A stretch of DNA of 32,000 bases from Nostoc sp. PCC 7120 = FACHB-418 (GTDB lineage Bacteria; Cyanobacteriota; Cyanobacteriia; Cyanobacteriales; Nostocaceae): assembly GCF_000009705.1 (NCBI RefSeq), contig NC_003276.1, positions 270,001 to 302,000 on the forward strand. The letters run 5' to 3'. Under the pieces are notes generated by a model. That model saw only the letters and a program-made list of their open reading frames with translations. It did not search any database and was not told the origin of the DNA. The position numbers and the translations under genes were made by a program. This document shows, piece by piece, positions 1-32,000 of this stretch (positions are counted from its first letter, which is position 1; every line of letters begins with the position of its first letter).

Positions 1-177
1 CAAGGAATTGTCACTTTGGGGTTGCGGCAAGCTCGCTACATTGGTTTAGTTAAAGTTCGACTCCAGCACTTGCTGAGCGCCGTAGCTCTCAATGTGGTAC
101 GTATGGTCTCTTGGCTACATGGTCGAACTCATGCAAAAACCAGGATTTCTCGATTTGCTGCTTTAGCTCCAGCTTGA
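1..177 (+). CDS. DDE transposase, C-terminal end only (gene runs off the left edge); IS5/IS1182-like
   Basis: Frame 1 is open from base 1 to TGA at 175-177. It reads QGIVTLGLRQARYIGLVKVRLQHLLSAVALNVVRMVSWLHGRTHAKTRISRFAALAPA, which matches the conserved C-terminal block (R-A-R-Y-x-G-L-x-K-x-x-L-Q...A-x-N-x-x-R) of IS5/IS1182-type transposases. It is absent from the ORF track because there is no start in the window. Confidence 0.6.
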   Translation, partial: QGIVTLGLRQARYIGLVKVRLQHLLSAVALNVVRMVSWLHGRTHAKTRISRFAALAPA

Positions 178-302
178 AACAAGAGCTTTCAATCTAGATT
201 ACCAAGAATATCTATTAAGCTCATCCTTTTCCATGTAATACAACCATAAGGTTCTGCTGCATAATGAGCTAAAATTGCGGTGTAATACATGGGGCATCAG
301 TT

Positions 303-767
303 ATGAAACGGGATATCCAGGGGAAGTTTGCGTTGAAAAACGAAGACTACCGTTTAGTTCGCTCACTCAGACTAACTGATTCCACTTGGGTTACTTTGGG
401 CATTACATCTGAATGCTTAGGTCTTACTAGGGCTGACTATTTAGAACAGATCATTCGTGAAAATGCTCTACCAAACACGGGGTGTCCAAGTAATACACGG
501 CAAAACATGGAGTCTCTACCGAGTAATACACGGTATGAGGAAGAAATAGAATTACTCAAACTAGAAATACAAAATCTCACTCAAAAGAATGTTGCATTGA
601 TGGAGCGAACAGCAATTACTTTCTCCCAAGTAGAACTTGAGCTTTTACGCGATCGCATTTTGCTTGACTTGAAATTAGGCAAGCAAGCCCCTGGATACAA
701 AGCTGTTCAAAAAGCTCTCAATCGTTTTATTGCTGAATTGACTGACCCAAACAGGAGCGTTTTTTGA
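303..767 (+). CDS. hypothetical protein (154 aa) with predicted coiled-coil centre
   Basis: ATG-initiated ORF from the track. The heptad-like stretch EEEIELLKLEIQNLTQKNVALMERT is present. I recognise no family. Its 3' end overlaps the convergent ORF 675-1133. Confidence 0.45.
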   Translation: MKRDIQGKFALKNEDYRLVRSLRLTDSTWVTLGITSECLGLTRADYLEQIIRENALPNTGCPSNTRQNMESLPSNTRYEEEIELLKLEIQNLTQKNVALMERTAITFSQVELELLRDRILLDLKLGKQAPGYKAVQKALNRFIAELTDPNRSVF

Positions 768-1133
768 CTTCGCCAACAGCATCTGAAATTGTAGGAAAAG
801 TTGAATACGTTCGTAGCCACTAGCATAACAAAGGTATTGAGGTTCTCCTGTTTGGGAATCGATAATATCAATGCCACCAGAACAAGTCTCAGAATTAACA
901 TTGATAGTTCCACTACCAGATTGAAAGCTAGCTCCACCAGAAAAGCTTAAAAGTTTAAAGAAATCATTGTCAGGGTCAAAATTAGAAAAAACTTCGCCAG
1001 TACGAGTATCCAAGCGAAAACTGCCAGCATCTGTATTAAATTGTAATAAGGCAGCGTAAGATGGTGCTATAGCGGCAATGCTGACAAACGCTGCACCTAT
1101 GGAAGGCATTGTTAAATTGAGCAATTTGAGCAT
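675..1133 (-). CDS. hypothetical secreted protein
   Basis: I trimmed the track ORF 675-1190 to the internal Met. That start gives a signal-peptide-like N-terminus, MLKLLNLTMPSIGAAFVSIAAIAPSYAA. The mature part is Gly/Ser/Asp-rich. The true C-terminus is uncertain because of the 93-nt convergent overlap with 303-767. Confidence 0.4.
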   Translation of the reverse strand: MLKLLNLTMPSIGAAFVSIAAIAPSYAALLQFNTDAGSFRLDTRTGEVFSNFDPDNDFFKLLSFSGGASFQSGSGTINVNSETCSGGIDIIDSQTGEPQYLCYASGYERIQLFLQFQMLLAKSKNAPVWVSQFSNKTIESFLNSFVSRGLLA

Positions 1134-1224
1134 ATGACGAATGACGGTATAACTATATGCACAGATGAAGATAAGACGAAAGTTGTGCAATCTGCTATCT
1201 AGCTGAAGTAGGAATTAGGTCAAA

Positions 1225-1632
1225 TTGCTCCCATGCGATCGCTCTTGGTGTAATAGCGACCCCTACCGAGTAGGTGAAATCTGCACACTTCAACCCAAGG
1301 ATAACCCCGACTTGCGGGGCAAAAGTGGTTACTGGGGTGTGGTTACTCATGTTGGTGAATATAGTTGCACAATCAAATGGTGGGACGGCGACTATACAGC
1401 AAAAGTAGAACACCTGAAATTATTGGAATTACTGGAGGAGGATTGCCGATTTTTGCAGCAGCTATGCGAAAGGCTGCGGCGGCTGCATGAGGTAGCCGGA
1501 CGGGATGAGGCGGTTGATTGGTTATTACAGGGATTGGGGAAACAGGCTAAACCGTATTTGTCGGCATTGCAAGCAAAACTGTTAGCGGCGGTGGAACGGG
1601 AGTATGGGATTGACCCCAAGTTCAAGAAGTAA
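1225..1632 (+). CDS. hypothetical protein, N-terminal SH3/KOW-like segment plus helical C-terminus
   Basis: Track ORF with a TTG start; there is no in-frame ATG near the 5' end. Composition looks coding (LQQLCERLRRLHEVAGRDEAVDWLLQGLG). No family assignment. Confidence 0.45.
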   Translation: MLPCDRSWCNSDPYRVGEICTLQPKDNPDLRGKSGYWGVVTHVGEYSCTIKWWDGDYTAKVEHLKLLELLEEDCRFLQQLCERLRRLHEVAGRDEAVDWLLQGLGKQAKPYLSALQAKLLAAVEREYGIDPKFKK

Positions 1633-1765
1633 ATTGACAAGTTTTATGAAACAGGTTGATATTCACTCTAAGTTAATAGAACAACTTGAGAAAGTAGCGC
1701 ATTAGTTTCCGCGCAATATATGGGTTCTAATATAACTAAGGATAGGAAATTTAATTCAAGGTGTT

Positions 1766-2173
1766 TTGAAAATGGAAGTTCCCTCAGTTGCGAACACAGC
1801 AAGAATTATTGATTATTGGTTAGGAGGTTCTCATCACTTTCCTGTGGATGAAGAAGCAGCCAAAGTATTTGAGCAAGTATACCCCAAAAGTCCAGAAGTA
1901 TTCCAAGAACTTAGAGCATATATCGGAAAAGTATCGCGTTATATTGAATCTCAAGGAATCAACCAGTTTGTGGTTTTTGGTGCGGGGCTACCAACTTGTG
2001 GCAATGTTCATGAAGCAGCATCACAGTCAAAAGTAGTATATACAGATATAGATCAAGCTAATATTGAAATAGGACGTACCTTGCTAGAGAATAATCCTCA
2101 AGCTGATTATACATTTTGTGAGTGTCAAAAAGCAGATTTTAGCTCAAGATATAGTTCTAATGTACTATATTGA
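1766..2173 (+). pseudogene. N-terminal fragment of a SAM-dependent methyltransferase (Methyltransf_19 / DUF574-like)
   Basis: ANTARIIDYWLGGSHHFPVDEEAA...FVVFGAGLPT...VVYTDID matches the N-terminal half of the roughly 270-aa family (xARxYDYxLGGxxxF ... GxGxPT ... VYVDxD). The ORF stops after 135 aa with an unrelated tail, just upstream of another gene fragment. Confidence 0.55.
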
Positions 2174-2249
2174 GGAAACAATTTTCGGATATAAAGACGA
2201 GTTACAAAGTTTTTTGCTGGTAAAGTTAGCTGTCTCAATATTGGATGTC

Positions 2250-2609
2250 ATGAACTACCAGACCAAGAAGATTATCCATGTTGATATGGACGCTTTCTAC
2301 GCATCAGTAGAGCAACGAGACAATCCACAGTACCGGGGCAAGCCATTGGTAGTAGGAGGAAGCCCCAACCAAAGAGGAGTGGTAGCCGCCGCCAGTTATG
2401 AAGCGAGGAAATTCGGTATCCACTCAGCCATGCCATCAATAACAGCGATCGCTCTTTGCCCCCGATTAATATTTGTCAGACCGAGATTTGATGTCTACCG
2501 AGAAGTGTCTGCCCAAATCCACGAAATATTCAAACGCTACACTGACGTAGTAGAAGGGGTAGCCTTGGATGAGGCATATCTTGACGTTACCGAAAACAAG
2601 GTCAAGTGA
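2250..2609 (+). pseudogene. dinB: DNA polymerase IV (DinB/Y-family) N-terminal fragment, about 119 of about 350 aa
   Basis: From the ATG at 2250 the frame reads [37 protein letters not shown]...[21 protein letters not shown]...[12 protein letters not shown]. This is the canonical DinB palm start ([12 protein letters not shown], SYEARxxG, DEAYLDVT). The frame ends at 2607-2609 and no continuation exists downstream in any frame. Confidence 0.8.
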
Positions 2610-2835
2610 TTCAATTGCCATTGTTTGAATATGTGGCAAGTGTCCAGAGCGGGTGTATGTGATTGGTTTCTGGTTTATCTTAATTCCACAGGAGCAAAGC
2701 TGCCCTAGTAAAAATCCAGAACAGCTTTTGATTGTTAATGCTAAACTAGCTCGTATTTTTAATTTTAAAAAATCCGAATGCGACAGCTAAACATGACTCT
2801 GGGTAAAAAAAATAGCTAGGTAAAGAACAGGATTG

Positions 2836-4335
2836 CTAAGACCCAGTTGAAGCAAAATCTTGATGAATAAATCCAGCAGCACTACGAGATGCTTCCAAAA
2901 TAGTGAGTAAACCACTGCCGGGATGAACAGCGCCACCAATCCAGTACAGTCCGGCAATATTTTCCGAACGGATGGGTGGACGAAAGGGCCCAAGCTGAGT
3001 CAAATTGTGGCTGAGATTAAACACAGCACCCAAATGAACGCGATAATCATCAAGCCAAGATTGTGCTGTGTAACAACTTTGGGTAACAATGTGCTGTTCA
3101 ATATTGTGATATCCCAGCAAATGTAAACGTTTAAGAATAAAATCTGTATAGCTTTTTTGTTTAATATCCCAGTCAACAGCATAAGAAGTGTTGGGAATTG
3201 GTACTAAAACAAATAAAGTGCTGTGGCCGGCAGGTGCATTACTGGGGTCGATAATTGTAGGATTACAGACATAAAATGGTGGATCAGTTTCATCTAGTGC
3301 TGAATCATCAACCCAAGGACGTTCAAGTCGGCGAATATTGTCTGATAAATAGATTTGATGATGAGGTAAATCTTCGTAGCGGCGATTGATACCCAAATAA
3401 AGCATGAAGGTAGAGCATGAGAATTGCATTTGCCCAAGCTTGTTATCAGTGTAACGACCGCGTGCTGAAGTTGGTAACAGATGACGAACAGCATAGGCAA
3501 AGTCAGCATTAATCACTACTGTATCAAACTGATGGCGAGAAGCATCAGCCAGTTCCAAACCACGAACTTGCCCTTGTTCAATCCAGATTTGGTGAACAGG
3601 CGAATGCAGATGAATTTTCACTCCTAAGTCTTGAGCGGCATTAGCCAAGCCCTGAGCTAATGCACGAAATCCACCGACTGGATGCCATACTCCTTGGGAA
3701 AATTCTAAGAATGGAATCAGGCTAAAGACACTTGATGCCACAGTTGGGTGCATTCCCAAATATTTTGACGGATAGCTCAGAGCATAGACTAAACGCTCAT
3801 CTTGAAAAAATCGCCAAAAGTGTTGATATAAATTTTCCCAAGGACGAAAAGACAAAAACTTCATCAGTTCATCTGGGCGCAAGTAACCAAAAATAGAGCG
3901 TGCAGGGCCGGCTAAATAGGGTTTGTAACCTAACTCATATTTACGGATATGCTCACTATACCAGCGATCAAATGCTAATGGTAAATCGGAGCGTAAGGTT
4001 GCCAGTTGGGTTTTAAATGACTGTAGATCCGAAGTGATATCCAGTTGAGTACCATCCCAAAATTTCAAACGTGTATATGGTTCTAAACGTTTGAGTTGAA
4101 CATAGTCGGCAAAATTTAAACCAGCCTCCTCAAAAAGCTCTTTATATAAGTGTGGTAGTTGGAGAATAGTGGGGCCAGTATCAAAGGCGTAGGAATCAAC
4201 TTCAAAACCGCGCATTCTTCCACCAACACGTTCAGCCGCCTCAAAGATTTCTACTTGATACCCAAGTCCAGCAAGACGGATAGCTGTAGCTAAACCGCCA
4301 GGGCCTGCGCCGACAATCGCAACTTTTTTAGACAT
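2836..4335 (-). CDS. phytoene desaturase family FAD-dependent oxidoreductase (CrtI/CrtN/CrtD-like carotenoid desaturase)
   Basis: 499-aa ORF with ATG at 4335 and GGAG 9 nt upstream. The N-terminal Rossmann motif is KKVAIVGAGPGGLATAIRLAGLGYQVEIFEAAERVGGR, followed by FDTGPT and the C-terminal GLYWIGGAVHPGSG typical of CrtI-family enzymes. The exact carotenoid substrate cannot be told from sequence alone. Confidence 0.85.
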   Translation of the reverse strand: MSKKVAIVGAGPGGLATAIRLAGLGYQVEIFEAAERVGGRMRGFEVDSYAFDTGPTILQLPHLYKELFEEAGLNFADYVQLKRLEPYTRLKFWDGTQLDITSDLQSFKTQLATLRSDLPLAFDRWYSEHIRKYELGYKPYLAGPARSIFGYLRPDELMKFLSFRPWENLYQHFWRFFQDERLVYALSYPSKYLGMHPTVASSVFSLIPFLEFSQGVWHPVGGFRALAQGLANAAQDLGVKIHLHSPVHQIWIEQGQVRGLELADASRHQFDTVVINADFAYAVRHLLPTSARGRYTDNKLGQMQFSCSTFMLYLGINRRYEDLPHHQIYLSDNIRRLERPWVDDSALDETDPPFYVCNPTIIDPSNAPAGHSTLFVLVPIPNTSYAVDWDIKQKSYTDFILKRLHLLGYHNIEQHIVTQSCYTAQSWLDDYRVHLGAVFNLSHNLTQLGPFRPPIRSENIAGLYWIGGAVHPGSGLLTILEASRSAAGFIHQDFASTGS

Positions 4336-4624
4336 AGATGAACTCCTCGTTTACTTAGGCAGCCTATATTTTTTAAACACTTGCTGAAGACAATCAAGGA
4401 AATTTGTTTAGTTTGGGTGATAAATTTGCGTCATAAATTCTCATCTTTTCATTTTTCGGTTGATTTTCACCAAGAAAAATTTTGCTCTTTTAATTCGCAA
4501 AAGACTAAATTGTAGAGCGATCGCTCATTCGTCACAGCAGATTTAGTACAATCTGTCAGTAGACCCCACTGACCAGTAGGAACAGCAATTGAACCCTAGT
4601 TCACCCATTCCCCCAAGCCGAACC

Positions 4625-4874
4625 TTGAAAATAACCATCCTCACAATCGGTTCGAGAGAGGACGTACAACTTGCTAATGAGGTTGGGGGTAAGTCCAGCG
4701 CTAATACCGTATAAGAACGTGACAGAGGAAACTTTACCCCCAGCAATTAAGGTAGTGTTGAGTGATGAAGTGATGCGGTTGAAAGCCCAGGACTTAGGCG
4801 AGAAGAGTCGGAACGAGGATGATGTGGCAAATGCCGTGGCAGCGTTTCATCGGTATTTGGGGCCGATTGGTTGA
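4625..4874 (+). pseudogene. remnant of a GT1 (MGT/sterol-type) glycosyltransferase: first ~15 codons fused to last ~65 codons
   Basis: From TTG at 4625 the frame reads LKITILTIGSREDVQ, the family N-terminus MKITILTxGSRGDVQP. Around 4670 the reading shifts frame into RLGVSPALIPYKNVTEETLPPAIKVVLSDEVMRLKAQDLGEKSRNEDDVANAVAAFHRYL, which is the family C-terminus. The whole middle of a roughly 420-aa enzyme is missing. Confidence 0.55.
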
Positions 4875-4899
4875 GTTGGTATCACGAAGGGAGTAAATT

Positions 4900-5139
4900 T
4901 TACATTTTTTGCAATTGAGGAATATCTTCTTTTAAAAGAGGGCAAACGACTAGGGGTTTGAGATCGTCTCCATGAATAATCGCCTTTTCTCCAGAGATAA
5001 ACATAACCCCGTAGTTACTTTCCCCACCGAAAAATTCTGCCAGTGGAATATCGTGACGATCTTCAACAATTAATACAGAATGCTGTTTGTATCTACCGTG
5101 ATTAACTTCTGCAATCGTACCTTCTTTGATCAAACCCAT
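4900..5139 (-). CDS. hypothetical protein (79 aa)
   Basis: ATG ORF from the track with GAGGAG about 10 nt upstream. No recognisable family. Confidence 0.4.
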   Translation of the reverse strand: MGLIKEGTIAEVNHGRYKQHSVLIVEDRHDIPLAEFFGGESNYGVMFISGEKAIIHGDDLKPLVVCPLLKEDIPQLQKM

Positions 5140-5380
5140 GAATTTATTCTCCTCAAAAATAATTTAGAAGAAAGCTAGATACTTGCAGGTGTAATTTTGA
5201 GGCTTGGTACTGATAGTAGCTATGATAGCAAATACAACAGGGATATTTACTTAAGATTTCGATGTTGTGTTATGAAAACAGTTCAAGCACAAGCCAAAGT
5301 TAAGTTTGATGATTAGATGCAGAAAACTTACATTTGTAATCAATTCATAAGTTGAGATAACGCTACCCTGAAACAAACCC

Positions 5381-5572
5381 ATGTCCCAAATTAAGGTTGA
5401 TACAGTCCTTTGTATCAACGGCACTGTTCTAATCGTCTATTACACCCCCGGACAATGCTGGCAGTTCCGCATTATCAGCCGTACAGGGGGTATATTTGGC
5501 GAACAGAAGATTTACTACAGTGCGGCGGCGGCGTTAAAAACTGGGTTGGAGTGGGTGAGGGATGAATTATAG
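5381..5572 (+). CDS. hypothetical small protein (63 aa)
   Basis: ATG ORF from the track with coding-like composition. No family. Confidence 0.45.
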   Translation: MSQIKVDTVLCINGTVLIVYYTPGQCWQFRIISRTGGIFGEQKIYYSAAAALKTGLEWVRDEL

Positions 5573-5615
5573 GGAATGCGGTTAGAATTGTGGCTCGTTG
5601 TATGATTAGTAAGCA

Positions 5616-5747
5616 ATGAGGAACCCAGGAAGAACCGGAACTATTTTGGGAGCGATCGCCGCAGGAATAGGATTAATCGTAGTTGTGATAACTATGGGAC
5701 TGATAATTTTCCAGGTCAGGAATTTAAAGCTTATCAGGAAGAACTAA
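5616..5747 (+). CDS. possible 43-aa single-pass membrane peptide
   Basis: My own translation gives MRNPGRTGTILGAIAAGIGLIVVVITMGLIIFQVRNLKLIRKN: one clear hydrophobic helix flanked by basic residues. It is too short for the ORF track. It lies 10 nt upstream of the next ORF. Confidence 0.3.
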   Translation: MRNPGRTGTILGAIAAGIGLIVVVITMGLIIFQVRNLKLIRKN

Positions 5748-5756
5748 ACTGATGTT

Positions 5757-6110
5757 ATGAAAATCCCAGAGTGCGATCGCTGCCTCCTTTACTCTCACAA
5801 TCCCCACATCATCTGTGCCGTACATCCAGATGGGGTAGACGGTGATAGCTGCCTCGACTTCAGAGAAGACCCCAACGCCCAAGTAGAGAAACTATGGCAA
5901 CTAGAAGGGGCAACCTACTATAACGGCGAACTGATTTTACAGCCCCGCCAGAGATGGACACTAGAGGAACAATTAGAGTTACTTGATTGGCATCCTTTAT
6001 TTACTGGTAAGTGTCCCCAATGTGGTGCTGAGTATGAGCGTGACTATATCTCAAGGGTGCATTGGGATTGCCCAAACTCAGAATGCGGCTGGATGGATGA
6101 TAGTGTTTGA
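5757..6110 (+). CDS. hypothetical Cys-rich (putative zinc-binding) protein
   Basis: 117-aa ATG ORF with CxxC-type pairs (CDRC, CPQCG, CPNSECG). Confidence 0.55.
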   Translation: MKIPECDRCLLYSHNPHIICAVHPDGVDGDSCLDFREDPNAQVEKLWQLEGATYYNGELILQPRQRWTLEEQLELLDWHPLFTGKCPQCGAEYERDYISRVHWDCPNSECGWMDDSV

Positions 6111-6120
6111 CGATTTCTAG

Positions 6121-6321
6121 CTACTGTTGTGCCTTGGGGGTTTGGGTTGGCGAATGTGTAATTTCTCCCTCAGCGTAACCTAAATCATACATACTCGCCG
6201 CTTGAGCATTTTGTTCTGGTGGCACTTTGGGTTTTCCCGCCCAGGCATCAGATTTTCCTAAGCTAAACCAATCTTCATCAGCCATCACAGAACCGATTCT
6301 GTTGTTTGTTGTTTTATTCAT
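6121..6321 (-). CDS. hypothetical small protein (66 aa)
   Basis: ATG ORF from the track. No family recognised. Confidence 0.4.
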   Translation of the reverse strand: MNKTTNNRIGSVMADEDWFSLGKSDAWAGKPKVPPEQNAQAASMYDLGYAEGEITHSPTQTPKAQQ

Positions 6322-6434
6322 CGATGCAGTTGTGAGTGGTTAAGGTTTGGCTGCGGCTATAATTTATGATGTTTGCACTACGGTTTGACCAAAACCTGTA
6401 TCTAGAGGAAGAACAAGCATATTTACTGTGAATA

Positions 6435-7346
6435 CTAATTTCTCACATTCTCCTGAACTAATAAAACTGATTTTACTTTTCGTTTAATGGGATTTCCTTG
6501 TAAATCAAATTTTCCATAAAAGGCTTTGCCATTGTAATACAGCGAAGAAGAACTACCTCCGTCTAAGTTCATTGCTGCGGATGCACCCAACTTTTTCATC
6601 AAATCTGCTAATTGCACTAGAGATATGCCAGAATTTTTGGGTTTTGAAGGTTTTTGAGCAACCATTACTAAAATAATGCTGCCCTCACTGGTAATACCTA
6701 CAGCAGTTCTAGCGTTAAGCTGTTTACTCAAGAGTGCATCGCGTCCTTTGGCATTATCTACAAAACCTTCTGGTACTGATGTCAGTTTTGGTAATAAGCG
6801 TGGGCCAGCACCTATAGCATCAACTAAGCGACAATTTGCTGGTGGTGATTCATTGTGCAAAGTAATATCATAACGGGTAGTTTGCCCACATAAATAGCGA
6901 CGAAATTCACTGCGATTAAAAATGAGATTGAGGTAAGGCTTTAATTGCGGATTGTTTACTAGGCGCTCATTATCTTTAGGGTCAGCAACCATCTGACCAG
7001 TCACCACTACATAGGATGTTGATTTTTGATTGGCTGGGTCAAAAAAGCCTGCGTTGAAGATAGCAAAAGCTCGATGCTTCTGGGCAAATTCCTCTACAGT
7101 GCTTACCTTCGCTGATAATGCTCCAGTTACTACAAATGGGCTATTGGCTGGAATCAATAAAATGTGAGCCATACCTTGGGGCAAGCTACGCTCTATGTAG
7201 CGGATGGTTTTTGGTGGTGAAGGAGTAACTGTTGGTATAGCAGAGGATATTGACGGTAGAGAAGAACGCACACCTAAGCAAGACAGTAACCCTAAACTAA
7301 TTAGTACCAAAACCAACACCCTAATTTTTCTCACTTTTACCCCCAA
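6435..7346 (-). CDS. phosphodiester glycosidase family protein (DUF2233), secreted/lipoprotein-like
   Basis: Contains NAGFFDP and NLDGGSSSSL, the hallmark motifs of the family. The N-terminus is hydrophobic (RVLVLVLISLGLLSCLG). The track start is TTG at 7346; a GTG at 7334 is an alternative. Confidence 0.75.
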   Translation of the reverse strand: MGVKVRKIRVLVLVLISLGLLSCLGVRSSLPSISSAIPTVTPSPPKTIRYIERSLPQGMAHILLIPANSPFVVTGALSAKVSTVEEFAQKHRAFAIFNAGFFDPANQKSTSYVVVTGQMVADPKDNERLVNNPQLKPYLNLIFNRSEFRRYLCGQTTRYDITLHNESPPANCRLVDAIGAGPRLLPKLTSVPEGFVDNAKGRDALLSKQLNARTAVGITSEGSIILVMVAQKPSKPKNSGISLVQLADLMKKLGASAAMNLDGGSSSSLYYNGKAFYGKFDLQGNPIKRKVKSVLLVQENVRN

Positions 7347-7567
7347 ACGTATCTAGCATACTATTCACAAATGCTAGTTTAAGCTTCCTCTCTCACTTCC
7401 CTGTCATGTAAGATAATCACCTAAATGATTACTAAATGTTAATGTAATGTTTACAGTATTTTTACCTCTGCTTACATAACTAAATTTATTTTGTAATCGC
7501 TAAGTTTTACTGAATTTCTGTAATTCCAACAGAAACAATTGTAATTAGTTTAAACAAACAGTCACAA

Positions 7568-8434
7568 ATGAATAAGTCTAACTTTCTCAGGAATATTCTA
7601 CCTATTGCTGCTGGTACAGCAATATTTTTCACTTTTAATTATCTCCAAAAGCCCCTAAATGCCCAAATTACAAATGTTCATTTGACGATGGGAAATCCTA
7701 CTAATGCTAACACTAGCTTTAGTAATTTCTTACTAAGTAAGGTTCAGTACGCAACCTCTCATAACTGTTTCCGAGGAACACCAAATTGGGTGAGTTGGCA
7801 GTTAAACCAATCATGGCTCGGAAGTGCGCCTCGTCAAGATGATTTTCGTGCAGATACTACCTTACCTTCTGGCTGCTATCGAGTCACATCTTCTGATTAC
7901 ACTGGTAGTGGATTTGATAGAGGACACATGGCTCCTTCGGCTGATAGAACAAATACTATCGCCAATAATTCTGCTACATTCTTAATGACAAATATCATTC
8001 CTCAAGCCCCAGATAATAATCAAGGTATATGGGCGAATCTAGAAAATTATTCTAGAAATTTAGTCACCGGACAGAATCGGGAACTCTACATCATTTCAGG
8101 TGCCTATGGCACTGGTGGTACAGGGTCGAATCAGAACAACACTACTACAATTGCTGGTGGTAAAGTTACTGTTCCAGCCCGAACCTATAAGGTGATTGTG
8201 GTTTTAGATAGACCAGGTTTGGGAGTGAGTGGTGTCACTACTAATACAAGGGTAATTGCAGTTGATATACCCAATACGCAAGGTGTGAGAAACGCGGATT
8301 GGAGAAATTATCGAATTAGCGTTGACACTCTAGAAGCAAGACTTAGGAATGCAACAGGAACTACCTATGATTTTCTTTCTAATGTTCCTACCTCTATTCA
8401 AAGTGTAATTGAGGCTAGAGTTGACAATTTATAA
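7568..8434 (+). CDS. nucA: sugar-non-specific DNA/RNA endonuclease, NucA type, secreted
   Basis: Active-site block GFDRGHMAPSADR, followed downstream by NIIPQ, of the Serratia/Anabaena beta-beta-alpha-metal nuclease family. N-terminal signal sequence is present. It sits next to a NuiA homologue, as in Anabaena. Confidence 0.9.
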   Translation: MNKSNFLRNILPIAAGTAIFFTFNYLQKPLNAQITNVHLTMGNPTNANTSFSNFLLSKVQYATSHNCFRGTPNWVSWQLNQSWLGSAPRQDDFRADTTLPSGCYRVTSSDYTGSGFDRGHMAPSADRTNTIANNSATFLMTNIIPQAPDNNQGIWANLENYSRNLVTGQNRELYIISGAYGTGGTGSNQNNTTTIAGGKVTVPARTYKVIVVLDRPGLGVSGVTTNTRVIAVDIPNTQGVRNADWRNYRISVDTLEARLRNATGTTYDFLSNVPTSIQSVIEARVDNL

Positions 8435-8460
8435 GGATAGTTAGCTTACCTAAAACTCAA

Positions 8461-8487
8461 AGCCTGTCTATAATTTACAGACAGGCT
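8461..8487. terminator. hairpin between convergent nucA and nuiA (probable bidirectional terminator)
   Basis: AGCCTGTCT (8461-8469) and AGACAGGCT (8479-8487) form perfect 9-bp arms around a 9-nt loop. On the minus strand the hairpin is followed by a T-rich run (TTGAGTTTTA). Confidence 0.5.
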
Positions 8488-8513
8488 AATCAATTAGCTA
8501 AAACCGACAGAAG

Positions 8514-8543
8514 CCCCACGACTCACCCGAAGGTCAGTGTGGG
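8514..8543 (-). terminator. imperfect hairpin immediately 3' of nuiA
   Basis: In CCCCACGACTCACCCGAAGGTCAGTGTGGG, CCCAC pairs with GTGGG and ACC with GGT around a CGAA loop, with bulges. It lies 5 nt past the nuiA stop. Judged by eye only. Confidence 0.3.
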
Positions 8544-8547
8544 TAGT

Positions 8548-8949
8548 TCACGTTTCTATAACTTTAGTAAAAATTCCGGCTAAATCACCAGATGGAGTTT
8601 TACCAACAATATAGACATCTATATCTATCGTACCTAAACGATAAACTTTGATATCTGTAAGATTATCCTTGAGCTTTGTAACAAGCGTTTGAAATTTCTG
8701 CACATCTTGTTTTTGTATGTCATCGTGCCATTCTTTTTCTACAGCACAGTTACGAAACAAATAATCGAGGTCTACGGTTTCAACTGATGTTTCTGGGGGA
8801 TGTCCTGTTAATTCAAGCAGTTTTTGATTGGTCAACGGTTCTTGTGCTTGATTAGACCACAAAAACACTTCAAAGGGATATTCTGACTCACTCATCATTA
8901 ACAAACCATCAGAGGCTTGTTTAAGTTTTTCCGTAATTTCATTAGTCAT
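8548..8949 (-). CDS. nuiA: nuclease A inhibitor NuiA
   Basis: The 133-aa protein contains LKQASDGLLMMSESEYPFEVFLW ... VYRLG ... DVYIVGKTPSGDLAGIFTKVIET. This matches my recollection of Anabaena NuiA almost block for block. Confidence 0.85.
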   Translation of the reverse strand: MTNEITEKLKQASDGLLMMSESEYPFEVFLWSNQAQEPLTNQKLLELTGHPPETSVETVDLDYLFRNCAVEKEWHDDIQKQDVQKFQTLVTKLKDNLTDIKVYRLGTIDIDVYIVGKTPSGDLAGIFTKVIET

Positions 8950-9211
8950 AGAATTTATATAGAAAAAATTACAACATCATGGCAACAAGTTACTTAAGTT
9001 GTAACACTAGCCCAATGACTTAAGCGATGGCTGCACCCCACTGTAGGTCATCGCCAGATCCGGCACCGGGACAATTATCCCCAGGCTTTCTAGCAATCAA
9101 TAACCGCTTTGGTTAATCATGTCCCAAAGCGTTTGTACCTTTTTCTTCCTTCTGCCTAGCTTGACGGCAACGCTTCCGTGAACTGCCCACTGCAAAGCTG
9201 CCTTTCTTCTA

Positions 9212-9472
9212 TCAATTATTTTCTTGAAAATTTAGAAGCAGAATGCAGGTAGAAAATGTTAGTCCTCCGGCAAGACAACTAAGGTTAAAAAAGTTAGCTA
9301 TTTCTTGATTTGTTGCTATGTAGAAAGGATGTGTTTCGGAACACCAATTGCAAGAACCAAATTCACCAGCCTTTGCTGCCCAATCGAGAAACGACTTGGA
9401 ATAGTAGGTAGGAAAAGAGAAGACGAAGATTACCATCGCAATCAGGGTGATTTTCAGTTTTATGTATGCCAT
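9212..9472 (-). CDS. hypothetical membrane protein (86 aa)
   Basis: I trimmed the track ORF to the Met at 9472. MAYIKLKITLIAMVIFVFSFPTYY gives an N-terminal TM helix, and a second hydrophobic segment sits near the C-terminus. Confidence 0.4.
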   Translation of the reverse strand: MAYIKLKITLIAMVIFVFSFPTYYSKSFLDWAAKAGEFGSCNWCSETHPFYIATNQEIANFFNLSCLAGGLTFSTCILLLNFQENN

Positions 9473-9531
9473 CTCAAATAGTACAAATTTCTTGTTCCCT
9501 GACGAGCGATCGCTTACTAATTGTGCCAGCT

Positions 9532-9879
9532 TTATTGAACCAAACTCAATTGCTTCCCGTACTCTTGCTCCAAACACTCCACCTTGGGCCTAAAGAAACA
9601 CACGCAGAAGCGATCGCCCACCACCCGATCAATCCCATGCGGCTGTTTGTTGTCAAAAGCAATACAATCGCCTTCCTCCAACCAATATGATTCCATCCGC
9701 CGAGTATCTTGGCAACCGGAGATTGAGAACTTCGCCCTACCCATAATGTTGATTTGCGCTGCTCCTGATGTGTAAGCCGGAGAATCCCGATGTACTTTAA
9801 TCCTTTGGTAAGATGCAAATAGATTGGTAGCTGCTAACCATGAACCGTTAGGCGTTTCTGAATAACCAGCAATCTTTTG
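9532..9879 (-). pseudogene. truncated second copy of the 2OG-Fe(II) oxygenase domain of gene 11445-12767
   Basis: The open frame reads ...YQRIKVHRDSPAYTSGAAQINIMGRAKFSISGCQDTRRMESYWLEEGDCIAFDNKQPHGIDRVVGDRFCVCFFR.... It is collinear with the last ~95 aa of the 440-aa protein. It has no N-terminal domain and no credible start; an in-frame TGA lies at 9880-9882. Confidence 0.7.
9541..9803. repeat. direct repeat copy A (about 260 bp)
   Basis: Aligns without gaps to 11451-11713 at a constant offset of 1910 bp. My hand count is 27 mismatches in 260 positions, about 90 percent identity. Confidence 0.85.
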
Positions 9880-9900
9880 TCAGATAGAATTAATATTGAT

Positions 9901-10566
9901 ATGAATGAAGAATCACTTTTTAAAGCACTAAAGCGACAAACTAAGGCAACTTTACTTGAGTTGTTATACTCGGCATATTACGAAACAAATACTCAACAAA
10001 GGCGGCATATATTTGGTGATCTAATGAAGAATTGTAACCCATCAAAAAGCTTAGAGCAGGACATTATAAAAGAATCAAAAAAATTCTATAAAGACTCATT
10101 AGCTGGGGCATACTATGCGCCATTTGATATTAATTCAAAGAACTTTTCTCATATTCCTCAAGAAACAGAAGAATGGTTTGAGAAGCTAGGCGACCTTTTA
10201 CAATCTAGCTGCCAGTTAACAAAACAGAAAAAACATACATCTGCTGTAGAATCTTTCGAGATTCTCTACGAACTGATTACGAAAATGGAAGATGGTGAAG
10301 AAATTATCTTTGCTGATGAATATGGGAGTTGGATGATTCCTGGTAATGAAAAGGAATTTCTGGATGCTTACATTTCTTCATTAGCTGAAGTTAAAAAACC
10401 AGAGGAATATACAAAAATAGTGATACCTTTAATAAAAAGGGATAGCTATACATCATTTTGCAATAAAATCTATTTCCTAGCATTAAGGTATAGCAATAAG
10501 GAGCAAGAAGAATTTTTAATGGAGGCAATCAAAGAACAAAATATTAAGATCGAATCAAGCCGATAG
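9901..10566 (+). CDS. hypothetical protein (221 aa), AT-rich
   Basis: ORF from the track, taking ATG at 9901 in preference to TTG at 9877. It is Lys/Glu-rich, has no family, and has no HIP1 sites. Confidence 0.5.
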   Translation: MNEESLFKALKRQTKATLLELLYSAYYETNTQQRRHIFGDLMKNCNPSKSLEQDIIKESKKFYKDSLAGAYYAPFDINSKNFSHIPQETEEWFEKLGDLLQSSCQLTKQKKHTSAVESFEILYELITKMEDGEEIIFADEYGSWMIPGNEKEFLDAYISSLAEVKKPEEYTKIVIPLIKRDSYTSFCNKIYFLALRYSNKEQEEFLMEAIKEQNIKIESSR

Positions 10567-10758
10567 ATAGCGTAATGTGGCGATTGGAATAATACCTATT
10601 AGTTTTTTTCGTAATTATTTTGGTTGATGACTTATTGAACAAGAATCCAGAATGCAGAAATCAGAATAATTGGCGATAGAGAAACTTAAGTTCAGCATTT
10701 TGTACAGTATTTTGATAAATGACAAATTTCCGGGTAATTTTCTCTCTTTTTCTGGCTT

Positions 10759-11139
10759 TTATGACATCGAAGATGGTATTTTTTCTAACGAAACTAAACC
10801 ATTGTCCTCAAAATCTATGCCTAGATGATATCCATTCATCATTCCAGTTCCCAATAAAGGCTTATTAGCAGAAGCCAAAACGAAAACTACTTTTTCTACA
10901 TTGTCCCAAACAATCGTTGTCAAATGTATAGATGATAAAACTTGGCTACCATCAGCTAATATTGCAGGTATAGTGCTATGTAAGGGAAGGTTCATTGCAC
11001 TGATAGCTTGTGGTGGTAAGGTAAGGTAGCCATTAAATCCAGTATCAATGACAAAATCCAGTGAAAAATCTGGTTGTCCAGGTAAACGAAAAATTACTGG
11101 AACTGTTGCCCTACCAGCAATTAACCGTCCGTCAATCAT
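10759..11139 (-). CDS. clan AA (retropepsin-like) aspartic protease
   Basis: 126 aa with the catalytic D-T-G in FVIDTGFNGYLTLP and the C-terminal LLGTGMM flap-like motif. The size is typical of the single-domain bacterial/archaeal family. Its start overlaps the upstream ORF stop (ATGA). Confidence 0.75.
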   Translation of the reverse strand: MIDGRLIAGRATVPVIFRLPGQPDFSLDFVIDTGFNGYLTLPPQAISAMNLPLHSTIPAILADGSQVLSSIHLTTIVWDNVEKVVFVLASANKPLLGTGMMNGYHLGIDFEDNGLVSLEKIPSSMS

Positions 11140-11408
11140 TCGGCTATACGCTCCATATTTCCACCAAAACCAAATGCAGCGTTATAACCTATTCGCATCA
11201 TAAATAATCTAGCATTTGGGTTTTTCTGCTTTAACTTAAATCCTGGTTCTATACCAATTTCATCAATTCCATACTCCCCAGTCTCAGCATCAATCACAAT
11301 CATCTTGCCAATATTATCGCCATGCTCAACCTCTTGGCGAATACCATTTTCATAAAATTGATTAGCTCTTTGGGCAACTTCTTCTACAGTCCAAAAAATA
11401 GCCTGCAT
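11136..11408 (-). CDS. small partner protein of the aspartic protease (about 90 aa)
   Basis: Translationally coupled to the protease by an ATGA overlap at 11136-11139. I prefer ATG at 11408 (AGGTG 6-7 nt upstream) over the track GTG at 11414. Confidence 0.55.
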   Translation of the reverse strand: MQAIFWTVEEVAQRANQFYENGIRQEVEHGDNIGKMIVIDAETGEYGIDEIGIEPGFKLKQKNPNARLFMMRIGYNAAFGFGGNMERIAE

Positions 11409-11444
11409 AATCACACCTGGTTTATGCTTTTGACTTAATTATAG

Positions 11445-12767
11445 CTAAACCAAACTCAATTGCTTCCTGTACTCTTGCTCCAAATACTCCGCCTTGAGCC
11501 TAAAGAAGCACACACACCAGCGATCGCCCACCACCCGATCAATCCCATGCGGCTGCTTGTTGTCAAAAGCAATACAATCGCCCTCCTCCAGCCAATATGA
11601 TTCCATCCGCCGCACATCCTGGCAACCAGAGATTGAGAACTTCGCTCGACCCATGATATTAATTTGCGCTGCTCCTGAAGCATAAGCTGGTGAATCCCGA
11701 TGTACTTTGATTTGTGTCCCAGCCGGATAAAACAACACTAACGCTTGATGAAAGTCCGGCAACAGCTTCTCGCCCAAAGCCTCAATTACCTCAGCACCAG
11801 CATAACGCCCCGGCTCAACCAACTTTACCTCAGCCTTCTTACCAGACTTGGCACTAGCCAAACTAACGAAGCGCCGCAGATGCAACTCTAGACGACCATC
11901 CGCGTATTGTGAGACTGAGGGAAACATCTGCGACTTGACGGATTTGCACCAATCCTGAATCTGTGACAACTCAGCACCCTCCAACTTGCCCAGGCGAGTA
12001 ATCAGTTCGGGGGATTCGGGTTGTGCGACAGGTGGTGGTGCTACTTCTGGAACTTGAGGAGTTGCCACTGCCGCCAAGGATGGCACAAGGCGTGGACGAT
12101 AAAATTCATGTTGCAGTCCCGACAACACCCCCAGCACGCCCAACTCTGACCAATCGCCCAAATCCTCCCCATGCAGAGATACCCGATAGTAGCCACAAGT
12201 TAGGCGATCGCACCTTACAGCCAACCCAGTGTCAAAACATTTCGCCAGTAGCGTTTGAACAACAGGTGGATAAGTGGAGTTAATTGAAGTAGTGTCGTTT
12301 GGCGTAAAGTTGTCAGTTTTGGTAATGCTAGAGGTATCGGTTGAGTCGTGACCCTTCTCTATTTGCGTGGGCTGCCTGTTGGAAGGCATTTGACCAACCA
12401 GAGATCCGATTTCACCACCCCAAAGTTCATGTAAATACTTTTGTACTACTTCTTCTCCAATCTGATATCGATGGCAGAAATCCCCAGTTTTTTCAAAGCA
12501 GCACAAAGTCATATCCACAGGCTTGTCCTTCTGTTTCCCCACCCACAACTGGATCAACTGCTGCCGGGAATCTAAAATCTCGCGGAAACAGCGCTTGTAT
12601 TCTTCCTGTGCGATCGCATCTTTGGCGCTAGATTTCCACCAGTGCAGTAGTTCAGGAGTAGGGGCGAACAGGAGTAAATGCTTGCCAGTCCACCCCTTGG
12701 GCGGATAGAGCGAAATAGAAACAGCCTCCCCCTTGATTTCGCCCTTATAGTACGAGGTAAAAATCAT
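11445..12767 (-). CDS. fusion protein: N-terminal DUF488-like domain, Pro-rich linker, C-terminal AlkB-like 2OG-Fe(II) dioxygenase domain
   Basis: The N-terminus (SISLYPPKGW...APTPELLHWWK...YKRCFREIL...TLCCFEKTGDFCHRYQIGEEV) resembles the phage-type DUF488 subclade. The C-terminus has H-x-D (IKVHRDS), a distal His (KQPHGIDRV) and a basic R-x-x-x-x-F-F-R tail, as in 2OG oxygenases. GGAGG lies 8 nt upstream of the ATG. Confidence 0.6.
   Translation of the reverse strand: MIFTSYYKGEIKGEAVSISLYPPKGWTGKHLLLFAPTPELLHWWKSSAKDAIAQEEYKRCFREILDSRQQLIQLWVGKQKDKPVDMTLCCFEKTGDFCHRYQIGEEVVQKYLHELWGGEIGSLVGQMPSNRQPTQIEKGHDSTDTSSITKTDNFTPNDTTSINSTYPPVVQTLLAKCFDTGLAVRCDRLTCGYYRVSLHGEDLGDWSELGVLGVLSGLQHEFYRPRLVPSLAAVATPQVPEVAPPPVAQPESPELITRLGKLEGAELSQIQDWCKSVKSQMFPSVSQYADGRLELHLRRFVSLASAKSGKKAEVKLVEPGRYAGAEVIEALGEKLLPDFHQALVLFYPAGTQIKVHRDSPAYASGAAQINIMGRAKFSISGCQDVRRMESYWLEEGDCIAFDNKQPHGIDRVVGDRWCVCFFRLKAEYLEQEYRKQLSLV
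11451..11713. repeat. direct repeat copy B (3' end of gene 11445-12767)
   Basis: Partner of 9541-9803; see that entry. Confidence 0.85.
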
Positions 12768-12780
12768 ACGACCTCCGTTA

Positions 12781-14467
12781 AATCATGAGGTGTGACCCAA
12801 GCAAGGCGATTGATAAACTTATCCTTTTGTGTAGACTTCGGGAAAATACCTAGCGTGGCAAAACTTACTAGAGAAGACGACTCTCTAGATTAGCCAAGTA
12901 AGCCTTGGGGTCTCTGCGAAATCGATACTGTTCAATTCTGGCTTTGTGGTGTTTTTGCAATTGAGAGCGTAATTCGAGCCAAGTATGAATATCAACTTGT
13001 GCTAAATCAGATGCGGTAAAAGAATGAAGCTTAGTAGCTATCGCACAGGCAAGTTTGACAGAACCACGAATAACGAGAGATGAGGGGGCAACCTTACGAC
13101 CGGTACAACGACGTTGATGATAACGTAGCATACCAAAAGCGTGTTCTAAGTCATTATTAGTTCTAGGAAAATCTTCAATTTCATAACAATGAAAAAGTCC
13201 AGACCAGTAGCTGTGGGTGGTTTTTATAAAGTTATCGATTGCAGTGTTCAGGGTACCAGCTTTCTGCTTTTGTTGAGACATTTCTGTCAACAGTTGCTGA
13301 TAACTTTGTTTGACCCCAGCAGCATCAAGACCTATTTTATTGTTGAGAATATTACTAGCTTTATCAACCCACTGATATGCAACCCTCACAGGTGAAAATA
13401 AAGATGCAGTAGCAGATAATCCCTTAGCTAGAAGGTGTTTTAGGTTAACTAAAGGTGGTGGTAAAGCACTTCTTTTTTCCATCCTTTCTAAGCTTTGTTC
13501 TATCAAAGTCAAATTTTCTTGTAACTTTAATCCAGATGCCTCTAACGGTGGATGTCCATCATTGGTTATAGAACTACGGACTGCCGAGCAATAATCTTCA
13601 ATAATAGTCACCAAATCCTTATCTTCATTGGTAACACTACGTTCAATTTCTCGTAATCCTCTAACTTTTTTTTTCAATTCCTTTTTTGCATTTCTATCCG
13701 CCTCATATATGGGTTTAATTGCTTCTTTCAGGTAATGGTAATGACATAAACCATGAGCAATTTTAGGTAATGCTAACCCAACAGCTTTACGAATTGATTG
13801 TTGTCCATCACTAACAACTCCATCAATTGGTACATCCAGTGTATTAGCCACTTCTAATAATAACGCTACTAAATCTTCATTCCTTGATGATAATAAAGTT
13901 TTAGCAAGTAAAATTTCTCCTGATAGACAATCTCGAATTACCCATAATACCTCATGTCCAATTTCTGGCTGCATCCCATCAATGGCTAATATCACCCGTC
14001 CTTGATTAGCCACTATTGCTTTTAATCTTTTATGGTCTTTTAGCCATAAAGAAAGTAACTCGTCATATCTGTCAATTAAGTGTGTGACCGTTCGTTTACT
14101 TATACATATACCCTTTAATTCAAGGTGAGTGTGTATTTGAGGAACACTTCTATGTTCCTGGTAGCGTAATGCTCCTATATAAGCAATCACATCCAAACCA
14201 AATTCGTTCTGTGGTAGAGCGAGTGACCCTTCTTGCTCTGGTCGATATGCTTTTTTATACCGCATACATGACTTATTTTGACATCGCCGAATTTTTAGCT
14301 GTAGTTCTACTACCCCATTTAGCGTTCTTATATGTCGAGGATTATTGTATTCATTCCACATTGCTTGACCACACGAAGGGCATTTTTTTGAACACAATCG
14401 AGTACTTCAAACGATGTTGCCTCTGGTTTTAAACTTTTTCTTACCAAGTTTTTGTACCATTATTTCG
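12781..14467 (-). mobile_element. insertion sequence carrying the 509-aa transposase; ends not resolved
   Basis: The transposase gene sits in the 1.7-kb gap between two tightly packed operon genes (12767 and 14468), so the IS ends must lie within these limits. The interval has no HIP1 site. I found only a weak terminal match (GGCAAAACTTAC near 12857 against the reverse complement of CCAAGTTTTTGTACC near 14443). Confidence 0.4.
12868..14397 (-). CDS. DDE-type transposase with N-terminal zinc ribbon (possibly ISKra4-like; family uncertain)
   Basis: 509 aa. CPSCG...C-x-x-x-x-C at the N-terminus, then LAIDGMQPEIGHEVLWVIRD and VVSDGQQSIRKAV as candidate DDE aspartate blocks. The track start is TTG. 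Confidence 0.7.
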   Translation of the reverse strand: MCSKKCPSCGQAMWNEYNNPRHIRTLNGVVELQLKIRRCQNKSCMRYKKAYRPEQEGSLALPQNEFGLDVIAYIGALRYQEHRSVPQIHTHLELKGICISKRTVTHLIDRYDELLSLWLKDHKRLKAIVANQGRVILAIDGMQPEIGHEVLWVIRDCLSGEILLAKTLLSSRNEDLVALLLEVANTLDVPIDGVVSDGQQSIRKAVGLALPKIAHGLCHYHYLKEAIKPIYEADRNAKKELKKKVRGLREIERSVTNEDKDLVTIIEDYCSAVRSSITNDGHPPLEASGLKLQENLTLIEQSLERMEKRSALPPPLVNLKHLLAKGLSATASLFSPVRVAYQWVDKASNILNNKIGLDAAGVKQSYQQLLTEMSQQKQKAGTLNTAIDNFIKTTHSYWSGLFHCYEIEDFPRTNNDLEHAFGMLRYHQRRCTGRKVAPSSLVIRGSVKLACAIATKLHSFTASDLAQVDIHTWLELRSQLQKHHKARIEQYRFRRDPKAYLANLESRLL

Positions 14468-14944
14468 TTACAAGCTCAAGATTACAGGATCTCTGCTCCT
14501 CTCTAGTAAGTTTTGCCACGCTAGGAAAATACAAACGCCTTCATCAGTTGGTAGTTTGAGCGCTGGGGATTTCCACTCGACCTGAAACAGCCAAGCATTG
14601 TTAATAAGCGACATCCCCAAAATCATGCGAATCTTCGGCCCATCATTAGCGAATCGAAAGTTCACCAACTGACCTAAACGAAAGTGAGGTTTTGAGATGA
14701 CCAGGGGGTAAAGCTGACCCCTAGCGATGATTTCACTATCTGGGACAGAGATGATTCCGCGATCGCTCTCGACAGAATAGTTCCAGCCGTCATCACTCCA
14801 CTCAACGCCGCAGCAGTAACCGGCGACTTTGGAAGAGGGCAAGTAGACTTTTTCGATGAGACTGACGGCAAGAGGTGAGAGTTGCTGACCCCAAGGCGGG
14901 GAAATGTACCAGCACGTTTCCAGGGTATTGAGAGGGTTAGTCAT
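14468..14944 (-). CDS. DUF1392-like protein, paralogue A
   Basis: CWYISPPWG...VYL...GYCCGVEW...FRLGQLV...ILGMSLINNAWLFQVEW is collinear with ORF 26186-26644 (NWYLSPPCD...VYL...GYCCGVEW...FGLGDRV...IVGIQLVNNSWCYAVEM). There is an ATGA overlap with the upstream gene. Confidence 0.55.
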   Translation of the reverse strand: MTNPLNTLETCWYISPPWGQQLSPLAVSLIEKVYLPSSKVAGYCCGVEWSDDGWNYSVESDRGIISVPDSEIIARGQLYPLVISKPHFRLGQLVNFRFANDGPKIRMILGMSLINNAWLFQVEWKSPALKLPTDEGVCIFLAWQNLLERSRDPVILSL

Positions 14945-15657
14945 GATGCCTCCTTTTCAAAAAGTAAACTGCATAGATAGTCAATGCGTTTCCAAGCAAC
15001 GGCGGCCTGTCGCGGAGAGCAACTCAATCCGTAAGCACGACGGGCATCATAGTTACCAGGGATGTTTTTAGCTACTCCAATGGAAATCCGAGAAGCCACC
15101 TTAGAAATTCCGGGTTGATAGCTTCTTGTTTCGAGAGAGAGCCGCACTTCCTCAATGTGATTTCTAATTTGGTTTGTCCAGGGGGTCGGCTGTTGACTGT
15201 TGAATAAGCCATTGGGGTAGGCAATGATGAAGATTCGTTTCCTTTCGTGCGGCAAGCCGACTTGTTGTGCAGAGATACAGTTCCATCCGCCCATGTACCC
15301 GATGCTGTCAAGGTCACAGATGATTTGGTCAAGTCCGCGATAGAGTAAACCTGTGGGGTTCTCGATGAGAGCGATCGCGGGTCTGGGATCAGTGAGTCCT
15401 TGGCGGTTGCCAGAGTTACTTGTACCGGCGCAGGGAAAACCCCCACAGACGATATCGAATTGTCCCCTGTGGCAGTTATAGGTGGTAATGTCTGAGTGAA
15501 TGGGGGTTTGGGGTTGTTCATGACGTAGTTGTGATTGAGAGTAGGGTGAGATTTCGACAAATTGTTTGACCTGGAATTTATGAGACAGACCCGCCGCAGC
15601 GATACCGTGATGGCACAGTCCGCCGATGCCAGAGAATAGGGAGAGGACTGATTTCAT
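14941..15657 (-). CDS. C5 cytosine DNA methyltransferase-like protein, unusually short (238 aa) and motif-divergent
   Basis: Motif I LFSGIGG, DIT, motif IV GGFPCAGTS (Pro-Cys kept, Gln lost), motif VI as IENPTG, motif VIII ERKRIFIIA, and GNY late in the protein. The spacing between motifs IV and VI is about 15 aa shorter than in M.HhaI-type enzymes, and the target-recognition region is minimal. Confidence 0.65.
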   Translation of the reverse strand: MKSVLSLFSGIGGLCHHGIAAAGLSHKFQVKQFVEISPYSQSQLRHEQPQTPIHSDITTYNCHRGQFDIVCGGFPCAGTSNSGNRQGLTDPRPAIALIENPTGLLYRGLDQIICDLDSIGYMGGWNCISAQQVGLPHERKRIFIIAYPNGLFNSQQPTPWTNQIRNHIEEVRLSLETRSYQPGISKVASRISIGVAKNIPGNYDARRAYGLSCSPRQAAVAWKRIDYLCSLLFEKEAS

Positions 15658-16046
15658 GCGGCTGCCTCCTGAACCAATTCATCAGGCACATCAAAAAGTC
15701 CCAATTGTCCGATGTAGGGAATGGGGGTAATTGTGCGTGGATTGTCCAGATGCCAGTGAAACTGCTGTGGCATCCCCCAACCAGAACCAGTTTCTGAAAA
15801 CTGACAACCAACAACTCTAACGACACCGATGATTTGACCGCGACTGAGAGTGTTTAGTTCTGGTACGGAAACACCAATGCTTTGACAAAATTCTTTGGCT
15901 TGCAGATATTCTTTTTTGGTGCATTTTTGAGCGGCGTGGATGAGAATATCACCCCGGTAGTGAATGGGCCAAACTCTGTTTTCAATATTTTTATTGGCGT
16001 AGATGATAGCCCATGCCCAAGGCTGTCTGACGGTGAGTGCTTTCAT
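15654..16046 (-). CDS. ASCH domain protein
   Basis: MKALTVRQPWAWAIIYANKNIENRVW...GDILIHA is the canonical ASCH N-terminal signature. 130 aa. ATGA overlap with the methyltransferase-like gene. Confidence 0.75.
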   Translation of the reverse strand: MKALTVRQPWAWAIIYANKNIENRVWPIHYRGDILIHAAQKCTKKEYLQAKEFCQSIGVSVPELNTLSRGQIIGVVRVVGCQFSETGSGWGMPQQFHWHLDNPRTITPIPYIGQLGLFDVPDELVQEAAA

Positions 16047-16051
16047 TTATC

Positions 16052-16435
16052 TTAAAACTCCAACAGTTGTATATATGCTTCGAGAGCAGCAATAGCTGGG
16101 TGTGGATGAGGCTGTGACCGTAGTCCGTTACAGATAGTAGCGATGGCTCGCTGATCGTCAAAGCTAAAGCTGATGCTGGAGTGCCTAATAGCGCAGTAGT
16201 GCATGATAGTGAGCAGCACAAAATTGAGTTGCACCAGCACTGTGCTTTGGTCATTAGCCAAGCGCCAAGCAATGTTGTCAGATGTCACCAAACGCCACGC
16301 ATTATCTGAATTACGCTTTTCGATGGTTGGCAAAATCCTGACTTTGAACTTGTGGTTGTGGTCAGCTTTTAAGCATTCATCAGGCGCAAGAGTAGACCAT
16401 TTGAAGAGTAATTGTTGGTAGGTTATGTTTGTCAT
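16052..16435 (-). CDS. hypothetical protein (127 aa)
   Basis: ATG ORF from the track, lying 5 nt from the next gene in the same operon. Confidence 0.45.
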   Translation of the reverse strand: MTNITYQQLLFKWSTLAPDECLKADHNHKFKVRILPTIEKRNSDNAWRLVTSDNIAWRLANDQSTVLVQLNFVLLTIMHYCAIRHSSISFSFDDQRAIATICNGLRSQPHPHPAIAALEAYIQLLEF

Positions 16436-16525
16436 ATAGTGTTAAGTTTTGAAGGGATAATGTTGAACAACATCACAAGTTGTAAAGAAGAAATACAAGG
16501 TGATGAGCTAGAGAAACCGTGTTGA

Positions 16526-16849
16526 TCAACAATTGCTGGGTGTTGTCCAACTCGATGTGGGCGATCGCCGTTTGCTTTCAACAAGAAGGGCAACTTGAGA
16601 AATATCTGTGCGGATGCAATGAGGACAGTTGCATATCGCAATACTTGAGCATAGTCGGGTATGTTTTAGCATCCAACTATTGGCAGTAGTCAAAAACTCT
16701 CCAATCACTAATGGCGTACCCCAACGCTTTTCACTTAAACACAGTACCCAAATAACCAAGTGTTCTGGAGTAAAAATATATTGCAGTGGGACTTCATAGC
16801 CATTGGGTTGAAACACTAGGTAATTGCCGTCTAACTTCCAGTAATTCAT
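16526..16849 (-). CDS. hypothetical protein (107 aa)
   Basis: Its ATG shares one base with the dnaB TAA stop (TAATG), which suggests coupling. Confidence 0.45.
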   Translation of the reverse strand: MNYWKLDGNYLVFQPNGYEVPLQYIFTPEHLVIWVLCLSEKRWGTPLVIGEFLTTANSWMLKHTRLCSSIAICNCPHCIRTDISQVALLVESKRRSPTSSWTTPSNC

Positions 16850-18213
16850 TAAAATCCTCGACCACGAGACAAATTCTTGAACTTGGTAAACTGATGATCC
16901 AGCAGAAGCTTTGCAGTACCAGTTGGCCCATTCCTCTGCTTGCGGATGATTAACTCAGCGATGCCACGATCAGGGGTATCAGGGTTATAGATTTCATCGC
17001 GGTAGAGCATGATGACCACATCACTGTCTTGCTCAACTTGTCCACTGGAGCGCAAATCACTGAGTATGGGTCGTTTATCGTTACGGCTCTCAACTTCGCG
17101 GCTTAACTGAGACAAAGCTAATACTGGGACATCCAAATCCTTGGCGATGCGTTTGAGTCCCCGGCTGATTTGGGCCACACGCTCAGTCATATTTACTTTT
17201 GAGTCCACCAGCCCCTCGGCCATCAGTTGCAGGTAATCCACAATGACAAGTCCAACGCCACCATAGGCAGAACTGGCACGGCGGATTTGGCTACGAATAT
17301 CGCCCAGAGTGGGACAAGAATCGTCGTTGATAAAAATGGGTAAATCGCTTAGGTGACAAATCGTTTCACTCAACGGTTGCCACTGGTTATCAGAAAGTCG
17401 TCCACTGTCAAGGAAACTGTTCTCAATGCCAGATTCACTGGAGAGAAAACGCTGCACATATTCGTCAGTAGTCATCTCGACGCTAAAAATCGCAACAAGC
17501 TTGCGGCTGTTTCGGGCGATATGCAGCGCGATATTCCCCGCCAAAGCAGACTTACCAACAGAAGGACGAGCAGCCAGGACGTACAAACGTCCTTTGCGAA
17601 GTCCTCCACCCAGCAAAGTGTCCAAGTCATAAAATCCAGTGGGTAGCGCTGGGGAAACAGTACCCAAGTGACGGGCTTCAATTTCACTGAAGGTATTGGC
17701 CAAAGAATCAGAAATGTGAACTAAATCAGCTTCGGAGTTCTCGGCGGTAATGCCATAAACTTTTTGTTCAGCTTGGTCAAGAACTACAGGTAAATCAGTT
17801 TCAGTTTGATAGCCAAGGTGGACAATTTCATTGCCTGCTTTAATCAGCTGTCGTCGTTGGTATTTCTCCATGACTAAATCGGCTAAGGCATCGATGTTGA
17901 TAGCTGACACAGTGCGGTCTACTAGGGTGGCCAATTTACTGCGCCCACCAATGCGGAATAACAGTCCATGATCTGACAACCAGTTGGTAATCGAAAGCAA
18001 ATCGGTGGGTTTGCCTTGCCCGTAGAGTCTATGCGCGGCTTGGTAAATATCTTTGTGAGCGCCAACGTAAAATGCTTCAGAAATTAAGCGATCGCCTATT
18101 CTACTCATGGCTTCTGGGTCAAGCATGATACCGCCGAGTATTGCTTCTTCAGCTTCAATGCTTTGCGGGGGTAAACGGTCATTACTGGGTGTAAAGTCTA
18201 AATCTTGCGTCAT
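16849..18213 (-). CDS. dnaB: replicative DNA helicase DnaB
   Basis: 454 aa. N-terminal PPQSIEAEEAILGGIM, Walker A ARPSVGKSALAGN, Walker B LVIVDYLQLM, LSQLSREVE and the RNGPTG arginine-finger region. No intein. Confidence 0.92.
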   Translation of the reverse strand: MTQDLDFTPSNDRLPPQSIEAEEAILGGIMLDPEAMSRIGDRLISEAFYVGAHKDIYQAAHRLYGQGKPTDLLSITNWLSDHGLLFRIGGRSKLATLVDRTVSAINIDALADLVMEKYQRRQLIKAGNEIVHLGYQTETDLPVVLDQAEQKVYGITAENSEADLVHISDSLANTFSEIEARHLGTVSPALPTGFYDLDTLLGGGLRKGRLYVLAARPSVGKSALAGNIALHIARNSRKLVAIFSVEMTTDEYVQRFLSSESGIENSFLDSGRLSDNQWQPLSETICHLSDLPIFINDDSCPTLGDIRSQIRRASSAYGGVGLVIVDYLQLMAEGLVDSKVNMTERVAQISRGLKRIAKDLDVPVLALSQLSREVESRNDKRPILSDLRSSGQVEQDSDVVIMLYRDEIYNPDTPDRGIAELIIRKQRNGPTGTAKLLLDHQFTKFKNLSRGRGF

Positions 18214-18300
18214 AGTTTTTCTCTGTAAAAATTTAGGATTCAGGGTGAATGAGCAACAAAGAGGTGGTTGAGAGATTTTTCTTCTGTACCTCGGTTTTTT

Positions 18301-19635
18301 TCAAGCCGCTTGTTGATGTAAATAGGCATACATTTGGGGATGATTTGTTTCTAACCAGCTCAACCAGTTAGTCGTCGCGCCTGTGTGTTGTTGGTCATAT
18401 CGGGTAGTGAATTGTGCGATCGCGCTTTCCCTTCCGACTCGATCTACAAGGTCTAGCAATTCGTTAAACGTGCCTTTGTGCCAGTCAAGGGAGCGAGAGG
18501 AGTAATAGCCAATTGGTTCGTCGTTAGCTTTAGAGTCAGGGTTTGCAGTGTTTTGGGACTCCACAACTTTTGACCAATAGCCCAGCAGTTGCTCCAAACC
18601 GACCTTGCTGTTTTCCCAACTGCCAATGGATTTGATGACCGTGGGAATCTTCATTTGCCAACTGGTCTTGTCCCAATCGGCTCTTTCTTTGGCAATCAAC
18701 TCGACAAGCTGGCGATCGCAAGTCTGATAAACCTTGTCTCTGGTGAGTGTGCGCCAGGGGAAACGCCAAGAACGTAATTTGATTTCGTTTTTGTAGACGG
18801 AGGGTAATGACTCAGATGCCATAATGCCGGGGTCAAGTAAGACCTGGTTAAGTAAATCCTCAACCGACTGAAATTTAATTTGGGGCTGTTTATTCGCTTG
18901 TTCGGCTTTATCGAATGACCCCGCCGGAATGTTTGGTCTGGATGAGGGATTTTCGGTTTGAGGTAAAGACTCGGATTTGTTTAACAACGAAGTGAGAGAT
19001 TTAGGGGTGGGTTGAACTTGGTTTTGTGGTGAAGTTAATTCAGATTTTTCTTCAAACACACATTCCTGGGTGGGGGGTGCGCCGGGTTTAGGGGGCGCTT
19101 TTTCTATGTGTTTTTCTTCTAATTGTTTTTCTTCTAATTGTTTTTTTATATGAGGGGTGGATACTCCAACGTTGGATAGCCCACCGTTGGGTGAGCCACC
19201 GTTGGGTAAGCCACCGTTGGGTGAGCCATCGTCGGACAACCCACCTATGGATAAACCATCTATGGGTGAGCCATCATCGGATGATCGACCTATGGACGAC
19301 TTACTTGTGGATAAGTGATTTTCAAGGAAAAACTGTGTGTCTTCTTTGCTGGTAAAAATATAGTATTGCCAGTCGAACTTACCATTGTTTGGGTTATGTT
19401 CTTGGACTCTAACTAAGTAGTCGTTTTGTTCAGCATTTTTGATAGCACTACGAATTTTGTCTCGTTTGTATCCTAAATACTTTTCAATGACTGAAAAGCT
19501 AATATCAAAGTTTTCATCGTGAGAAGCTACCCAACAAATTAATCTAAATGTTGAATCAGTGAGATTGTAATCGCGTATTAAACTATTAGGAATTGCTGTG
19601 AACTGTTTGGATGGTTTACCATTACGAAATCCCAT
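18301..19635 (-). CDS. putative replication initiator/organiser: N-terminal winged-helix-like domain, repetitive linker, C-terminal domain
   Basis: 444 aa, immediately upstream of dnaB. N-terminus FTAIPNSLIRDYNLTDSTFRLICWVAS...IEKYLGYKRDKIRSAIKNAEQNDYLV resembles phage/plasmid replication-protein wHTH domains. The function is inferred from this and from position only. Confidence 0.45.
   Translation of the reverse strand: MGFRNGKPSKQFTAIPNSLIRDYNLTDSTFRLICWVASHDENFDISFSVIEKYLGYKRDKIRSAIKNAEQNDYLVRVQEHNPNNGKFDWQYYIFTSKEDTQFFLENHLSTSKSSIGRSSDDGSPIDGLSIGGLSDDGSPNGGLPNGGSPNGGLSNVGVSTPHIKKQLEEKQLEEKHIEKAPPKPGAPPTQECVFEEKSELTSPQNQVQPTPKSLTSLLNKSESLPQTENPSSRPNIPAGSFDKAEQANKQPQIKFQSVEDLLNQVLLDPGIMASESLPSVYKNEIKLRSWRFPWRTLTRDKVYQTCDRQLVELIAKERADWDKTSWQMKIPTVIKSIGSWENSKVGLEQLLGYWSKVVESQNTANPDSKANDEPIGYYSSRSLDWHKGTFNELLDLVDRVGRESAIAQFTTRYDQQHTGATTNWLSWLETNHPQMYAYLHQQAA
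19111..19140. repeat. 2 x 15-bp tandem repeat TTTTTCTTCTAATTG
   Basis: Exact copies at 19111-19125 and 19126-19140, encoding QLEEK-QLEEK on the minus strand. Confidence 0.9.
19166..19315. repeat. about ten degenerate 15-bp tandem units (consensus CCACCGTTGGGTGAG)
   Basis: Units are in register at 19166, 19181, 19196, 19211, 19226 and onward. Three are near-identical. On the minus strand they encode the pentapeptide array ...SDDGSPIDGLSIGGLSDDGSPNGGLPNGGSPNGGLSNVG. Confidence 0.85.
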
Positions 19636-19785
19636 ATACTTCTCCTTGAGTTACTGTCTCGTGGTATATTTATTCCGAAGCTGTGTTAAAGCTTTAAGTA
19701 AAAATCATTCAAAATCTCATTGATATAAACACCAACCGCCCTCAGTTGTGGTAAACAGCATGAGGGTTTTATTTCACTTTTTTTT

Positions 19786-20411
19786 ATGACTAATAAAACA
19801 CCTAAAACTGAATACGATTCGCCTTGGAAGCAGATGTTGCAACTGTATTTTCAGGACTTCATGCAATTCTTCTTTCCCCAAGCTCATGCTCAAATTGATT
19901 GGAGTCGTGGTTTTGTATTTCTAGATAAAGAATTGCAACAGGTAGTCCGCGATGCCGAGTTAGGAAAACGACTGGTTGACAAATTGGTGAAAATTTATCG
20001 CATTGGGGGTGAAGAATCTTGGTTGTTGATTCATGTTGAAGTTCAAAGCCAAGAAGAAGACGATTTCCCCAAACGGATGTTTGTTTACAACTATCGAATT
20101 TTCGACCGTTATGATCGCTCTGTTGCATCCTTAGCGATATTGGGAGATGACAACATTGAATGGCGACCAAATCAGTTTGGGTACGATTTGTTTGGCTGTA
20201 AGGTTGATTTTCAGTTTCCTGTAATCAAGCTGTTAGACTATTAGCAAAGGTTGTCGGAGCTAGAAGCCAGTCGTAACCCCTTTGCTACGGTCGTAATGGC
20301 TCACTTAGCGGCGGTACAAACCCGCAGTGATAGACTAGAACGTAAGCAGCAGAAGCTAGTTTTAGTTAAAAGACTGTATGAGCAAGGGTCAGGGCGAGAC
20401 GATATCATCAA
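19786..20411 (+). pseudogene. Rpn-family recombination-promoting nuclease / PD-(D/E)XK putative transposase, 5' part (in-frame TAG, then truncated by insertion)
   Basis: DSPWKQMLQLYFQDFMQFFFPQAHAQIDW...FLDKELQQVVRDAELGKRLVDKLVKIYR...LIHVEVQSQEE...RMFVYNYRIFDRY is the family signature. TAG at 20242-20244 interrupts ...VIKLLDY*QRLSELEASRNPFATVVMAHL.... Family-like sequence ends at ...GRDDII. Confidence 0.8.
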
Positions 20412-20452
20412 AAGCTCCCAGGAGACTCCTACTTGCCTAATTTACAAATACC

Positions 20453-21736
20453 CTATATGGCATAAGCGTAACCATCTTTTTTGTGAATAGTTTTACAATA
20501 TTTATGGGAGATACCTTGGATTAATCCTTGTACAGTTGAGATGTTAAAACTACCTGTGGCACGAGTGGCGATCCTACCAATATAAGTCCCAATTTTTTTA
20601 CCTTTAGTAACAACAGCTTTGACAATATCTCCAGTTTGAAATCCAAAATGAAATTTAGTTCTAGAGCAATGTCGAATAGGAAATCCATACTTATCGGTAC
20701 GACATGATTGCCTTGTACCATGACCATTGGCAGTAATTAACAATAGTCTAATACCTTTGATTTTGAGTATTGGTGTTGATGCACCAACGCAACAAGCGTC
20801 GAGCCAGTGAGATTTATTTAATCCCTGTTGGGTTCTGTTAAATTTAGTTAATCCACCAGAACCAATTTCTACTGGTAAGCCAGTAGATTTTAAAACCTCT
20901 AATAATGCAAATCGAGTTGTATTAACTGCTGCTGCATCTGCAAGTGACTTTTTAGTTAATGCCAGAATCTTCTCTAGTCTTGATTTATCTTTTTTAAGAA
21001 AATTCTTGATATCTTGAGTGCCTTTTTTAAGGTTACATTTTTCACAACTGAGTGTAAGATTTGTGATGGAGTTTGACCCACCCTTACTTTTCGGATGTAT
21101 GTGTTCAATTTGAAGCGGGACATCTTTAATCCCGCAATAAGCACATTCTCTATTCCACTTTTCAAGGAAATACTGTCGAGTTTCAAAACCAGCCAAAGTG
21201 CCTTGCTGATACTCTTTACCTTGAATATCTGGGTGGCGAATTAACTGCGTGTCAAACTTTACTAATTCTTGACTAATGGCTGTGATTGGTGCAACTTTCC
21301 TTAACCTATTTACCCAAGTTTTGATATTTTCAACTCGACTTTGCAAGCTTGGTGCTAACCATCCTTGGGGTCTGGTTCTATTGAAAAATCTGGGTTGGCG
21401 ATATCTGGTTTTTCTACTCCTTCTACTCCTACGTAATTGTCTTCTAGAAGTTAACGCATCTCGGATGGCAAATCCCCTGTGCTTTAATTCAGCAGCAAAT
21501 ACAACTTCACCATTAACATCGTTTACCAATGCTATACCTGTGTATTTTGCTCCAGGATCGAACTTTAACCTGAGTGGAGATACAGTAGCATCTGTATATG
21601 ATTCTTTCACAACAATTGTAAAAGGAAAGCGTCTAAAAACTGCTGCTTTTCCTCTCTTTAGTAATTGCCTTGCTTGTGCTGGGTGAATTGGATTTAATGA
21701 TCTTTTTTCGTTATCAATTACAAATACTTTGCACAT
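20453..21736 (-). CDS. iscB: IscB-type RNA-guided nuclease (split RuvC with inserted HNH; RRXRR/PLMP N-terminus)
   Basis: 427 aa. PLMP-like N-terminus VFVIDNEKRSLNPIHPAQARQLLKRGKAAVFRRFPFTIVV. RuvC-I LRLKFDPGAKYTGIALV. Arg-rich bridge helix RRQLRRSRRSRKTRYRQPRF. RuvC-II ISQELVKFD. HNH CAYCG...LQIEHIHPKSKGGSNSITNLTLSCEKCNLKKG. RuvC-III SHWLDACCVG. C-terminal TID-like GFQTGDIVKAVVTKGKKIGTYIGRIATRATGSFNI. GGAGG lies 8 nt upstream of the ATG. Confidence 0.9.
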   Translation of the reverse strand: MCKVFVIDNEKRSLNPIHPAQARQLLKRGKAAVFRRFPFTIVVKESYTDATVSPLRLKFDPGAKYTGIALVNDVNGEVVFAAELKHRGFAIRDALTSRRQLRRSRRSRKTRYRQPRFFNRTRPQGWLAPSLQSRVENIKTWVNRLRKVAPITAISQELVKFDTQLIRHPDIQGKEYQQGTLAGFETRQYFLEKWNRECAYCGIKDVPLQIEHIHPKSKGGSNSITNLTLSCEKCNLKKGTQDIKNFLKKDKSRLEKILALTKKSLADAAAVNTTRFALLEVLKSTGLPVEIGSGGLTKFNRTQQGLNKSHWLDACCVGASTPILKIKGIRLLLITANGHGTRQSCRTDKYGFPIRHCSRTKFHFGFQTGDIVKAVVTKGKKIGTYIGRIATRATGSFNISTVQGLIQGISHKYCKTIHKKDGYAYAI

Positions 21737-21982
21737 GATATGCCTCCAATTGCTTGGGTAATGTTAGCCTAGACAATGATTTAAAGGCTTTTTACGCTAA
21801 CAGCACTGGCTTAACCCATTCAACCTGTTTAACTATTAGCCCTAGTGCTGGGAACTGGCTACGCATTCCCAGGTAAGATGACCTTAAAATCGTAGTGCGC
21901 GAAACACTTAGTCGGGTAAACTCTGGGCTTTGAAAGCCCCCACTATATTGCTTTTAGCAATCCGTGGTGGGTAGTTTACAAA
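21737..21982 (-). ncRNA. candidate omega-RNA scaffold of the IscB element (guide predicted just outside, about 21983-22000)
   Basis: The whole 246-nt gap between the element end and the iscB ATG is non-coding and dense in complementary segments. In plus coordinates: 21916-21922 with 21973-21979; 21939-21943 with 21967-21971; 21948-21951 with 21957-21960; 21925-21931 with 21933-21939; 21801-21809 with 21841-21850; 21848-21854 with 21866-21872. The position and length fit known IscB omega-RNAs. The exact ends are not determinable from sequence. Confidence 0.6.
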
Positions 21983-22313
21983 CTTATTCCGATTTATTGA
22001 TTGGATGATGACCCTACCAGAACAACTAGAGTTAGAATTTTGGCAAGAATACCGAGACTTTGAGGAGTCTAAACTGATGCAATATGTTACTTCGGTTGAA
22101 CGATTTGGTATCCAGAAGGGATTATTAAAAGGCATAGCTTTAGGATTAAAACTCAAATTTGGAACATCTGGACAAAACTTATTACCTGAAATTGAGCAGA
22201 TTGAGGATGTGAATTTACTCGAATCAATCTTGTCAGCAATAGAAACAGCAAATACTGTCGATGAATTGCGTTCTATCTATCAGACAGCAGATGACACTCC
22301 AAGAGGAAATTAG
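21981..22313 (+). pseudogene. Rpn-family nuclease gene, 3' part (DUF4351-like C-terminus) downstream of the insertion
   Basis: The frame reads NLFRFIDWMMTLPEQLELEFWQEYRDFEESKLMQYVTSVERFGIQKGLLKG..., the conserved C-terminal region of the same family. It is in frame with the 5' part once the element is removed. Confidence 0.8.
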
Positions 22314-22356
22314 GGTCTTAATTTGCTGGTAATTTCTTCTTTCAACTAACAATTAG

Positions 22357-22958
22357 TTAGAACTTTCCTCCTACGTGTGGTCGAAATGTTAGGTTAATTC
22401 GCGTGGTGACAAATTTGGTTGTCTTCGGAACCTGATGTACGTGAGTAGTTTGGCAACCGGGAAGCATGACCAACAAACTCCCATGCTCCAACCAAAAATC
22501 AGTAGGCTTACCACCGATAGGCTTTAGCTGAAACTTCCGCGCCGATCCCAAACTGATTGATGCAATCGCCGGCTCAATACCCATAGATGATTCCTTATCC
22601 GCGTGCCACCCTATACTGTCCTGTCCGCTTCTGTATTGGTTGCCGATGACGATGCGGAAGCTATAACCAGTAGCCGCAGTGATTTTGTCTCGCAACTTAG
22701 CCAAAGGTTCTGTCCAAGCTAGGGGTTTAAGCAGTACGCTATTGGAGTAGAGGTAATCACACCCCTCTCCCCATAAATGCACTCCAGGCGGGGAACAGGT
22801 ATCGTTTTACCCAGCATCCTTATCTGGTTTTGTTGCCATTGCAGTTGTTGACAATGCTGATATAACTCGTCCGCCTCTGGCTTACTTAAAAAATCGGGGT
22901 AATAACGGACGGGTAAAACTGCTGTGGTTGGGTCATCGAATAGTAATAACTGTTTCAT
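22357..22958 (-). pseudogene. alkB: alpha-ketoglutarate-dependent dioxygenase AlkB, split by a single frameshift near 22783-22790
   Basis: The upstream ORF (22719-22958) ends ...IPVPRLECIYGERG. The downstream ORF (22357-22782) reads HLWGEGCDYLYSNS...IVIGNQYRSGQDSIGWHADKE...IASISLG...HGSLLVMLPGCQTTHVHQVPK...RINLTFR. Together they make one AlkB (HxD, distal His, RxNLTFR) if one base is restored. Confidence 0.75.
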
Positions 22959-23587
22959 AACAGTACCTTTTCAGCTTTAACTAAAATCTCTTCATCACTT
23001 GCATCAAACAAATCCGCCTGATCGCCCCAACAGTCCCAGCCGTCCCTAGACTCTCGTGCGAATATTTCCAGCTTGGTCATATCTGGACAAAGTTTCTCCA
23101 CCAGTTCAAAAAATTCTGGGGGTTTACGGGAATGCTCACGCCGGGGCGAGTGTAAGATTGTTGATTGGTTCGTGAGCGTTGGCGTTCCGCCCGTCGTAGA
23201 CGTTTGCCCTGCAAAAGCTTTGACATTCCCACGAACAGCCAAAGCACAGTGTTCAGTCGAATTCCGCAACCAATGACCGACACCTAGATGTGTTTTCGTA
23301 CCATCTTTGGTTACTTTCCCCCAAGTGAGAATAGTCTTGAGGTCAAAACCCCACCTCTGCAAGCATTGTGCAGCTTCAATCATGTGGTTATTGGTAAACC
23401 ATAGCCACAGAACACAACCGCCAGCGTCGCATAAGTCGGGAATGGGCAGCGCCAGGATTTCAGGAGTTCGCATTGGCTGATAGGGGATGCGGTTGCGGTG
23501 AGTTTTGTCTTTAGAACGAAGTCTGTAGAACCAGGGCGGGTCGATGATGATGCACTGATACTGTCCTTGTAGAGTGGAAATTCTCAT
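22955..23587 (-). CDS. MT-A70 family N6-adenine DNA methyltransferase
   Basis: Catalytic CIIIDPPWFY (DPPW), followed by LWLWFTN, ILTWGK, HWLRNSTEHCALAVRG and HSRKPPEFFELVEKL, all typical MT-A70 blocks. ATGA overlaps at both ends. Confidence 0.85.
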   Translation of the reverse strand: MRISTLQGQYQCIIIDPPWFYRLRSKDKTHRNRIPYQPMRTPEILALPIPDLCDAGGCVLWLWFTNNHMIEAAQCLQRWGFDLKTILTWGKVTKDGTKTHLGVGHWLRNSTEHCALAVRGNVKAFAGQTSTTGGTPTLTNQSTILHSPRREHSRKPPEFFELVEKLCPDMTKLEIFARESRDGWDCWGDQADLFDASDEEILVKAEKVLL

Positions 23588-23823
23588 GCTGTCTCCTCGG
23601 ATGGTCTAACAATTTGGGCGCTGATTGATTCAAAATCGACTTGGAAGATGTTTAAATCAGGAGTCAATTCGCCAGAGTTATAGCGGTCTGTAATGTACTG
23701 TTTTATGGCATCTTGTGATAACCCATCAGGGATATAAATATGAGCTTCACTCTTCACTTTTTCGACAATTTGAACAATGACTTTTATTTTGGCTTCTTTT
23801 TGAAAAATTCCGAGTTCTGTCAT
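23584..23823 (-). CDS. hypothetical protein (79 aa)
   Basis: I trimmed the track ORF to ATG at 23823, which has GGAG 8 nt upstream. ATGA overlap with the MT-A70 gene. Confidence 0.45.
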   Translation of the reverse strand: MTELGIFQKEAKIKVIVQIVEKVKSEAHIYIPDGLSQDAIKQYITDRYNSGELTPDLNIFQVDFESISAQIVRPSEETA

Positions 23824-23863
23824 GCTTAACTCCAAAAATATTAAATGCAAACAGTTAGTTTCT

Positions 23864-24118
23864 TTAAAAGTACAGCGTATGATCCAATCCTCCTGTGTGA
23901 GTTATTGAGCCATCTTTAGAAATTTCCCCCTCGATGATATTTATCAAAACCTTTTCCGTCTTACTAGTGATAGTGGGAGATTTTGTTATGTAAGGAATAG
24001 CAGCCCTATCCAAATAATCTTGGCAAGAAGAATATCTATTGATTCCAGAAAGTAAAGGATAGTGAAAACCAGCAGTATCACTATAAAGAACTAATACCGA
24101 TGCTGAATAAATTTTCAT
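23864..24118 (-). CDS. hypothetical protein (84 aa)
   Basis: ATG at 24118 lies 2 nt after the upstream stop. No family. Confidence 0.4.
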   Translation of the reverse strand: MKIYSASVLVLYSDTAGFHYPLLSGINRYSSCQDYLDRAAIPYITKSPTITSKTEKVLINIIEGEISKDGSITHTGGLDHTLYF

Positions 24119-24120
24119 TT

Positions 24121-24375
24121 TTAGCAATCCTCATCATCTTCATGATCTAAAGAGCAATCGCAAGCAACATAAAGTGCTTCAATTGGAATTAAATTTTCTC
24201 GCTCTGGAAATATTTGGATATACAAGCTTCTTGATAAATTGCCTTCATCATTATAAATGCGGCAAGTGATAGGTTCGGCGTAGAAATTATCCAGGGCATA
24301 ACCGCAGGCTGGACAACCGTTCGCTTTGGTAAATTGGCTTGCATCAGCTTCATGTTGGCAAAATGGACACCACAT
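24121..24375 (-). CDS. small zinc-ribbon protein with acidic tail
   Basis: MWCPFCQHE...GCPACG gives a CxxC...CxxC ribbon. The C-terminus is DHEDDEDC. Confidence 0.5.
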   Translation of the reverse strand: MWCPFCQHEADASQFTKANGCPACGYALDNFYAEPITCRIYNDEGNLSRSLYIQIFPERENLIPIEALYVACDCSLDHEDDEDC

Positions 24376-24462
24376 ATTTGATATTTCCTCCTGTTAATTA
24401 AACTAATATTTGTAGCTAATAACTGACAACTAACAATTGACGGCTGATAACTGACGGCGAGT

Positions 24463-24822
24463 TTATTCAAAATCAGGAATAAAATGAGGAGCGATCGCTT
24501 TCTGTAGATTGACGGCAGTTAACATACTTTCTACGGAATCTAGATTGGCATTGCCACCGATAATTGTTTGCCTACCTGAATAAGTTCCATGCAACGTAAA
24601 ATAAGATAAATACTGCCGAGCTTGTTTGTTTCCGGTAGTTGCAGCATCAGAGAGAAAATCGATAGCAATCAAATCAAGTATGGTTTTGTGTGGCCAATCG
24701 CTTAAAGAGTTATCACCGAGCCATTGAGCAACAGTTTCACTTAAGAAATAGCCGTAGTCTTGGTGGAATTTGTACGCAAGACTGATTTGTTTACCGATTT
24801 CGTTAATTTGTTCTTCTTTCAT
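24463..24822 (-). CDS. hypothetical protein (119 aa)
   Basis: ATG ORF from the track, same-strand operon context. Confidence 0.5.
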   Translation of the reverse strand: MKEEQINEIGKQISLAYKFHQDYGYFLSETVAQWLGDNSLSDWPHKTILDLIAIDFLSDAATTGNKQARQYLSYFTLHGTYSGRQTIIGGNANLDSVESMLTAVNLQKAIAPHFIPDFE

Positions 24823-24850
24823 GGTTTTATCTGTTTCCTTGAAAACTTTT

Positions 24851-25162
24851 TTACAGTTCAGCTTTGAGTAACAAGCCCAAAGGAGTTAAGACCCAATAAT
24901 TACCATGATCATCTTCAACTTCTTGCACAAATCCCCAATCTCGAAGCTCCTTCAAGACATCACTTAAAAATTCATCAATACCATCGCCGCCAAATCCACC
25001 ACATTCAGCAATCATGGTAATAGTGCCTTGCATTTCGGTGTCGGCAAGAGCTTCTTGAGGTGAAGTGAGGATTTGAATCACATCCACATAAACTGTGCTG
25101 ATAATACCTTGTTCATCATCGGTGGTAGTTGCTACTGTTTTTAAATCAAAAGGGATGATCAT
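24851..25162 (-). CDS. hypothetical acidic protein (103 aa)
   Basis: ATG ORF from the track, strongly acidic. That composition is compatible with a DNA-mimic or anti-restriction type protein, but nothing else supports this. Confidence 0.45.
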   Translation of the reverse strand: MIIPFDLKTVATTTDDEQGIISTVYVDVIQILTSPQEALADTEMQGTITMIAECGGFGGDGIDEFLSDVLKELRDWGFVQEVEDDHGNYWVLTPLGLLLKAEL

Positions 25163-25222
25163 AAACTCTGGTGTTAAGTGATGGGTTTTGACAACTGATA
25201 ACTGACAACTGACGACTATTTC

Positions 25223-26161
25223 TCATGCCGTTACTACAGCCTTTTTGAACGCCCCCGCCTGTCTGAGTTTCGCCGCAGGTTCAGGGTGTGCAAAGAACTC
25301 TTCAACAGCTTTCGTTAGCCCAGCCGCCACCGCAGGGTCATGACAAGCGTACACATAGATTTTTTGCTGAGTGCCTTGAACTATCCGCGTTTCCTGGCGA
25401 TCGCCCAGATGTGGATAAAACGTCCGCACCCAAGTACCCAAATGCCCCCGATAGTGTGGGCCACTGGTAGGCACATTGCGACCTAGTTCACTCTCCGAGA
25501 AGTTGACAACACCAAGCCAGCGTTCTTCTGATGGGGTCAACATCTTGCGGTTATGTTCAGCCAAGAGATTAGCGGCGAAATCTTTCATCTGCTGTTCCAT
25601 GTACGGGTTAAGTCGTCCGCCTGTGAGTTCAGCAAGCGTTTTCATGGACTGAACCAAGGTGTGCAAGCGCTGTTCGACTGGAGGAAGTGCGGGTACTGGG
25701 GCAGTGATAGGTTCTGGTTGCGTTGTGATTTTAGGCACTGACGCAACCAAATCTAAGATAATGGTTCTGACTTGGGCGGCAATTTCAGATTCACTCAACA
25801 ACATTGCTATTCTGAGTGTGCCTAGAGGTGAAAATACCCTGGCTTGGGATGTTCGGGATGGTAGCTCCAAGTTGGAGCGAGCATCAGTTAAAGCTTTACC
25901 AGTTAGTTTTTTGGTTTCATGAGTCCGAAATTCCTTGCTGTTTCTCTCGTAAATATGCTTAATCCCTTGTATCGAATACTCAAAGTAATTGGCTAACTGG
26001 TCAACAGTAGCCCAGCCTTCTCCATTCCAAAGAGCAAAGACAATCGCTTTCGCTTTGCTGAGGATTTCTTGAGCGCGTGTATCATTTAAGTTGGAAATTG
26101 CAGATGTCCTTAAAGAAGGAGATTCAGTCAAAACATTTTGATTTAATGAGAGATTCATCAT
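25223..26161 (-). CDS. hypothetical protein with possible N-terminal Bro-N/ORF6N-like (antirepressor-type) DNA-binding region
   Basis: 312 aa. WATVDQLANYFEYSIQGIKHIYERNSKEF...LTGKAL...ARVFSPLGTLRIAMLLSESEIAAQVR resembles phage antirepressor N-domains. The assignment is tentative. Confidence 0.4.
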   Translation of the reverse strand: MMNLSLNQNVLTESPSLRTSAISNLNDTRAQEILSKAKAIVFALWNGEGWATVDQLANYFEYSIQGIKHIYERNSKEFRTHETKKLTGKALTDARSNLELPSRTSQARVFSPLGTLRIAMLLSESEIAAQVRTIILDLVASVPKITTQPEPITAPVPALPPVEQRLHTLVQSMKTLAELTGGRLNPYMEQQMKDFAANLLAEHNRKMLTPSEERWLGVVNFSESELGRNVPTSGPHYRGHLGTWVRTFYPHLGDRQETRIVQGTQQKIYVYACHDPAVAAGLTKAVEEFFAHPEPAAKLRQAGAFKKAVVTA

Positions 26162-26185
26162 TAACTCCTTGCGAGAATATGTGTG

Positions 26186-26644
26186 TTAGAAAAGCACTCG
26201 AATTAAATCTCGTTCGCTAACTAACGCAAAGCGATTGGGTGTCGTCAAAGTTTGGGACAAAGTGGGTGACATCATTTCTACGGCGTAACACCAAGAATTA
26301 TTTACCAGTTGAATTCCCACAATGAGCCGTTGCTTTGTTCCGTGAGGAAGACAACGCAGCATAACGCGATCGCCCAAACCAAAAGCAGGTTTTTTCAAAT
26401 TGGTGGTTTGAGGATGTCCCAAAGGGATAATCTGATGCTTTGTTGCGCGTAAGATTTCTTGATTGCAGATAACTGTATATAGCCAGATATCGTAATGCCA
26501 CTCAACACCACAGCAATAGCCGAATGTTCTAGTAGTTTTGAGGTACACTCTTTCTAACAAATTAGCTTCAGGAGGCAAAATCTTTTTATCACAAGGAGGA
26601 GAGAGATACCAATTTCTTTCGAGAGCAGAGATTACACAATTCAT
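26186..26644 (-). CDS. DUF1392-like protein, paralogue B
   Basis: See 14468-14944. Shared blocks are NWYLSPP, VYL, GYCCGVEW, FGLGDRV and IVGIQLVNNSW. Confidence 0.55.
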   Translation of the reverse strand: MNCVISALERNWYLSPPCDKKILPPEANLLERVYLKTTRTFGYCCGVEWHYDIWLYTVICNQEILRATKHQIIPLGHPQTTNLKKPAFGLGDRVMLRCLPHGTKQRLIVGIQLVNNSWCYAVEMMSPTLSQTLTTPNRFALVSERDLIRVLF

Positions 26645-26665
26645 AAGTTTTAGCCAACTAAATAT

Positions 26666-27499
26666 TTAAACTGTTTCTGATTTTGCTATTTGTACTTGCT
26701 GCATCCATGCCTTAATTGCAGTTAACTCATCAGCACCAGTAGCAACTACAGCAACTACCTGCTGCTGATATGAATGTTCAGCCTGATTGGAATTATCAAC
26801 TTTGTCTGCTGCCCATCCTAAACACATGGTTTTTACCAGAGAATCAATCTTACTAATGGGTAATTCACTGGGGCTACTAACTTCTTGAAACTGCAAATAT
26901 TCCTTGACCAAATCCAGAGGATAATTCAACAAAGTACGAATATATTTCACGCGCAAATCTTGAGGATGTGCTACAGATTTGGGTTGTGTTTGTTGTTCTG
27001 GCATTAGTGGAATAGATGAAAATGAACCACCCAAACGGGACTGAATTTCAGAAATGATTGAGAACCAATCAGCATTTGGGTTCCATTCGCTGCGAACTCT
27101 AACTTTACTTATTGCATCATAAAGCCGACAAAAGACTGTGTTCTCATCACCACTTGTAGCCGCAATAACTAGAGGCTTGGAAAAGTCATAAACTTGAGAT
27201 GCTGCTAGTAAAAAGGTCTTAGCAAAATTGGTTTCTATGCCAGTTCTAATGATATATACTTCATCAGCAGAGACAACAATATCTAATTTAATACTGTCCT
27301 TACCTTTGTATTCTTTAGCAGTCACGCGCAGTTCTGATAAGTAACCAGTTAATCCTCTTTGCTGTACAGGGATGGGTTTATCTTGTTCGATATTGTAGTG
27401 ATACCAGAGATATGTTTCACCACTTGATTCCCCATTTTTAACGTATAGATAAATGGGTTCAGGAGGATTACAAAGACCTAGTTTTATTTCTGTCATCAT
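26666..27499 (-). CDS. hypothetical protein (277 aa)
   Basis: ATG ORF from the track with GAGG upstream. No family recognised. Confidence 0.5.
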   Translation of the reverse strand: MMTEIKLGLCNPPEPIYLYVKNGESSGETYLWYHYNIEQDKPIPVQQRGLTGYLSELRVTAKEYKGKDSIKLDIVVSADEVYIIRTGIETNFAKTFLLAASQVYDFSKPLVIAATSGDENTVFCRLYDAISKVRVRSEWNPNADWFSIISEIQSRLGGSFSSIPLMPEQQTQPKSVAHPQDLRVKYIRTLLNYPLDLVKEYLQFQEVSSPSELPISKIDSLVKTMCLGWAADKVDNSNQAEHSYQQQVVAVVATGADELTAIKAWMQQVQIAKSETV

Positions 27500-27604
27500 A
27501 TTTTACCTCTACTGTGCAATAATAGATTTCCTGTAGTAAGATGCAGTGTTCAAAAATACTAGCGATCGCCCGAATTAATCACAGGCAAGTCGGGCGAGTT
27601 TCTT

Positions 27605-27802
27605 CTAATCGAAAGTATTGGCTGTATTAGCAGACTCTTGATTAGTTTCTAGCTCATCTTTGAGATAAGACAATGCAGTTTGAGCATCACCAATTTTTAA
27701 ATCGGGATGATACTTAAGTGCTAAAAAGTCTGGGTGTTGAGCAATTTTAGATAACAGGTATTGACTAGCTTTAACTAATTCAATAAGGCTGATATTAGAC
27801 AT
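27605..27802 (-). CDS. hypothetical small helical protein (65 aa)
   Basis: ATG ORF that overlaps the upstream gene by 8 nt. Confidence 0.45.
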   Translation of the reverse strand: MSNISLIELVKASQYLLSKIAQHPDFLALKYHPDLKIGDAQTALSYLKDELETNQESANTANTFD

Positions 27803-28109
27803 CAGTTAATCCTCCCAACTGTTCTTGAAGTGCTGTTATCTGCTGTTGATGCTCTTCAAGTTCTGCTTGCAACTGTGGCTGAAGTTCTGCAACAGAAAGC
27901 GTTTGAATTTGGTCGTCAAAGTAAGAGCGAACTTCTTCTGAGTTTTTGTCAGCCATCACCGTATAACGCCAGCCTGTACCGTACTCATAAGCCAAAAGAG
28001 TATCAGTAGCGTAGTATTGGATACCGATGATTAGCCCTTGCTTTGTGCGCTGTCCTAACGTGAATCTGGGGTATTCCCAGCCCTTGGGTATGCTAATAGT
28101 GGGTTGCAT
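27795..28109 (-). CDS. hypothetical protein (104 aa), SH3-like N-terminus plus coiled-coil tail
   Basis: FTLGQRTKQGLIIGIQYY...WRYTV resembles the C-terminal half of the DUF1392-like proteins. The tail is LQPQLQAELEEHQQQITALQEQL. Confidence 0.5.
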   Translation of the reverse strand: MQPTISIPKGWEYPRFTLGQRTKQGLIIGIQYYATDTLLAYEYGTGWRYTVMADKNSEEVRSYFDDQIQTLSVAELQPQLQAELEEHQQQITALQEQLGGLTDV

Positions 28110-28223
28110 GATTTCGGTAAAGGTGAAGCTAATTGATGTTTTCTGTGGAAACGAGTAGGTAAGTGTTTATACTTGGAGCAACTAAACAGTCAAATTGAGT
28201 GGGCGACGAAGCCCACTTTTTGT

Positions 28224-29228
28224 TTAAACTGCCACTAATTCTCTGCTGCCCAAGACTGGTTCATACTCTCGCAATCTTTCCCACTGTTCAAATGTGAGCA
28301 AGTGAAAGGGTTTGTCTAGCATTTCCTCGCAAGACAAATCCTCAGATAGCAATTCAGGGACTATTTGCTGGGGTTCTAAAGAAGCTTGTACATAGCAGCA
28401 AAGGCCGTTCTTGTAGACAAATTCCACTAGTCTTTTGTCGTTGTGGTAAATCCCATCGTCAAGCAATTCCAAACCTAACTGTTCGCAACCAGTCGCAATC
28501 TGAGCCATGATTTCGTTTCCTGTGGTGCAGGGTTCTACAAATGCTTCTTGTAGTGGCAGTGTGCCTTGTTGGTACTGCTGCTTAACGTAGCTTTGGCATC
28601 TGGGGGCGGTAGTATCGCGGAAAATCTCTTGCCCGTTAATAATGACTCTCCAGTACAAGTCTTCGTGATTGTCGCAGTCAAAGCTAATGCTGGCTTTTAA
28701 TTCCCCATCAGCAAATGCTTCTTGCTCATAGAAACAGATTTCAGCAATGGTGGGGACTTCTGAAATTTCACCTGGGATTGCTGGGTTGAGTGTCCCGTCC
28801 TTATGATGCCAGTCGATGAAGCGGTGGCATTGAGAAATAGCAAAGTGACGGAATTTTTCTTCACCATTTACCATAACTACCCAAGGCTGCATTACAAATT
28901 CGCTGTTGTCGTAGCTGATGTAGGCGATGAGTCTTTTTCCTGCGTAGACTTCACAGTGGTGAGGATTGATTTCTTGGGTGGTCAGTTCTTCGGGAGCTAC
29001 AGCTTCGGCTTGGTCAGCAATGAAATTCTCTAGTTCGGCTTGGGCTTGCGCTTGTTCGTCAACTTTTTGAACTTGGGTGGACTGGTAGTCAGCGATCGCA
29101 CTAATCCAAGAATCCTTACAGCGTTTGTCGCTTACCTCAAGGGTGCAGCCGATTTCGCTGTAGATTTGCTTGAGCCGGGCTATGGATTTCAGTTGCAAAT
29201 GTTGATGAGTGTATGTAACGTGGGTCAT
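28224..29228 (-). CDS. hypothetical protein (334 aa) with an internal tandem domain duplication; first gene of the long minus-strand operon
   Basis: VVMVNGEEKFRHFAISQCHRFIDWHHKDGTLNP and RVIINGQEIFRDTTAPRCQSYVKQQYQQGTLP are clearly related repeats about 80 aa apart. Confidence 0.55.
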   Translation of the reverse strand: MTHVTYTHQHLQLKSIARLKQIYSEIGCTLEVSDKRCKDSWISAIADYQSTQVQKVDEQAQAQAELENFIADQAEAVAPEELTTQEINPHHCEVYAGKRLIAYISYDNSEFVMQPWVVMVNGEEKFRHFAISQCHRFIDWHHKDGTLNPAIPGEISEVPTIAEICFYEQEAFADGELKASISFDCDNHEDLYWRVIINGQEIFRDTTAPRCQSYVKQQYQQGTLPLQEAFVEPCTTGNEIMAQIATGCEQLGLELLDDGIYHNDKRLVEFVYKNGLCCYVQASLEPQQIVPELLSEDLSCEEMLDKPFHLLTFEQWERLREYEPVLGSRELVAV

Positions 29229-29250
29229 AATGGAGATTCCTGTAAAGGTT

Positions 29251-29296
29251 CAAAAGACGACACGTTTGCTTACCAGGCTTGGGGTGTCGTCTTTTG
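29251..29296. promoter_or_regulatory. 13-bp perfect inverted repeat in the leader of the minus-strand operon
   Basis: CAAAAGACGACAC (29251-29263) and GTGTCGTCTTTTG (29284-29296) are separated by 20 nt. The first arm lies 23 nt upstream of the ATG at 29228. Confidence 0.5.
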
Positions 29297-29306
29297 TTAT
29301 TATCAT

Positions 29307-29329
29307 ATTACCTACTATCAGTAGGTAAT
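29307..29329. promoter_or_regulatory. perfect palindrome, candidate operator
   Basis: ATTACCTAC-TATCA-GTAGGTAAT has 9-bp arms. A related half-site GTAGGTTAAT recurs at 29408-29417. Confidence 0.55.
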
Positions 29330-29332
29330 GCA

Positions 29333-29425
29333 ATAGATAGATATATGATGGTTGGTTATCTATTGAGGTGCTTACAATAAATACTATTGATAGATAGACT
29401 ACTAAAAGTAGGTTAATCTATCTAT
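29333..29425. promoter_or_regulatory. three copies of ATAGATAGA(T) motif (two direct, one inverted) in the divergent control region
   Basis: ATAGATAGAT at 29333-29342, ATAGATAGA at 29390-29398, and the reverse complement ATCTATCTAT at 29416-29425. A partial copy TATCTAT lies at 29357-29363. The last copy ends 13 nt before the XRE gene ATG. Confidence 0.55.
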
Positions 29426-29438
29426 ATGAATTCAAGTC

Positions 29439-29765
29439 ATGCCTGTGGAAGTAAGACTTAAGGAAATTAGAAGCGAAAGAAAAATTTCGCAGAATGAACT
29501 AGCAAGACGGTTGGAAATGTCATTAGCTAATGTTCAAAAAATTGAATATGGCAAAGCAAAATCAATACCTTTGGATACATTGGACAAGTTATGTCAGATT
29601 TTGGAATGTGAAGTTGGTGATCTATTAGTCCGCGTACCTGACAGTGATGGTGGAAACTTTAAAAAGGAACAAAATGTAGTTCAAGTAGTTGATGAAGTCA
29701 AGGAAGACAAAATTAGTAGACTCAATTCAAAATCCACAAATGCAAGTGGAATGATTGCAGCATGA
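29439..29765 (+). CDS. XRE-family helix-turn-helix transcriptional regulator
   Basis: LKEIRSERKISQNELARRLEMSLANVQKIEYGKAKSIPLDTLDKLCQILECEVGDLL is a textbook Cro/CI-type HTH. It is divergent from the long operon. Confidence 0.85.
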   Translation: MPVEVRLKEIRSERKISQNELARRLEMSLANVQKIEYGKAKSIPLDTLDKLCQILECEVGDLLVRVPDSDGGNFKKEQNVVQVVDEVKEDKISRLNSKSTNASGMIAA

Positions 29766-29831
29766 GTGTTACTGCTCTTAATTTAGTTAATCCTCTAGCA
29801 TTAACATGAATTTTTTACATCGGAGTGGAGA

Positions 29832-30014
29832 ATGAGTAGTGCTGAGAAACCAGAGTCGCGGCACGCTGCAACAGATCCTGAAAAGTGCCGCATTATGGAG
29901 AAAAAGTATGGTTGGAAACTGCTGAGGGTAGAACCAACCGGAAACAAGGTATTAAAAGTTGACTGTGTATTTGAAGGCGAAACGAAATTTCCTACTTACA
30001 AACAGGAGAATTAA
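29832..30014 (+). CDS. hypothetical small protein (60 aa)
   Basis: ATG ORF with a GGAG-rich sequence upstream. Confidence 0.4.
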   Translation: MSSAEKPESRHAATDPEKCRIMEKKYGWKLLRVEPTGNKVLKVDCVFEGETKFPTYKQEN

Positions 30015-30018
30015 TGGT

Positions 30019-30399
30019 ATGGGTAAATATATTATTTTCAAAGCTGAGTCAATGTCAGCAGAAGGTTGGGAGTCAAGGCGATTGGCTCATACTGAGGCTT
30101 ATACCAGCATACTTACTGAACATTATGATTCTTCTAATTCTCCAATACCACAACCAGGATATAGACTCAGAGAATATCATCAAGTATCTAAGTTTGCAGA
30201 TAAGCAGTTTCCTGATTCGAGTACCCACAGCAGAATCGGGGATTGGAAAGTGACTAGAGTTGAAGAATATACCCCAGAAATTCCCAATCATGATTTTGAG
30301 GTTGTGGTTATTTGTTACTGCCAATACTCCCCAGTAACTACTCCACTAGAGCCAATGCCAGAAATTCAGGTTTCCCAAGAGGAACTACAGGAAGTTTAG
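30019..30399 (+). CDS. hypothetical protein (126 aa)
   Basis: I trimmed the track ORF 29959-30399 to ATG at 30019, which has AGGAGA 10 nt upstream. It reads MGKYIIFKAESMSAEGW.... Confidence 0.5.
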   Translation: MGKYIIFKAESMSAEGWESRRLAHTEAYTSILTEHYDSSNSPIPQPGYRLREYHQVSKFADKQFPDSSTHSRIGDWKVTRVEEYTPEIPNHDFEVVVICYCQYSPVTTPLEPMPEIQVSQEELQEV

Positions 30400-30776
30400 C
30401 GGAATTTGGGCAACAAGCGAACACTGATAAAAATTTTGTAAGCATGACAAACCCCCAAGTATTACTTTCCAGCAATCAATGGTGCAGTTAACGTCCACAC
30501 CGGACTGCATCAAGCGATTCACGAACTGCGGCACGGGTCGGTGACTGAGGCAAAACAACTGCTGGCGCGGCAGATTGCGGTATTGGCGAATGTGCTGATG
30601 GTGCTGTAGGAGTGTGGGGATGGAGTGAGCCTTTTTGTTGTTATCTGTCCCTATTGTCAAAATTTGAATTTGGAATTGCTGCTTAACTGTGGCTTTCCGT
30701 TTTTCTTAACGCTATTTCTGATATGATTTAGCAACTAGATATTCATCATGTCGCCTAAAACTTACCACTTCATTAA

Positions 30777-32000
30777 GTGCGTGTCAAAACTCCCACTGTC
30801 ATACAAATGGAAGCGGCCGAATGTGGAGCAGCTTCCCTAGCGATTATTCTTGCCTACTATGATAGCATTGTCCCCTTAGCCGAACTCCGCATTGAGTGCG
30901 GAGTTTCCCGTGATGGGAGCAAAGCCTCTAATATCATTCTTGCTGCTCGACGCTATGGAATGGTTGCAGACGGCTTTAAAGCAGAACACCTAGAACAACT
31001 CCAAGACTTAACTCCCCCCTACATCGTTTTTTGGAACTTCAATCATTTTCTGGTAGTGGAAGGATTGAGCAAACATTGGGTGTTCCTCAATGACCCCGCT
31101 ACTGGTCCCCGCAGGGTTTCCTGGGAGGAATTTGACGAAAGTTTTACAGGGGTTGTCCTAGTGATGGAACCTGGTGCCGACTTTAACAAAGGCGGTCGCA
31201 AACCCAGTGTCATCTTAGGCTTGATAGACCGTTTGCGGGGTTCAATTGGTTCAATTTTATACTGCATTTTCGCCGGATTTTTCTTGGTGTTGCCCGGTTT
31301 AGCAATTCCGGTTTTCAGTCAGGTGTTTGTGGATCATGTTCTGGTGGAAAGTCGCACTGAATGGCTGCGTCCCCTAATTTTAGGGATGATTCTTACCACG
31401 GTGTTTCAAGGACTGCTGACACTACTCCGACTGCGCTATTTGAGAAAGTTGAGGATTAAGTTGGCTGTGGGAATGTCCACTCGCTTCCTGTGGCATATTC
31501 TGAGATTACCTGTGAGATTTTATGCCCAAAGGTATGCAGGAGAAGTTAGCAATCGCGCCAGTTTGAATAATAAGGTGGCTGAGGTGCTTTCCGGGCAATT
31601 GGCAACTACAGTTATTGATGTAGTTATGATCTTGTTCTACGCCCTAGTGATGTTTGCCTATGATTGGGTATTAACGTTAATTGGGATCTGTTTTACTGCG
31701 ATCAATGGGTTAGCCTTGCAATGGGTTGCTAGACATCGCGTAGATGCAAATATACGTTTGATACAGGATTGGGGAAAAGCAACTGCGGTGAGTATTGCAG
31801 CGATTCAGAGTATCGAAACGTTGAAAGCATCAGCTTTAGAGTCGGATTTCTTTTCCCGATGGTCTGGATATTATGCCAAAGCTGTTAGCGCACAGCAAGA
31901 TTTAGAAGTCACAAATCAAATATTAGGGATTTTGCCCATACTGCTGGCCTCTTTAACTTCGATGTTAATTTTAGTCGTTGGAGGTTGGCGGGTAATGGAT
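30777..32000 (+). CDS. bacteriocin/NHLP-type export ABC transporter with N-terminal C39 peptidase domain (5' part; continues past the window)
   Basis: My own translation from GTG at 30777 gives RVKTPTVIQMEAAECGAASLAIILAYYDSIVPLAELRIECGVSRDGSKASNII...HFLVVEG...NDPATGPRRVSWEEF. This contains the C39 catalytic Cys and His regions. The membrane domain follows (LYCIFAGFFLVLPGLAIPVFSQVFVD...). The frame is open to base 32000. It is not in the ORF track because there is no stop in the window. Confidence 0.9.
   Translation, partial: MRVKTPTVIQMEAAECGAASLAIILAYYDSIVPLAELRIECGVSRDGSKASNIILAARRYGMVADGFKAEHLEQLQDLTPPYIVFWNFNHFLVVEGLSKHWVFLNDPATGPRRVSWEEFDESFTGVVLVMEPGADFNKGGRKPSVILGLIDRLRGSIGSILYCIFAGFFLVLPGLAIPVFSQVFVDHVLVESRTEWLRPLILGMILTTVFQGLLTLLRLRYLRKLRIKLAVGMSTRFLWHILRLPVRFYAQRYAGEVSNRASLNNKVAEVLSGQLATTVIDVVMILFYALVMFAYDWVLTLIGICFTAINGLALQWVARHRVDANIRLIQDWGKATAVSIAAIQSIETLKASALESDFFSRWSGYYAKAVSAQQDLEVTNQILGILPILLASLTSMLILVVGGWRVMD

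Follow-up and report, generated by a model that had tools for sequence, protein, structure and literature searches.

The 2OG motif of AlkB-type dioxygenases, RxNxTxR, lies about 17 residues past the distal His. Within this family ALKBH5 is an m6A RNA demethylase, ALKBH1 oxidises m5C in RNA, and ALKBH2 is tethered to the eukaryotic clamp PCNA through an APIM motif; the replicases of plant RNA viruses are also known to carry AlkB domains. In phages, glycosyltransferase, kinase or aGPT-type partners are usual in hypermodification clusters, and ASCH, a PUA-like domain, is a predicted reader of modified bases. To our knowledge, no 2OG dioxygenase uses the clamp-binding motif QL[S/D]LF, and we know of no member of the widespread DUF488 domain with an experimentally demonstrated activity. 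The CxE...CHR signature of DUF488 is presumably the mark of the "active" N3a version, as opposed to N3i. Burroughs & Aravind 2023 reportedly predicted that the DUF488 clade acts on RNA termini, among other targets, and hypermodification modules of a phage TET/JBP dioxygenase and a C5-cytosine DNA methyltransferase (C5-MTase) are said to have been described by Iyer et al. 2013 and Burke et al. 2021.

Here, a gene that joins DUF488 to a 2OG-Fe(II) dioxygenase was analysed in a 32,000-nucleotide stretch of Nostoc sp. PCC 7120 DNA (the window). Its product is probably an uncharacterised enzyme used by mobile elements and cyanophages for DNA-base modification or repair. More specifically we favour, tentatively and at somewhat less than even confidence, a multidomain enzyme of plasmids, prophages and cyanophages whose target would be DNA at the replication fork or behind it, where oxidative repair or demodification would guard the replicating DNA of the element. 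In keeping with the initial annotation, which knew of no characterisation of such a fusion, a literature search (Burroughs & Aravind 2023 lying outside its scope) found no paper that characterises a DUF488–dioxygenase fusion.

Integrity and layout of the fusion gene

The initial annotation described one ORF in two parts, a DUF488-type domain of the phage-associated kind and a 2OG-Fe(II) dioxygenase, separated by a Pro-rich linker. This description holds throughout: DUF488-N3a is matched above the Pfam cut-off, together with a PHROG match, the dioxygenase fold is recovered by AF2 and Foldseek, and the linker is found between the parts (Table 1). It had also been considered that two genes might have been fused by an assembly error. 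The 440-aa product is identical to NIES23_57610, which Trichormus variabilis NIES-23 carries on a 391-kb plasmid, and at least 17 full-length homologues with 58–78% identity occur in separate Nostocales assemblies. Moreover, the dN/dS of the gene is 0.04–0.21 across its three folded domains and 0.3–1.0 in the linkers. Based on these independent homologues and the dN/dS values, an assembly error or a joining of two genes is ruled out. The fusion ORF is real and intact, and its folded domains are evolving under purifying selection.

Four features had gone unmentioned in the initial annotation: a middle domain, a variable first linker, a QLSLV tail, and a relic copy of the 3' end of the fusion gene that is present downstream.

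Table 1. Positions of the fusion gene, its parts and its neighbours in the window
Feature	Residues (aa)	Coordinates	Strand	Basis or remarks
Whole fusion gene	1-440	11445..12767	-	ATG start, 440 aa plus stop
Shine-Dalgarno GGAGG		12772..12776	-	4 nt 5' of the ATG; direct sequence reading
DUF488-N3a domain	1-118	12414..12767	-	PF22751; PHROG 2450; dN/dS 0.06-0.12
CxE...CHR signature of DUF488, CCFEKTGDFCHR	89-100	12468..12503	-	invariant residues
Variable low-complexity linker	119-164	12276..12413	-	pLDDT <50; dN/dS 0.3-0.6
Middle domain	165-235	12063..12275	-	alpha-beta-beta-beta-alpha; pLDDT 74-90; dN/dS 0.10-0.21
Pro-rich linker	236-256	12000..12062	-	PQVPEVAPPPVAQPESPE at aa 237-254; dN/dS 0.6-1.0
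2OG-Fe(II) dioxygenase, DSBH fold	257-427	11487..11999	-	AF2; Foldseek; BFVD; dN/dS 0.04-0.09
HxD part of predicted iron triad, H356-R357-D358	356-358	11694..11702	-	H and D invariant, R in at least 90%, 45 family members
Predicted distal iron-binding His, H407	407	11547..11549	-	invariant, 45 family members
Predicted 2OG C5-carboxylate Arg, R416	416	11520..11522	-	9 residues past H407; invariant; role from fold position
Candidate beta-sliding-clamp-binding motif, QLSLV	436-440	11448..11462	-	family enrichment; consensus likeness
IS element		12850..14524	-	25-bp perfect terminal inverted repeats; insertion 82 nt upstream of fusion ORF
DDE transposase gene within the IS, 509 aa		12868-14397		
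8-bp target duplication GTATTTTC flanking the IS		12842-12849 and 14525-14532		
DUF1392 gene		14468..14944	-	next gene upstream of the fusion where relatives are intact
Truncated C5-MTase gene, 238 aa		14941..15657	-	profile positions 3-174 of 324
ASCH-domain gene		15654..16046	-	conserved module member

Conserved domains and the C-terminal tail

The N-terminal domain matches Pfam DUF488-N3a over aa 27–105 (E = 4.7e-9; 37.0 bits against a 27-bit gathering cut-off) and PHROG 2450 with E = 1.9e-12, while DUF488 N3i gave no Pfam match in the 440-aa protein. C90, E92, G95, F97, C98, H99 and R100 are invariant among relatives, and C90, E92, C98, H99 and R100 remain so in 14 sequences that include the distant proteins P0044 and P0045. 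The AF2 model of aa 1–233 is of low confidence over the DUF488 part (pLDDT 55–76; 61.7 overall), for which a Rossmannoid fold of the rhodanese-phosphatase type would be predicted; it gave no significant Foldseek match, and no significant PDB match was obtained with the DUF488 sequence. PADLOC returned matches of the DUF488 part to the candidate systems PDC-M45C and PDC-M19A, which are too weak for a defence-gene call. The first linker differs between homologues in length and sequence. The middle domain, by comparison, forms a conserved block in the homologue alignment; no family assignment was obtained for it, and its best Foldseek matches are dsRNA-binding domains (dsRBDs) at a non-significant E of ~0.9; it is possibly dsRBD-like.

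The dioxygenase domain was modelled with pLDDT 93 and pTM 0.88. Foldseek against the PDB gave 523 matches at E ≤ 1e-3, of which the best 50 are all 2OG oxygenases. E. coli AlkB ranks first (6y0q; E = 2e-8, TM 0.70) and ALKBH5, ALKBH7 and OsALKBH1 come next; the E values of PHD2 and P4H differ from the leading ones by less than an order of magnitude. Against BFVD, a library of viral structures, the domain first matches the homologue from its own family in a phage and two 2OG oxygenases of giant viruses, and then largely RNA-virus replicase polyproteins, mainly of plant viruses. TET/JBP enzymes are not among the best 50 PDB or BFVD matches and gave no Pfam match. The similarity is seen through fold comparison only, a search of the PDB by sequence with the dioxygenase profile giving no significant match.

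The HRD...H...R motifs read earlier correspond to H356-R357-D358, H407 and R416, which show little or no variation across a diverse set of 45 family members, and whose ligand roles are assigned from position; the domain looks catalytically competent. The designation "AlkB-like" is valid for the fold only. The Pfam AlkB model 2OG-FeII_Oxy_2 (PF13532) scores E = 0.0078 and 16.9 bits, below its 31.2-bit gathering score; relatives reach 13.8–22.5 bits, and 2OG-FeII_Oxy_3 and Asp_Arg_Hydrox score similarly. The region reads H407-GIDRVVGD-R416-WCVCFF-R423 with the conserved Arg at +9, as in PHD2/P4H, and relatives have K, Y, H or N in place of R423. The AlkB motif RxNxTxR is absent from it, its N and T included.

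These data bear on the nature of the substrate. It is quite unlikely, in our estimate, that the enzyme acts on RNA (tRNA, mRNA or RNA ends) or on protein, for instance as an RNA demethylase linked to the processing of 2',3'-cyclic-phosphate or 2'-phosphate ends, or as a prolyl or aspartyl hydroxylase. Such activities would suit the presence of ALKBH5, RNA-virus replicase polyproteins and PHD2/P4H among the best fold matches, the PHD2-like spacing of the 2OG Arg, the dsRBDs that are the weak best matches of the middle domain, the prediction of action on RNA termini given above for the DUF488 clade, and a Pnk-like gene near a DUF488-N3a homologue in a Lak phage. The dsRBD match does not reach significance, however, the clamp-binding-type tail and fusions to PIF1 helicase (see below) point to DNA, and the gene is conserved next to DNA methyltransferases and a replication module.

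QL[S/D]LF is the consensus for binding to the beta sliding clamp, and its position 5 matters for binding (PMC12309361). The window protein ends in a four-out-of-five match to this consensus, with V in place of F. A motif of the form Q[LM]xL[FVIL] is found no more than 45 aa past the R416 equivalent in 44 of 96 family members, against an expectation of ~1.6. Exact QLSLF, QLALF or QLNLF occurs in relatives, and P0032 ends in QMSLL. The motif is retained in four relatives from which the dioxygenase has been lost (P0030, P0032, P0033 and P0035). This retention, the enrichment of the motif and the PIF1 helicase fusions together suggest a link to the replisome. Conversely, the window protein and its Nostocales orthologues carry V or I at position 5 instead of F, and the clamp-type motif is absent in more distant family members, which, as judged from sequence, may speak against clamp docking.

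Distribution and gene neighbourhood

The dioxygenase family is small, with 81 clusters among 1.84 billion representatives, and all members with a named source come from cyanobacteria or from cyanobacterial phages or plasmids. The C-terminal domain defines a small and distinct clade of dioxygenases that goes unrecognised by Pfam. A search for the same architecture in other genomes, as had been proposed, showed that it recurs in Nostocales and that related fusions exist in further domain orders. DUF488-N3a and the dioxygenase family are joined in both orders and in four architectures, namely the window type with the middle domain between them, DUF488–dioxygenase followed by an extra domain (IMG/VR contig L008), dioxygenase–DUF488 followed by an extra domain (P0047, P0049 and P0053), and DUF488–dioxygenase (P0077). 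With DUF488-N3a and DUF4326 repeatedly fused to this dioxygenase family, the two enzymatic halves are taken to be coupled. Scans of IMG/VR with P0047, P0077 and a family alignment gave no further viral contexts. DUF1392 was considered as a free-standing form of the SH3-like extra domains in the family, and this was rejected (HMM of 17 DUF1392 sequences, best E = 0.04).

DUF4326, a sister domain of DUF488, is fused to the dioxygenase family together with SLOG and PIF1 helicase in P0105. Metagenomic giant proteins combine the dioxygenase family with DUF4326, SLOG, NADAR and PIF1 helicase, and one standalone family member has a DUF4326 gene at a distance of 2.2 kb. Iyer et al. 2021 predict that DUF4326 bridges NAD+-utilising systems and DNA modification at replication and restriction–modification interfaces (PMC7824862). 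Moreover, DUF4326 is found in homologues of ORF83, an anti-Avs protein that is SLOG-like. Both observations are consistent with a counter-defence enzyme that removes bulky N-linked adducts (ADP-ribosylated bases) from DNA, or that degrades NAD+/ADP-ribose-derived or nucleotide signals, the dioxygenase and a phosphoesterase-like DUF488 domain each treating one part of a sugar-phosphate adduct. The same can be said of the NAD+/ADP-ribose conflict domains that are fused to or adjoin the dioxygenase family (DUF4326, SLOG/DprA-like, NADAR and YpsA), and of P0044 and P0045, in which DUF488-N3a itself is joined to SLOG as well as to a stretch that is Macro-like by eye only. Still, we consider this role improbable, as the Nostocales fusion carries neither Macro nor NADAR nor SLOG, the conserved genes immediately around it showed none of these either, no ADP-ribosyltransferase defence was identified in the window, and the proposed chemistry is without precedent.

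The fusion gene had been placed at the end of an operon with C5-MTase, ASCH, DnaB, MT-A70 and alkB genes. Part of this stands: a tightly packed order of ASCH, C5-MTase, DUF1392 and fusion gene recurs in Nostocales, with intact modules for instance on the Nodularia plasmid CP169302 and in Anabaena azotica. For the window copy "operon end" is too strong, as its gene cluster is broken. The IS sits between DUF1392 and the fusion ORF and has replaced the last ~25 codons of DUF1392 by 18 IS-derived codons; a terminator-like hairpin, too, lies between the fusion ORF and the upstream genes. It should be noted that a promoter and terminator scan around the fusion ORF gave counts no higher than in shuffled sequence. 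The C5-MTase is truncated compared with the 461–518 aa of intact relatives, and MT-A70 and a short alkB are found ~10 kb upstream of the fusion, past an IscB/omega-RNA insertion. In the window and at four further loci (L019, L005, L012 and L013), the C5-MTase next to the fusion is truncated or has been lost, and the fusion itself is intact and constrained.

Elsewhere, the viral contig L008 shows C5-MTase, fusion and ASCH with overlapping stop and start codons, a Kamptonema prophage has a relative adjoining Mom and a C5-MTase, and the relative gp087 of cyanophage CL131 lies in the early/replication region. Some loci add a TGT/DpdA-like gene and an N6/N4 methyltransferase. A role in base modification or demodification, as the initial annotation suggested, fits the ASCH, C5-MTase and DUF1392 order as well as the cyanophage and prophage relatives beside methyltransferases and Mom; self-protection or anti-restriction is plausible.

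One form of modification would be that the 5mC made by the C5-MTase is oxidised to 5-hydroxymethylcytosine or further, in a TET-like manner, that DUF488-N3a phosphorylates or otherwise derivatises the hydroxyl, and that the resulting base shields the DNA from restriction. This is unlikely in our view, albeit in agreement with several aspects of the neighbourhood: synteny with C5-MTase is seen in three gene orders (Nostocales plasmids; L008; the Kamptonema prophage together with MAG L025), ASCH is always in the module, and the additional TGT/DpdA-like and N6/N4 methyltransferase genes would be in place. A clamp tether would suit co-replicative modification, and the activity of ALKBH1 on RNA m5C offers a parallel within the AlkB family. 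On the other hand, TET/JBP are missing from the best 50 fold matches, no glycosyltransferase, kinase or aGPT-type partner was seen nearby, and the fusion is under purifying selection where the adjacent methyltransferase is truncated or absent, where host methyltransferases could substitute.

Proposed role and comparison with known systems

Since the substrate is one that we infer, everything beyond a dioxygenase fold with an intact triad is inferred as well. For the oxidative repair or demodification favoured here, the following sequence of events is conceivable. The C-terminal QLSLV, judged by its motif, would dock the protein onto the beta sliding clamp, and the alpha-beta3-alpha middle domain might help to grip the nucleic acid. 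The dioxygenase would hydroxylate a carbon attached to a DNA base by AlkB-type chemistry, and DUF488-N3a would add a second, coupled reaction at a phosphate, a sugar-phosphate or a DNA end, as we assume from the classification of the DUF488/DUF4326 clade. A specific option would be the clearing of N-alkyl lesions such as 3-methylcytosine, a side product of C5-MTases, as the conserved neighbour is a C5-MTase. ALKB2 co-evolves with DNMTs, which introduce 3mC (PMC9246332).

Several observations argue against repair. A canonical though short AlkB is already present in the same element, adjoining MT-A70, so that simple 3mC/1mA repair by the fusion would be partly redundant. Simple dealkylation leaves the predicted phosphatase-fold domain unexplained, and the fusion is maintained even where the neighbouring C5-MTase has decayed. 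Further points against the proposed scheme are that PHD2 and P4H score nearly equal to AlkB, that the Pfam AlkB model stays sub-threshold, and that the DUF488 part was modelled with low confidence.

It is also doubtful, yet worth considering, that DUF488-N3a and the dioxygenase perform a new two-step, clamp-tethered DNA chemistry in mobile elements of cyanobacteria, either from 5mC set by the adjacent methyltransferase to a phosphorylated or derivatised hydroxymethyl base, or as the oxidative removal of a sugar-phosphate adduct (e.g. an ADP-ribosylated base). If true, this would be the first biochemical function for DUF488 and the first clamp-recruited bacterial 2OG dioxygenase. DUF488 is here fused repeatedly, and in differing domain orders, to an enzyme of understood general chemistry within a conserved DNA-methylation/replication module, and the search for its substrate is thereby narrowed to DNA bases.

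Comparison with the known systems shows partial overlap with each. Like the phage TET/JBP and C5-MTase modules, the window module has a 2OG dioxygenase beside a C5-MTase in phage or mobile-element DNA, whereas its dioxygenase falls outside the TET/JBP type and it lacks a glycosyltransferase or other downstream transferase. In the DUF4326–SLOG–Macro–NADAR proteins of jumbo phages and giant viruses, the dioxygenase family joins DUF4326, SLOG and NADAR, domains that Iyer et al. 2021 predict to lie where DNA modification, replication and restriction–modification systems meet (PMC7824862); the window protein has DUF488 instead of DUF4326, and is without SLOG, NADAR and Macro. With other DUF488-N3a members it shares the passing of the Pfam threshold, the CxE...CHR signature, and phage or mobile-element contexts; what sets it apart is that DUF488-N3a is combined here with three further elements, namely the dioxygenase, the middle domain and the clamp-type motif.

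The AlkB family (E. coli AlkB; human ALKBH2, ALKBH5 and ALKBH7) has the DSBH fold, the HxD...H triad and the nucleic-acid context in common with the window domain, and provides its best fold matches (E ~1e-8, TM 0.6–0.72), at an identity of just 12–16% and with PHD2 and P4H scoring nearly as well. The window domain differs in being more compact (~170 aa), in the spacing of its 2OG Arg (+9 as in PHD2/P4H, against ~17 in AlkB), and in its fusion to DUF488, which no characterised AlkB shows. Lastly, as in the clamp-binding proteins with QL[S/D]LF (Pol II, Pol IV, PolC, MutS and Hda), a variable linker in the window protein leads to a short, similar motif at its very C-terminus, and the candidate clamp-type tail parallels the tether of ALKBH2 to PCNA. 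If real, this tail would make the enzyme a bacterial counterpart of ALKBH2-PCNA, by which mobile elements bring a base-oxidising enzyme to the replication fork.

Architecture of the fusion gene and selection on its domains

The 440-aa ORF described in the initial annotation is present. It begins with ATG, 4 nt after a GGAGG ribosome-binding site, and its product is 100% identical to hypothetical protein NIES23_57610, encoded on a Trichormus variabilis NIES-23 plasmid of 391 kb. The expected DUF488-like N-terminus was identified as Pfam DUF488-N3a (PF22751, described as 'active DUF488-N3 subclade'; aa 27-105, E = 4.7e-9, above the curated threshold), and PHROG 2450 (unknown function) also matches this part. 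The motif CCFEKTGDFCHR occupies aa 89-100, and the Pro-rich stretch covers aa 237-254. An alignment of 25 relatives and two AlphaFold models resolve five segments in place of the three of the original layout. The added middle domain shows alpha-beta-beta-beta-alpha topology (pLDDT 74-90); its best fold matches are dsRNA-binding domains at an E-value of only about 0.9, a mere hint of such a likeness.

At least 17 full-length homologues (58-78% identity) in independent Nostocales assemblies, together with selection on three domains, argue against two genes joined by an assembly error. The dN/dS values (Nei-Gojobori, window gene against seven orthologues) are those expected for three selected domains with free linkers between them. 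Judged from these sequence comparisons, the fusion gene is real and functional.

Features of the window and segments of the fusion protein (aa, residues of the 440-aa protein)
Feature	Position (strand)	Details
Relic of fusion-gene 3' end	9538-9834 (-)	dioxygenase-domain aa ~89-179 plus QLSLV tail; 90% DNA identity to 11448-11711
Two small overlapping genes directly 3' of fusion gene	10759-11414 (-)	92-aa ORF (no family); 126-aa clan-AA aspartic protease (TIGR03698, DTG motif)
Fusion gene	11445-12767 (-)	440 codons
DUF488-N3a	aa 1-118	dN/dS 0.06-0.12
Low-complexity linker, length variable	aa 119-164	dN/dS of linkers 0.3-1.0
Conserved middle domain	aa 165-235	dN/dS 0.10-0.21
Pro-rich linker	aa 236-256	dN/dS as for linkers
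Dioxygenase domain	aa 257-427	dN/dS 0.04-0.09
Terminal QLSLV, after short variable spacer	aa 436-440	
Complete IS	12850-14524	1675 bp; 509-aa DDE transposase
DUF1392	14468-14944 (-)	40% identical to second copy
C5-MTase, N-terminal half	14941-15657 (-)	238 aa
IscB RNA-guided endonuclease	20453-21736 (-)	NCBIfam guided_IscB, E = 1e-134; Pfam RRXRR+HNH
Omega-RNA, immediately upstream of IscB	21758-21979 (-)	Rfam HEARO, 149 bits
Short AlkB	22357-22782 (-)	141 aa, GTG start
MT-A70 adenine methyltransferase	22955-23587 (-)	adjoins short AlkB
DUF1392, second copy in the same element	26186-26644 (-)	

The dioxygenase domain, its family and its fusion partners

The C-terminal part matches Pfam 2OG-FeII_Oxy_2 below threshold (16.9 vs. 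31.2 bits) and was therefore examined by structure. The AlphaFold model is confident (pLDDT 93, pTM 0.88), and its best PDB fold matches are E. coli AlkB (6y0q, E = 2e-8, TM 0.70), ALKBH5, ALKBH7 and OsALKBH1, with PHD2 and bacterial P4H within a factor of ten of these AlkB-type matches. In a viral structure library, the homologue of cyanophage CL131 ranked best, followed by giant-virus 2OG oxygenases and RNA-virus replicase polyproteins, mainly of plant viruses, in which AlkB domains are known. Across 45 diverse family members R292, H356, D358, G396, H407 and R416 are invariant, and R357, N370 and K404 are conserved in at least 90%. The HxD...H triad and the candidate 2OG-binding arginine are therefore intact, in agreement with the HRD...H...R motifs noted initially. 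This arginine is positioned 9 residues past the distal histidine, as in PHD2 and P4H, whereas the RxNxTxR motif of AlkB is absent. Thus, the label "AlkB-like" holds for the fold but, given the Pfam score, arginine spacing and missing motif, not for bona fide membership of the AlkB family. In summary, the protein joins a DSBH dioxygenase whose ligand set is complete to a DUF488-N3a domain with an intact signature motif.

When 1.84 billion representative proteins were searched with a profile, only 81 clusters reached E<=1e-3; 185,579 species genomes, scanned with a pattern, gave 20 loci of close relatives, all cyanobacterial and several of them fragments. Distant standalone members with a source name are likewise cyanobacterial, and standalone proteins of 160-200 aa form the majority of the family. 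The DUF488 - middle domain - dioxygenase order of the window protein is common to its Nostocales orthologues. Other relatives show DUF488 - dioxygenase - extra domain (449 aa, IMG/VR contig L008), the reverse order dioxygenase - DUF488 - extra domain (proteins P0047, P0049 and P0053) or DUF488 - dioxygenase (divergent P0077). Two larger proteins read DUF4326 - SLOG-like - dioxygenase - PIF1 helicase (P0105) and PIF1 - NADAR - dioxygenase (P0108), each with a large C-terminal region; DUF4326 is reportedly a sister family of DUF488 in the 2023 classification of Burroughs and Aravind. Near standalone members, a DUF4326 gene occurs on a contig with a type IV coupling-protein (TraG-like) gene, and hence probably in a conjugative element, and a YpsA/SLOG gene in an integrative element. 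Because the DUF488/DUF4326-type domain and the dioxygenase are fused repeatedly and in more than one order, this recurrent coupling of two enzymatic domains is strong evidence that they share one substrate or pathway. The network of DUF4326, SLOG, NADAR and Macro suggests removal of ADP-ribose-type adducts or signals, and a bridge of this kind was predicted for DUF4326 by Iyer et al. 2021 (PMC7824862); for the fusion protein, we consider such a function quite unlikely.

Six metagenomic giants of 1100-2100 aa (P0093, P0105, P0106, P0108, P0114 and P0120) carry the dioxygenase family and have in common a C-terminal region of ~800 aa without Pfam match, whose acidic motifs (e.g. GGADLDDE, HDNDD) by eye resemble DxDGD of two-barrel RNA polymerases. 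Lak megaphages encode a standalone 118-aa DUF488-N3a homologue (32% identity to the window N-domain). In Prevotella phage Lak-A2 (L030, 93177-101491), ~1.8 kb 3' of this homologue (ORF 3995-4351), ORF 6187-7122 looks by eye like a T4 Pnk-type polynucleotide kinase/phosphatase, a neighbour consistent with nucleic-acid end processing.

In databases the protein carries no annotation beyond 'DUF488 family protein, N3 subclade' or, once, 'AlkB'. No paper on the fusion protein was found in a literature search, the reach of which did not extend to Burroughs and Aravind 2023; that work reportedly describes the DUF488-N3 clade computationally and may already mention this fusion. Both domain superfamilies and, by computation, the DUF488-N3 clade are already known; this analysis contributes the delimitation of a small, distinct dioxygenase clade and of the multiple architectures in which it is fused, and it brings in the middle domain, the clamp-type motif and the conserved gene module.

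The conserved gene module and its state in the window

In intact relatives the order runs from Rep-like (HTH_36) and DnaB, sometimes via a TGT/DUF6884 gene and an N6/N4 methyltransferase, to orf127, ASCH, C5-MTase (461-518 aa), DUF1392 and the fusion gene, which begins 1-2 nt past the DUF1392 stop and is followed by the 92-aa ORF and the aspartic protease. In Nostocales, DUF1392 is always directly 5' of the fusion gene, and its stop codon usually adjoins the start codon of the latter. On viral contig L008 the order is C5-MTase, fusion, ASCH, with stop/start codon overlap; a Kamptonema prophage carries a standalone form beside Mom, C5-MTase, Bro-N and an integrase, and gp087 of cyanophage vB_AphaS-CL131 (55% identical) is encoded in the early region, together with Rha, DnaB, ASCH and C5-MTase. 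Linkage of the fusion gene to ASCH, C5-MTase and the replication module is conserved. Hypermodification, via a 5mC to 5hmC-plus pathway, is an unlikely role. The 92-aa ORF/protease pair is 93-97% identical in loci L005, L010 and L013, an identity far above that of its flanks and suggestive of a cassette that has spread recently.

The operon proposed initially proved to be a conserved module, but one broken in the window copy. A complete IS with 25-bp perfect terminal inverted repeats (CTAGCGTGGCAAAACTTACTAGAGA) and an 8-bp target-site duplication (GTATTTTC) sits in the DUF1392 3' end, 82 nt upstream of the fusion ORF, and has a terminator-like hairpin at its end; its transposase has weak IS66/MULE-like matches, and locus L003 holds a related transposase of 569 aa. 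The C5-MTase retains visible motifs I-VIII and lacks the TRD and motifs IX-X. Nostoc parmelioides contig90 (L019) has this truncated allele in common with the window, Anabaena minutissima keeps a 193-aa remnant, and the fusion gene is intact in all three. MT-A70 and the short AlkB lie ~10 kb upstream, past an IscB/omega-RNA insertion. They form a second methyltransferase-dioxygenase pair in the element; the AlkB aligns with its profile only from position 53 to the last, 194, so that ~50 N-terminal residues are apparently missing. The same 427-aa IscB occurs in the related plasmid loci L003 and L005.

Loci L010, L013 and L005/L011 have partial copies like the relic 3' of the 92-aa ORF/protease pair, and so does L004 at a greater distance downstream; the duplication thus recurs and is not recent. 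Candidate origins are a decayed tandem paralogue or an inserted cassette that displaced the original 3' end.

The C-terminal tail and the proposed role

The window protein ends in KQLSLV. Of the 96 family members whose core is complete, 44 carry Q-[LM]-x-L-[FVIL] 19-25 residues past the R416 equivalent, against about 1.6 expected from the motif density in 576 background ORFs; within this background, only the dioxygenase family, its relics and one phage protein terminate in the motif. QLSLF is the exact end of many standalone members, the motif is internal at the same spot where further domains follow (QLALF, QLTLF, QLGLF, QLPLF), and dioxygenase-less relatives retain the tail (EQLSLR, EQMSLL). 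Because it resembles the bacterial clamp-binding consensus QL[S/D]LF, more generally QxxLF (PMC12309361), albeit with V or I for F at position 5 in the Nostocales clade, we infer that the fusion protein may be recruited to the beta sliding clamp. The favoured substrate is DNA at the replication fork, mainly because of this clamp-type tail and the direct PIF1 helicase fusions; RNA or protein appears improbable, to the same degree as an ADP-ribose function.

The tether would place the protein on the clamp, where the dioxygenase would hydroxylate a carbon attached to a DNA base. Tentatively, we read the fusion as an oxidative repair or demodification enzyme protecting the element's replicating DNA. 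3-Methylcytosine arises as a by-product of C5-methyltransferases, and in eukaryotes these enzymes co-evolve with ALKB2 (PMC9246332). The MT-A70/AlkB pair of the window is a parallel case of methyltransferase-dioxygenase pairing. Repair has two weak points: a phosphatase-fold partner is not needed for simple dealkylation, and a canonical AlkB is already present in the element. The role of DUF488 is the least constrained step of the mechanism. Among known systems, ALKBH2 is tethered to PCNA, and the window protein carries a putative beta-clamp tail.

What the first reader, a model, noticed from the sequence alone, without database searches (positions are those of the whole stretch)
21737..22000. 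Candidate omega-RNA: nested helices fill the whole LE-to-ATG gap, with the guide predicted from flanking host DNA
On the minus strand the leader starts at the element tip with GTAAACT. This pairs with AGTTTAC 50 nt downstream (plus 21973-21979 with 21916-21922). That helix encloses CCCAC/GTGGG (21967-21971 with 21939-21943), a TTGC-loop-GCAA hairpin (21948-21960) and a GGGCTTT/AAAGCCC hairpin (21925-21939). Further downstream, a 9-bp helix with one bulge (21841-21850 with 21801-21809) and a 7-bp helix (21848-21854 with 21866-21872) follow. The iscB Shine-Dalgarno GGAGG lies at the 3' end. In known IscB systems the guide is the 5' extension just outside the transposon end. Here that predicts a guide of roughly 5'-AAUAAAUCGGAAUAAG(UU)-3', the reverse complement of about 21983-21998, which is sequence from the interrupted Rpn-like gene. 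In an empty site this target would be followed on the minus strand by (TT)GATGATATCGTC, so the TAM would be read from there.
Basis: partly seen in the sequence, partly recalled or inferred. Interest (0 to 1): 0.85.

Follow-up and report, generated by a model that had tools for sequence, protein, structure and literature searches.

The report
Ordinary IscB guide RNA (HEARO/ωRNA)

Summary
Window 21758-21979 (minus strand) matches Rfam RF02033 (HEARO, the IscB ωRNA) over the model's full length, at 149.4 bits against a gathering score of 83. The ORF just downstream (20453-21736, minus) is an IscB with all five catalytic residues.

A covariance model found the same RNA directly upstream of iscB in 76 related cyanobacterial loci. 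In that alignment 90% of pair cells are paired (67.5% in shuffles), and 62 of 73 pairs show compensatory changes.

The CCCAC/GTGGG helix is three bases out of register. The 9-bp helix has no support.

An uninterrupted copy of the host gene in a metagenome fixes the element at exactly 20409-21979 (1571 bp, no target duplication). This refines two predictions:
- The guide is 5'-AAAUCGGAAUAAGUUU-3' (21995-21980).
- The TAM is ATGA (20408-20405). The same motif flanks 58 of 68 related elements and shares its core with the published GstIscB TAM.

By the published convention the ωRNA abuts the transposon right end, not the left end. This copy's other end has lost its hairpins, so it may no longer move.

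Verdict: real, already known, low interest.

The parts
20409..21979 (-). Complete IscB insertion element (1571 bp, IS200/IS605 type, no target-site duplication, no tnpA).
   Evidence: The empty site in L084 reads GACGATATCAT|AAACTTATTCCG, so both junctions are unambiguous. Relatives lose similarity at the same ends.
21980..21995 (-). Predicted 16-nt guide, 5'-AAAUCGGAAUAAGUUU-3'. It is host DNA immediately 5' of the ωRNA scaffold.
   Evidence: In 73 of 74 loci the scaffold starts GT(A/C)A right after unrelated flank sequence. The 16-17-nt guide length comes from Kato et al.. Transcription of this stretch was not shown.
21758..21979 (-). ωRNA scaffold, equal to the Rfam RF02033 HEARO match.
   Evidence: 149.4 bits against a gathering score of 83, model positions 1-211 of 211. 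Own model R1 scores 269.7 bits. Covariation.
21916..21979 (-). 5' domain. P1 is 21973-79/21916-22. It encloses the hairpin 21964-67/21940-43 plus 21957-61/21947-51, and the hairpin 21934-39/21925-30.
   Evidence: Helices 1-3 are 92-96% paired and 22 of their 24 pairs show compensatory change. P1 was recovered independently by MAFFT + RNAalifold.
21772..21913 (-). Central domain. Multiloop stem 21909-13/21772-76; hairpin 21904-08/21894-98; long-range helix 21881-91/21778-88; hairpin 21865-76/21842-55; long hairpin 21819-40/21796-14.
   Evidence: Rfam consensus mapping; covariation in helices 4-12; the same helices recovered without a structure prior.
21746..21757 (-). Terminal GNRA hairpin (CCAA-GCAA-UUGG). 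It lies beyond the Rfam model and overlaps the Shine-Dalgarno sequence.
   Evidence: A 2-4-bp GNRA hairpin sits at this place in 66 of 76 loci, with varied stems such as CC/GG, CCA/UGG, CCUA/UAGG and CAC/GUG. Meers et al. note that RF02033 lacks downstream elements.
21743..21747 (-). Shine-Dalgarno GGAGG of iscB, 6 nt before the ATG at 21736.
   Evidence: Read directly from the sequence.
20453..21736 (-). iscB, 427 aa, with the catalytic residues intact.
   Evidence: Pfam RRXRR 240 bits plus HNH. NCBIfam NF040563 guided_IscB 448.5 bits against a cut-off of 175. D60, E157, H212, H310 and D313 align to OgeuIscB D61, E193, H247, H340 and D343.
20409..20452 (-). Short left-end (LE) remnant downstream of iscB. 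It ends ...GGAGTCTCCTGGGAGCTTTTG.
   Evidence: The terminal ~25 nt resemble the tails of related elements. No hairpin forms (DNA MFE -1.4 kcal/mol, z 0.16), whereas the 136-nt tail in T. variabilis has two strong hairpins (-40.6 kcal/mol, z -10.3).
20405..20408 (-). Predicted TAM ATGA (TCAT on the + strand). It is flanking DNA that would follow the target in the empty site.
   Evidence: [AG]TGA sits exactly where tail similarity stops in 58 of 68 loci, against a background of 13.6%. The GstIscB TAM is TTCAT on the top strand, which is ATGAA in iscB sense.
19786..20408 (+). 5' part of the interrupted host gene, with an extra in-frame TAG at 20242-20244.
   Evidence: It aligns to the intact 323-aa ORF of L084, which has CAG at that codon.
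21980..22313 (+). 3' part of the interrupted host gene (...NLFRFIDWMMTLPEQ...).
   Evidence: It continues the L084 ORF in frame across the junction as DDII|NLFRFIDW.

Best explanation
Window 20409-21979 is a non-autonomous insertion element of the IS200/IS605 type. It encodes IscB and, upstream on the same (minus) strand, its ωRNA (Rfam HEARO).

Proposed mechanism:
1. A transcript enters from the flanking DNA. It carries about 16 nt of host sequence (AAAUCGGAAUAAGUUU, 21995-21980) fused to the 222-243-nt scaffold that starts at G21979.
2. IscB binds the scaffold and uses the 5' extension as a guide.
3. If a TnpA transposase excises the element, the rejoined site reads AAATCGGAATAAGTTT|ATGA. 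That is the guide's target followed by the TAM.
4. IscB cuts that site, and recombination with a copy that still holds the element restores it. [quoted passage not shown]
5. The occupied site is not cut, because GTAA follows the target there instead of ATGA.

Shown here: the identity of the RNA and of the protein, the structure through covariation, the exact element ends, the empty site, and the family-wide ATGA flank.

Inferred, not shown: transcription of the guide, RNA processing, cleavage activity and the TAM requirement of this particular protein.
For: - The Rfam HEARO match is full length at 149.4 bits, E = 1e-31.
- IscB is an NCBIfam equivalog at 448.5 bits, has RRXRR and HNH domains and has five conserved catalytic residues.
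- Model R1 finds the RNA directly upstream of iscB in 76 loci.
- On that alignment 90.1% of cells are paired against 67.5% in shuffles and 33-44% in slid controls, and 62 of 73 pairs carry compensatory changes.
- A structure-blind MAFFT + RNAalifold run recovers the same helices, with 26 of 44 pairs compensatory.
- Similarity to independent insertions starts exactly at 21979.
- The empty site in L084 restores an intact 323-aa ORF.
- ATGA or GTGA flanks 58 of 68 related elements.
- Meers et al. identify HEARO as the IscB ωRNA bounded by the RE, give the GstIscB TAM as TTCAT, and show cleavage of donor joints.
- Kato et al. report a 5' guide of about 16-17 nt.
- The occupied site has no TAM after the target.
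Against: - There are no transcript data.
- No sigma-70-like promoter lies on the minus strand between 22500 and 21980. The guide would therefore need read-through from the minus-strand genes that end at 22357.
- The element is antisense to the gene it interrupts.
- The single-sequence fold is not significantly more stable than shuffles (z = -1.83).
- The left end lacks the hairpins seen in close relatives, and no tnpA was seen among the proteins scanned or the genes called within 3 kb. Excision, and hence the homing role, may no longer apply to this copy.
Confidence: 0.93

Rival explanations
1. This is a stranded or decaying copy. The RNA and gene are of the HEARO/IscB kind, but the element can no longer be excised because its left end is truncated. 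The ωRNA-IscB pair then has no transposon-maintenance role here. It is either a recent fossil or a fixed-guide nuclease.
For: - The 44-nt tail has no hairpin (MFE -1.4 kcal/mol, z 0.16). The 86%-identical T. variabilis copy has a 136-nt tail with two strong hairpins (-40.6 kcal/mol, z -10.3).
- Close relatives lose similarity at 20439, inside the tail.
- No tnpA was seen nearby.
- The host gene has gained a further stop codon, so the insertion is not brand new.
Against: - iscB is intact with all catalytic residues, and the ωRNA scores as well as any relative.
- The terminal ~25 nt and the ATGA flank are kept.
- L020 carries an independent short-tail variant, so a short left end might suffice.
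- The minimal left end that TnpA needs in this family is unknown.
Confidence: 0.4
2. The region is mainly a cis-acting 5' leader that controls iscB translation, not a trans-acting guide RNA.
For: - The structured region fills the whole gap up to the start codon.
- The terminal GNRA hairpin overlaps the first two G of the Shine-Dalgarno sequence.
Against: - The same RNA family has been shown by experiment and by cryo-EM to be the guide RNA bound by IscB.
- The scaffold's 5' end coincides with the transposon end in 73 of 74 loci. A guide explains this; a leader does not.
- A cis effect could still exist alongside the guide role.
Confidence: 0.03
3. The helices are chance complementarity in an ordinary intergenic region.
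Against: - Rfam E-value of 1e-31.
- 62 of 73 pairs carry compensatory changes.
- 0 of 500 shuffles reach the observed values.
Confidence: 0.01

Closest known systems
HEARO RNA (Rfam RF02033), the IscB ωRNA of the OMEGA system
   Same: - Full-length match above the gathering score.
- Sits directly upstream of iscB on the same strand.
- The 5' end lies at the transposon end.
- Same multi-helix architecture, supported by covariation.
   Different: Nothing essential. There are two lineage details. The hairpin 21947-21961 is a longer version of a short consensus hairpin. A terminal GNRA hairpin (21746-21757) lies outside the Rfam model, and Meers et al. already noted that the model lacks downstream elements.
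GstIscB element (ISGst family) of Geobacillus stearothermophilus, Meers et al.
   Same: - A non-autonomous IS200/IS605-type element with iscB only.
- The ωRNA is bounded by the RE, and the guide comes from the RE flank.
- The TAM core TCAT lies 5' of the LE (TTCAT in Gst, ATCAT here).
- The donor joint equals target plus TAM.
   Different: - Cyanobacterial host.
- No experimental data for this copy.
- This copy's LE is truncated.
OgeuIscB-ωRNA complex (PDB 7XHT, 7UTN)
   Same: - The protein aligns over the PLMP, RuvC and HNH regions with all catalytic residues conserved.
- 5' guide and a large structured scaffold.
   Different: - Distant protein (E = 3e-26; 427 aa against 496 aa).
- Different TAM (NWRRNA/NNRR against the ATGA predicted here).
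- The Ogeu nexus pseudoknot (loop CCCC with downstream GGGG) has no demonstrated counterpart here. A candidate loop pairing was only weakly supported.
TnpB ωRNA/reRNA of IS605 elements
   Same: The same logic applies: a transposon-end RNA whose guide is flanking DNA, and a TAM that equals the TnpA target motif. One such element is nested in this very locus in a sister assembly.
   Different: The TnpB RNA lies at the 3' end of the gene with a 3' guide and a 5' TAM. The protein has only a RuvC nuclease domain.

Membership tests
HEARO / IscB ωRNA (Rfam RF02033) | Covariance-model score at or above the curated gathering score, over the full model. | tested here: met
   149.4 bits against 83, model positions 1-211 of 211, E = 1.1e-31.
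HEARO / IscB ωRNA (Rfam RF02033) | Located directly upstream of an IscB (HNH/RuvC) ORF, on the same strand. | tested here: met
   The RNA is 21758-21979 (-) and iscB is 20453-21736 (-). The same arrangement holds in 76 related loci.
HEARO / IscB ωRNA (Rfam RF02033) | Consensus helices maintained by compensatory changes in relatives. | tested here: met
   90.1% of cells paired, 62 of 73 pairs compensatory, 0 of 500 shuffles as high. Confirmed without a structure prior.
HEARO / IscB ωRNA (Rfam RF02033) | The 5' end of the scaffold coincides with the transposon end, and the guide is variable flank sequence. | tested here: met
   Similarity starts at G21979, and the flanks are unrelated in 73 of 74 loci. 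The empty site confirms the boundary.
HEARO / IscB ωRNA (Rfam RF02033) | Expressed as an RNA that carries the guide and is bound by IscB. | not testable with these tools
   No transcriptome or biochemical data. No promoter-like site upstream on the minus strand.
IscB (OMEGA RNA-guided nuclease) | PLMP/RRXRR N-terminus, split RuvC with inserted HNH, and catalytic residues present. | tested here: met
   PF14239 240 bits plus PF01844. NF040563 448.5 bits against a cut-off of 175. D60, E157, H212, H310 and D313 align to the OgeuIscB catalytic residues.
IscB (OMEGA RNA-guided nuclease) | RNA-guided, TAM-dependent cleavage of double-stranded DNA. | not testable with these tools
   Needs an interference or in-vitro cleavage assay.
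IS200/IS605-type element | Insertion without target-site duplication or terminal inverted repeats, 3' of a short conserved motif. | tested here: met
   Empty site GATATCAT|AAACTT compared with the occupied site gives exact junctions and no duplication. TCAT (ATGA in iscB sense) flanks 58 of 68 relatives.
IS200/IS605-type element | Subterminal hairpins at both ends for TnpA recognition. | tested here: not met
   The RE side is structured (the ωRNA 5' domain). The 44-nt LE tail has no hairpin (z 0.16), unlike the T. variabilis relative (z -10.3). This concerns the mobility of this copy, not the identity of the RNA.
IS200/IS605-type element | Y1 (HUH) TnpA transposase, in cis or in trans. | tested here: inconclusive
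   No Y1_Tnp domain among the called genes within 3 kb or in the 14 window ORFs scanned. The rest of the genome is not available. Only about 1.5% of iscB genes have tnpA nearby.

The most novel reading that the evidence does not exclude
The left end has lost its hairpins, so this copy may be a stranded IscB-ωRNA with a fixed guide. Its target (AAATCGGAATAAGTTT+ATGA) encodes the ...IINLFR... segment of a cyanobacterial gene that also exists in uninterrupted form (L084). The nuclease could then act against intact alleles or paralogues of that gene, in a drive-like or plasmid-competition role, rather than serve transposon retention.
Probability: 0.08. Interest if true: 0.45.

Novelty: already known. 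Interest (0 to 1): 0.12.

Why it matters
It matters little beyond annotation. The locus can be labelled with confidence as an IscB element with exact ends, an ωRNA, a predicted 16-nt guide and a predicted ATGA TAM.

Two uses remain:
- The 76-locus cyanobacterial alignment and the natural empty site give a clean, ready-made test case for the donor-joint homing model in cyanobacteria.
- It offers a compact (427-aa) IscB with a simple predicted TAM to anyone screening orthologues.

It does not open a new question.

Tried and rejected
Tested on the 76-locus alignment and no better than shuffles. Rejected.
Weaker than the register shifted by three bases.
- **'Pseudoknot' reading of the Rfam [ ] helix.** I first took it for a pseudoknot. 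It is a nested stem that closes a multiloop.
- **Tertiary pairing of 5' ACCCA (21968-21972) with the UGGGU loop of the long hairpin.** A few compensatory cases exist (L052/L040, L056). About a dozen ACUCA-type loci do not fit. The permutation excess is small (mean 4.39 against 4.22, sd 0.06). Left open. The 3' UUACCC tail, which would parallel the Ogeu nexus pseudoknot, stays invariant where the loop changes, so it is not supported either.
- **Single-sequence folding.** Not significant.
- **Promoter and terminator scan.** Nothing on the minus strand upstream of the guide.
- **Rfam in E-value mode.** No second family in 21400-22400.
- **Host gene identity.** No Pfam hit, and only a sub-threshold NCBIfam Rpn hit. 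'Rpn-like' is unproven.
- **Other copies of the target plus TAM.** None in the window.
- **Searches not run.** The large protein-database searches and structure prediction, because the answer did not depend on them.

Full report
**What is there**

On the minus strand, window 21758-21979 matches Rfam RF02033. [quoted passage not shown] The match covers the whole model (positions 1-211 of 211) at 149.4 bits, against a gathering score of 83 (E = 1.1e-31). It is the only Rfam hit in the 32-kb window.

The ORF directly downstream (20453-21736, minus strand, 427 aa) is an IscB:
- It has Pfam RRXRR (240 bits) and HNH domains.
- It matches the NCBIfam equivalog NF040563, 'RNA-guided endonuclease IscB', at 448.5 bits against a cut-off of 175.
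- Its residues D60, E157, H212, H310 and D313 align with the OgeuIscB catalytic residues D61, E193, H247, H340 and D343.

Meers et al. [quoted passage not shown]

I mapped each proposed helix onto the sequence and onto the Rfam consensus.

Four helices are correct:
- GTAAACT/AGTTTAC (21973-79 with 21916-22).
- The TTGC/GCAA hairpin.
- The GGGCTT/AAGCCC hairpin.
- The 7-bp helix 21848-54 with 21866-72.

Two are not:
- CCCAC/GTGGG is three bases out of register. Relatives extend CCAC/GTGG (21964-67 with 21940-43) into CCACCA/TGGTGG or CCACTG/CAGTGG. That helix is 95% paired and every pair covaries.
- The 9-bp helix 21841-50 with 21801-09 overlaps the 7-bp helix. It is 62.1% paired, against 62.0% in shuffles, so it is not supported.

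- The multiloop-closing stem 21909-13/21772-76.
- The hairpin 21904-08/21894-98.
- The 11-bp long-range helix 21881-91/21778-88.
- The long hairpin 21819-40/21796-14.
- A terminal GNRA hairpin, CCAA-GCAA-UUGG (21746-21757). It overlaps the Shine-Dalgarno sequence and lies outside the Rfam model. A hairpin of this kind sits at the same place in 66 of 76 relatives, with varied stems.

The single-sequence fold is not significantly stable (z = -1.83).

**Covariation**

A protein-seeded scan of one genome per species returned 80 cyanobacterial loci with IscB relatives at 58-89% identity. I built a covariance model from the window plus seven of these loci. It found the RNA directly upstream of iscB in 76 loci.

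On that alignment:
- 90.1% of pair cells form standard pairs, against 67.5% in column shuffles and 33-44% when partners are slid by 1-3 columns.
- 62 of 73 pairs carry changes on both sides.
- 0 of 500 shuffles reach any of the observed measures.

That alignment was fitted to the structure. I therefore repeated the test on 30 sequences with MAFFT and RNAalifold, without any structure prior. That run recovers P1, the multiloop stem, the long-range helix and the three central hairpins. 26 of its 44 pairs are compensatory.

**Ends of the element, guide and TAM**

Similarity to independent insertions begins exactly at G21979. In 73 of 74 loci the scaffold starts GT(A/C)A, preceded by unrelated sequence.

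A gapped pattern search of metagenome contigs found an uninterrupted homologue of the host gene, L084. It reads ...GACGATATCAT|AAACTTATTCCG... inside an intact 323-aa ORF (...GRDDIINLFRFIDWMM...). Comparison with the window fixes the element at 20409-21979. It is 1571 bp, both junctions are unambiguous, and there is no target duplication.

In iscB sense the locus reads:

5'-AAATCGGAATAAGTTT|GTAAACT...GGGAGCTTTTG|ATGATATCG-3'

- The 16-nt guide is AAAUCGGAAUAAGUUU (21995-21980).
- The sequence that follows the target in the empty site is ATGATATCG.

Across the family, tail similarity stops at [AG]TGA in 58 of 68 loci, against 13.6% of random 18-nt windows. ATGA is therefore the likely TAM. On the transposase's top strand this is TCAT, placed 5' of the left end. 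That is the same core as the experimentally defined GstIscB TAM, TTCAT. In the occupied site the target is followed by GTAA, not ATGA, so the element would not target itself.

**Mechanism**

The evidence fits the published model:
1. The ωRNA guide is the right-end flank.
2. After TnpA excises the element, the donor joint places that flank next to the TAM.
3. IscB cuts the joint, and recombination restores the element.

The identities, the structure, the ends, the empty site and the flank motif are shown here. Transcription of the guide, IscB binding and cleavage are inferred.

No promoter-like or terminator-like site lies on the minus strand between 22500 and 21980. The element is antisense to the gene it interrupts. 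The guide would therefore have to be transcribed by read-through from the minus-strand genes that end at 22357. This is inference.

**State of this copy**

The closest relatives include one on Trichormus variabilis ATCC 29413 plasmid A, at 86% identity, whose gene is annotated as iscB. They share sequence with the window only down to 20439.

- The T. variabilis tail is 136 nt and folds into two strong hairpins (-40.6 kcal/mol, z = -10.3).
- The window's tail is 44 nt and has no hairpin (-1.4 kcal/mol, z = 0.16).

So this copy seems to have lost most of its left end while keeping the last ~25 nt. L020 carries an independent short-tail variant.

No Y1 transposase was seen among the genes within 3 kb or among the 14 window ORFs scanned. 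This copy may therefore be immobile, although its ωRNA and iscB are intact.

**Comparison with known systems, and verdict**

Every testable defining feature of HEARO/ωRNA and of IscB is met. For the IS200/IS605 type, insertion without duplication next to a conserved motif is met. The left-end hairpin is not met in this copy, and the transposase could not be assessed.

This is an ordinary member of a well-described system, and relatives are already annotated as IscB in RefSeq. Novelty: already known. Interest: low.

Noticed in passing
L081 4292-5650 (equivalent to window 20445/20446): In a sister assembly (CP183474.1) the same locus carries a 1359-bp TnpB-only IS605-type element nested in the tail of the IscB element. 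It is inserted after + strand ...AATTTAC. It has CCCCCG...CGGGGG hairpins at both ends, and its right end finishes ...GATGTCAA. This implies recent TnpA activity in that lineage.
   Followed up: partly
window 20409-20452, compared with L085 3030-3165: The left-end tail of this IscB element is only 44 nt and has no hairpin. The 86%-identical T. variabilis plasmid A copy has a 136-nt tail with two strong hairpins. This copy looks internally deleted and may be immobile. L020 has an independent short-tail variant.
   Followed up: partly
window 20242-20244: The interrupted host gene also carries an in-frame TAG where the intact homologue L084 has CAG. The gene has therefore kept decaying since the insertion.
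   Followed up: yes
window 19786-20408 and 21980-22313; L084 101-1072: The host gene has no Pfam hit, and only a sub-threshold match to the Rpn family (TIGR01784, E = 0.016, 15 bits against a cut-off of 52). The 'Rpn-like' label is unproven.
   Followed up: partly
window 21968-21972 and about 21813-21817: The conserved 5' ACCCA could pair with the UGGGU loop of the long hairpin. A few lineages change both sides together (ACUCA/UGAGU, GCUAA/UUAGC), but about a dozen do not, and the permutation excess is small.
   Followed up: partly
window 21746-21757: A terminal GNRA tetraloop hairpin overlaps the first two G of the iscB Shine-Dalgarno sequence. It is conserved in 66 of 76 loci with varied stems and lies outside the Rfam HEARO model.
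   Followed up: yes
window 12868-14397, 14941-15657, 16849-19635, 22357-23587: The surroundings look like plasmid or mobile DNA: an IS66/MULE-like transposase, a C-5 cytosine methylase, a DnaB helicase, an HTH_36 protein, an MT-A70 methyltransferase and a 2OG-Fe(II) oxygenase. The identical locus lies on a 407-kb replicon (CP183474.1).
   Followed up: no
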